Shown in pieces: positions 1 to 64,000 of a stretch of DNA of 64,000 bases (position 1 is the first letter of the stretch; each line of letters begins with the position of its first letter). The translations under genes were made by a program, and so were the position numbers. This stretch comes from Octopus vulgaris (Eukaryota). The notes under the pieces are model-generated. The model saw only the letters and a list, made by a program, of their open reading frames with translations, searched no databases and was not told the origin of the DNA. The DNA is taken from the NCBI GenBank assembly GCA_951406725.2, contig OX597820.1, positions 120,218,001-120,282,000 on the forward strand, in the 5' to 3' direction.

Positions 1-432
1 TTTGTACAGTATTTTTATATAAAACATCTTGAAAAATTCATTGATTTGCATTCCATCACAATTCCTAATTAGAGGACCATTTTTCTATGTGTATAGACAT
101 TCTTCCTTATCTTTCTTCATCTTAGCTTCCATCTCTTCATACATACACGATTTCATACTCACACAGGCATACACTAACAAAAATTACTGATTTCAAATTT
201 TGGCACAACGTCAGCAATTTCGATGGAGGTGGTGTGTCAATTACATCGACCTCTGTACGCAACGGTTACTGTTGTTATCGACCCGGAAAGAAAAAAAGAC
301 AAAGTCGATTCCAGCGTTACTTGAACTCACCCTAAGGAAGAATATAGAATGGGAAATGATGCATCTTTACGTGTCCGTAATCAGGAATGAGATTGATTGT
401 TCGACTTCATTGTGATATCTTTATCCTTAGCC

Positions 433-813
433 TTACTCTTTTACTCTTTTACTTGTTTCAGTCATTTGACTGCGGCCATGCTGGAGCACCGCCTTTTTAG
501 TCGAGCAAATTGACCCCGGGACTTATATATACCGAACCGCTAAGTGACGGGGATGTAAACACACCAGCATCGGTTGTCAAGCAATGCTAGAGGACAAACA
601 CACACACACAAACACACACATATACACACATACATATATATACATATATACGACAGGCTTCTTTCAGTTTCCGTCTACCAAATCCACTCACAAGGCTTTG
701 GTCGGCCCGGGGCTATAGCAGAAGACACTTGCCCAAGATTCCACGCTGTGGGACTGAACCGAGAACCATGTGGTTGGTAAGCAAGCTACTTACCACATAG
801 CCACCCCTGCGCC
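433..813 (-). mobile_element. SINE family A (tRNA-derived head, internal TA/CA microsatellite, AGTAAAAG-type tail), internally deleted copy
   Basis: Shares head GGCGCAGG(A/G)GTGGCT..GGTAAGTAGCTTGCTTACCAACCACATGGTTC and tail CAGTCAAATGACTGAAACAAGTAAAAGAGTA with about 10 other copies in the window. Confidence 0.9.
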
Positions 814-1554
814 TCTGTGCTCATTAAGTCACATGTTTCTAACAGATCTTCGTATCGCGGTTGAATATTCTTTTCTCATATATCACCTGAAATCAAAATT
901 AAGTAAAACTCAATTATTATGAAGATTGATGGTAAAACTTTTCAAAGTACGACGTTTGCTTCCTAAAAGGCTAAATATACAAATGCAACAATGGAATCGT
1001 TTGAAAAAAATATAATATTGACTACATTAATGCAAAAATATCAGTCGTGTAAAATCTGTGTAGCTTGCAATTAACCGAATCTAAGACATGGTCAATCAGT
1101 ACCTGACTAGGAGCATCAAATCTTTTAACTTTGTTTCATCTTCTCGTTCCACGAACGTATCGTCGTTACAAGGAACATGAGTGAGAAACAAATAAAATTC
1201 CTTTTCCAATCTACAGAAAGGAAACAACTCTATATTATTTAAACACGATAATAAGCAACATAGTTTTTATATACAACACAAAATAATTTCCAGAAAATGT
1301 ATCTTGCAAAACAAAAATATTTAGGTTCATCTTTCTAATCGGAATTAGAAACCCACCAAAATGGAAGATCCTCATAAGGGCAGTTGGTCTACTAGAAATG
1401 CCAGCAAAATCTTCCCTTATATAACACTCTTCAATTAAAATATGGTAGAGATTATATCATATTAGACTCAGATTTCTTTTAACAATTGAGATTATCGTAT
1501 TTTCAGCATGAACACTCATATATTAACTTGATTCATATCGATCAACGTCTAAAC

Positions 1555-2309
1555 CAGTTGTTCGAAACGGAGATCTATATGACCCTTTGGGGTCCCTCTA
1601 AGATTTTGTTAAAATTCATTTGCACTGTCTAAGATGCGCAAAGAATTTTTAGCAATTTTTTATAGAGATGCTAATAATATCTATATATATAAAACTGTAG
1701 TTGTGTGAGTGTCTGTCCCCTTCGATTTAGATTCCTAACTACTCCCACATTTTGCGGTGCAGTTTAACCAAAACCGGATATCTTATAGTCGTGATTAATA
1801 TCAAGCCCGTCTGGCTATTAGCGCGCGTCTACGATGAGTCTACGATTTTAAAAATAATTTAACATCATTTTTTATTCCATTTTAATGCATAATTTTTCGT
1901 GTGTCGATGGCGGCGGAGTTGGCGTCCATGGTCACACCTGCACCTGTGTTTGCTTCTCCCCCTTCTTCCCTCCCTCGTGAAGCTGTGGGGAAGGGAGTGT
2001 AAGGAAATCAACGTCGTAAAGCGTTGTCAAGGAGACCAGCGTTCTTTTAGCACAACGACTTCATGGCTTGAAGACACCAAAACAGAAATGGCTAAGAAAG
2101 CCAGAATTGGCATCTATAAGGGAAGTAACTCTCTAAAAATGCTTATATAGTTATTTCCCTTGCAAACCCGAGCAACGCCGGGCGATACTGCTAGTTTAAT
2201 TATAAAAATATAATAGGAATTTTTAAAACAGAGATTGGTTATGAATGTCCGCCCAACTGAAAACTGGAATTAAAGGGCTTCATATGTAATAAATAGCTGA
2301 GAACCATTG
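1555..2309. mobile_element. Old hAT (Charlie-like) MITE, host of a nested Helitron
   Basis: Termini CAGTTGTTCGAAAC / GCTGAGAACCATTG; 8-bp TSD GTCTAAAC (1547-1554) / ATCTAAAC (2310-2317). Confidence 0.65.
1680..2194 (+). mobile_element. Non-autonomous Helitron, copy 1
   Basis: A|TC start, subterminal hairpin CCCGAGCAACGCCGGG, CTAG|T end, no TSD; three more copies in the window. Confidence 0.85.
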
Positions 2310-3030
2310 ATCTAAACAATCTTAAATAAGAAATCTCGATAGCAAAGGCACAGTTTAGCATAAAAAACTAAAAGAGAAAACGATAAGCATGTAGACAAAA
2401 CTGAAAGCTCGGCTCTCAAGGAATTTTTCTATTTTAAACAGCGAAACATCCAGTAAAAACGTCATTGAAATAAAGCAGTAAATGCAACGAAAGCATCGTA
2501 ATAACAGCTGCCCACATAACAAGTGCAAATGGAAAGCGATTAGGCTGTAAGTTTCCGAAAACATAAAGAGAGAGAAAGGAAAATCGACGAAAACTCCATG
2601 ATTTCGAATGCATTATTCTTGCAAATCAGAGCAAATCAAAAGTGAAAAACTGAAATTTAGAAACTTGTGAAATGATTCACGTGTAAACACCTAAAGCATG
2701 GATGAAGAGAAATAGTCACAACACGCAAAGATATATGTAAATAGTCGTAACGGTCCAAACGAAGAGTGTAGGTCTGAAATAAATATCTCTCTTCATATAT
2801 GAGACGATGGTGTGATGTAGTAGGATGTTGACCAAGGAAGTGGAACAGGATGGGTGCTATAGGCATTTCAGTTAGTTGAAATAGTTTCGGATGTCCAGGA
2901 AAAGAAACTATCATTTCTGTAAGTCTAGAACCTACGAGTGTAGGTATCCATATGGTTTGGTACTTTTTGAAGGAAAAGTAAAGAGAGAGGGTGAAGAAGT
3001 GGAATGAACACACACACACACATATATATA

Positions 3031-3442
3031 ACTCTTTTACTATTTCACTTGTTTCAGTCATTTGACTGCGGACATGCTGGAGCACCGCCTTTAATCGAGC
3101 AACTCGACCCCGGGACTTATTCTCTGTAAGCCCAGTACTTATTCTATCGGTCCCTTTTGCCGAACCGCTAAGTGACGAGGACATAAACACACCAGCATCG
3201 GTTGTCAAGCAATGCTAGGAGGACAAACACAGACACACAGACATACACGCACACACATATATATATATATATACATATATACGACAGGCTTCTTTCAGTT
3301 TCCTTCTACCAAATCCACTCACAAGGCTTTGGTCTGCCCGAGGCTATTGTAGAAGACACTTGCCCAAGATGACATGCAGTGGGACTGAACCCGGAACCAT
3401 GTGGCTGGTAAGCAAGCTACTTACCACACAGCCACTCCTGTG
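3031..3442 (-). mobile_element. SINE family A, full length
   Basis: Colinear with the other family A copies from head to tail. Confidence 0.92.
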
Positions 3443-3837
3443 TTATATATATAACATAAGAATGGAAGAACAAAAGAGAATGAGTGGAGGAAATATTCTG
3501 ATGAACGCCGTTTTATGGTTGATTCCATAAACTTTGTGATATAGAAATTGAGTTTGACAGGATGCTAGCTGCCAGGAACATATTGATTCTTCTTGGCAAT
3601 GGAAATAATACACCGTTTTCCCAAAGATCTTAGTGTATTTTGTAGAAATCGAGAGACTTAAGGCTGTGGCGCATCTGTAAAAGGTAACGAAAGTAAATTT
3701 GAAATGGTCAGTGGCCGTCCACATTTGAACTGACAAAATTAGTTTGAAATTGGTAAGTCTGCAAGTTGGTGGGAATTGTTTGGCGGAAGGGCATTCGCTT
3801 GATGGGTTTGTACAAGAGCACATACTTTCTAAATATC

Positions 3838-4068
3838 TCTTTCTTTACTACCCACAAGGGGCTAAACACAGAGAGGCCAAACAATGACAGACAAACAGAT
3901 TAAGTCGATTATATCGACCCCAGTACGAAACTGGTACTTATTTAATCGACCCCGAAAGGATGAAAGGCAAAGTCGACCTCGGCGGAATTTGAACTCAGAA
4001 TGTAGCGGCAGACGAAATACCGATAAGAACTTCGCCCGGCGTGCTAACGTTTCTGCCAGCTCGCCGCC
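3838..4068 (-). mobile_element. SINE family B (tRNA-derived, GCCTTTCATCCTTTCGGGGTCGAT core), full length
   Basis: Head GGCGGCGAGCTGGCAGAAACGTTAGC, B-box-like GAGTTCAAATTCC; TSD CTTTCTAAATATC at 3825-3837 and 4068-4080. Confidence 0.92.
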
Positions 4069-4274
4069 TTTCTAAATATCGTGAACGCTTACGTCATTCC
4101 TATCACAATACCTACTATTTTGCCTACAGGTAGGGGGCTCAGACGAACAAGTGATCCCAAATACAGATAGAGTTTCTCAGCATCAACTGTATCTTTAGTC
4201 TAAAAAAACTGCACAGTAATGAACAAGGCCAATGAAAATTCCAGAGTGTATAATATAAGTTTTCTACATGTAGC

Positions 4275-4662
4275 TGGATGGAAGCACTCCGTCGGTTACG
4301 ACGATGAGGGTTCCGGTTGATCCGAATCAACGGAACAGCCTGCTTGTGAAATTAACGTGTAAGTGGCTGAGCACTCCACAGACACATGTACCCTTAACGT
4401 AGTTCTCGGGGATATTCAGCGTGACACAGAGAGTGACAAGGCTGGCCCCTTGAAATACAGGTACAACAGAAACAGGAAGTAAGAGTGAGAGAAAGTTGTG
4501 GTGAAAGAGTACAGCAGGGATCACCACCATCCCCTGCCGGAGCCTCGTGGAGCTTTAGGTGTTTTCGCTCAATAAACACTGACAACGCCCGGTCTGGGAA
4601 TCAAAACCGCAATCCTATGACCGCGAGTCCGCTGCCCTAACCACTGGGCCATTGCGCCTCCA
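4275..4662 (-). mobile_element. SINE family C1 (tRNA-Arg-like head; probably one of the octopus OR-type SINEs)
   Basis: Head TGGAGGCGCAATGGCCCAGTGGTTAGGGCAGCGGACTCGCGG; near-identical to 40141-40533; ACATGTA on both flanks. Confidence 0.9.
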
Positions 4663-4980
4663 CTCACATGTACCTACCACTGCAATGTCTCAACAAGTAG
4701 AAACATACAAACAGTAGATAACTGCACCTTCTTTATCGAACGTTCTGATATTATAAGGTGGAGTATAGGGCTTAGCACGAACTCAGAACAGCTCAATGCA
4801 TCGTAACTTGTGCATCAACCACCAATACCTGTGATATACGTGGGCTTGATGCTGATTGATAATACCTTATAATATATTACTTAATGGAAAAAAGAGAGCA
4901 CTGCGGTGTGAAGTTAAAGCAGCAGCTATTTGCTGATAGGAAAGTGATCATTCTGCGAGTGGCTTCAAATTTATTGTAAA

Positions 4981-5368
4981 CTAGCAGTATCGCCCGGCGT
5001 TGCTGGGGTTTGTAAGGGAAATAACTATATAAGCATTTTTAGAGAGTTATAGCCAAAAAATAGCAAAAAAGTGCATTAAAAATGGAAAAAAATGATGGTA
5101 ATTTTTTTTAAAATCGTTGACTAATCGTAGACATTTTTAGAGAGTTACTTCCCTTATAAAATATCGAAAAAATGCATTAAAATGGAAAAAAATGATGGTA
5201 ATTCTTTTTTAAAATCGTAGACGCGCGCTAATACCCAGAAGGGCTCGATATGAATCACGACTATAAGATACCCGGTTTTGGTTAAACTGCACCGCAAAAT
5301 GTGGGAGTATTTAGGAATCTAAATCGTAGGAGACAGACAGCACACAACCTCACTTTTATATATAAAGA
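4981..5368 (-). mobile_element. Non-autonomous Helitron, copy 2
   Basis: Same TC...hairpin...CTAG ends, inserted in an AT dinucleotide; internal ~95-bp tandem duplication. Confidence 0.85.
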
Positions 5369-6654
5369 TTAATAAAACGCGTAGGTGTATAAATATATTT
5401 TTAGCAGGTTAAAGTAAACAGACGTGATTGAGAAATAGTGCGTTATTATATTTGAGATTAAAATGTTCAGAGCCTTGTGGATACGAACATGATGAACAAA
5501 TAGAATAAATTAGTAAACGCAAGAATCATATATATATATATATACACCTGTATATCTCAGTGTGATTAGATTGGGTACGCTGTTTCTTTATTTGTTTCTC
5601 TCACAAGAAATTAAAACACAGTTAGTTGCAGATATATTTGAAAATAGGACCGAAAAAATGAAATTAAACATATACTGCTATACATTGTACTTTCAAAATT
5701 ATATACGAAATGCATTTCTGTTTGCATATAAGAATAACAGATACCTTTCGTGTAAAGTTTCACTAAATATTTATTTGTTTTAAATTCTGTGTATTGAGAG
5801 TGAGAGACAGAGAGAATAAAATTTGCATTCCAAACGTCTGTATGTAGAAATATTCACCTGTGTGCGTACATTCTGTAAAATGGAAGAAGATAACAGCAAC
5901 TCTATTTCATAATTTCTCCAATCTTCCAATCAACAATTCCCTTGTGTTTGATTTCTTATTCATTCAGCAAAGTGTCTGAGATTTGTCAATTTGTCAATAA
6001 TTAAGTTTTCAGCGAAATGAAGACTGATAAAGCTTCCGCTAGCGATTCACGATTGAGACGAAGGAAACATGTCTTGTATTTAAGAGACTGTTGTCCTTTA
6101 ATTGTATTCATTTTAATTACATTTAGGATATTAATCTTTAGAATTCGGAGCCCTTTCAATGATAGTTTCTTCTTCCTATTTGCACTTCTCGATATCAATG
6201 GAATTGATGATTTGCCAAGGAAAAGAGACACATTGATCAATTCGCTATCTTATAAAGGAAATTACTCTATTGTATACACATTAGTGATAAAATTACTTTA
6301 CACTCGACATCTCCAGCTCTAGGTTTCTACTTAGTCCGATACCTATGCTTTGTTCACGTGGGTCCCTATTTTCGTTTTGTGGAAAAAGGTTTTGTCGTTT
6401 CTGTCAGTGGATGTCACCGCCATTGATTCATCCTTCAAACATCCGGTCCGTGATTTCCCATTATATGTATGGACGATGGATTTAAAGGAAGCAGGAACTT
6501 GTAAAATGTAGATATAACGTTAGGAAAGCAGTCTACTTCGAGATTTGATAGAATAATATCGAAAAGATTTCCAGGCAAACATCTGTAAAGTTTGAAACAA
6601 ATTCAACTTATTTGTCCACCATAGATACTAAACCTCTTCCTATTAAATATTAAA

Positions 6655-6811
6655 CGTATCTGATATATTACCCTGCTTCAGTATATTTGATAAGTTATCC
6701 TCTTAACAATCGTGTCTAACAGGTTATCCCACCTTTAACATATTCGATAGGATATCCTCTTAACGGTCGTATCTGACAGGTTACCCCACCTTCAACATAT
6801 TTGATAGGTTA
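6655..6811. repeat. Minisatellite, 56-57 bp unit x ~2.8
   Basis: Units start at 6655, 6711 and 6768 (CGTATCTGACAGGTTACCCCACCTTCAACATATTTGATAGG...). Confidence 0.85.
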
Positions 6812-7134
6812 AATAATTTTAAGCTCTAAACGTTAACTAATTCGGACTACGATAAAATCAAATAACACGTGAATTATGACGTGGAAGTCTAACTGTTCAA
6901 CAATTTGGCTGTAGGCAATGCATAGAGGGGAATCTATATGTTATTCGCAAGAGGAAGTTGTGAATATATATAAATGTTGATTAAGGATGTAACAAATTAT
7001 TCCTCCAAACAAACGGTAAAGATTTATGCGGATGTACCAAAAGTCTGTAATGACAGCAAAAGTCTGAAAAGATAGCAACATAGTCGTATTTTAATGAAAT
7101 AAATATAAATGTAAAGTTCTTTCCCATATACACC

Positions 7135-7211
<77 letters not shown>

Positions 7212-7321
7212 TACATATATATATGTGAGTGTATGTGTATGCGTGTGGTAGAGAATTGGTATGGTTGTTTGTGTGTGTGCGTTTTTGTACACTTACTTTC
7301 ACACATACACACACACATACA

Positions 7322-7387
<66 letters not shown>

Positions 7388-7998
7388 AAATTTTGAAATA
7401 CATGTGCAGATATGTTGATTTAGATGTATGTAAAATATTTATGTGTCAGTGCATGCGAGTTTGAAACTTGGGAAATAAATTAGTTAAAGCAAAGTAGAGA
7501 ATTAAAAAGCACCTTCACCACGAACTACTACAGAAGTAGCAATATGCGTACAATAAAGTAGAGAAAAACAAGTAACGACTATAGAGGAACTTCATTTCTC
7601 TCAAGAATATTAATGCATCTACAGCAAGAAATAAAAGGATAAATTTAGATGATGGAAATACATTAAGAGCGTAATAATTCCAGAATCTCCTCATATACAC
7701 TCGAGTTTTATTGCCGCGTCTAAGGTATAGTACGACAAAAAATACATAATCAACGATTTTGATTTGAAGGCATGTACAACAACAGCAAATCTAGTTTACA
7801 AAAGATGGCCGTAAACATCACTTGTTGTCAAAATGCTACAATAAAAATGATGCATGGATGAATATTTGTAGAGGTTTGTACATAAATTTTACGGAAATAT
7901 ATCAGATTAAAATAAACACACCCAAATATATCTGCATATATAGTTAGACATAGGAATACATATGCATGCAAATACACTCACCCTATAACACAAACGCT

Positions 7999-8034
<36 letters not shown>

Positions 8035-8554
8035 CACACACAAACACACACACATAAGCAAGCAATCAGTTACACACGTATATACAAAAGCTCTATGAAC
8101 ACGTGATGTGGATATGTGTATAGAAACGCAAATTCTACGGAATTATATATCGATGTAAGACAAAGATTTCCTTAAATAACGTGCGTAAACAGAAACACTC
8201 AAACACATACATACACACATGTACACTAACATATATGTGTATATAAGCGTGTGTACGCGCGTGCGTGTGATCTTTTTAACGTTGAGTTATGCTCAATTCA
8301 AATTTGTTTCATTGATGCTGAACCGTCAAAGAATTATGTTCAAGTCTTCCTTTACAAAACGCATCGATGCTAAATCATAATTACTACGGAAGCAGCCGAA
8401 CTATGTTACGTAATGTGAAAGGGAATTGCGGATATTTTCGCTGACGAAAGGTCAACAAACTATGGAAACGTCCATGATAAGAAAACTATCCCCAGCTTTC
8501 TCCGCAGCAATTGCAGAATAAGATTGGATAGAAGGAATCTTGTATCGTTGAAAT

Positions 8555-9185
8555 TTTACTTGTTTCCGCCATTAGGCTACTACCATACTGGAGCAAAGAA
8601 GGATTATAGTCAAACAAATCTAATGGAGGAATAAATTTCTTAAAACCAAGTATTTACTTCATCGGGCTTTGCCGAACCGCAACGAAATGAAAACAATCGT
8701 CAAGTAGTGATGGGGTACTAATGCATGCACAAGTACACTCACACACACGCACACTCATATACACATACACACACACAGACGCATGCACACGCGCGCTCAC
8801 ACACACATACGCACACAGTTCAATTTTTCGGAAAACAAAACACGAAGACAGGTGAAGGAAAAACAAGCAAGTATATTAGTTTAACGCTCGGGAATCATAG
8901 AAAAGTCTTTGAGGTTTCGAGTTTACGCTCCTCGATAGAAAGTACCGAGAGGTAAAAAAATGGATAGAGAACGGAAAAAAAACAGAGAAAAATGTGTACG
9001 TATGAACGGTTCAACATATATGACGGCTTACTTTCACTTTCCGTTTGCCAAATCACCAAATTCATCCATCAATTTGTTGGGGATTAAATAAGAAGCTGCA
9101 ACAGAAAAACACTTGCCCAAGGTGCTACGCAGGAGGACTGAATCAGGAACCATGTGGTTGGGAAGAAAACTTCTTACCACAGTCT
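8555..9185 (-). mobile_element. Old, diverged SINE family A copy interrupted by a microsatellite and a PLE-like fragment
   Basis: Degenerate tail TTTTACTTGTTTC..CTGGAGCA near 8555 and head ACTTGCCCAAGGTGCTACGCAG..ACCATGTGGTTGG at 9111-9160. Confidence 0.6.
8907..8942 (-). ncRNA. Degenerate minimal hammerhead-like motif (variant core)
   Basis: Minus strand: CTTTCTA-TCGAGGA-GCGTAAACTC-GAAA-CC-TC-AAAG. Confidence 0.3.
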
Positions 9186-9807
9186 ATAACTATCTTACAG
9201 TATCCTTTGTAATTAGACAGCCGTCAATTACTGACGCGCGTCAAAAGAACAGATATGAATATTAGTTATCTACAAAACTTATTCATGGCTGCTTCATAAA
9301 TAATTGGTCAGCTAGGTAACCAGTCCTTTCCAAGGACTGACAACAAACGGTGGATCATTCCTTGAAGCTTGCCTCTCAACTTTTCTTTTTTATGCGTGTA
9401 GTACTTTTCTTTTTTAACTTAGAATGGGATATCAAAATATATAGATCTTTACTTCTTTTCTTCTAATTTGGAATGCGCCGTAGATAAATACATATTATAT
9501 GTGTGTGTGATGCATGTTTGTATTTGTATGTAAGTGTATGTTTTCGCACTAAATTTGTCGATTCACGCCATATTTTCTGAGGAACAGCTTGATGTGTTTG
9601 TAAGCATTTGGCGCCGCTTGATAGCTTAACGATTAAATTTGTCGTTGAGAAAAAATTAGATGCCATGAAGTCTGACTGAAAGTCATCAGGATATTGTAAA
9701 AAGAGTTAGCTATACCAAAATGACATCCTCACATCTATTGCATGTTCTTCGTACATTGTAATGACTCTAGAATATAGTGGTCCTTGTTTCTCTTGACCTT
9801 GGGTATT

Positions 9808-10038
9808 TCTCCTCATATCTGGCCACCCAAATCCCCAGACTGCGACCCTCTTCATTATTGCGTGGTACACTTTTGCGAGAGACCAACAAAACTCCTTGTA
9901 ACACCCAAAATGAACTGAATACAAAGGGTTATGACAACATTCACGAACGACAACAAGAAGACTGCCCAGAAGAGTTGGAAGAGATTCTGAAGTCGTCTGG
10001 AGGTCGTGGTTGAAGCCAATGGCGATTATATTGAATAG
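9808..10038 (+). pseudogene. Tc1/mariner-superfamily transposase C-terminal remnant
   Basis: Translates as SPHIWPPKSPDCDPLHY...RETNKTPCNT...RF*SRLEVVVEANGDYIE*, matching the WPPxSPDxNPLDY and V..ANG.YIE motifs; has a frameshift and a stop. Confidence 0.8.
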
Positions 10039-10136
10039 TATTTCAATATATGTTTATGTAATTTTGGTAAATATATACATCACTCTCTATTTTGTATCTT
10101 ATCTAAATTAAATATTATTTAACCATCCTCTCACAC

Positions 10137-10186
10137 CGTCTCCGAAGAAAGGATATAATAAACATCCTGGAAACAGCTGTAAGACG
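10137..10186 (+). ncRNA. Minimal type I hammerhead ribozyme motif (PLE-type), core CCGAAGA
   Basis: CGTCT-CCGAAGA-A-AGGAT..ATCCT-G-GAAA-CAGCTG(palindrome)-TA-AGACG; second copy at 30869-30916. Confidence 0.65.
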
Positions 10187-10512
10187 TTCTGTCTATAAAT
10201 GTCAACACAGACTTGGTTATTTATCTCATTAAGAAAAAAACAATTATATATACACGCTGACATAGAACCAACGTTGAACCCTTTATTCGATTAATCACCG
10301 AACCTGGAACTTAACTATGGTCTGTTTATAGCACTTATTCAGCATTACCTGACACCTTTGTGTCTCAATGATACCACTACCTCTCATAATCTCTCCATCT
10401 CTCTCACACGCACACACTCTCTCTCTCTCTCTGTCTCTCTACACACACACATATATATAGACCTATCCCTCACTGTGTCTCTCTCTATATACATATACCT
10501 TATATGTATATG

Positions 10513-10539
<27 letters not shown>

Positions 10540-10569
<30 letters not shown>

Positions 10570-10915
10570 CTATATGTATCAATCTATCTGACCATCTATC
10601 TATGTATCTATGTATGTATGTATTTATCTATCTATCTATCTACCTCTCTCTCTCTCCCTCTTCATATATATATATATATATGTATATGTATCTATCTATC
10701 TATCCATCTATCTATGTATCTATGTATGTATGTATGTATTTATCTATCTATCTACCTCTCTCTCTCTCTCTCCCTCTTCATATATATACATATACATATA
10801 TATATGTATATGTATATGTATCTATCTATCTATCCATCTATGTATGTATGTATGTATGTATCTATCTATCTATCTACCTACCCCTCTCTCTCTCTTTCTT
10901 TATATATATATATAC
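10540..10915. repeat. Higher-order compound microsatellite
   Basis: Block (TA)n-(TATC)n-(TATG)n-(TATC)n-ACC-(TC)n recurs three times. Confidence 0.8.
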
Positions 10916-11961
10916 AGGGAATGTCTCCCAAAAGTCTATAAAATCTTAGAATGCTAATGAGGTGAGTGTTGAATTAAATATATTTCCCTCTCAACCGTTT
11001 GTCTAATCATAAGAAATGTTCTTAAAGTGCACTTTCTACTACTTTATATTTCTTTACAGACACGTACGTGCACACATACACAGCCACACGCGCGCACACA
11101 CAGACACGTGTACAAACACACGTGCACGCACATACGCACGCATATATTCACAAATATTAGGAAAAAATCCGATATACTTCAGAAAATAAAAAAAATTAAA
11201 TAAAATGTAGTCGATGCTCCATCAGGTATAAACGTGAGAGTTTTTAGTCACTCTCATATCAACCGCTGTATTATACCCACAATGGACAATCTAAATTAGA
11301 TATAATGTGGTATGATGAGTAGCTAATTCTACAGACATAAAAAGCGGTAAATATTTAACACTAGTAATTTTATCTTCCAGAGTTAACTGCAGCCGCCCTT
11401 TCATATTATTAACTACACAATGAAAATCTTTCTAAATTTTGTCTCGTATGAAAAATCATGAATATGTTGTCAGGGTCAGCTGTATTTCAAATCATCATAG
11501 AAAGTCTCAATTGAAATAATTACATACAACCCACCGCTACCACCAACATCAACGTCGGCAAAAATCGTACCAAAATATAATAAGAAAGCTACTTGAATTG
11601 CGTCTATATTAATGTTATATAAAGCCAAAATTCTGTCTTACTTGGCTGAAATTGAGAAGTATTTCTTAGCTGACCCGTTCATATTGTTCACGAAATTATT
11701 AATAGTTATCAAGAATAGAAAACGAACATTGCCAAAAATAGCATTCACCATGCTGCTGCAGCGCTGTCTTTTTATAACTTTAAAAGACATAAGATTGAAT
11801 AAGATGGATAATAGAGAGTAAATATGGCCGACTTGTATGACGTATGTTTTCTGAAGAGATAAAGAAGTTTTATAGTCGTATAAAAGAGAACGAATGACTG
11901 ATTCAACGTTTGTATTTAATATGTAAATAACAGACTGCTGTTATAAGTCAAGAGCAAATAT

Positions 11962-12031
<70 letters not shown>

Positions 12032-12134
12032 GTAAATAAATATATATACATATATGTATATATATATATATAAATAAATAAATAAATAAATAAATATATA
12101 TATATATATATATGTACATATGTACATATATATA

Positions 12135-12309
12135 TACTCTTTACTCTTTTACTTGTTTCAGTCATTTGACTGCGGCCATGCTGGAGCACCGCCTTTAGTC
12201 GGCCTGGGCTATAGCAGAAGACACTTGCCCAAGATGCCACGCAGTGGGACTGAACCCGGAACCATGTGGTTGGTTAGCAAGCTACTTACCACACAGCCAC
12301 TCCTGCGCC
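12135..12309 (-). mobile_element. SINE family A with large internal deletion
   Basis: Tail joined directly to head at GCCTTTAGTCGGCC. Confidence 0.88.
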
Positions 12310-12315
12310 TATCAG

Positions 12316-12374
<59 letters not shown>

Positions 12375-12444
12375 CAAATAAATAAATACATACACATATA
12401 TATACAGATACGTAGATAGACAGATATCACATACATACGATGTT

Positions 12445-12635
12445 GGTTTCAAAGATTGTCACAAGTCCAGTGATTTCAGTGTTGAAAGCGAGTAAGTGAA
12501 TTACCTGAAAAGCTGCGTTTAACTGGACCTTCCTTTGTTGATCACTAAAGGACGAAAGACGATTTGAACTCAGAACATAAAGATGGAAGAAATGCCGTAT
12601 GCATTATGCCCAGTGTGCTAACGATTCTGCCCCGA
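12445..12635 (-). mobile_element. Old diverged SINE family B copy
   Basis: GATTTGAACTCAGAAC...GAAATGCCG..GCATT..GCCCAGTGTGCTAACGATTCTGCC matches the family B head. Confidence 0.6.
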
Positions 12636-12706
12636 ACACCACATGAAACACACAAATACACACATATACACGTATGCACACACACCCGCCCACAAGCACA
12701 CACACA

Positions 12707-12764
<58 letters not shown>

Positions 12765-13038
12765 CACACACACACACAAACATACAAGCAGACGCACACG
12801 TTCATATTTAATATTAAAATACATTGGTATATATGATATTAAACATGACATTGAAATTTATTATTTATAATCAGGGATTATAAATAATAGATTCGCTTAA
12901 AGTATATCACATCATCTGAAATGTATTTATTGACGGTAATACGTTCATATCAGAATCACAGAAATGCATTAATTCCACTATAGGTCTTTAGTGTGTTTCT
13001 CCTACGTAAACACGACAATTTTGCTAGCAGGCTGCGTA

Positions 13039-13096
<58 letters not shown>

Positions 13097-13180
13097 TTTA
13101 TTTATCATATATATATATATATATATATTTTTATATATATATTTATCAAAATATACATATACATACATACATATATATGT

Positions 13181-13228
<48 letters not shown>

Positions 13229-13498
13229 GTATTGTATCTGGCGAGAGTCATTCTCTTTGGGCCTTATTATTTAACACACCGCTTCGATTTCCACTCATAT
13301 ATTTATGTATTTTTTCTAAACTTTCCGTTGCGTCTTGCAACCTTTGGAATAGTCTGACAGAGTCGACGACTTCTGAAAAATTTTCAAGACGCAACGAGAA
13401 CTTTAGAAAAGATAAATAAGTAAATGACTGGAAATCGAATCGGTGAGTGTGTTTAATAATGAGGCACTAAAGAGAATGACTCTCGCCAAATACAATAC
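13229..13498. mobile_element. Unclassified MITE with ~110-bp imperfect terminal inverted repeats, inserted in (TA)n
   Basis: GTATTGTATCTGGCGAGAGTCATTCTCTTT... / ...AAAGAGAATGACTCTCGCCAAATACAATAC; the inverted match continues to CGTTGCGTCTTG / CAAGACGCAACG. Confidence 0.85.
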
Positions 13499-14478
13499 TA
13501 TATATATATGTGTGTGTATGTGTGTGTGTGTGTGTGTCTGTGTGAAATATATTTGCCACTTAAATATGGCGAACCAATAATGGTGGATGCTACGCTAGCT
13601 TGTACCCCAGGAGAACATGTTCTCCACCTGGCTATTGACACACTTAAATGTGTCAGTATTTGCAAAGGGAAGACTTCTTTCCCATCGTCGACCTGATATA
13701 TATATATATGTATGTATGTGCGTGTCTGTGCGTGCGTCCGCATGCATGTATGTGTATATGTATGTATGTATATATCTATGTATATATTGTAATCTATCTT
13801 TCAGCGCATCAGAACTCTGTTTATTGCAGGCTGGAGAAGCAGATGCCCGGTAAATATTAGGCATGAGTGGAGAATAGAAAACTCGGATTGGTGAACACCG
13901 TAACATAAACTCAAAGCAATGTAAACTTTGAAAGCTATTCACAAGTGTTACAGACGTTGCATATTTTGTAATCCCTCGAAATTACTGAAGAATATGATTC
14001 ACTGATGTAAACACGAAATATATCGATAAAATGTATATTAATGGCTGTATATATCAGACACATTTCTAACCCAGATATTTCCATTGTAATATTTGCCCTC
14101 ATTTTGTAAGCACTCGTTGAAAGATTGAAGAATACAATTAAAATCATGTTATCGGTGAAGCTTTTATGCAAACTGAAGGTAATGTAGCTTTGTAACTGAA
14201 GTCGATTACGAAAGATCTACCAACATCAGGAGCTATGAAGTTTCGTTCTACGCAAAGACGAATGTGCCGGGGAATACGCCTCAGCAGTTTCGCACGAACA
14301 CATTTCACACAAACTTTTTATTTATTTCCAAATCAGTCATACTTGCTTCAGAGTTATTAGAATGTACACTATCCTAAAGGTTCTAGTCCATTTGTAAACT
14401 AGTTTTGTTGCATTCGTACTAAGATCATTATCATTAATTTGCTTGTACCCCACCATCATGCCTATGTTACAAATGAAT

Positions 14479-14793
14479 AGTAACAAGTAATAATTTGCCT
14501 TTCATCCTTTCGGGGTCGATAAATTAAGTACCAGTTACGCACTGGGGTCGATGTAATCGTCTTAATCCCTTTGTCTGTCCTTGTTTGTCCCCTCTATGTT
14601 TAGCTCCTTGTGGCCAATAAAGAAATAAGTAACAAGTAATAATTTGCCTTTCATCCTTTCGGGGTCGATAAATTAAGTACCAGTTACGCACTGGGGTCGA
14701 TGTAATCGTCTTAATCCCTTTGTATGTCCTTGTTTGTCCCCTCTATGTTTAGCTCCTTGTGGCCAATAAAGAAATAAGTAACAAGTAATAATT
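14479..14793 (+). repeat. Tandem duplication (149-bp period) of a 5'-truncated SINE B plus its TSD
   Basis: AGTAACAAGTAATAATT at 14479, 14628 and 14777 brackets two SINE 3' fragments that differ at one base. Confidence 0.92.
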
Positions 14794-15170
14794 ACGTTAT
14801 TTCCACGCAGCATTTAAAAGTACTTCATCTATAATTTGTACGTGTGATAGTGTTCTTAATTTAAAAAGCAAAATAGTCCAATATTCTTTCACCTTATCGT
14901 TTGCTATAAACCGAATATCTATGATACTTCACCTGTAGAATAAATATTTTGTGTTTCTGAGTAGCAAGGAAAAAAAATCAATATCATTTGCAGTTTCGTC
15001 TGAGGTAATTTAACTTTGTGTTGTAGAGAAAATGGCGATATGGTTCTGGGAGCGGGTAAAGGCAGCTCTAGGCAGCTCTATTTATGCTTGTATAAATAAC
15101 ACCCTCACACAAAACATATACAATATAAAAAGATACACCACATATACGTACACAAAAACGTGGACTTACA

Positions 15171-15220
<50 letters not shown>

Positions 15221-15229
15221 GAGAGAGGG

Positions 15230-15318
15230 AAAAGTGTTGTCAGAATTTTGGAAAAAATTGTTTATTTCTGCATTATTTTTAGCAGATTTTTTCTCAAAAT
15301 TCTGACGACTTTTTTCTC
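15230..15318. repeat. Short inverted repeat / MITE-like hairpin between microsatellites
   Basis: GAAAAGTGTTGTCAGAATTTTGGAAAAAAT vs ATTTTTTCTCAAAATTCTGACGACTTTTTTC. Confidence 0.6.
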
Positions 15319-15390
15319 AATATTCAATTTCTGTACCTCACACCTAATACACACAGTCTCTCTCTCTCTTTCTCTCTCCCCCTCTCTCTT

Positions 15391-15422
<32 letters not shown>

Positions 15423-16175
15423 ATATATATATATATAAATACATATATATGCATATATATATGTGTTCATGTATACGTATATATATATGCGTGTGTGTGT
15501 CTGTGTGTATGTATATGTATGTATCTTTTACATCAACCAAAGTGGGAATGAGAGATTAACAGAAGGAATACTTGTATGATCATAAAAATTCGAGAAATAA
15601 GCGTACAAGAGGAAGGGACATGCAGTGTATTTCGGAGCGTGTTAATCGTAGTTTGTCTATAGAGCTTGTCATATGCCTTGCGCTCTCTTCATAATCAAAT
15701 TACTTCCAGTCAATTTCCCTCCAGCAGCAGACATGTTGGTTACCACCACTTTCGTTATAAGATAACCACAATCAAACCACATGACTCACGCAACATTGTA
15801 CGATATATATAATTGGCAAAAAGCAAAGCTAAGTTCACGATCACATAACTAGCGATGCCATCAGAATCTAGTCGTGCTTGTCAGCTGTAACCTAATCTTC
15901 GTTGAACTCTTCTTTGCTTCGGTTTCTACAACTTTTCCTCTTAGTTTTCATTTTTAACAATGCATACATTCATGCATCAACATATATGTACGTGCGTGCA
16001 TGCGTGTGAAGGTGTGTCTGCATCTATCATCCTCTCTCTCTCTGTCCTGTCTTTTACTGTTTATATTTTGTACTGTCGTTACTGTCCTGTTTTTGTTACC
16101 ATTTTTACCCCTTCGCAAAAAAATCTCAAATTATATTTAATTTGCTTTTCGCGGGAAGGAAAGTTTCATAAAAGT

Positions 16176-16236
16176 CATGTATCGCCTTGACCTTCGAAAC
16201 GTGGAGTAGATGAAACAAAGGCGACTGAAGAAGGCG
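16176..16236 (+). ncRNA. Candidate reverse-permuted (pseudoknotted) hammerhead ribozyme, copy A
   Basis: CATG-TA-TCGCCTT .. CCTTC-GAAA-CGTG .. AAGGCGA-CTGAAGA-AGG; 7-bp stem I, up to 6-bp stem III, intact core. Confidence 0.55.
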
Positions 16237-16451
16237 AATGTTCCTTGTATTGTATGTCCTGTACTCTATATTTTCGTTGCTTCAGAAAAATGTCCATTTC
16301 CTTGGTCTTCTGTTTATGTTTTCGTTTCTCATTGTGTTCGACGGTTTTTTTTTTGTGTCCTGTACCCATATATGCATGTATATATACATTTAGAGGTAGG
16401 TACGTACATATATGTATGTATATATGTATATGCTTTAATTATTCATTAATT

Positions 16452-16519
<68 letters not shown>

Positions 16520-16593
16520 AAAGAGAGAGAGATACATACACAGATAGAGATGTATCTACACAAGTCGGTATCACTATTGCCACCGACGAAGTT

Positions 16594-17442
16594 CTAGGAC
16601 ATGTCGGCAATGTCCCGTTTTTTCTTTTTCCTCCGCTTTTTTTTTCTTACTGAGGAAGGGTGGATTTCCTTCGTAACCGAGAGATCCACCTCCCTTCCCT
16701 CAGACCTAGGATCCCTCTGTGAGCAACCATTTTTGTTGAACTTCTTCATTTTGCGACCCTTCTTTGAGGATGCCTCCGCCTCGTCGACCGCCTCCATTCC
16801 CTCTTCTAGAGAGGTGCCAACCAACTGCTTCAGGATCCTGCTTTGGTCCTGGGGACAGATTCCAGGCATAGGTGACGCTTGGGGGGGGGGGCATTCTCAA
16901 GAATCATCGGGTAACTGCACCCAGCCATAGTTAAAAAGTCCGGGAAGACTAAATTATTTGCTGATTGGGTCTACAGGGTCAAAACCACTTTTGGCCAGAC
17001 CCGGTAACAGCTTTATACTAAGGAGCTTGATGCTGCTGCCACCCAAACCCCAGCGGATAGTGTCCTCTATCCATCCTGGTTCTATATTGGGTGGCAGCCC
17101 GCAGACCCAAGCCCTCGTCAATTTCCTCCCACGATATGCGGGAAAAAAAAATTATTGCTCTCCAGGGGCTGGCTCGGAAAAATACGAACCTCCTCTGGAT
17201 GTGTCAAACATCAAACAAATCGTTGCATATCCGACACCCAGGGCAATAAACTTTACAGTTGGCAGATAGTCTGCTAACTCCTTTTCAATTTCCTGCTTGG
17301 GTTAGACGGCAATGGTGTCGAAAACTTTCGAATACGTTCTCAAAACCACCGTCTTCTCCTCTTGCTGTTTAAGCCACTCTTTGGGTGGGATAATCTCCCA
17401 CTCCAAAGCAGTGATTTTCTTGTTCTTCTTGTTGTTCTTCAT
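16594..17442 (-). pseudogene. Decayed gag-like ORF1 of a non-LTR retroelement
   Basis: ATG at 17442: MKNNKKNKKITALEWEIIPPKEWLKQQEEKTVVLRTYSK...FPAYRGRKLTRAWVCGLPPNIEPGWI...degenerate zinc knuckle (RHLCLES), K/E-rich end; has stops and frameshifts. Confidence 0.55.
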
Positions 17443-17527
17443 GTTAGAAAAAAAAACAAAATGTCAATTCGCAGAGATAGTTCAGAAAAGTCTTTGAAGT
17501 AAACAGGGGAAGATAAAACAGTTTAGG

Positions 17528-17646
17528 AGCATGAAGCTCATTAGTATAAAGCTGTTACCGGGTCTGGTCAAAAGTGGTGTTGACCCTGTGGACCCAATCA
17601 GCAAATAATTTAGTCTTCCCGGACTTTTTAACTATGGCTGGATGCA
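17528..17646 (+). repeat. 119-bp inverted copy of 16916-17034
   Basis: Reverse-complement match with 6 mismatches counted by eye. Confidence 0.92.
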
Positions 17647-17955
17647 TATTGTCCCCGCAAAAATAAAGAGCGACATCGACCTCGGCAGCATTAGGTAGGG
17701 TACTAAGCACTTTGTCTTGAAACGGTAATGGAATATTCAGCATATGTAAATGTGATCTGCGAGTCTTGAAGCATGCTAATGTCATACATGTTGCTGGAAA
17801 TGTGGTTAGGTCAATATTCTTATGAATTCAGTAATATCTAGCTACAGCACCATGTTGATACCGATTATATTGTGTAGAAACTATAATATATATATGTTTA
17901 TGTGTATGTGTGTATTTGGCAACAAATTGTTTGTTAACTTCTATTCTCTCCACTG

Positions 17956-18371
17956 GGATCTTTTCGGTTTAAGCGGCAGTTTTCTCTAGTGGTGCCATAT
18001 GAAATTATCACCCATAATTATGACCCTAGTATCGATCTATTGCATTTCAATCTGTTTTAGGGTTAGGGGTTTGGGAAGGGTATATTTTTTTCTTCAGAAA
18101 TGTAAATAAACCCAATCTGTTTCTTAAACGAGGGACATATTCCTACGGCACAGAATGCTTTAACTTCAATAGACGATCATTGATTGGTTGGTTGAAATTG
18201 CTGAAATTGAAGAAAAAAAAACAACAAATAACTTACAAACCATAGAATTTTCTCAATAAAGCTGAGAGAAAAAGATGTTTTATAAACACATTCTACCAGT
18301 ACACGAAGTTTAAAATTTTTTTAGTTACCTAGAAATTAAGTTAAAAACTGCCCTTCAAACCGAAAAGATCC
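17956..18371. mobile_element. Merlin-like MITE, copy 1
   Basis: TIR GGATCTTTTCGGTTTAAGCGGCAGTTTTT / AAAAACTGCCCTTCAAACCGAAAAGATCC; perfect 8-bp TSD CTCCACTG (17948-17955, 18372-18379); internal TTAGGG motifs. Confidence 0.85.
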
Positions 18372-19506
18372 CTCCACTGCTCTTGAAAACTTATGGATAT
18401 CATGAAGGATAGTGTAACAAACAGCAGAAGTTTTCCCATCACAGTTATCAACGTTCGTTAAATTCTGAGCTGTTCGGTTTCTATTGCCAAAAGTTGTTTC
18501 CACTAATATTATCACTTCATCAGTCTCTGCAGGAAATCTATCGAACGATTCTATAATATTCTTAAACGTATCATAATGGGAGAATATCATTGAAGAAAAG
18601 GTAAGGATTTGGTTCCAATTGACTTGTTCGTATTCTAGCTTTGATCAGAAAATATTTCTCTGGAACGTATGGATCTTACTTCTTTCATACATAAATAAAA
18701 TAAAAACAAGTAACTCCAAATCCAGGTATTCCCTATTGATGGCCAAGAATGTATTTTGCTAGTCTTGATCTTGCTGTCTGTATTCTTCTTGTAGGTTTTG
18801 ATGCATTCCATTAAAAATTACTTCTGTGGTATTTCTGTTATTGAAAATATGCGATATAAATAAGTAATAAAACTTTTATTACATTTGTAACACAGGCGTA
18901 ACTGTTATAGCTTCAACTTTAATATAGCGAGGAAGATAAATTTTTTTCTTATCACCATGTTTCCCTGAAACATCAATAAAAAAGTACTAAAATTTCTTGA
19001 ATAATTAAAATTTTCAAATAGCAAAGTAGTGAAACCATATTACCACAAAAAAATCTAATAAACTATAAATATGTCTGTAAATATGTTGAGTAAAGAGAGA
19101 TAAGATCTTCAAGAGAAGGAGGTATTAAGAATTATGGACTATCAACGTATTACCTGAAAGAAATTAAAGAGAAAATGAAAAATACAAACAAGTTTATTAC
19201 GAAATAAAATTACAAGAAAAAACACGACAAAATTACGCATTAGCATAATTAATGTATGAGTAGTTAAAAACGAATGAATCAGTCAAAATAAAATCTCTAA
19301 CGAATATAAAGTGCATCTCTACAAGTTACGAAAGGAGTAAATGTCGGGATTGGTTGAGGTAGAAGAGTGATTGGTGATTGCGTTCTTGAGAGCTACTCTT
19401 AATCCTCACATTGCGTCACGTGAGACAACCTAAAATCGTATTCGTTTGTAACTATTATGTGAATAAAAGACATCTTCAAGAAGCTTATAACGAAAGTATT
19501 GCGAGT

Positions 19507-19912
19507 ACGCAGTAGTGGCTGTGTGGTAAGTAGCTTGCTAACCAACCACATGGTTCTGGGTTCAGTCCCACTACGTGGCATCTTGGGCAAGTGTCTTCTG
19601 CTATAGCCCCGGGCCGACCAATGCCTTGTGAGTAGATTTGGTAGACGGAAACTGAAAGAAGCCTGTCGTATATATGTATATATATATATGTATGTGTGTG
19701 TTTGTGTGCCTGTGTCATTGCTTGACAACCGATGCTGGTGCGTTTCCGTCGCCGTAACTTAGCGGTTAGGCAAAAGAGACCGATAGAATAAGTACTGGGC
19801 TTACAAGGAATAATTCCCGGGGTCGATTTGCTCGATTAAAGGCGGTGCTCCAGCATGGCCACAGTCAAATGACTGAAACAAGTAAAATAGAGTAAAATAG
19901 AGAAAATAGAGT
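19507..19912 (+). mobile_element. SINE family A, full length
   Basis: Colinear with family A; tail AGTAAAATAG repeats. Confidence 0.92.
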
Positions 19913-19965
19913 GTAAATACATGTGTGTATGTATATATTTATAAATATAATTATCAACATATATC

Positions 19966-20035
<70 letters not shown>

Positions 20036-20171
20036 ATATCTATCTATCTATCTGTCTGTCTATATATATATATATATATATATATCTGTCTATGTGTATA
20101 TGTATTTATCTATCTATGATCTATCTATCTATCTCTCTATCTATATCTATATTTATATATGTATATGTGTG

Positions 20172-20227
<56 letters not shown>

Positions 20228-22401
20228 CATGTTTATAATTTACTTGTTCCAGTCATTAGACTCTGGCCATGCAGTGGCTTCTTCCAATTTTCCTACATGA
20301 ATATATACACACCGTTTATAATGCCCCACTTTCGCATATACGCAGAGGCCTAAAAAAGTGCCCAATTTTGAAACAGAATTGAAGAAATATTTATTAACAA
20401 ACAGCCAACAGATACTAGCTTTATAATAAGCTAACTTTCAAATCTGTGTATACTAATCTAATTATCTCTAGAAGACTAAAGACCTACAACATTTACACCT
20501 ACCAAAATTCTTTTGTGAATATCAACATAGAAAACAAATAATTTTCTATGACAATACGACCATGACATGCCTGACTAATAATCCCCGCCTTACAAAAATA
20601 AACTGAAGATAACCTAAATAACAATAGCAGCAAGAAACCAAACGAACTAGCTAAAATGTACCACTTACATTACTTTCTAAAACCCAGAATAATTCCATTA
20701 TAAGGACATTTGACACTTTTAATTACTAAGAGTGTAAATATTGAACATTTTACCTTCACCCTTTTGCACTGGCAAAGCAAAGGGTGATCTGAAATAAATC
20801 AAAATTACGAAAAATTACTTATTTATCTTGTGCCTACAAAACAAGAGTGACACACCTATTCACTTGCTTACAAGTGACTACATACGCAAATAAAACGTTT
20901 ATTTCGGTGTATCAGCTTTAGGTCATGGGGATATTTTTTTATAGAAGTTGGCTTTACATATATCTTAAGATTTCAGACGAAAATGTAAATACGTGCCAAG
21001 TTTAGTAGGTTAGCAGATTTCTTTACTTCCTTTTAATTTTTCTTCAAATATCATTTAGAAGATTTAATCTGTTTGCCTTAAGAGCATGGAGTTTATTGTT
21101 CAAATTTAAGGTAGACTTGTAGACATTTCTAACTGTGTTTCTGCGTGTGCAAATGCTTCATGTCATAATGTGTTTTACTATAGAAATTTGTTTGAGATGT
21201 TTTAAGATTCGCAAGAGGACGTAGTTAGGTGATATAAGTTGGTCAGCAAATTTCTAACTAGGAGTTACCTGTTCCTAATGCTGTTAGATTTGTGTAACTT
21301 TTGTGTTTGGGGGCGATAAAATTTGTGCATCTTTTTACAAATCTTTCACGAGGTCATGCTAGTAAAGATATTTGTATCATTTTGGACCTAACTGTGTGCG
21401 TAAATATAGACCACTATAAACATACACATTTATATAAGCCAGGTTAATCACCACAAACTTTACACGTATGTATCTATATAAATACATGCATAGAGGAAAT
21501 TTTTCGCATATGCTTTGGATTAAAACATGTGAAAATTTATATAAGTTCTACTTACTGAAAAGTTTAAGGAGTCTTTACTGGAAAGTGGAAAGTGTCAATT
21601 GGAAATGTGTCAGCGTTGAGAAGATTTGTTTACAATAAAATACTAATTCAGAGTTTCTAAATTTGAGAATGTGGTGGAAGTAATCGGTACCGAGTTGGCA
21701 TAATTTTCAATTTCCCGGGTACAGTTGTCCATGTGAGAATATTTTTTCAATCAATGCTAAATGGGTAATTCTTTGGTATGAGTGTTCATATAGGTTTGTA
21801 TATTGAGGTGGGATTTTTTTTCTAATTTTGTCGATTTTATCATATAGAGCTTATATACGTAGATTTAGTATTGTTCATAGTTCGATTTACGCTTGTGTGT
21901 GTGCAGGTCGGTGGGCGTTTAAACGTAAATTTGTGCTTCAAAGCAGTGATAAATACAAGACCGATAGACGCAGCAAATACTGGTTATCTAGACGTTCACT
22001 TCAATCATTTGCATTGATGTATTTTGAAGAATATCCACACATTAGAACGTTCACTCTATGTTTTGTGACGATATAATTTAGTCGCTGACTGCCACTGAAA
22101 ATTTGCAATTCGGTTATAAGTTTGAATCCTTCCTCACTCGAGGTTTGTCAGCGTATAAAATTTCAATAATATGGAATTTCATTATCCAATTCCCGCTGGG
22201 AATGATTCTATTTGCAAAGTTTATGGATCATAGACTACAGCAGAAACGTACATACATACGATCCTGGAATGCGTAGTAGTTGCGATACACTTATTCCAGG
22301 AACTGATACTTAAACCATGAAATTGCATGCAAACACGCGCACATTCATACACACATACATGCAAAAATAAGACTATACCTATGTGTTTGTATGTATGTAT
22401 G

Positions 22402-22542
<141 letters not shown>

Positions 22543-22548
22543 CATGTA

Positions 22549-22612
<64 letters not shown>

Positions 22613-22713
22613 TAAAAACGGTAAGATAACAAACGAAAGAAAGAGACCTCAATATTATGTAAATAGAGGAAATTTGTCTATAAAATAATATGTTACAATT
22701 ACTCAATAGTCAA

Positions 22714-22774
22714 GATAAAACTCTGAGTTTCAGATGCCGAAGTGGAAATCCCCAACACCATCTCTTCGGTTATC
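22714..22774 (-). ncRNA. Minimal type I hammerhead motif, core CCGAAGA
   Basis: Minus strand: GATAA-CCGAAGA-GATG..CATC-T-GAAA-CTCAGAG-TT-TTATC; related copy at 46908-46965. Confidence 0.6.
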
Positions 22775-22788
22775 TGGTCATCTGAAAA

Positions 22789-22838
<50 letters not shown>

Positions 22839-23153
22839 GTTAAATTATGCAAATCTCTGTAAATGCTTATCAATATAGGATTCCATTATTCTATATTATC
22901 TAAGTATATGAACTATGTTTGTAATACAGGGCAATATAATGGAATTTGCACAAAATTATTATGGATCATACCAGCAGATTTACCAAGGAAGCATAATAAG
23001 GATTTAATGACACTAATACTAAAGTGTACTTAAAAATCAAATGCACTAAGTTTTAAATTTTAACTTATATTTCAAACAACATTTTCCCATATTACTTCGT
23101 ATTTAAAATTAAAAAACTACCATTCGATAAATTTTACAAATTTCATATTTTAT

Positions 23154-23243
23154 ATCTCTGAAAAGCAGAAGAGTTGTCTATAAATACTTATCAATATAGG
23201 ATTTCAGTATAGAGAGAGCATTTCTGCGAAACGATCGCAAGAT
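23154..23243 (+). ncRNA. Minimal type I hammerhead motif with long loop II, core CTGAAAA
   Basis: ATCT-CTGAAAA-GCAGAA..TTCTGC-GAAA-CGATCG(palindrome)-CA-AGAT. Confidence 0.6.
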
Positions 23244-23552
23244 GCTTTATAAACTTAATTCGAAATGTTTAAACTGTCATATTTATTATTATATATTTAT
23301 ACCTATACATATTTACATATATTTATAAATATTTATATTTTTAATTCAAGAATTATTTTACACATGTAAATTCTTTCTGAAGAATTTTCTAATAATGATT
23401 TCCCGATATTGATAATAATATATTTTATAAAATATATATAATCGGTCGTATTAAATACATTAATACTTTAATAGTATTAATAATCTGATGCAATAGAGCA
23501 CTCAATATAAATTCAGTATATAATTTTCTCATTGAATATATCTAACTGAAGA

Positions 23553-23605
<53 letters not shown>

Positions 23606-23661
23606 TTCGAAATGGAGGCGTGGCGTTCAATCAAATAATATAAATAATATATATTAATATA

Positions 23662-23700
<39 letters not shown>

Positions 23701-23730
23701 GGAATTAAACGGTGTTATTCGAATTCTTTT

Positions 23731-23819
23731 ACTTCCAACACATGTTTCGAAGATTTCACTGGTATGATTCCAAAGGAATAAAATGGTGTTAAACAATGTA
23801 GTCTTCTCTTCAGGGAAGT
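23731..23819 (-). ncRNA. Minimal type I hammerhead motif with canonical core
   Basis: Minus strand: ACTTCC-CTGAAGA-GAAGA..TCTTC-GAAA-CATGTG-TT-GGAAGT; 6-bp stem I, 5-bp stem II. Confidence 0.72.
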
Positions 23820-24746
23820 GAAGAAATGAATCTCCTCAATAAGACATTTTAACAGAAAATTATGGATATGTATAGTGATTAACTGAACGCTCTTAAGATT
23901 GTTTCAAAAAAACGTTAGAGGATATAACTTCCAATGTAGCCTTAGAAATGCTTTTCTTTCCTCCTTACATCTGTTTCGATGACATCATCTCTTTACCGTT
24001 TGCATATATTGATATATCCCTTGCTACACAGTTCTGTTAATCAGCAACCGATGTCCAGCCTCTTCTAAATCATCTGTATTTCCTCACGTCGACGATTGAT
24101 GCTCTACGTTTTGATTTCTTTTTCATAATTTCGGGAGAAAATTAGATATTCGCTAATTTCCCACTTTAAAGTTCGATTTCATTGTTACTTATCGTGCTTT
24201 CTCGTTGTGATTGTTCTCAGTTTATTATTTATCATAATTTCATCTAAGTATCTACGTATTCGCAATTACGAAGCATTTAAACATAGCTTCACCGCTCTTC
24301 TTTATCTCTCTCCTTCAAAGGATCACTTCTTTTCAGCCTTATCTATCGTTAAAGTTATGGTGGATGAAACAATAGTATCTATCTAAATATGTTTCGGTTT
24401 CATCGTACGATGTTATCGGGTTTCCTGTATATATCTCATCAACAAATTTTGTACACATTTACAGATCTCGCTGTAATATTCTTTGTTTAATTGCGAACCA
24501 CGTCTAAGTTGTCTTTCTTGGGAATTTGAAAATGTAACAATCAGGGTATGCTTTCAGCTGGGACTAGGTTGTGTACATACAATACGTAACTGGAGGAATT
24601 TTCCCATGGATACCGCTTCTGCGAGTCGCATCATAGTGTCCACCTGCCTCATTTGTGCGTATTTTATTGTATTGATAAATGTATCTAACTAAAACTTTCA
24701 GCGTCTAAACACATGGCTGTTTCCCATTGGCTTCGGTGTCACCAAT

Positions 24747-24782
<36 letters not shown>

Positions 24783-24998
24783 AGATAAATAAAAATATAT
24801 GCATACATACAAACATATATGTACGTACCTACATCTACATGTATATATACATGCATATATAAATAATTATACGGGAGTACAGGACATCACAATAAGACGT
24901 AGAAACGGAAAAAAACAAAAAAACAAAAAACAAGAAAACGGAAAACGAAAAACAAGAAAACGAAAAACAAATACAGGACGAGCTACACAAGGACAAAA

Positions 24999-25057
24999 CC
25001 CCCGTCATCAGCTGTCGCTAGAGGAGTCAGGCATGTTTCGAAGGCATAACAGAACAC
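24999..25057 (-). ncRNA. Candidate reverse-permuted hammerhead, copy B
   Basis: Minus strand: GTG-TT-CTGTT .. CCTTC-GAAA-CAT .. GACAG-CTGATGA-CGGGGG. Confidence 0.5.
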
Positions 25058-25131
25058 TAATCCAATAGGCCTTCCTGCGAGAGAATTAAAATAAAATTCC
25101 AAGCAGCGGGGCAAAATGATACGAACACAAA

Positions 25132-25162
<31 letters not shown>

Positions 25163-25339
25163 CATCTGATGTAGGAATAAGTTTTCTAAAAAGATTTTAT
25201 CAATGGCCAGCATATTAAGAAATATCTTTAAAGGTTAAATTTATAAAGAACTTATAAATTATATGGTTATGGACAGTGTGTCTAGTTTCGGCATATTTGG
25301 TATATGAAAAGTTTTTCGTTTGCCCATATTTATAAGTTA

Positions 25340-25422
<83 letters not shown>

Positions 25423-25443
25423 GCATATGTATATATATATGTG

Positions 25444-25492
<49 letters not shown>

Positions 25493-26130
25493 ATGTATGT
25501 ATATATATACCAGATAATCAGAAGATTCTCTCTTCATGCTAATGCAGAAACAAAGATTGTGTATGCTTCCCTGTTTTTTACTGCACAGATACTCGCCAAA
25601 ATTTAGAGGCAAGAATTGATGTTGCTTACACTCGAGAGTGTATAGATATCTTTAATAAAATCATACAAAAATGTGTATTGCAGTTTTCTTGCATAACTAA
25701 TGTCAGTAATGCAATAAATTATGACAGTTGTGCACGTGCTTGAAGCCAAATCTTTTTATATGGGTAGAACTGTAAAATTCAACGGCAAACAATGTTTACG
25801 TTGCTTATTCTGCAAATGTCCAAAAGTGTTGGAAGAACTGAGTAAAAAGTTTCATCTGTACCTATGTCACATCTGGATTCAATTCTGACGCCTTCATAAA
25901 TGCCTCATTGTTTTGTTCAGTACTTCCGAATACTTGTCTGAGGAGACATTTTGATAACGGAGACTGGAGGCATAAACATACAACATTCATGTCACTTTGA
26001 ACGCAGAGGTTTCTAACTACATTCTGTGGTTTTATATTTTAGGTAACAGAAATCACTGTCTGTCAATATGCATACAAATATATACAACACTTCTATATAC
26101 TTATGTATGTAATATATGTAATATATAAAT

Positions 26131-26185
26131 ATTAATCAGCCGAAATTGCGAGGATGATCCGGTTCTTGACTGAAGATTAGAGGCT
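26131..26185 (+). ncRNA. 5'-truncated copy (D) of the 63473-63538 reverse-permuted hammerhead candidate
   Basis: AGCC-GAAA-TTGC..TCTTGA-CTGAAGA..GGCT; the cleavage-site strand is missing. Confidence 0.4.
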
Positions 26186-26281
26186 TCGAATGACCCGTCC
26201 GTTTTTTGTGTCGTCTATTTAAATGTTTTGCGTTCTTGTCCCATTTTGTATTTTAATATATATTTTCTATACATATATATG

Positions 26282-26327
<46 letters not shown>

Positions 26328-26374
26328 GGTGTGTGTGTGTGTGTACATATTGTAATCAAATGACTCTCTTTTTT

Positions 26375-26785
26375 TTTACTTTGTTTTACTTGTTTCAGTC
26401 ATTTGACTGCGGCCATGCTGGAGCACCTTCTTTGGTCGAGCAAATCGACCCTGGGACTTATTCTTTGTAAGCCCAGTACTTATTCTATCGGTTTTTTTTT
26501 GCCGAACCGCTAAGTTACGGGGACGTAAACACACCAGCATCGGTTGTCAAGCAATGCTAGGGGACAAACACAGACACACAAACACACATACATATATATA
26601 TATATATAGAGAGAGATATATACGACAGGCTTCTTTCAGTTTCCGTCTACCAAATCCACTTACAAGGCATTGGTCGGCCCGGGGCTATAGCAGAAGACAC
26701 TTGCCCAAGATGCCACGCAGTGGGACTGAACCCGGAACCATGTTGTTGGTTAGCAAGCTACTTACCACACACCCACTCCTTCGCC
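26375..26785 (-). mobile_element. SINE family A, full length
   Basis: Colinear with family A. Confidence 0.92.
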
Positions 26786-27041
26786 TGACTAAAAACATAC
26801 AGTGAATAATTGTCAGCTTTTTTCTTACGTAACTCTATTAAAAGAATGAAGACATTACTACAATGCAAGGACAATAATCATGAGATGAAACGTAATTTTA
26901 CAAGCAAAAGAATACTCCAAGATTACATCAGAGATGTGGCTGAAGTCTGTCCAAGCCAACTATGAAATAGGAGAGTCACCAACGAATTTGGCCGTTGAGT
27001 TTAAGAATATAGTTCTTGAAAGTGTGTAATATGATGTGTAT

Positions 27042-28472
27042 GGTTAGTGACCCGGGTGCGAAAGGAGTCTGCTATACTAGTTCAGAGGTTCGCTGGAGTG
27101 GACGGTAGGTTATATTTTATTACAGTAGGCCTAGAGCAGTGGGAGGTAAGGAGAGGTCATAATATAAATTAACGATGAAGAAAGAAAGAGTAAATAGAGC
27201 GAAGAAAAATAAAGGCATACAAGACAATTTGGAATAGGGTGCAGACGTCTCTTGTCACGAAGAGTTGAAAGCTCAAGGACGACAATGTTAAATTTGATTT
27301 GGGTCGCTAAACCGTACATAAATAGCAGTCACGTGTACAGGCTTTACTGCCTGAAGTTGTTTGTAAGTTTAAAGGGACCAAATAGTGAAAATCTGCTAAA
27401 TAATAAGTCAGACCTTCTCCTTTCCTGTATACATAAGGCTACCCGAGCGCTTAAATACGTTAACGGCATTTAAGCACCTCTCTAATAGCTATCAGCCTCG
27501 GTCCAATCTAATTTACTCTCGCTTTCGCTGGCCCATTAGTCGATCGATCTACGTATTTATTTATGGGTCTTCTTAATCTAGATTTCCCTGCGCAATTATC
27601 TTTTAACTGCTCTTACTATACTTGTATGCGATGTTATATTGAAGGAACTAACTACACAATACGTGGTGTATCCGGTATTACGCAATGGCGATAGCAACGA
27701 TAGCCAACCTAGAAATAGTAGACTGCATACCCTAGTCAGTTCTTTTCCATTTCTACTAGGTATCTATTTCTTGCATCGAGATACAGTTTTTTGAGATGCG
27801 CTTGTTAAATAATAGATTGTAAACACTATGCGAACCTCTTACTCGCGAATATTGTCTGGAGTTGCTTTCCCTGACGCCCACAATGTGATTATACTATGTA
27901 AGCAAAGGATATCAACACCACCTGTACAGAATTACATATTCTTAATAATTAGACTACTCCCTACTATAGGCATCCTTCGACATCCAATCCACTATTCGCT
28001 CTAACTCTGTACTATGTATAGTTCATTATATAACCTCACCCTTCTTTGAATTCCTTTTTGATAGGTAATTCTTTTACTAAAGCTTCAATTCCATAAAAGT
28101 TAGATTTTATTAGATTGCCATCGTACTCTCCCCCAAACTTCAACCAATATCCACTGAAAACCCCTAAATTCCATGTATCTCTGTTCCCTGCTCTTGGTTA
28201 TTTAGCATTAGCTACAGATTCCTATGACCCAAAACTATGCCTAATTGTTTTGCATGCTTATATTTTTCTTTACCTGTATTTTCACTTTATTTTTCTTTCT
28301 TTCTTTCCTTCTTTCTTTCTCTATTTCTCACTTTCTTTCTCCTTAACTTACATTATGACCTCTCCTTCCTTCCCGCTGTTCTAAGCCTACTATAATAAAA
28401 TATCATCTACAGCCCACTCCATCTACCTATGAACTAGTCTAACCGACCTCTTTCTCACCCTTGTTGATGACC
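27042..28472. mobile_element. Decayed Penelope-like element region bounded by a diverged ~160-bp inverted repeat
   Basis: 27042-27205 is a diverged reverse complement of 28315-28472; contains a GIY-YIG-like C-terminal remnant. Confidence 0.55.
27282..27473 (+). pseudogene. Penelope-type GIY-YIG endonuclease C-terminal remnant
   Basis: IWVAKPYINSSHVYRLYCLKLFV..NLLNNKSDLLLSCIH resembles the PLE motif A.PY.....C.LC..EK..I...LLN.R.E....C.H (both C.LC cysteines read as TAC here). Confidence 0.55.
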
Positions 28473-28478
28473 TTAGAT

Positions 28479-29012
28479 ATCTGGCGGGATTGCAAAGGTG
28501 TAATTCACTTTGAATTGTTACCACCAAATGCAACAACCAATGCTCGAGTCTACTGTCAGGAATTAGAGCGCTTGAACCAAGCTTTGAAGAAAAATGACCC
28601 GCTTTAGTGAATCGAAAAGGAGCGATGTTTTATCAGGACAATGCGCGATCCCACACTGCAAAAATCACATCGCAGAAGATCGAAGAGCTTGGTTGGGAAA
28701 AAATTCCTCATCCACCTTATTTTCCCGATCTTGCTCCTTCAGACTACCATTTGTTTCGCAGTTTACAGAATCATTTGGAGGGCATAAATTTCGCAAGCCA
28801 GGAGGAGGTCGAAACTGACATTTCAGAGTTCTTCGCTTTGAAACCAAAAGAGTTTTACATTCATGGGATTAAAAAGCTTGTAGATAGATGGAAGGAAGTC
28901 ATAGATAATCAAGGAAAGTACATTGATGATTAAATTTCAAATAAATATAACATTTGATCACTTGCTTTCTTTATTATTAAAAAAATCGGACATAACTTAT
29001 GGGATGACCTGA
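28479..29012 (+). mobile_element. Mariner (DD34D) element, 3' half with right TIR
   Basis: IWRDCKGVIHFELLPPN..K*PALVNRKGAMFYQDNARSH..HPPYFPDLAPSDYHLFRSL..RWKEVIDNQGKYIDD*; ends CATAACTTATGGGATGACCTGA|TA. Confidence 0.93.
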
Positions 29013-29032
29013 TACATACATACATACATACA

Positions 29033-29067
<35 letters not shown>

Positions 29068-29269
29068 TCACATACATACACACAAAGACACACTCACACA
29101 CATATATCTATATTATATATGTAACCGTGTTTATAAGATTCTAAACGTGCACACATACATATATGCATAATAATACATACATAATTACAATATGCATCCT
29201 TCAACACAGGAATATCAATCCAAGAGATTATTCAACGAAAGAATTAGAGAATGAACGAATGATGGAGAG

Positions 29270-29600
29270 AAAGTATTTCCAAATCAGAAAGTGCCAAATC
29301 ACAAAATCAAGCCATTACAAGACAGTTAACTTACAGAATCGTGAAATTACAGAATCTACGAATCGCTAACTCATACAAAATCACTAAATCTCAGAAATCC
29401 ACATTTCACGAAATTACAAAGTCATAGAATCAGAGAATAATTGAATCATCGAATAACGGAATTCAACAATCAGAAAATCACACACAGATTCCTATACATA
29501 CATATATTTCTCAAAATCATTGAATCATAGAATCAGGGAAATGCAGGAATGCAAAATTACACAGTCGCAAAATTGAACAACCACCTAATCACTGAATATT
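29270..29600. repeat. Degenerate ~8-bp minisatellite (ACAGAATC-like)
   Basis: Recurrent ACAAAATC/ACAGAATC/ATAGAATC/ACTAAATC/ATTGAATC units. Confidence 0.55.
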
Positions 29601-30192
29601 TGAAAGAGTTCGAAACCATTTCGGAATAAAGTACAACTCTTTTTCTATTTGTTTTTTGGTTTTTTCATCTCCATTCGCCATTCCATTTTCAATCCTTGTT
29701 CAACTATTTTTTTCCTTTACATTTTGTCATGTTATTAATATTTTTATTTATTTTGTTTTATTTGTTTAACTGAGGAATTTTATCGTTTTCGACAAACGAA
29801 ATGGCAACCTTCTATCTCATTGGCCGAGAGTGAAAGAGAGAGGAGATACAGAAGGATTGATACACGAAGAGAGACAGTGGGAGGGAAATATTCAAAATTT
29901 AGTTATTCTTCCAGTGATTAATATATATTGCTCTACGGCTTGTGGTTAATTTCTTTACCGTTCGGATGACTCAGTCAGCAAAAACCGCACACACGTGTGT
30001 GCTTGTGTGTATGTGCACATACTCATACGCTCATGTAATGTGTGCAAATATCTCTGTGTCTGTGTACGTGTGTATGTTGATGTCAGCAACATAAAGGAAA
30101 CAAAGAAAGTAACAAGTGGAAAAAAGAAAGAAATATGTAAATGTGTAGTTACTGGCGACAAAGGAAGGTCAGTAGAAAATAGAAAATAGAAA

Positions 30193-30264
<72 letters not shown>

Positions 30265-30868
30265 ATGAATTAGAGAAGGGGTCGAGAGTGAGAGAAGTAG
30301 GAGTCAATGAGAGTGTGAAATAATGCATTGATTAAAATGAATAGAAATAGAATATGTGCATATTTGATGTGTTGGCAACGAATAACTCTGAAATGTGGAT
30401 TCGAAATACATCATCCAGATATTTTTAACAGTATGTATGTGCAGCACAACAAGAATGGCTTGGGGTGCCGAACGGCCAAGTGGTTAGATATGCATTACAA
30501 CCACGGGATTGTGGGTTCGATCACACGCTGTTGCATCTTGAATAAATATTTTTCTTGCTTTATCTTTAACCTCCAATAGATGATCTCTGAGCGAACTCAG
30601 GAAGAAAGAAAGTACAGAAATCCGTTAGGTGGGCTGTGTGGTAAATGAAGAGGTCCACACAATACATGATTCATACTACGTGACACTGGTCTAGGTTACG
30701 TTGGGTGACTCTGTGGAGTCCTCAACCTGTGACACATTAATTTCAGCGGGAGGAAATTTGGCTGAGCGTACAAGTGAATCCTCATCGTGAAATTATGAGA
30801 AGCAATACAAAATCTCGTAATGAGATAAAAAATCAAGGGTGTGTATATTTTAGAACATTTATAAACAG

Positions 30869-30916
30869 GTCTTGCAGCTGTTTCTAGGATATTTATTATA
30901 TCCCTTCATCGGAGAC
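30869..30916 (-). ncRNA. Minimal type I hammerhead motif, core CCGATGA (same family as 10137)
   Basis: Minus strand: GTCT-CCGATGA-A-GGGATAT..ATATCCT-A-GAAA-CAGCTG-CA-AGAC; flanks also homologous to 10118-10200. Confidence 0.6.
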
Positions 30917-30995
30917 GGGGTGAGAAGATGGTTAAGCAATAGTTAAATTAGATAAGATACGAAATAGAGAGGGAGGTGTAAGCATGAATACATAC

Positions 30996-31042
<47 letters not shown>

Positions 31043-32062
31043 CATGCATGTATGTATGTATGTATGTATGAGTAGATTTAGTAGACGGAAACCAAAAGGA
31101 CTCCGCCGTATATATATACATATCTACGTGTATATTTGACTGTTTCCTAACACCACTTAACAACCGGTGATGGTGTGTTTCATCTCCCTGACTTTGCGGT
31201 TCACACTACATTCCTTGTCTTCCCTTCCACTCTTTTATTATTCTTATTTTAGTTTCCGTTGTTTAAGCTTTAAGCTCTCTAGGCACACACATTGTGACCT
31301 CTTCAACGACTCTCCATTCCTCGTGTCTCCTCCTTTTCTCTTTAGTCTATTCTCTCTTTCTGCGCTATGTATCCTTATCTGCATAAGCATTTGCCGCTCT
31401 ATCTATGTGAGCTTGTGTGTGTTTGTGTGAACGTGTCTGTTCGTATATATGGGTTTGCTTAAAACAATGATGTACATTTATTTACATATGTTTTTATTCG
31501 TTTACATATTTACTTATCTATGTATTTATTTTGCGTCTTTAATATGTGTAAGTGTATTTTGTATGTGCGTATATGACTTTATATATGACACTGATTGTGT
31601 ATATTTCCCTTTTCTCCTCATTCTGTCTTTAAGTCGTCATGTTGTGCAGTGAGGTGGAGTGGAGGGAGGTTATTGTTCCATTCATGTTTTCTGTTGAGGC
31701 TCAGTCTGTCTGTTGCAATACATACGGCTTCTGTAACCTCTCTAAATGTCGTGTCTCTCCTACGTGTTGATAGTATCTTAACATGTATACGTTGTATATA
31801 TGCCTGTATACATAAATACATATATTTATGAGCTTGAAGCTTGTAGAGATCACTATGCAAGTAACTAAGAAAAGTTTTCCTTAGTTATTTGCACGGTGGT
31901 TGCTATGAGCTTTAAGCTTATAAAAAATACCATTATTATTATTTACAGAATTGTAAAAACTCGACACCGCTTAGCAAAATCATATACATACATACACATT
32001 CGAATATATATATATATATATATGTATATATTAGAAGGTTTGGAGATGATGTACAGGTATTT

Positions 32063-32504
32063 TATATTAGAAGAAATGAGGTACTCAGAAATTCGAATGG
32101 TTTTATATTTACAGATATTTATTTGTATATTACATCATTTCATACATCATATAACTTATATCATATATCATATATAATAGCGCTTTCGTCTATTCTGGTG
32201 GATTTTTCAAATGGACCTAAGTTCTTGTGGAAACATTTTGACCATTTTATAGTGTTATTGAGTGTGTAGTGGTGGGGAGGGATAGAAGATAGTACAAGAG
32301 GGTGAAGAATGAGAGTAAAGTGAGGGGAGAGAGCATGTGTGTGTGTGTGTGTGTGAACTTAGTTCCATTTGAAAAATCTACCAGAATGGACGAGAGCGCT
32401 AATATATGATATATGATATAATTTATATGATGTATAAAAACATGTAATATACAAATAAATATCTGTAAATATAAAACCATCCGAATTTCTGAGTACCTCA
32501 TATC

Positions 32505-32514
<10 letters not shown>
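32063..32514. repeat. ~160-bp inverted repeat (32063-32224 / 32355-32514) flanked by (TA)n
   Basis: Both arms translate [20 protein letters not shown] on opposite strands; the nucleotide match runs to TTTTTCAAATGGA.CTAAGTTC. Confidence 0.9.
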
Positions 32515-32550
<36 letters not shown>

Positions 32551-32561
32551 TATATACATAC

Positions 32562-32594
<33 letters not shown>

Positions 32595-33137
32595 CATATA
32601 TATATACATACATGCATGCATGCATACATACATACATACATACATACATACATACATACATACATACATACATACATACATACATACCCATGTATGTGTT
32701 TCTATAGACTGACGACAAGCTCACATTTAAATATTTTATTATTCCTCAATATGTCTCCGAAATTCCCGTACAATTGCATTGAAGAAAGCTTATTAATTGT
32801 TGCTCTTTGATGAACTTATCTTTAATTATTCGCAAAGTGTCCTAGCATTAATTTCGATATGAGAAAGACACGGTAGAAATGGAGTTTCTTTGTTGAGCGT
32901 TGTTAATCGATCATTTCGAATATACGCACTCAATATTGGATATTACTCTACTTTCATTTAGCTGAGTATAACATGAACGACGTACTCTCGCTTTATTTCT
33001 TAAGAAAATATTCAAGTTGTGAAAACATTCAAACTTCATACTGCTCTATGAATGAAAATTTCAATGATTCATTCAATAAAAGTAATATTAAACATTTAGT
33101 ATGAAACTGTTCTCCATGTGTCCTCATGTTCCCCATT

Positions 33138-33447
33138 TGGTGGGGGCACATGGCTTAGTGGTTAGAGCAGCGGACTCGCGGTCGAGATTGCGCGGGTTCG
33201 AATCTCAGACCGGGCGGTGTGTGTGTTAATGAGTAAAACACCTAAGCTCCACGCTGCTCAGGCAGAAAGTAATGGCGAACCTCTGCTGACTCTTTCGCCA
33301 CAACTTTCTCTCACTCTTTCCTCCTGCATCTTGCAGCTCACCTGTGACGGACCGGCGTCCCGTCCAGGTGGGGAACCTATACGCCAAGGAAACCGGGAAA
33401 CCGGCCCTTATGAGCCAGGCATGGCTCGAGAAGGAACAAACAACATA
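33138..33447 (+). mobile_element. SINE family C2: C1-type tRNA-Arg head and core with a different 3' tail
   Basis: Matches C1 up to CAACTTTCTCTCACTCTT, then CTGTGACGGACCGGCGTCCCGTCCAGG..GAGCCAGGCATGGCTCGAGAAGGAAC; TSD CATGTTC(C/T)CCAT. Confidence 0.85.
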
Positions 33448-33614
33448 ACATGTTCTCCATGAGTTATTCTATTTCCCAGTTGATGTGTCTCTGTTACGGT
33501 GAAAACTAAACGTTTTGAACGAAGACATCCAACGAAAATCAACTTAAAATTTCCCGTCTTTTGGAACATATCGCGCTTTGATCATTTGTTTCATTCCTTT
33601 CATTTTATCAACGA

Positions 33615-34002
33615 CTAGCACTATCGCCCGGCGTTGCTCGGATTTGTAAGGGAAATAACTATAAAGCATGTTTAGAGAGTTATAGCCAAAAAATAGCAAA
33701 AAAAATGCATTAAAATGGAAAAAATATGATGGTAATTTTTTTTTAAATCCTTGACTCATCGTAGACATTTTTAGAGAGTTACTTCCCTTTACAAAAATAT
33801 GCATTAAAATGGAAAAAACGATGGTAAATTATTTTTTAAATCGTAGACTTATCGTAGATGCGCGCTAATACCCAGAAGGGCTCGATATGAATCACGACTA
33901 TAAGATACCCGGTTTTGTTTAAACTGCACCGCAAAATGTGGGAGTAGTTAGGAATCTAAATCGGAGTAGACAGACACAAAACCTTACTTTTATATATAAA
34001 TA
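33615..34002 (-). mobile_element. Non-autonomous Helitron, copy 3
   Basis: CTAG end with hairpin at 33615-33645; colinear with copies 2 and 4. Confidence 0.85.
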
Positions 34003-34116
34003 TATAACAGTTAAACGTCATCGTACGTTCGTTAATTACATATATATTGTCCTCCAGAAGTTTTACTGCTTTATCAGGTTACCGAAACATGAGATGGGAA
34101 ATGAAATTCTGAACAT

Positions 34117-34555
34117 CTCTTTTACTCGTTTCAGTCCTTTGACTGTGGCCATGATGAAGCACCGCCTTTTAGTCGAGCAGATCGACCCCAGGACTTATTC
34201 GTTGTAAGCCTCCGCTAAGTTACGGGGACGTAAACACACCCGCATCGTTTGTCAAGCGATGTTGGGGGGACAAACACAGACACACAAACATATACACACA
34301 CACACACACATACATGCATATATATATATTATATCTATTTTGCCTGCAAGGGGCTAAACATAGAGGGGACAAACAAGGAGAGACAAACGGATTAAGTCGA
34401 TTACATCGACCCCAGTGCGTAACTGGTACTTAATTTATCGAACCCGAAACGATGAAAGGCAAAGTCGACCTCGGCGGAATTTGAACTCAGAACGTACCGG
34501 CAGACGAAATACGGCTACGTATTTCGCCTGGCGTGCTAACGTTTCTGCCAGCCCG

Positions 34556-34638
<83 letters not shown>

Positions 34639-34646
34639 AATATATG

Positions 34647-34727
<81 letters not shown>

Positions 34728-34878
34728 GATGGGCTTCTTTCAGTTTCCGTCTACCAAATCCACTCACATGGCTTCGGTCGGCCCGAGGCTTTAATAAAAG
34801 ACACCTGCCCAAGATGCCACGCAGTGGGACTGAACCTGGAACAATGTGCTTCGTAAGCAAAACAGTCACTCCTACGCC
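34117..34878 (-). mobile_element. SINE family A split by a SINE B insertion and a (TA)n expansion
   Basis: Tail half 34117-34310, head half 34722-34878. Confidence 0.85.
34333..34559 (-). mobile_element. SINE family B nested in the SINE A microsatellite
   Basis: Colinear with 3838-4068. Confidence 0.9.
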
Positions 34879-35080
34879 TATTAACTTAAACATCACTCTA
34901 TGTTTTCTAATACGAATTAATAGAGATAACCAATAAAATGACATTTCTTTGCATATATACAATGCCGTATATTAATCTTTAAGACAATTCTAACATCCAT
35001 GTTGTTTTGTTTTGTGCAATGAATAATTACAACAACCACCTCTTTATTTATACAAAATCAGTACAAATATTACCTACATA

Positions 35081-35982
35081 GGCGCAGGAGTGGCTGTGTG
35101 GTAAGTAGCTTGCTTACCAACCACATGGTTCTGGATTCAGTCCAACTGCGTGGTACTTTGGGCAAGTGTCTTCTACTATAGCCTTAGGCCGACCAAAGCC
35201 TTGTGAGTGGATTTGGTAGACGGAAACTGAAAGTGTGTATATGTATGTATATATATATATATATATATATTTATATGCGCAGGAGTGGCTGTGTCGTAAG
35301 TAGCTTGTTTACCAACCACATGGTTCTGGGTTCAGTCCCACTAGGAGTGGCTGTGTGGTAAGTAGCTTGTTTACCAACCACATGGTTCCTGGTTCAGTCC
35401 CACTGCGTGGCACCTTGGGCAAAGTGTCTTCTAATATATCCTCGGGCTGACCAAAGCCTTGTGAGTGGATTTGGTTGACGGAAACTGAAAGAAGCCCGTC
35501 GTATATATGTATATATGTATATATATATATATATATATGTATGCGTGTGTGTGTTTGTCCCCCTAGCATTGCTTGACAACCGATGCTGGTGCGTTTATGT
35601 CCCCGTTACTTAGCGGTTCGGCAAAAGAGACCGATAGAATAAGTACTGTGCTTACAAAAGACTAAGTCCCGGGGTCAAGTTGCTCGATTAAAGGCGGTGC
35701 TCCAGCATGGCCGCAGTCAAATGACTGAAACAAGTAAAAGAGTAAAAGAGTATATGTATATGTCGAAGTGTTTGTGCGTCTGTGTTTGTCCCACCACCAA
35801 CAACGCTTGACAACCGATGCTGATGTGTTTATGTCCCCGTAACTTAGTGGTTCGGCAAAAAAAGACGGATAGAATAAGTACTAGGCTTACAAAGAATAAG
35901 TCCTGGGGTCAATTTGCTCGACTAAAGGCGATGCTCCAGCATGGCCGCAGTCAAATGACTGAAACAAGTAAAACAGTAAAAC
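35081..35982 (+). mobile_element. SINE family A split by a second family A copy
   Basis: Head half 35081-35234, tail half ~35765-35982. Confidence 0.85.
35277..35751 (+). mobile_element. SINE family A with tandemly duplicated head, nested in another A copy
   Basis: AGGAGTGGCTGTGT..GGTTCAGTCCCACT occurs at 35281 and again at 35343, then the full body and tail. Confidence 0.88.
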
Positions 35983-37736
35983 AGTTTTCTCCGGGAGAGA
36001 TAGCATTATATTAATGACAACCCACATAATTGATGAAATACCTTATTTGGGATGCTGAACTATGAGACTTCCTCCTCAATAATGAATCAAAATTACGAAG
36101 ATGTCGCCACTATTGTAAAAAGAACATCCTTGGCAAACGCAATAAAAGTTATTTGTGCCGATAAGTAGAGTTTCACACCTGTTAAGTTGCCATGTTAATC
36201 GTCTTGTCAAAACGATAGTAGGTGTATCCTTAGCGCAATATCATTATTTACAACAAAATTTCTGTTAAAAGCATTTACTGTTAAAAGAATTAACAAACAG
36301 CTCTGTTCCACTGGATTAATGGATATATTTTAAACACCATTGTCTGCTATACAATGAACCCACTTTAAAGCTGTTATTACGATACTCTGATATAGCACAA
36401 GGTATAATGTCGCAATAATATTTCTTTACAGGTTATATTGACAGTGTTGCTAGTTTTGACTAAAATTTGAGCTTATTAAGCATTATGGCCCAATGAAACA
36501 ATAATAGATGAAAGTGAATGTTTAAGTTCTATCGCTATGGCAGGTAGAATATCATAAGAAGGTTAGAGCATTGCTAAAATTGCAAAATATTCCACATCGG
36601 ATTGTATGCGATGCATGGATCCTAATATAAAATCTGTTGCCATTTCTGTAAGAAATCATCCTCACAGATGTTTAGACATGGAGTTATTTATATATTTTGT
36701 GTGGTTGGCGAGAATTTTGAAAAGAAATTAATCTTCGAACCAAGTAGTGATTAATTTTTTTGTAATGCCATGTGTTTCAGATCGGCTTATATTGAAAGAT
36801 ATTTACCAAAGACAATTTTAAAACGTTTTCAAGTGTTACTATATTTTAGAGGAATGATATCTTTACAAATTCAGAAAGAATTCGTTTAGTTGGGGAGCTT
36901 GAAATACGTTAGCAGAAATCATCAGCGTTCGATGTCTATATGTTTCCGGTTTTTTTATTCTCTTTTCTCTGCTTCATTTGTTTGGAAGATCTGTACAAGT
37001 AACGAAAAAAGAGCAGAGGAGATATCTTCAATTCAAATATAAAATCTAGAGTTAAACTAGAAGAAGCAAAAAAAAAGAGGAAACTTGATGTTTCTTTTTC
37101 TGTGAATTACTGGAACGGTTATTAGGTGTATTGTTGGTGTTGATGTTATTCTTCCAGATACGATTGCTTGACCAAGTATTATGTCTCGTGATGAGTTACG
37201 TGCATTCTTGAAGGTTTGCATGTGAAGTTGTGTATAAATGTGTGTAAATGTGCATGCGCATTTGTAAGCGTTTCTGCCAGTGCTTTGTGTGTTTATGAGT
37301 TTCTAGTATGTGGGTGTGTGTGATTCGTTGTGTTCGTCATATAAATTGAAAACAACAAATATAAAAAGACTATATTTTCTCGGCAGAAATCTTTTTCAAC
37401 GATGACTCATTCATGGAAAACGCAGTACTTTACGTTTTCCATTTAATTAAGGGTTTCTATTCAAAGTGGCATACTGAAGGAGTGGATCACTAAAACACGG
37501 CCAAGAAATAAAAGAAATTAATGAAGAATAAATAAAAGAAATAACCTTGACGAGAAAAGAGCAAGATAGAAAGACTTTGAGGCAAGAGAGAAGAAGGTTT
37601 TCAAGCAATCAGTCGTGGAAATAAAATAATATCTTGGAATGAGAGAGGAAAAATAAAATACAAGGCATAGAAGAAGAAATTGTGAAAATGATACTGAGAA
37701 GAAGAAAGTATGATTAAGAAATATGCATTGTGATAC

Positions 37737-37789
<53 letters not shown>

Positions 37790-38296
37790 TAGCGAGGGAG
37801 AGAGAAAGGGAAAAGTCCCCAAAGGTATCTCTCTGAGAGATAGAAGGGTAAATGCTTTCAAAATCTGTTGTAGAATAAAGCGGGGAAGCAGAGATATAAA
37901 GAACGAATATAAAAAAATGAAGAAAAATCTAAATCACATGATTTAACAAAGATACTAAACTAAAGAATGAAACGTTACCAAAAGGTTTGTGGCGAATGTG
38001 AAATTTTGGTCTGAATTTTAATTTTACACTAAATTTCAATTTCAAAGATCGCAAGCGAGGAAATTCTGAAATATTTCTTCGGGCTGAGATTAATTTCAAC
38101 AAATAATTTAATTTAACTCTTTCTCAGTCAACTAAATGGATTACTAAGTTTGTGTATATTTGTCTTATTTTTGGCTTTTCGTATTCTTTTTATTCTGGGT
38201 TATTTGCAATTCATTACTGCTGCCATGATACCATCGGTTGGCAAAGGTCAGGAAGCAGATTTTGTTTTAAATATTTATTTCATGTTCTTTTAAATT

Positions 38297-38509
38297 ATAC
38301 ACACACACACACACATATATATATCTTTATATATATACATATATATGCATATACATATATATGTATGTATGTGTATATATATGTGTGTGTGTGTGTGTGT
38401 GCGTGCGTGCGTGTGTGTGTGTGCGCGTGCGTGCGTGCGTGCGTGTGTGTGTGCGCGTGCGTGCGTGCGTGTGTGCGCGTGCGTGCGTGCGTGTGTGTGT
38501 GTGCGTGTG

Positions 38510-38561
<52 letters not shown>

Positions 38562-38632
38562 CGTGCGTGTGTGTGTGCGTGCGTGTGTGTGTGTGTGTGT
38601 GCGTGTGTGTGTGTGTGTGTATGTGTGTGTGT
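38297..38632. repeat. Long alternating purine-pyrimidine tract (CA/TA/GT/GTGC)
   Basis: About 250 bp of GT/GC alternation from ~38382. Confidence 0.95.
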
Positions 38633-39380
38633 GGAAACCACTCGATGGTGGTGCAGCTGATATCTAAAGCACAATAGAAACCATTGTCAAATTCAAGTAA
38701 GCATCGGTAACTTCGTCACAAATAACAGAAATATTCTTTGCTGAAAATATAATGAAATATCCATTTGTTTGGTGCTTATAATATGTAATAATATTCAGTA
38801 TTTATTACTAGTTTAAATGAACAAATTCTGTTTCTTTTCAATGTTTATATTGAAGTTAATGCTGATTTCATCATGGACATCATCGCATCATCGTCATCAT
38901 CTTCATGATTTTCACCAAAACCAGCAGAGGACTCGGGAGGAGGGTTCTTCTCATCGTCATCATCATTATCATCATTTAACTAACATCACCAATCCTCTCC
39001 TCCACAGTAACATATTCTATTCTATTCATAGTCCCTATATCTCTATACTTCTTAAGCCAAAGACATTTAGCTACGAAAACAACGCTATATTCGTCATTAT
39101 ATCTGATTCTGGAATTAGGCAGATCGGTGATATAACAAAATATTTGCTAAGTGTGTGGTTAAATCATTAGTTTCAAAATACCGCAGGCTTTTAACCATGA
39201 ATCATTGTCTCTGGTTCATCTACTACACGGCAATTTCTGTTTGAAATGTGAGCCGAATTTCCTCGAATCCCGCACAATCTTTTTTACAAAAATAAAGGTT
39301 CTTTTCCAAAATCCCTATCGATGACGGTAACGTTTGGTTATGTATATTTATAATTAATTTCTCTCAGGGTGGATGTAGGT

Positions 39381-39599
39381 CTCTTTTACTCTTTTACTCT
39401 TTTACTTGTTTCAGTCATTTGACTGCGGCCATGCTGGAGCATCGCCTTTAGTCGAGCAAATCGACCCCGGGACTTATTCTTTGTAAGCCCAGTACTTATT
39501 CTATCGGTCTCTTTTGCCGAACCGCTAAGTTACGGGGACGTAAACACACCAGCATCGGTTGTCAAGCAATGCTAGGGGGACAAACACAGACACACAAAC

Positions 39600-39630
<31 letters not shown>

Positions 39631-39801
39631 CATATATACGACAGGCTTCTTTCAGTTTCCGTCTATCAAATCCACTCACAAGACATTGGTCGGTCCGGGG
39701 CTATAGCAGAAGACACTTGCCCAAGATGCCACGCAGTGGGAGTGAACCCGGAACCATGTGGTTGGTTAGCAAGCTACTTACCACACAGCCACTCCTGCGC
39801 C
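39381..39801 (-). mobile_element. SINE family A, full length
   Basis: Colinear with family A. Confidence 0.93.
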
Positions 39802-40140
39802 TAAGTATGAACAAAAACAAAAACAAAAACATATTAATTATATGTTCTTGAGACTGTTGGGTTTATATATGAACACAAATGGAGAAATGAATGCAGTTTG
39901 TTCTATTTGTGCAACCTTAAGTATCGAAGTATTCGCTCATTTAGAAACGATCCTTCATTCTGTTATGTTATCTCTACTTTCTTTGTCACTCATTTCACTT
40001 GTTTCAAATCCCATAGATGCTATTCACCCTCAGATAGTCACATAACATGTTCAGATAGCCAGACAAGCTGATGGATAAAACTCCGATCTGCTACTCAAAC
40101 TACCGTGTCATTCGAAATCTTCTCAATAGTGCATATAGTA

Positions 40141-40533
40141 GAAAGAAGGAAGCACTCCGTCGGTTACGACGATGAGGGTTCCGGTTGATCTGAATCAACG
40201 GAACAGCCTGCTCGTGAAATTAACGTGTAAGTGGCTGAGCACTCCACAGACACGTGCACCCTTAACGTAGTTCTCGGGGATATTCAGCGCGACACAGAGG
40301 GTGACAAGGCCGGCCCTTTGAAATACAGGTACAACAGAAACAGGAAGTAAGAGTGAGAGAAAGTTGTGGTGAAAGAGTACAGCAGGGATCACCACCATCC
40401 CCTGCCGGAGCCTCGTGGAGCTTTTAGGTGTCTTCGCTCAATAAACACTCACAACGCCCGGTCTGGGAATCGAAACCGCGATCCTTACACCGCGAGTCCG
40501 CTGCCCTAACCACTGGGCCATTGCGCCTCCACC
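40141..40533 (-). mobile_element. SINE family C1, full length
   Basis: 13-bp TSD AGTGCATATAGTA (40128-40140, 40534-40546). Confidence 0.93.
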
Positions 40534-40577
40534 AGTGCATATAGTAAACGTAATAAGGATTGGCATCGATAAATATT

Positions 40578-40778
40578 TGTTTCAAATTTTGGCAAATGGC
40601 CAGCAATTTAGAGGAAGGGTTTAAGTCGATTATATTAATCCAAGAGCTCAACTGGTACTTGTTGTATAGCCTCTTAAAGGATCAACGCCAAAGTGGGTCT
40701 CGGCTGAATTTCAACTCAGAACATCAAGACGTACGAAATGCCGCTAAGCATTTTGCCCAGCGTGCTAATGGTTCTGCA
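40578..40778 (-). mobile_element. Old SINE family B copy
   Basis: TTTCAAATTTTGGC..GTCGATTATAT..AACTCAGAAC..GAAATGCCGCTAAGCATTTTGCCCAGCGTGCTAA. Confidence 0.7.
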
Positions 40779-42752
40779 TTGATAAATATTGGCAAGCAGA
40801 ATCGTTACATTACTGTGCAACTGAAATAGACCACTGACTTCAGAAACCCACCGGAAACCTTTCAATTTCATTCTTTGGGAATCGTTTCCCCAGAACCAGT
40901 AGCATACCTGTCAGCCTATTAATCAAGTCTTCACCTAATATAAATATTTTGCTTTATGCACACACTTTCTAGCATCGAGAAACCAATTTCTATATGGGAA
41001 AAACTAATAAATGGAACACTTGCATAATGTTGAAACAATAACGCTTTAGCTATTATATGTCAAATTCAAAGGATACTTGTCCGAAATACTTACCGATTAA
41101 TGTTGAAGTGTTATAAAAGTGAATATATTATTTGATACGAATAAAGCAATTATGAAAGATTCTGCTTTTGCAAGGTGCGAGAATATCACTATTTAGGATT
41201 CTTCATAGAAAAAAAAATGTCTAAATGGTCGCAATTAGGTGCAAGAATAATCAAATCATTTTGTTTTCGGTCATGGTAGTTATATTTTCTATCGTTTTCA
41301 TCGAGTTATCAATTGGATAACGATCTCCTGCTATGACGGTTGCAAGTAATGTCCCTGAGATGAGGTCAGCCCGTATTTGCCAAGTAGTCCACAAATTTTA
41401 TGAAACTTGTCATAGCAATATTATTTCCTTACCAAAGTCGACTCTCTTGCTTTCACTTCACACAGGATTTCATGGAAATTTTTGAAGGCATGTGCAGAAA
41501 ATTACTGGGAATCTTCCGATGTAAAAGGGAAACAATATATTCTAGCACAATCCAACTTTTTTCACGACTCTAATCAGGTCATAGTCTCACTAATATATTT
41601 CAAAATGTTCTAAGGTAACTCATGAGAAAGATATTTCAATTTTGCTAGGTTCTTTTGGTCATTTCCTAGATATTGCGTACTTTGCCAATAACATGAAAAT
41701 GGATGGTTAGAGTTTGTGCTTGGCACGTCGGTCGATGGAGGAATCAGATCCTCTTCAGACGTTGGAGATCAGCTGCAACAATACTGAATCGCTACTTCGC
41801 ATAAATTTGTGACTTTCTTTCGTTAGCCATGTTGGCGTCTATGTACGAAAAATGACCCTTGATATTGAGATGCTCGCCCACGAATGCGAATTTCTATTGA
41901 TGTACATCGCTGATGTACATTGATGTACATTGCTATGAATATTTTATTTAAAGACTCCAATTTAGTTGACAAATTCAAAGCCTTCGAACCTTTCATGACG
42001 ACAAAGTTGCCGCATGAGGAATCCTTTAAGATGAAATTCACCCCCTGTATGAACACACATGGGGTCAGTACATATTACTAAAAAGTCTCTGTAATGATGT
42101 TAAACTTCCCTTTTACCTCACCACTCTGTCCGATACAGTGACACATCAGTAGCAAAACAATTGTATAAAGTCTGCATAGATGGTGACCAATCTATAAAGC
42201 ACATCGATTTTCCAAAAGATGGACCCGACACATATTGTCAATTATCTTCATCGTGACAATGAAACTGAGCACTATTTCCAATTTTGGTGACAACCAATAT
42301 TTTTCTTCCGTAGTTTGTTATCGTCCCTTAGCGCCCATTCTACTTCTTGACGCCAAACCTCAATGACACCCGGCTTATTCCATGTTTTGAAAATATTCTT
42401 CATCTCTTCTGCAGTGACATCTTCGACTTGAAACACTCCTTCATTTATCTCATCTAGACCGGCTGATTATTTTTGTTGATGACGAATGGCGTTGGTGACT
42501 ATTTGAGTTGTCCTCCTCTCAAACCTGCAACTAATTCAAAGTCTTGTTCCTGTGAAGTTTAAGGAGTTGATATCTCTCAGTCGGTTCAGTCTTAAAAGAA
42601 AATAGAGTTCTCACCGATTTACTCAATATTTGCTCTTACAATCCTCATATTTGATTCAGATGAGACAATTCTTGCCTCAGTCGGTTTGTTCACAATTTTT
42701 AAGTAATAACCTATTCAAAAAGACTCGAAAGTGTCTGACGATGAAAATCTCT

Positions 42753-42810
<58 letters not shown>

Positions 42811-43252
42811 GCCTCTGTCTCTATCAGACTTTTTGCCTGTCTTCCTTGCCTCTCTCATGGATGCCAACAGAGAATTTAGAAGTTGACGAGAGAATCTGAA
42901 ACTGAATGAACCCGTTCAAGTTAATGTTATCTGGAATCAGTCAACATCAATCTCTTGTAAGGCGCGGTCACGTCACATTTTTCACTAATAATGCTACAAG
43001 TCACTACCCATTACTTATCCCATGATAAACGAATGAACTTCCGGTAATAATTACAATTTCGTATGATATCAAAATAAATGATATCAAAATAAATTTCTTC
43101 CTTAACATTTTCATAACATACCTTTGAAGAAAACAGTCAACAGGTGTTCCATTTTGTTCTGTTATCGAGTAGAAGAGCACGTGATTAATCAATTTACTGC
43201 TTTAGTAGAATTCATATTAAAATATTATCATTCAATTTTACAAAATGAATAA

Positions 43253-43715
43253 AGGTGGTGAGCTGACAGAATCGTTCGCATACCGGACAAAATGCTTAGC
43301 GGCATTTCGTCCGTTTATACCAGCGGTTCCCAAAGTGGGCGATATTGCACCCCCACCTCCATCCGGGAGGCGGTGGAAAGAACAGTGGAACAATAATGAG
43401 GTAGCGATTCATGCAATAACAACAAAATAATGGGTTCGTTAGGTTATGTTTTATTTGTGAAACACAGTTGCTTTGAGTTTGCTTCAGAGAGAGTGGGAGA
43501 GGTCTTTGTGTGTGATGTTTAGTCGGGGTGGATGCGCAAGGAATGTGACCCTGGGAACCACTGCTTTATAGTTCTGAGTTGAAATTGCATCGATGTCAAC
43601 TTTGCTTTTCTTCGTGGTCGCAAGAGAAAGTACCGTTTGAACACTGGCACCGATGTTAATCGAATCATCCAATTCCCTGCAATCGCTGACATTCTGCCAG
43701 AATTTGAAACGGTTA
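43253..43715 (+). mobile_element. Old SINE family B split by a hAT MITE
   Basis: Head GGTGGTGAGCTGACAGAATCGTT to 43320; resumes GTTCTGAGTTGAAATT..GTCAACTTTGC after 43571. Confidence 0.7.
43321..43563. mobile_element. hAT (Charlie-like) MITE
   Basis: TIR CAGCGGTTCCCA / TGGGAACCACTG; degenerate 8-bp TSD GTTTATAC / CTTTATAG. Confidence 0.75.
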
Positions 43716-44414
43716 TTATCAACCGTGTGAAATTCTTTGTTAAGGCATCGCAATCGGAAATATCAAAGAGAACTGAAAGACTTCAGAGGTGGTAAGTCAA
43801 ACGAATAACTTGGGGATATATATCATTAAAACTGTTTTAGATAAGATGGATCGTAAGTAAAAAAATATAAAAACACAAAGCATGATATAAGTAAAACAAA
43901 AGTTGTTTTGCTTCTTTTTAGTTTTATGTAATAGCGGAGCGACATTGACCAAATATCTAATCGATAAAATGTATTGAGAAATTGTTACGATTACACTTAG
44001 AAACTCCTTCGAATATTCTTTAAACAATCAGGATTATTCATTTAAGCGGAATCGGCTGTATTATCTCGCATAAATTCCCGATAGGAATGAGAAACAATTC
44101 AAACTGCAAAAGTGTTCTATCTACAGTATATTCTCGTAGTTCTAGAAGCTAATTATGTTTACTGTCACAATATGAAGACGGCACCGTGAATCAGGGGTGA
44201 CAAACATGTCAAACAAACCGATGACGAGAATCTAAACAATATTGATGAAGCCTTAAGATCAGGGAGACAAACGAGTTTCACATAGCAAATCCGCGAAAGC
44301 AAACTACTGACAAGTGATTTAGCGATATTTTGTTTCATTTTCATTAGATATGTTCTACAGATGTCAACATCAATATTCACCAGCAGCATAAATGTTGTTG
44401 TTATTTATATCACA

Positions 44415-44811
44415 CTAGCAGTATCGCCCGGCGTTGCTCGGGTTTGTAAGGGAAATAACTATATAAGCATTTTTAGAGAGTTATAGCCAAAAAATAGCCA
44501 AAAAATGCATTAAAAATGGAAAAAAAATTATGGTAAATGTTTTTTAAAATCGTTGACTCATCGTAGACATTTTTAGAGAGTTACTTCCCTTATATAATAG
44601 CAAAAAAATGCATTAAAATGGGAAAAAATGATGGTAATTTTTTTTTAAACCGTAGACTCATCGTAGACGCGCGCTAATACCCAGAAGGGCTCGATATGAA
44701 TCACGACTATAAGATACCCAGTTTTGGTTAAACTGCACCGCAAAATGTGGGAGTAGTTAGGAATCTAAATCGTAGGAGACAGACACACAACTTGACTTTT
44801 ATATATAAAGA
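44415..44811 (-). mobile_element. Non-autonomous Helitron, copy 4, flanked by a 62-bp direct repeat
   Basis: TC...CTAG ends; 44351-44412 is repeated at 44812-44873. Confidence 0.88.
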
Positions 44812-45350
44812 TGTTCTACAGATGTCAACCTCAATATTCACCAGCAGCTTAAATGTTGTTGTTATTTATATCATATAATATCTTTTAACGATCCGCGTAT
44901 CGCAATTTAGAATATATGGATCATTTGTGACGTTGGTGAATGTCGGTGTTTGAAGGAAAATATGAAGCGTATGACACCAGCTCCACTCTGATATAACAGG
45001 TTTGATATATTCGAATGGAAGGAAAAAAATTGAAATACTATCGTCGCACGATTCGAGAATATTGCTGTCGTATTGCATATCTTATGCAATAATAAATCGC
45101 AAGCATCGAAAGAGTGCAGCCAACAGCGCTGCCGTGAAATTGTATTTGAATATCGTCACATGCAAACAAATCATTTCTCATCTGCTCTAATAATCTTTAT
45201 ATTATATTGAATATTGCTGTATTCTTAACGGTAATGCTATCGACTCCGTTGTGATATATGCCGTAATCAAACTGTGCAGGATTTGAATTCTGAAAGTAGA
45301 AAATCAGAAATAAGGTGTGCAATGCATTTCTCAGCTAATCAAGCATTATA

Positions 45351-46613
45351 CTGAGTTGTCCGGAAAGTTCGTACCTGTTTATAGTAGCTTACCTTTCGAC
45401 TTATTTTAGAACATGGTTGAGTCCATAAAATAGAATTTGACTACACCTCCATTGAGAGCACAGTTTAAGCTATCTTTTTGTGGAAAAAAGTTTATGTTCC
45501 TATAAACTGTGTTAATTCTGTAACCCTTTAAAATGGAAGAGAAGAACGTTCATTTTCGGCACTTGATGCTTTTCTTTTTCCGTAAAGGGAAAAATGCCTC
45601 ACAATAAACCAAAGAAATATGCGCAATTTACAGTGATGTTTCTTTATCCGAAAGAACTGTACGGAAGTAGTTCGCAATATTCCGAGCTGGAGATTGTAGC
45701 CCTATTGATAAGGCAGGCCATCCACTACAGATGATGACCAAATCAAGTAATTAAGAATAACCCACATTGTACGACCCGAGAATTGGCAGAAAGTATCCAC
45801 CTATCAAAATCCGTCGTTCACGAGCACCTAGTAAAGCTTGGGTACACAAATCACTATGGTGTTTGGCTACAACATGAGTTGAGTGAGAAGAAACTTTTGG
45901 ATCGCATTTCCATTTATGATTCGCTTTTTAAACGGAATGAAAACGCGCCTTTTTTAAAGCAAATTTTGACAGTTAATGAGAAATGGATTATCTACCGAAA
46001 TACTCAGAGAAAGCGATCCAGGAATAAGCGATATGAGCTACCCTTAGCCAACCCAAAAGGGGGTCTTCGCTCTAAAAAAGTCTTGCTTTGTGTCTGTGGA
46101 AAGGAATTCTGTACTATGAGCTTCTCCCAAGTAACCAGACAATTAATTCTGAGAAATATTGCACACGACTGGACGAGTTAAAAGCAGCAATTCAAGAGAA
46201 ACGTCCAGAATTGGCCAACAGGTAGGGTGTTGTTTTCCAACATGATAATGCAAGATCGCACGTTTCTATGGGAACCAGACAATAAATGCTGCAGCTCGGC
46301 TGGGATGTGTTACCCCACCCTCTATATTCACCAGATATTGTTCCTTCGAATTTCCACTTATTCAGGTCTCTGCAGAATAGTCTTAATGGCAAAAATTTCA
46401 AATCCTTGGATGACATGAAAATATACCTAGATGAATTCTTTGCCATGAAATCACCTCAATTCTGGGAAGAGGGTATTTTCATGTTAAAGGAAAGATGGAG
46501 ATGCATTGTGCAACAAAATGGTTTATATTTGGTTGATTAAAAATATAATGGCAAGTATCTGTTGACCTTTGTCTTTCCTTTAAAAATTGACACGAACTTC
46601 CCGGACAACCCAA
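45351..46613 (+). mobile_element. Full-length decayed mariner transposon (mellifera-subfamily-like), 1263 bp
   Basis: TA|CTGAGTTGTCCGGAAAGTTCGT ... ACGAACTTCCCGGACAACCCAA|TA. Confidence 0.93.
45533..46540 (+). pseudogene. Mariner transposase pseudogene
   Basis: MEEKNVHFRHLMLFFFRKGKNASQ*...GVWLQHELSE...FLKQILTVNEKWIIY...HDNAR...HPLYSPDIVPSNFHLFRSLQN...; multiple stops and frameshifts; first and third catalytic Asp read as Asn. Confidence 0.92.
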
Positions 46614-46781
46614 TATCTTGCAATAAACTAAATCACCAGAAAGTAGATGCAGAAAACAGTTCGTTATTTACATTTAGTTCTATTAAATGTATTTTTAGAT
46701 GCTCCCATTTGTTCGTAGCTTTGGAATTATATGTACAAGTCTCTCGCTCTCACTCTCATATCTCTCTCCTCACTCTCTCTC

Positions 46782-46855
<74 letters not shown>

Positions 46856-46907
46856 CTACATGTGTATTTATATATGGCCATTTTCATAGCATTGTTTGAT
46901 TGCCTTG

Positions 46908-46965
46908 ATAACTGACGAGATGCCGGAGCAGGTTTCTACCCGACGTCAGACACTCGGAGTTTTAT
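46908..46965 (+). ncRNA. Minimal type I hammerhead motif (family of 22714), core CTGACGA, GAAA mutated to GACA
   Basis: ATAA-CTGACGA-GATG..CGTC-A-GACA-CTCGGAG-TT-TTAT. Confidence 0.55.
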
Positions 46966-47002
46966 TATGGCAACTGAATAATTATCACATATTACGCTAC
47001 AG

Positions 47003-47033
<31 letters not shown>

Positions 47034-47495
47034 TTATTATATTTCGGCGTATGTCAGTGTGTGCGTGCGTCTGTGTTTCATTCTTCCGTAGACAATAAAA
47101 TATATGTCCTTGAGGAACCAGGATTTAGAAGGATAGATACTTTAAACCGTAAGGCATATGGTATATGTTGAAAGCCATCGTATCATTTTACCTTTCATAT
47201 TGAATCAATATTGAATCCGAATTTTAGCACAACGCCTGGAATTTGATGGCCGGTGGTTAAATCGTTTGCATCAACTGTAGTGTTCGACTGGTATCTATTT
47301 TATTCATCGCGACAGGATGGAAAGCAAAATCCACCACGACAGAATTATCAGTCACAACGTGAAGACGAACGAAAATGCAACTAACCAATTTTCCCCGCGT
47401 ACGTACAATTCTCTCAGCTCGGTACTGTTTATTGAGTCAATATTAAACATCGTTTTCTGCAATCTGCAGCATATAAATTCATTAATATATATATG

Positions 47496-47567
<72 letters not shown>

Positions 47568-48432
47568 ATGTATAACAAATTATGCTCTGCTATCACATTT
47601 TGATTCAATACTTAAGCCGGTGCAACTATTTACATTTCCACTTGGTTTATCCACAACGTTTTTGTCATTTGATAATATTGGATCAATAATTCCTACGTTG
47701 TTGTCATTAATGGAATACAATGGAAAGCACGCGTGGTTTCTTTCATATTATCTGGCATTATGTTTCAAATGAAACTATTGTACTCCCACTTTGCATTTTT
47801 GTAACACAGACCCATATTAACGAGAACCACATAATTGGTTATGGAGTAGAATTTCAAAATGATTTTTGTCTATACTTTATCAGGGCCGGTAAATAACCGC
47901 TAAATTATTGGGACATTTAATTTCTTCCAGATTCTGAGATATAAGTTAAAAAAACATGGATACCTCTTCGAGTATAATAAATAGAGTATCATAAATAGCG
48001 GAGTGAAGGTATTCACCAAGGCAACATTGAGTTGTTATAATGTTCATTAAATCTGGTGCTATTACTTGCAGTCGAACAGGTTCTACGTAAAGTTATGCTT
48101 TCATTGGAGTTCGCACTACACACACGACTCACTTTCTTGTCAAATTATGTTTAAACAAATATTTTTAAAATAAATTTATTTTGGTGTGAAATTTTCTTGC
48201 ATCAATGATATTTGAAGAGCGATTAACACATCCATTATCTTCAAAGCGACATGACTGTCGTATTCTAATTTAATTAGTGGACATAGTTAACATCTACTTT
48301 ATATCTACTCATTGTCACTTGATTAGTTGTAACAAACTACACTGCTTCCACAGGTTGAAAGTTATGTCATGATTGCTATACAGAACGGTGAATATTTAGA
48401 AAATATCTTGTGTTCTGCTGAACCTAACCATA

Positions 48433-48666
48433 TATCTATTTCTTTATTACCCACAAGGGGCTAAACACAGAGGGGACAAACAAGGACAGACATAGGTATT
48501 AAGTTGATTACATCGACCCCAGTGCGTAACTGGTACTTAATTTATCGACCCCGAAAGGATGAAAGACAAAGTCGACCTCGTCGTAATTTGAACTCACAAC
48601 GTAACGCAGACGAAATACCGCTAAGCATTTCGTCCGGCGTGCTAACGTTTCTGCCAGCTCGCCGCC
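48433..48666 (-). mobile_element. SINE family B, full length
   Basis: Colinear with 3838-4068. Confidence 0.92.
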
Positions 48667-48752
48667 TTATATCATTCCATATATCATTCCAGTCTATTAA
48701 TACCATGGGTTACGCTATAACAATTATGCCACTGGTATAGATGACAGTTGTC

Positions 48753-49157
48753 GGATCTTTTCGTTTTGAACAGCAGTTTTCTCTAGCGGTGTCATATGAA
48801 ATTGTCACCCATAATTATGACCCTAGTATCAATCTATTGCACTTCAATCTGTTTTAGTGTTAGGGTTAGGGTTAGGGTTAGGGTTACACAAATGTAAATA
48901 AACCCAATCTCTTTTTAAAAGAGGAACATATTCACACGGCACAGAATGTTGTTTACCTCAATAGACGTCAGTGAATGGTTGAAATTACAGAAACTGAAGA
49001 AAAAAAAAACAACAAATATCTTACAAACTATAGAATTTTCTCAATAAATTCAAGAGAATAAGATGTTTTATAAACACATTCTACCAAGTATACGAAGTTT
49101 AAAAGTTTTAGTTACCTAGAAATTATGTTAAAAACTGCCGTTGAAACCGAAAAATCC
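48753..49157. mobile_element. Merlin-like MITE, copy 2, with (TTAGGG)4
   Basis: Colinear with 17956-18371; TSD CAGTTGTC (48745-48752) / CAGTTTTC (49158-49165). Confidence 0.85.
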
Positions 49158-49854
49158 CAGTTTTCTAATTAATGCAGGACTTGATACAGATGAGACTTGA
49201 AGAGGTCCTATGTTACATATTTTCATGCACATAGATTCCTCTCCCGGTTGTTGTGCATTGAATAGTATATCATATCATCATATTTGACATTGATCTACAA
49301 GTGAAGAACTAGGAGAAGGTGACGAACGAATATAACCCCAAAAATGAACCGAGCGAAAGATGTCCATAGAAGGCCAGAGAGGAGACAAGAACGATCACAC
49401 AACCCCCTTCATATATCAACACCTCAGATTCCTGCCTCGTTTGAGTTTGCCATTCACTGAACTAGATTGTCTACTCTTGCATTTTCTCTGGAACGGACGT
49501 GTTCAACCAATCGAGAATGCTAGTTGATCATGTTTGTGTATCGGTTCGGTTGTTTTAGCAAAACACTTTGTGTGGTGGACCAGCCTGAAAGAGGACATTA
49601 TTTTTGGGGCCAAGTCCCGTCAACATTTTCATACTTTGCTTGAAAAAGAAAATGAGTGTGGATGACAAAGGTGATCGTTGTCAGAGTGGACGTTTCTTCT
49701 CTTGTTTTACAGGAGAAGGAGAGGACATTTGCGCTAGCTGTCTGCGCAATTATCTTCATTTCGGGGTTTCATGCGCCGCTTTTCGATTCTAAATTTCCTT
49801 TTGGGTAGTCATTTATCTCATTTATTTTTGTTTTTCTTAATTGTTTATATACCT

Positions 49855-50059
49855 ATTTTTTATTACCCACAAGGGGCTAAACATAGAGGGGACAAACAAG
49901 GACAGACATAGGTATTAAGTCGATTACATCGACCCCAGTGCGCAACTGGTACTTAATTTATCGACCCCGAAAGGATGAAAGGCAAAGTCGACCTCGGCGG
50001 AATTTGAACTCACAACGTAACGGCAGACGAAATACCGCTAAGCATTTCGCCCGACGTGC
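49855..50059 (-). mobile_element. SINE family B, slightly 5'-truncated
   Basis: 17-bp TSD TAATTGTTTATATACCT at 49838-49854 and 50060-50076. Confidence 0.93.
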
Positions 50060-50214
50060 TAATTGTTTATATACCTTCATTGTATTACACTGAACCTAAG
50101 TGTACTTTCGTGGTCTCTTTTGTAAAAACTTCGTTGTTAAAGAAATCTTTATTGTTTCTTGTAGTAGTTTTAGCATTATTACTATTACTACGACTAATAT
50201 TACAATTATTAGAT

Positions 50215-50420
50215 CGGCAGCAAGCTGGTACAATCGTGATCTCGCCAGGCAAAATGCTTAAGAGTATTTCGTCCGTCTTTACATTCTGAGTTCATACGCC
50301 ACCAGAATCGACTTTCATCCTTTCGGGGTCGATAAAATACCAACAAAGAGGCAGTGGGTGTCGATGTTATCGACTTGTCCCTCCACACATATTACTGGCC
50401 GCGTGTCAAAATTTGAAACT
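50215..50420 (+). mobile_element. Old SINE family B copy
   Basis: GGCAGCAAGCTGG..AAAATGCTTA..TTCTGAGTTCA..TTTCATCCTTTCGGGGTCGATAAA..TCAAAATTTGAAAC. Confidence 0.75.
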
Positions 50421-53400
50421 AATATTACCATTATTATACTTACTATTACAGTTGCTACTTGTACTCCTAGTGTAACCATAATCTTCCTCACTTTCGTAAT
50501 CATCCTCACCACAGCTAGTCAAAACTTCCATGAGAACCATCTTCAAAGAGCTGTGTTATATAACTGCGTAGAAATACTTTGGTGAGCGTCGCCGCCTCAC
50601 ATGTACTAACGTCAAGTTACTCAGTCTGATGCCCCGTCACATCTGGCAGGATAAAGCATATTAGGTGGCAGTATTTACACCAAAAAACTAGGGTAGGAAG
50701 AGCGGCAACGGTCAACAGCAAATGTAGAAGAGTCCAAAAAGACTAACGAACAGGTGTCCGTGACTGAAGGTCGGGAACACTATACTTCATGAATCGCAGC
50801 TAGCAGTCATGGGTGACTGCTCCATTTACAGTTTGTTTTCTAAATGCAAGTGATTGTTCTTCAGGTGAGAAAACTGAAGCTATGGAAAAAGTTCGAAGTG
50901 CAAAAGCAGACTTGCTGGAGTTCTTTGTTTGCTCCAAGTGTCGCTCATTGCGAGTGCGCCTAAGTCTACCTAAGGAAAATGAAGATTAACTGCTTCAGGA
51001 TAATGAGAATATTATTGATTTAAAGAACAAATTCTAGATCATGTTTATCATGATGATAACGATTAACATTTTGCATAAAATTCATAATGTCTACTTGATA
51101 CATAAGCTGTGCTATAATTGGTGGCATTTCTTAAATTAGAAAGTCCTCGTCTTCAAATAGGGGATAACTAATATCATCTAATTTTAAAACAACATCTCAA
51201 ACATTAGGAATGCAATGAAGCCTCGCTCAAAATGCTTCAATCCTCAATACTTGTGTTCCATTATTTTTTGTATTGCTTCTATTAATCTTTTAGTTTTAAA
51301 ATTAATTGTAAGGGTTCTTGTTATATTTGAAAATAAAATTAGTTTAATCTTTCTCCGATCTACCTCATTACTGGAAAGGATAATGCATCCTACACCATGT
51401 TCAGAACTAAAACACTTACCAACATCTCTAATGCCAAATGCGCCCCACAGAGACACACACCTAGAATTAATTGGTATTTGATTCTAGTTGGCATTTTATG
51501 ATCTTTTTTCAATTTTGAAAGGCAATCAAAACTGCAATAATCTTTACAACAAATTTACTTCGGAGTTCGTCCTGTAATTCTGTTGATGGAGCAAGGCTAT
51601 AGATATTATCCATGCACTCTTCTTTCTGCTTCCCCCGAATATGTCAGTGAATTAGATTTTAATGAGACACTAAGGACATGATAATAAACTGATTTCTATT
51701 GATAATACAGTCTTATCAGAAAACAATTTTCATTGACAGGATGGACTTCCCCATATGTGCTGCCCACCGTATTCTTGAAACTAAACAGACTAACACATTT
51801 TGCGTAATTTTGATATTACCAATCTTTTTGCCTATTTTCCTGCTACAATGAAGTAAACCGTTTCGTTATTAGGTTGTAGTATGCAGTAGAATAATAAAAA
51901 CGAAGAAATGAAATAAGTGAAGATGTTTTGATAAACTCCACAGTAAGTTTACTCGTTTGGTTTCCTCATCTCAACGATACTCACCCATTTTACTCAATTT
52001 TGACAGAAATGAATGATTATTCACTTATTCAAATAATACTACAAAAGTTCAAATATATAACTCTTTCGCATTACCATTTGCGTGCTAAATCTCATATAAC
52101 ATACTTAAATTATGAAAAACAAAATCGCCAGAAAAAAAAAAACTAGCGTAATATTAAATTGGTTATTTCCATTAAGCACGCCTAATATTTGTCTTTTGTC
52201 TTTCTTTCACTCGCTCGTTTCATAACTAATACTACCTTTGTTTATTGACAAATATTCAAATGTGAATATAACTTCATTACCCGTTATAATATTTCTGTAG
52301 TATTCCCAGCCTCTCCAACAATACTTTTCTATTGAGGCGGGTTAAGGGATTATCACCTGTACAGCAAGTCGCAACATATACATAATTAGTAAAAGTATTG
52401 ATCCGGACTAAATTTTCCAACTGGAATTTTAAAAATTAGCAATTTCTTAGAAGCATTTTAATCCAAAACTTTTCAGTAATTTGACACAAAACAATAGGAG
52501 ATCAAATTCCAGTCTTATTTAAATCATTGAGTTCTTAACCTGTTAAATGCTTGAACAAATATTCAGTGTGTAATCTAGTTTCAAATTTAAACTAAATGTT
52601 GCGAGTTTCCATCAAATTAATGCATATTGCTAAACAATAGACATCCTAACTGGCTCTACTAATTGAATTAAAAGTTACTGAGGCCAATTGAACATTTATT
52701 GGTGCAATTATTTGGTATATTCTTGGTTATAATTAGTTTGCTTTTCCAAAACATGTTTGATGCATCACTTATAACTAATAAATGATCTGCTATTTCGATA
52801 CAAAGTCTGTACCAGAATTGATGTTAGTATATGGAGTACCCTAAATAATAAACAATCATTTCATGCCTTATTCGTTAATTATAGGTTGCACCAACATTTT
52901 ACTAAACTATAATTTGCATTACGTTAACGTCTATTGATTTTAATGAAAATATAAACTATTTTTACTGTATGTTTATTCATTCTTGTTGCAGATACGTAGC
53001 TTTAAAAAACATACGATATCATTGCTGAACACCAATTTGATGTCCATAAAAAAATTAGAGAAAATAATTTTCCTTTATATTATAACATATGTTCATCCCA
53101 AACCGAAATAAGTTTTTTCCTTCCAAAAACGTCCTGATCTTTTCTAAGGCATCTTACTCAGTAGCTTTAAGCATTTTATTTCATTACTCATCTTCTGACA
53201 TGACTAATTCGTCATCACCATCTGGAATCACTGGTTGTAGGCATGGATGGGATAGATCAATTAGCAGTAACAGCAACAAGGTCTCGTAAACCCAGGAATG
53301 ATTAAAATGAAATGGCCATCAAAATGCATATAAATATACGTAGTAAGGCGAGCGTTGCTGTACCTTTCGTAAACGACTGTTATTTAAACAGATAAGATTA

Positions 53401-55419
53401 TGAATAAAAATGGAGTCGTGAGGGCGGTGAGAATTGCCGATGGCACATATCACTCTGGCGCAGGAAATGGTAATTTAAGCAAAGTGTAAAGAGTTCCTAT
53501 ACTATAAGACTACTGTAATACACTGTCCAACGGATAGCAATACATTTGTAATATATCTTTTCCATTTGGTATTCGCCTTTCCTTAGCAGACAGTTAACTG
53601 AAATATATGGAAGAAGACTTCAAACGCGCATTCGCCAATTTATCAGAAGTACCAGCAGAAACATGATAAATCTGTGAAATGCCGATGAAAGTATCTGAGT
53701 CGGAGGGTAGTGAATATCTGTGCCAGAGGAAAATTGCTCGAAATGTTTGTCTTTTCTCTTTTTCCTTTTTTATCAGAACATTATTCAAACACGCAATATT
53801 TCACTTTTGTCTTGTTTATGCATGTTGCAGATAGCTGCAATCTACGCTCTCCATGCAGGGTACATTGAAATATTGATACGCCATAATAGAAATGACTGAT
53901 ATTGGATATTGTTACATGTAAAAAATAACTATACCCAACTGTTACAACTATATGATTTCTGCTGATATAAGAATCCAATATCAGATCAATGTTATACGTA
54001 TTTACGCAGCAATTAAGTTTACATTGGTTACCGATATTAAAAAGTTGATGATTTTATTTATATTTACTAATTTATATCAGAGTGAGGAAACAGATGTCAC
54101 TGCACTTCACTAAAGATGCAGAGGTGCATATACACTTTCGCGCGAAATGATAACTTGATTGGAATAATTCTCTCTTCTTGAGAGAATGTCGTGTAGTCCG
54201 TGAAGGTGATTTTCGGAAGGAAGGTTGCCAAATGACGGGGTAATGCTGAGGGGTTATATTTACCCAAACAGGAAACATCCGAGAATATGGACGAATTTTC
54301 TGTCATCTCCTTATGCAGGTTAGAGAGCAATATTTTTTTCTGTAATATGTCCCAGATACTCATTAAACTTTGTAGAGTACCACAGCAATTGACATCTCGC
54401 TACAGAGAGAATGCACACCAATTGTCCTTACTTGCTGGAAACACACACACACGTGCCTATAGAGCTCAAGAAAACATGATAGAAATATGATTTGGTAACA
54501 CTGTGATTTGAACTTGCAATGCCTACGGTTCGATGTCACTTAGACAGCTTAAACTCTAACATCATGAGTACTGTGTTTCTCATTACGTAAAAGAGCTGCA
54601 AAGCCCCATAGCATGATTTTCAAGAGAAGTCACCAACAATCCTGCTCCAAGGGGGAGACAGATTCGATTCCGCCTACCACACAGAATTCAGTGACAAGTA
54701 TACAGAATTTCTTCGAAGACTGTGACTCAGTCAAATCGACAAGAGCAAATCTGGAAAGAGAGCTGGGCGTTGGCTGAGGTCTGTAGACATCCCTAGACTA
54801 CAATAAATTTTGTAGGGTTAGATTTAAGTGAAAAGGATCCTCATTTCCCATGAGAGTCGTAGGGTGAGGATTGAATAGCCCCCTTCGCAGATAACTTGGT
54901 TTGCCTCACTGTTTCAGCCACATCTGGCAGTATGACAGCAGCATCAATCTCAGATTTCCATTTAATTTTGTTAGGGATGAAGAATTATTGCTACAGTGGG
55001 GAACAAAACCAAATGTGATACAACAGTTGATAGACAGCAAAGTATTTTGGTGCGGGCATCTCAAGGAGAAAAATAAGGATACAAGAGAACAAATGCAATC
55101 AAGCTAGTAGATGATTAGCTGAAAACTCCCTCCATAGGGTAAACATAATGAAACGACAGGGTATCTGAAGGAATTAGATAGCACAGAATGTCGATATATG
55201 GGACATCAGGAAGTGGAAAGAGCAGGTAATCAAGTTCTTCAACGACGGACTTTATGATTTTCTCATCAACACTTCCAAATTATTTATAGGAGGTTCTCCA
55301 GCTTTCTTCTAAGGCAGGAATGCTGTGGAAAGCCTTATGCTGCTGCTCAAATGCTAAAGAACTTATGGCGGCGCAACTGCCAAAAGATGTATATATATAT
55401 GTATAAATATATGTATATA

Positions 55420-55519
<100 letters not shown>

Positions 55520-55541
55520 TGTATGTATGTATGTATGTATG

Positions 55542-55637
<96 letters not shown>

Positions 55638-55643
55638 TGTTTA

Positions 55644-55792
55644 GGTGGAGGTGCAATGGCCCAGTGATTAGGGCAGCGGACTCGCGGTTGTAGGATCGCG
55701 TTGTAAGTGTTTATTGAATGAAAACACCTAAACCTCCACGAGGCTCCGGCAAGGGGTGGTGGCGATCCCCGCTGTACTCTTTCGCCACAACT
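55644..55792 (+). mobile_element. SINE family C, partial
   Basis: GGTGGAGGTGCAATGGCCCAGTGATTAGGGCAGCGGACTCGCGG head; B-box region deleted; truncated at CCACAAC. Confidence 0.85.
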
Positions 55793-56574
55793 ATATATAT
55801 TGATTTAAGTACACAACCCAGGTATCTCAGATTTCCTGGGATTTACCTCAGGTTGGCAACGAGGTAGATCACTGTTTTGGAAACTTGAACTGAATTTTGA
55901 TAGAATTCCATTGCATATAATATATTGTGAATTATATTCCTGGTTCTCCATGTTGTGTGTTAAATGCTTGCAAAAGAAACAAACTTAAACAGGCAGGTAC
56001 AAATATTCCCATCACAGACAGACTCAGGTACGTGAAATTGCGTGTATTTAAATATAAGATATACATCTCTTCGTAACCGTCTCTTTGTATAGGACTCTGT
56101 AGTTCTGTATTATTGTAGCAGATAGTGAGATCTGATTTACAAGATTTATACTCATTAAATGACCAGTTACTCATTTCACAAAAGTATTTCGTGCACAATC
56201 GATAAGAAATACACCGCGAAGCAGACAGATTCACAAATTTGGAAGCAAGATTAGCAAAACATATAAATATAAGAATAAAGTTAAGCTATCTACGATGTAT
56301 GTTAGACTAGCACATATTTTTTTATAACGTAAATGCGCAAACATTAAACCGTAGTGAAGAATATAAATAGAGATATATTTAATTGCTGCATCGTCTATTT
56401 TGATATTAGCCAAATGAACATGTGTATGTTTAACAAGCACTCACACATATACACACACAAACGCAAAAACGCACAAACACAAATATATTCATATATATAT
56501 ATAATTTTAGATATACATACATACCCACACACATACATATATATATATATATATACATACACATATACATATAT

Positions 56575-56613
<39 letters not shown>

Positions 56614-56643
56614 CACACACATACATATATATATATATATGTA

Positions 56644-56697
<54 letters not shown>

Positions 56698-56976
56698 CCT
56701 GACAAACAAAACTATTGAAAAAACCAGAAAAATATTACATCTCCCGGAATTAGTTCCAATATTTAATCTAGTTGCTCGTCTACAATGATTGCATTATCGA
56801 ATACCCATGTTGCTCTCTGGAGCCAAAAAGTTCTCGTAAAATCCATGGTTTAGAGATAAAAGGAATCCATGAAAGGAACAAAAAAAAAAAAAAAGAATGC
56901 AGCACCACAATTATAATGTGAAGGGAAGATATAGTAGAAAGCAAATATCTATCAACAACACAAACACTTCCACAGA

Positions 56977-57022
<46 letters not shown>

Positions 57023-57099
57023 TATGCACATAAATGCACGTAAATTTCCAGATATCATATAAACCAATATTGATAATCGCATATGGCGTGTCAGTGTAA

Positions 57100-58640
57100 A
57101 ATATAAACGATGCCATCCATTGGTATGCCGAGAATAAGGTTTCGAAATTTCACTCCAGGTTTTTTACATCCCATTGTTTGAAATGCACACCCTACAGTTT
57201 GTTGTTTTGTCTAAGATTCCAACTGATATATGGTTACCCGTCTGGAAAATCTTATATCCTAAATCACATCACTGGTTCTCGGTGATGGATCGATTGAGTC
57301 GTGAATGGCTGTATATTAATCCAAAGTATAGACAGAAGTACGTCCACAAGCCACCAATTTGACTTTTAGGAAAGGTTTCTACTCCTGGGCTTCTAGATAG
57401 GGGTATCCACCCTGCTTTCATCCAATTGTTGCAATATCCTCCAACTTACACATAAAAGCAAGCAATTTATTGTTTCTCTTCGAAACCATAGAAACGATTT
57501 GGTCGCCACTGCAGAGGGCATGTTCTCCAGCTAGCATTCTACATGCAATCTGCCACAGCAGATGCTAGGAAATTTACTAATGACTGTCGGTTACATCAGA
57601 TTCGTTGTCACAGCAATGAGATGAGATTTCCCCACACATTCTTAAGGCTGCAAACTGACGCGACTGGACCTATACCTTTCGTGGTTTGCCCCGCTTCTTC
57701 GCCGCTCAAACGTCTCAATCTGCATCTCTTTCGCTTGCTGAGACGTACGTATCAGATACATTCTCTGCTCTCTACTTATAGCCTCCTTGTCTTCTTTTTC
57801 TGCGCAAACTGCAACACTGGATCATCTGCGCGACCTTAAAAAGGTTATCAAAAATTTTTTTATTGGAGGTGACAGAGACCCAGCACATATCGTTACAAGT
57901 AATGTGAACCTCGACCAACTGTAAAGATTGTGCTACTTATGGCTGCTTTCACTAAGTTTAGTTGTTTCAGATTATGATGTCCTGTAAACATTTCTAACAG
58001 CTATTTTTGTCTGTTTTATTGCGGTTTCTACAGTTGTCCATTCTAGTCTAGGTTTGGATATAGCTAACGGGTTATTAGCCGCACTGTTTGGAAATGACAC
58101 AGTCTGATCTCTTCCTTCCATGTCAAGGAGACTGAATCGATAGATGCCTCTTGTACAGTTAATGAACATCAGCGTCAGAATGTGTTCGTTAAAAATCTGA
58201 TAATATCGCTTGCAGAGGCGCCCGACATGCTTGTGGGTGAATGATAACCCACAGGTTGTGTGTGTTTCCATCTGCCAAATGTTTATTTCCATATCATCTG
58301 GTCCATTGAAGCAAAAACTTTAGAGTAGCTGCGTTTTCTTGATTTATTGTTTGTATTTGTGTGCGCTAGCAATGCTCCTGCAGATTTTTGTTTTGTTGTA
58401 CGTCTTGTTGATGGTAGCGTTACAATTAAGTTTTGCATTTCCTGAGTTTGAAGTGGATGGGATTCATGTGGAATAGGGAAGCCATGTGGGTTCATATAGA
58501 GAGAGTGTAGCATTTTAAAGCTTTTATTTTTTTTCCTTGGTTGCCCAAAGTTCTCGCAATATTGCTTCTCCACATCAGTTAGATCCAATGCATGTGTATT
58601 CGGTAGGGTTTCCTTGTGTACCCATGCATGTGTCAAGATA
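57100..58640 (-). pseudogene. Heavily decayed LINE (RTE-like) reverse transcriptase remnant
   Basis: SYSKVFASMDQMIWK resembles RT motif DYSKAFDSVDH..LW; the segment near 57630-57680 resembles RRIGxAxSxFxxLxxVW. Confidence 0.45.
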
Positions 58641-60161
58641 GAAAAGAAGAGGGTAGAAGGGGAACATAAGGGAGGGAATTAGAATTGGAATTTTCCTGGG
58701 TAGTTAGTATTGATTCTGTTGTTGTTGTTGTTGTTAGTTGCTATTGTTGGTTTTGTTGTTGTCAGAACTGCAGCTACAATTGTCTACGACTGTTTCCTTC
58801 ACTGCAGCTACTGCTGATTTTACGTCTAATTGGTGATGTTGTTGGTGGTGGATGTGGCGAATCCTATTGACAGAATTCATTTAAGTGATTTACAGCACCG
58901 TACATCTGGTATCTTAGCCTTAACTCTTCAACGTCCGCATGTAACGCAACGCCCTATCTTACACATATCTACCAGTTTAATCTGGAGAACGTTTTACCCT
59001 GTGATTTCAAATCAAATTCCTATTCAGTTTGCTATATACTGAATATTGTGTCATTGCATTCCAACACAACACAAGCGAAGATCCCAAGACACCCATCCTT
59101 GGTGAAACACACTCAAGCTTAACGTGACATACCCTCCTTTCTAAAATATATTGGATAAAACATGAATTTCCTGTAACCTATGTGATCTTTATAGAGCCTC
59201 AATAAATGGTATACTCTCCTGACAAGGACATGCATTGTCGCGAAACGCCTGGTACTTATCGAATGCTCTATCCACTTCCCAGATATCTTTCAGGGGTCTT
59301 TCCAGATTAGAATGTCCTTCTGTTTCTATGTGTGTGTTTCCTGCCACACACCGATACAGCACCATATTCCGAGCAGTGGTGCCAAATCGTCCGCTGTTTT
59401 TTGCGAATTCACTTTCAAATTTTGTGCTAACTAATTAGATGATTTAGAAGTATTTTCTCGCTTTGCCGCCACACCAGTAGATTATTGCCTAATTGTGATT
59501 TCTCCCCACTACTTATTGTCTTCGCCTTATTTTTGTACTCGTAGCTTCTGTTATTGATTTTACTGCTGCTGATACTCTTGTTCCAGTTTCTCCTGTTGTT
59601 TTTCTTATTGCTGCTGTTCTCTGTTTTTAGTTCCTAGTGTCGAATTATTGTTGTTGCTAGTGTTGTTCTTGTCGTTGATTTCTCGTATTTGTCTGTCTCC
59701 TACCACTACTAAGCATGGCAAACAATTCGCTAATGATTGAGGTGTGGCAAGAGGAATAGCTACCATTCAATGTCTCGACCTGAGGATTTATTCCCTTATC
59801 TGGAACTGCATATAATACAGCTGCCGTGATTCTTTATTTAACCATGATATTAAACCTTAAAATTTTACGATTTCATGAACTTCCTTCTTGTTACAGAGGT
59901 GCCTTGTATGATTTAGATTCAATCCCACTCACTTCATAAAACGATGTAGGAGTCCTTATTGAATGAAACATCTAAGCCTTTGGAAACAAATTCAAGGATA
60001 TTTCCAATAAAAAACAACAAATCTTTTACCAGCGGAAATGAAGCACCTCCAACACAGAGCAATCACAGCAAGAGAAACTACAGGAAGAATCGTTTCAAAT
60101 TTTGCTGCAAAGTTTTTGCCTCCAGTTTCCAAATGGTACTTATAGATCAGATGTGCAGAGG

Positions 60162-60209
<48 letters not shown>

Positions 60210-61074
60210 CGAATGAGAGAGAGAGAGAAAGGAAAGTGATAGTCTCTATGATTTTGGCAGATACATATTCATCAAATCAAAGTAAGTACAAGCCATATGG
60301 TTACTATCAACATTAATCGACACAGTATTTGAATTTTATAAAATATATCGTGCAATATGGAACTCTCATCTAAACTGTAGAGTTAAAGTCAAACCAAATT
60401 GGAAATTTCGTTCACACACACACCTTCTCACACTAATTCTTGTTTTGTTCAATGTGCCAGTCAATTTTAAATCTATGCATTATACCAGTAATCAACTTGT
60501 AAATTGAGTCTTACTTACAAATAATGTTGCTTGATTATTTTATTTAATAAAATTTCATTTTCACACTAGACATTGTTTCACTGTGTGAATTTGACATAAT
60601 TTATTCTTTAGGGAATGTAGGTAACATACCATTATTAGTCTACGTTTCAACATCGCCACATTTCTTGTTTGTAATCATATTACACTCAAAGTAATCTATG
60701 AATATACGGTATTTATATATTTCCCAAAGAATGTGTAGATAAACAGCAGCTTTGCTAATTGTTATCGGGAAAGTCATTTGAATTATACATTTGTCTGACA
60801 AGTTTTATCTCAAGATCCTACATGAATAAGATTTCAAACTTACCAACGAGTAACAAACGAAATGGATATACTTCATAATATAGGAGAAAATTACAAGGAA
60901 AGTTTAATAACTGTGTGAAACGAAAGAAAGCGACGCCTCACTGAAAGAATGTAACCTATGATAAAGCCAAAATGTTTGTGACTATCTAAACATATATATG
61001 TGTGTGTGTGTGTTTGCATATGTAATAAGTAGACCATCTATGTGTGTTTGCATATGTAATAAGCAGACCATCTA

Positions 61075-61485
61075 TGGCTGTGTGGTAAGTAGCTTGCTTA
61101 CGAGCCACATGGTTCAGGGTGCAGTCCCGCTGCGTGGCACCTTCGGCAACTGTCTTCTACTATAGTCACGGGTCAACAAAATCCTTGTGAGTGGATTTGG
61201 GAGACAGAAACTGAAAGAAGCCTGTCGTTTATATGAATATGTATATATGTGTGTGTGTTTGTTTGTGTGTCTGTGTTTGTCCCCCCAACATCACTTGACA
61301 ACTGATGCTGGTGTGTTTACGTCCACGTAACTTAGCGGTTCGGCAAAAGAGACCGATAGAATAAGTACTGGGCTTACAAAGAATAAGTCCTGGGGTCGAT
61401 TTGCTCGTCTAAAGTCGGTGTGCCAGCATGGCCGCAGTCAAATGACTGAAACAATTAAAAAAAGTAAAAAAGTAAGTAAAGTAAG
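61075..61485 (+). mobile_element. SINE family A, head slightly truncated, preceded by a 34-bp tandem duplication
   Basis: Colinear with family A; 61007-61040 is repeated at 61041-61074. Confidence 0.88.
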
Positions 61486-61489
61486 TATA

Positions 61490-61558
<69 letters not shown>

Positions 61559-61684
61559 TGATTAGGAGCAAAATAACCAACAAGTATATGCAGAGGTAAT
61601 GCAGTACGATAGTTATATTTCACCGGCGAGCACAAAGCCACAGACAAGATAGAAAATGCGAAAATAATTTTATAAAGAACAATT

Positions 61685-61720
61685 CAGTACCGGTTTCAGT
61701 CATTGAGGCTTTTTCAACTG
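61685..61720 (-). ncRNA. Minimal type I hammerhead-like motif, variant core TTGAAAA
   Basis: Minus strand: CAG-TTGAAAA-AGCC..GACT-GAAA-CCGG(palindrome)-TA-CTG. Confidence 0.45.
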
Positions 61721-61874
61721 TAAGTATGGAAAATAATTAAATTTTGAAAAATTAAAAGAAAAGTATTTTTTAAAGGAGTATTTGTATAGTTTTTCAAAAG
61801 CAAGTGGCATTTTTCCTTGTTTCTGCCTGTCTCTCTCTCTGTCTTGTTGACACTTGTGGGTTCGAGGTCGTTGT

Positions 61875-61989
61875 GAAGAAGAAGAAGAAAAAGAAGAAGA
61901 AGAAGAAGAAGAAGAAGAAGAAGAAGAAGAAGAAGAAGAAGAAGAAGAAGAAGAAGAAGAAGAAGAAGAAGAAGAAGAAGAAGAAGAAG

Positions 61990-62021
<32 letters not shown>

Positions 62022-62057
62022 GAAGAAGAAGAAGAAGAAAAAGAAGAAGAAGAAGAA
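61875..62057. repeat. (GAA)n microsatellite, ~61 units
   Basis: Near-perfect GAA run with three variant triplets. Confidence 0.97.
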
Positions 62058-63083
62058 TTACTCCTAGTAATTATTTATTTTCTTGCAGTCTTTACAAAAG
62101 CAGGATCCACATTTTGGGTCTCGAATGCGCAATATAAGTGGGCAACGTAACACGGAATATTTCAATCTGCGGTCGTTTATTTATTTATCCAATTTATAAA
62201 ATAGACAGACATTGATTATATCGTTCTAGATTTGATGGATTGAATCCATCACAGAGGTGACTAGGAAGTCATTTTGCATAAAGGGTTTTCAGTGTTCTGT
62301 CGTTGTTTCACCTACGTATGGATGTCACAAACGTATATACAAATAGCCATAACATTCATAGACATACGAGTTAAAGGAAACACCGGGAAGGAAAAGTTAT
62401 CTGAAAGTAGAAAATGCAAGTAAATGCCAAGAACATGCCGAAACAATATAAATATGTGCGTAAAAGCAATCCAAAACTGTCTTCTCCTCGCAACTATATG
62501 CATCTATCATATAGCATTCTCACTAGAAGCCAAATAATAAAAGTGTTGCTGACATTCAGAAAATTCTAAATATTAACCAAAGACGCAGGAGTGGGAAAAA
62601 AGCAACAACTTGAAAACAATACACAATTTATACGAGAGAAAACCAAAGAACAGTGGAAATTACTTATCACAGTATGGCTTCTGACATGCTACATCTGAGA
62701 AATGAGGAACCTTATGAAAGAAAAATTTCCTTGTCCTAAGGGTGCTACTTGTATATACATCTAGATAGAACTGTACAATCGTACAGGCCACCCTCTCCAC
62801 ACACCCACGCACACAGTATACATACATCTCTGCAAAAATGTTCACCTTTTTGTGGAAACTATAATATTACTTAAATATAGAACTATCCTACACTATGACG
62901 TATACCACCATCGTTATGTACATAACACTATATGTATGTACATAAATATAATACCCTGACTTTAGACCCGCCTTTAATATTTTGCAGTGCATTGAAGTAT
63001 TTAATACAGTTAGATTATTATATAACTATTATATATACGTAAATTATGTACGGATGACACTACCGCAACCACATACATGTGCG

Positions 63084-63119
<36 letters not shown>

Positions 63120-63317
63120 ATGAAATGGATAGATGAATTATCTTGTTACGGATTATTCAAAATTTAACCGATACCTGTGTAGCAAAAATCACACCAGAAA
63201 AGACACGGTTGAGGTTACGACCATGGGGTTTCGCCTTTGCAGCCTTTGAAACATGTGTAGAAAATAATAAAAAGGAATTTTGTAGAATCTTCGTTCGGCT
63301 CCATTTCTTCCCTTCAC

Positions 63318-63367
<50 letters not shown>

Positions 63368-63472
63368 AGAACAAAGTGTACGTATGTCGCTATATATATA
63401 CATATATACAAAATGAGACAAGAACGCAAAACACCTTGATAAATGATACAAAAATCAAGGACAGTCATTCGA

Positions 63473-63538
63473 AGCCTTTCATCTTCAGTCAAGGACCGGA
63501 TCATCCTCGCAATTTTGGCTGATTAATCTTGAAATTGC
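63473..63538 (-). ncRNA. Candidate reverse-permuted hammerhead, copy C
   Basis: Minus strand: GCAA-TT-TCAAG .. AGCC-(A)AAA-TTGC .. CTTGA-CTGAAGA..GGCT; the G of GAAA is retained in copy D. Confidence 0.42.
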
Positions 63539-63657
63539 TCCAATCTGACCAGCCCCAAGGAAAAACTAAGCTAAGAGCATTAGATTCCTTGGAAAAAGGA
63601 TCGAATGTATACGAAACAAGGACGGAAAAACAGACGATGATACACGAATATTATTTT

Positions 63658-63693
<36 letters not shown>

Positions 63694-64000
63694 ATCTTCT
63701 CTACCACTACGAACTTTTCTCCACAAGATTTTTACCTTTACGGATACTTTACCTCTACGGATACTTACCCTCTGGCTGCACCCCTCCTACACACGGATCA
63801 CAGTGACTATACTATATATATATATATATATATATAATCTTACGTGTATGTACCTTTTCGCACATACACTCTGACATACAGACACGCACACATATATGTA
63901 CATACTTACAAAATATCGACAGCTTTGAAAGTCCTAAGGTTATATAAGTCATCAACTGAACCATTTACTAGTAGTAGTAATATATCTCAACTCACCATAA

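Follow-up and report, generated by a model that had tools for sequence, protein, structure and literature searches.

A reversed-order hammerhead with a probable four-way junction in Naiad-type Penelope-like elements and related mobile repeats of Octopus vulgaris

A short RNA motif present in thousands of copies in the genome of Octopus vulgaris is a real, high-copy, new variant of the hammerhead ribozyme, belonging neither to types I, II, and III nor to plain type SGC. The reading we prefer, with a probability of roughly 0.75, is that of a hammerhead with reversed block order whose stem II is likely split into a four-way junction, and which likely self-cleaves the RNA of Naiad-type Penelope-like elements (PLEs) and their derivatives, with cleavage probably slow in one of the families (family B). 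The motif was analysed in 64,000 nt of contig OX597820.1 (GCA_951406725.2, forward-strand positions 120,218,001 to 120,282,000), here called the window, which contains a member of family B (copy B), a member of the related family A (copy A), and two copies of a third family (Table 1).

Core and helices of copy B

An earlier note on this DNA had read the minus strand from 25057 to 24999 as a hammerhead with compensating stems. Its letters are exactly those of the sequence, and its interpretation holds for the core, the reversed (S-G-C) block order, and stems I and III, but probably not for stem II and the role given to an upstream GGAAGG segment. All catalytic bases of copy B are intact. C3-U4-G5-A6-N7-G8-A9 (25011-25005) and G12-A13-A14 (25039-25037) occupy invariant alignment columns, the A15.1-U16.1 pair is U-A in 10 of 10 alignment rows, and with U at H17 the cleavage triplet is GUU. 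In the 10-row alignment, stems I and III are 100% paired, and three of the four pairs in each stem have changed on both sides. The proposed stem II, GGGGG/CCTTC, is probably wrong, as it needs a bulged base, contains two G-U pairs that are never repaired, and is 82% paired in the alignment, one U-G remaining unrepaired in all 10 rows; in copy B it is possible as an alternative fold. The segment TCGC(A/G)GGAAGG does occur ahead of both copies, with two occurrences in the window (16149 before copy A and 25080 before copy B), but the view of GGAAGG as an inhibitor is probably mistaken. In every other family examined, this strand is re-lettered together with the strand preceding GAAA and thus behaves as a constitutive helix.

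The motif extends beyond the limits first drawn for it, with its 5' start at 25111 on the minus strand. Unprompted, the MFE fold of copy B pairs the strand after A9 with CCCCG (25111-25107) to form P1, followed by the P2 hairpin and P3 (GAAGGC/GCCUUC), with zero unpaired bases between the three helices. Its folding energy is ordinary (z = 0.05) in a calculation without pseudoknots. The fourth helix, P4, has a duplex energy of -4.7 kcal/mol in family B versus -8 to -10 in several other families, and may tie together the far ends of P3 and stem I by analogy with the 'I' helix of type SGC (PMC10085705).

Table 1. Features of the window, with the parts of the motif in copy B
Feature	Position	Strand	Basis or remark
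SINE-like repeat copies	595-811, 3040-3443, 19507-19890, 26382-26783, 35751-35975, 39397-39799, 61075-61460		
Copy A element (related family)	16037..16481	+	ribozyme 16108-16236; predicted cut 16181/16182
Copy B element, 354 nt, 5'-truncated, of a ~850-nt non-coding repeat	24781..25134	-	flanked by two (TA)n runs
Whole motif of copy B (112 nt), probable four-way junction	25111-25000	-	
P1 5' strand CCCCG, partner is the strand directly after A9	25107..25111	-	MFE fold
P2 hairpin, abuts P1 and P3 with zero unpaired bases	25075..25106	-	MFE fold, descriptor test, alignment
P3 5' strand GAAGGC (formerly the 'inhibitory' segment), likely the functional stem II partner	25069..25074	-	fold, descriptor test, alignment
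P4 5' strand, weak partner of 25025-25018 in family B	25061..25068	-	duplex energy
Block S: stem III 3' strand, U16.1 (25054), U17 (25053), stem I 3' strand	25048..25058	-	sequence, covariation
GTG	25057-25055	-	sequence
TT	25054-25053	-	sequence
Predicted cut of copy B	between 25053 and 25052	-	
CTGTT	25052-25048	-	sequence
Block G: P3 3' strand GCCTTC, G12-A13-A14-A15.1, stem III 5' strand	25033..25045	-	sequence
CCTTC	25044-25040	-	sequence
GAAA	25039-25036	-	sequence
CAT	25035-25033	-	sequence; a 16-nt linker then separates CAT from GACAG
P4 3' strand, stem I 5' strand GACAG, CUGAUGA, P1 3' strand CGGGG	25000..25025	-	sequence
GACAG	25016-25012	-	sequence
CTGATGA	25011-25005	-	sequence
CGGGGG	25004-24999	-	sequence
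Copy C, third family (P3 3' strand CAGCC; L267)	26128..26280	+	position by eye
Copy D, same family as copy C, complete four-way layout	63328..63651	-	parsed by eye

The helices are supported by covariation. Over the five helices, 99.1% of 211 alignment cells are paired and 13 of 22 pairs have changed on both sides, compared with 41-50% pairing in slid controls, one of the 10 rows lacking the 5' part. P2 is 100% paired with two of its four pairs changed on both sides, and P1 has G-C in copy B, U-A in most families, and C-G to A-U in L266. This last family is the source of the two-sided P3 changes inside the alignment, and the wider re-lettering of P3 comes from families too distant to align, the versions in the window's genome being GAAGG/CCTTC, GACACC/GGTGTC, GAGCAA/TTGCTC, and GGTT/GACC. 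A descriptor test found the junction in 74 of 110 distinct cores (65/89 of the CCTTC type, 6/13 of the GTGTC type, and 3/8 others) versus 28 of 2,200 trials with shuffled upstream sequence; truncated and mutated cores were kept in, and 36 of the 110 fail. After strand swaps between families, the junction was found in 0/445 and 1/65 cases. In 120 metagenome loci, retrieved with a motif taken from cnidarian Naiad records, P3 reads GGCTCC/GGAGCC, the junction is found in 13 of 28 distinct whole cores versus 9 of 560 shuffles, and P1 and stem I show two-sided changes within the family. P1, P2, and P3 abut without linkers across families unrelated in sequence, and stems I and III and the catalytic bases are kept.

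Individual copies show variation and decay. One P1 base is mutated in copy A, the 5' end of copy C lies, by eye, about 6 nt past its predicted cut, and copy D has decayed through a mutated G12. In one subfamily (L062, L063, and L086), CUGAUGA is followed by TT in place of A, so that the first P1 pair, next to the core, becomes a U-U mismatch or bulge.

Abundance in the octopus genome

The genome, 2.8 Gb in size, abounds in TA microsatellites. It contains 4,633 matches to the S-G-C pattern versus 12 for a reversed control, and 6,097 versus 54 when the cleavage-triplet block is omitted; the motif is not a chance occurrence. A 141-nt query around copy B gave 980 candidates, with 30 of the 40 scored being 100% identical, and a copy A query gave 2,592. 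One looser pattern is about 40% chance (680 matches versus 269 in the control), and several of its matches (L226, L203/L267), compatible by eye with the four-way layout, stand outside the 110-core junction count. Rfam hammerhead models gave no match at gathering score in the window and weak, microsatellite-driven matches near the motif. None of eight pattern matches in viral contigs had stems I and III. An HDV-like fold of the TCGC-GG segment, drawn by eye, was set aside because the hammerhead core and stems are complete.

Comparison with known hammerhead types

The block order of copy B is S-G-C rather than CGS, GSC, or SCG, placing it outside hammerhead types I, II, and III. Eckert et al. 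2023 (PMC10085705) named this order type SGC, and the passages of that paper describing it report metatranscriptomes only and no genomes of known organisms. Copy B shares with this type (HRIMA-1, SGC variant) the order itself, all core bases, and a short linker between stem I and the stem II strand (2-3 nt in copy B, about 3 nt in type SGC). In type SGC, a further helix connects the distal ends of stems I and II; its possible counterpart, P4, is strong in several families but weak in family B. The same passages assume that the strand after CUGAnGA is always a stem II strand and that the block is uninterruptible; block C of type SGC is unbroken, with stem II within 1-2 nt of CUGAnGA. In copy B, by contrast, the likely partner strand of stem II is found on the 5' side of block S, and A9 continues into a helix of its own. 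The strand after A9 covaries with P1 and the strand before GAAA with P3, although copy B keeps a residual alternative. Unlike the metatranscriptome record of type SGC in that paper, the four-way motif is found in thousands of copies in an animal genome. Type CSG, which the same source presents from two metagenome sequences only, has the same reversed cyclic order but is opened elsewhere and has no four-way junction. We found no description of the four-way layout in the literature searched, the scope of which left out subscription journals and bioRxiv supplements, nor in the Naiad passages of a 2026 preprint on retrozymes (10.64898/2026.07.22.740005).

Mobile elements carrying the motif

Copy B is 98.6% identical to the family B unit over 351 nt. 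This unit is about 850 nt long, with a tandem spacing of 853 nt in L016, and contains no protein-like ORF and no Naiad-type ORF (N-terminal GIY-YIG, C-terminal RT). All 81 exact copies of the young subfamily found via a 3' anchor were retrieved: 58 stop at a common site with (TA)n behind it, 5 continue into the following unit or tail, and 18 differ. The 5' ends are scattered, and both tandem (L016) and inverted (L030, L441) copies exist. The family is very young: among its 67 whole copies, 23 have exactly the sequence of copy B. A fixed 3' end, (TA)n targets, 5' truncation, and tandem or inverted copies are given as marks of PLEs in the passages of PMC8557442 on insertion, and the insertion pattern of family B is that of a non-autonomous Penelope-type element. 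Over a common 69-nt segment on the 3' side, families A and B are 94% identical. Family B resembles the Naiads described in PMC8557442 in its (TA)n targets, tandem and inverted copies, and tails, but differs in having no ORF and no detected sequence link to the Naiad ORF. It also resembles the animal non-LTR retrozymes (PMC7229834; 10.64898/2026.07.22.740005), which in the passages describing them are non-coding, ribozyme-bearing, partly tandem, and proposed to use PLE enzymes. These retrozymes, however, have type I hammerheads and units of 170-400 nt, in contrast to the rewired ribozyme, the units of about 800-900 nt, and the mostly single, 5'-truncated copies found here.

Neither the Naiad ORF nor the intact PLEs tested showed a sequence link to families A and B. 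Neptune-like families (L121, with 635 aa, and L299-L302, with an intact 784-aa frame) and two young families with a C-terminal endonuclease (L161-L172) were rejected as the autonomous partner, sharing no sequence with the A and B units; the exceptions in this comparison were one nested family A copy and one short simple-sequence match. Family A copies adjoining PLE fragments (L049, L050) are single cases and provide no link to a mobiliser. A young Neptune-like PLE (L299-L307), whose 784-aa ORF is intact and which has a degenerate minimal hammerhead close to the 3' end, is a candidate mobiliser, albeit without sequence in common with the two families. In L049/L091 (around position 1370), a 5'-truncated family A copy and the 3' end of a Neptune-like PLE are fused without a spacer, a single case that could reflect a template jump by the enzyme of this PLE.

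Several other repeats were observed alongside these families. A Neptune-like PLE (L121, L123, L127, L130, and most of L092-L120) has a minimal type I hammerhead in its 3' UTR, with an A3-U8-like core, a palindromic stem III, an optional tail of about 40 nt, and (TA)n. The two young PLE families of L161-L172 have ORFs of 840-980 aa with a C-terminal endonuclease-like region and very long 3' UTRs, and their 976-aa frame had no Pfam match at E 0.01. In L055 (about 470-590), a separate repeat, whose hammerhead core is of canonical type I, stands immediately upstream of a tandem family A insertion. The window itself also contains several copies of a dispersed SINE-like repeat of about 400 nt (81-93% identity) and, on the plus strand at 45738-46181, a 147-aa open frame that resembles a fragment of a mariner-type transposase.

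5' ends of copies near the predicted cut

Cleavage of the RNA template predicts copies whose 5' ends lie at the cut or a short way 3' of it. Among the metagenome copies with enough flank, 46 of 95 begin at +1 to +11, 8 at 0 or -1, and 2 at -7. Thus, 54 of 95 ends fall at -1 to +11, including 15 of 95 at -1 to +1, and the successive 13-nt windows upstream contain 1, 1, 3, and 5 ends, the first two corresponding to 1/39 and 1/38 copies at risk. A few pairs in this sample resemble one insertion in two assemblies, and its short contigs under-represent full-length copies. In the window's genome, 19 of 92 ends of CTTC-type copies (93 of the first 100 matches listed, 92 of them real) lie at 0 to +12 versus 4, 5, 2, 3, 2, and 5 in the upstream windows. 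For the family-A-type (30 copies, 3'-anchored), +1 to +27 contains 8 of 26 ends, the adjoining 71 nt upstream 1 of 18, and +27 to +145 4 of 30. Across the whole genome, a 31-nt window lying mostly 3' of the cut contains 414 TA junctions versus 34 for a 25-nt window 5' of it; these counts are uncleaned, include duplicates, and come from anchor pools of comparable size (at least 1,496 and at least 1,356). The peak in the window's genome is at +5 to +10, tailing to about +24, and not at +1. These pile-ups in related families are the likely footprint of cleavage in vivo, from which we conclude that the class probably cleaves.

The pile-up is missing in family B, where 0 of 68 copies at risk end in +1 to +27. 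Its ends instead cluster at +45 to +80 (9 ends), 3' of the motif, and the distribution differs from that of family A (p = 1e-5). Family B is also the family with the longest rival SGC stem. As the pile-up is missing and a plain SGC stem is possible, family B may cut slowly, and it probably either does so or often sits in another fold. Slow cutting would fit the report on an anole PLE (PMC11167929), in the passages of which uncut RNA is the main substrate. The same passages describe hammerhead cleavage as unnecessary for insertion in vitro, which weighs against the preferred reading. The weak P4 is not supported as the cause of the missing footprint, as similar values are found in a family with a pile-up.

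Link to Naiads

The passages of Craig et al. 2021 (PMC8557442) on ribozymes describe Naiads as lacking canonical hammerheads and flag eight 'half-core' cases, with the label 'HHR_half_core' covering two cephalopod Naiads. We read the passages of their supplement that contain 7-mer matches, some of which are misfits or chance 7-mers. By eye, the four-way layout is found at the published consensus ends of Naiad_Obim, Naiad_Ovul, Naiad_Aacu, Naiad_Anas, and at least four more records, with different stems in each, and the ends of several nematode Naiads (near Naiad-2_Nbra, Naiad-3_Nbra, and Naiad_Hcon) look like clean type-CSG hammerheads. In the window's genome, the GGTGTC family (576 matches versus 1 in the control) matches the 3' end of the octopus Naiad in that supplement. 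Of 30 Naiad RT loci, 14 have it downstream of the RT in sense orientation, and L310 contains EN, RT, and ribozyme in that order. The GIY-YIG and RT frames upstream of it are broken and have weak Pfam matches. The ribozyme is thus positioned at the sense 3' end of Naiad remnants. Searches for EN and RT in this genome (150 candidates scored of 12,477 and of 2,368) gave broken remnants alone and no intact Naiad ORF, and Craig et al. likewise report, in the passages concerned, no intact Naiad in cephalopods. One of two exact primer matches (L288) was without a Naiad, and no RT was found upstream of the 120 metagenome loci.

Alternative explanations

In one alternative, close to the view of the earlier note, copy B would be a plain type-SGC hammerhead with a bulged C and a GGGGGU/GCCUUC stem II, and P1, P2, and P3 would form an inhibitory alternative fold. 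Its block order and 2-3-nt linker match type SGC as described in PMC10085705, the required stem can form with 6 bp in copy B and with 4 bp and a bulge in all 10 aligned rows of the CCTTC clade, and a ribozyme that is mostly switched off would be expected to leave no footprint. Half of the pairs in this stem are G-U, however (3 of 6), and at -5.3 kcal/mol it is weaker than either of the two rival helices (-8.0 and -8.2). Moreover, the stem is missing in the Naiad-linked and metagenome families (duplex energies of 0.0 and 0.1 kcal/mol, mean 0.46 bp), and it is in the metagenome family that the 5' ends drop off most sharply at the predicted cut. This explanation is improbable. An explanation that accepts the fold in the class is rather unlikely, though less so: family B would be nearly inactive and spread from uncut RNA, the structure being mainly a recognition signal for the Penelope protein. 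The lack of ends after the cut, their clustering at the 3' edge of the structure, the GUU triplet, and the weaker P4 are all compatible with it, as is the role of uncleaved RNA as the main anole PLE substrate (PMC11167929, in the passages cited above). On the other hand, such a loss would have to be reconciled with the fully intact catalytic bases of a very young family, with the ends near the predicted cut in other GUU families, and with the pile-up in a family with an equally weak P4.

Two further explanations concern cleavage itself. The pile-up might reflect polymerase stalling at a stable structure or assembly bias, given the peak 5-10 nt away from the cut in the window's genome, the under-representation of full-length copies in short metagenome contigs, and the family B ends at the structure's 3' edge. 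Yet the metagenome ends at -1 to +1 are followed by an abrupt drop just upstream, inside the same structure, and few family A copies start at the 3' edge of the structure, so stalling or bias is about as improbable as a plain SGC fold. That cleavage needs two RNA copies, as a dimer or by trans pairing of tandem monomers that rebuilds a nested, pseudoknot-free hammerhead, is very unlikely: each helix closes inside a single copy of 112 nt, stem III (4-7 pairs) differs from the short palindromic type, and tandem units are 800-900 nt apart, even though tandem copies exist and dimeric cleavage has been reported for animal retrozyme hammerheads (PMC7229834, in its passages on cleavage).

Proposed mechanism and implications

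Under the four-way junction reading, the topology would be that of an SGC/CSG-type circle whose opening lies between A9 and 10.1. P3 would stack under G12-A9, as stem II does, A9 would cross over into P1, and P1 would stack on P2, with P1 plus P2 replacing the A9-10.1 link and P4 supplying the contact between stems I and II. A Penelope-type reverse transcriptase, acting in trans, would copy the RNA from its fixed 3' start, and reverse transcription would halt at or just before the cut end, giving rise to the 5'-end pile-up. A broader reading, for which we see about even odds, is that the four-block hammerhead broken between A9 and 10.1 is, together with type CSG, the missing ribozyme of Naiads, spread over several animal phyla, with a gap-free four-way junction in place of stem II that can switch by restacking, and cutting in vivo, and that the family B derivatives have outlived their master element, tuned the ribozyme down, and changed their Penelope enzyme.

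In PMC10085705, the CUGAnGA block and the paired strands next to it are assumed to tolerate no interruption, an assumption that the four-way layout breaks. The layout adds a seventh wiring to a model ribozyme, along with a ready site for inserting regulatory helices. The view, expressed in the hammerhead passages of PMC8557442, that Naiads lack hammerheads would also be overturned, and reversed-order hammerheads, described from environmental RNA, would take their place in animal genomes at thousands of copies. With the 5'-end cliff, cleavage in vivo can be read from sequence alone, and by comparing the families with a cliff to the cliff-less family B, the role of the ribozyme in PLEs becomes testable.
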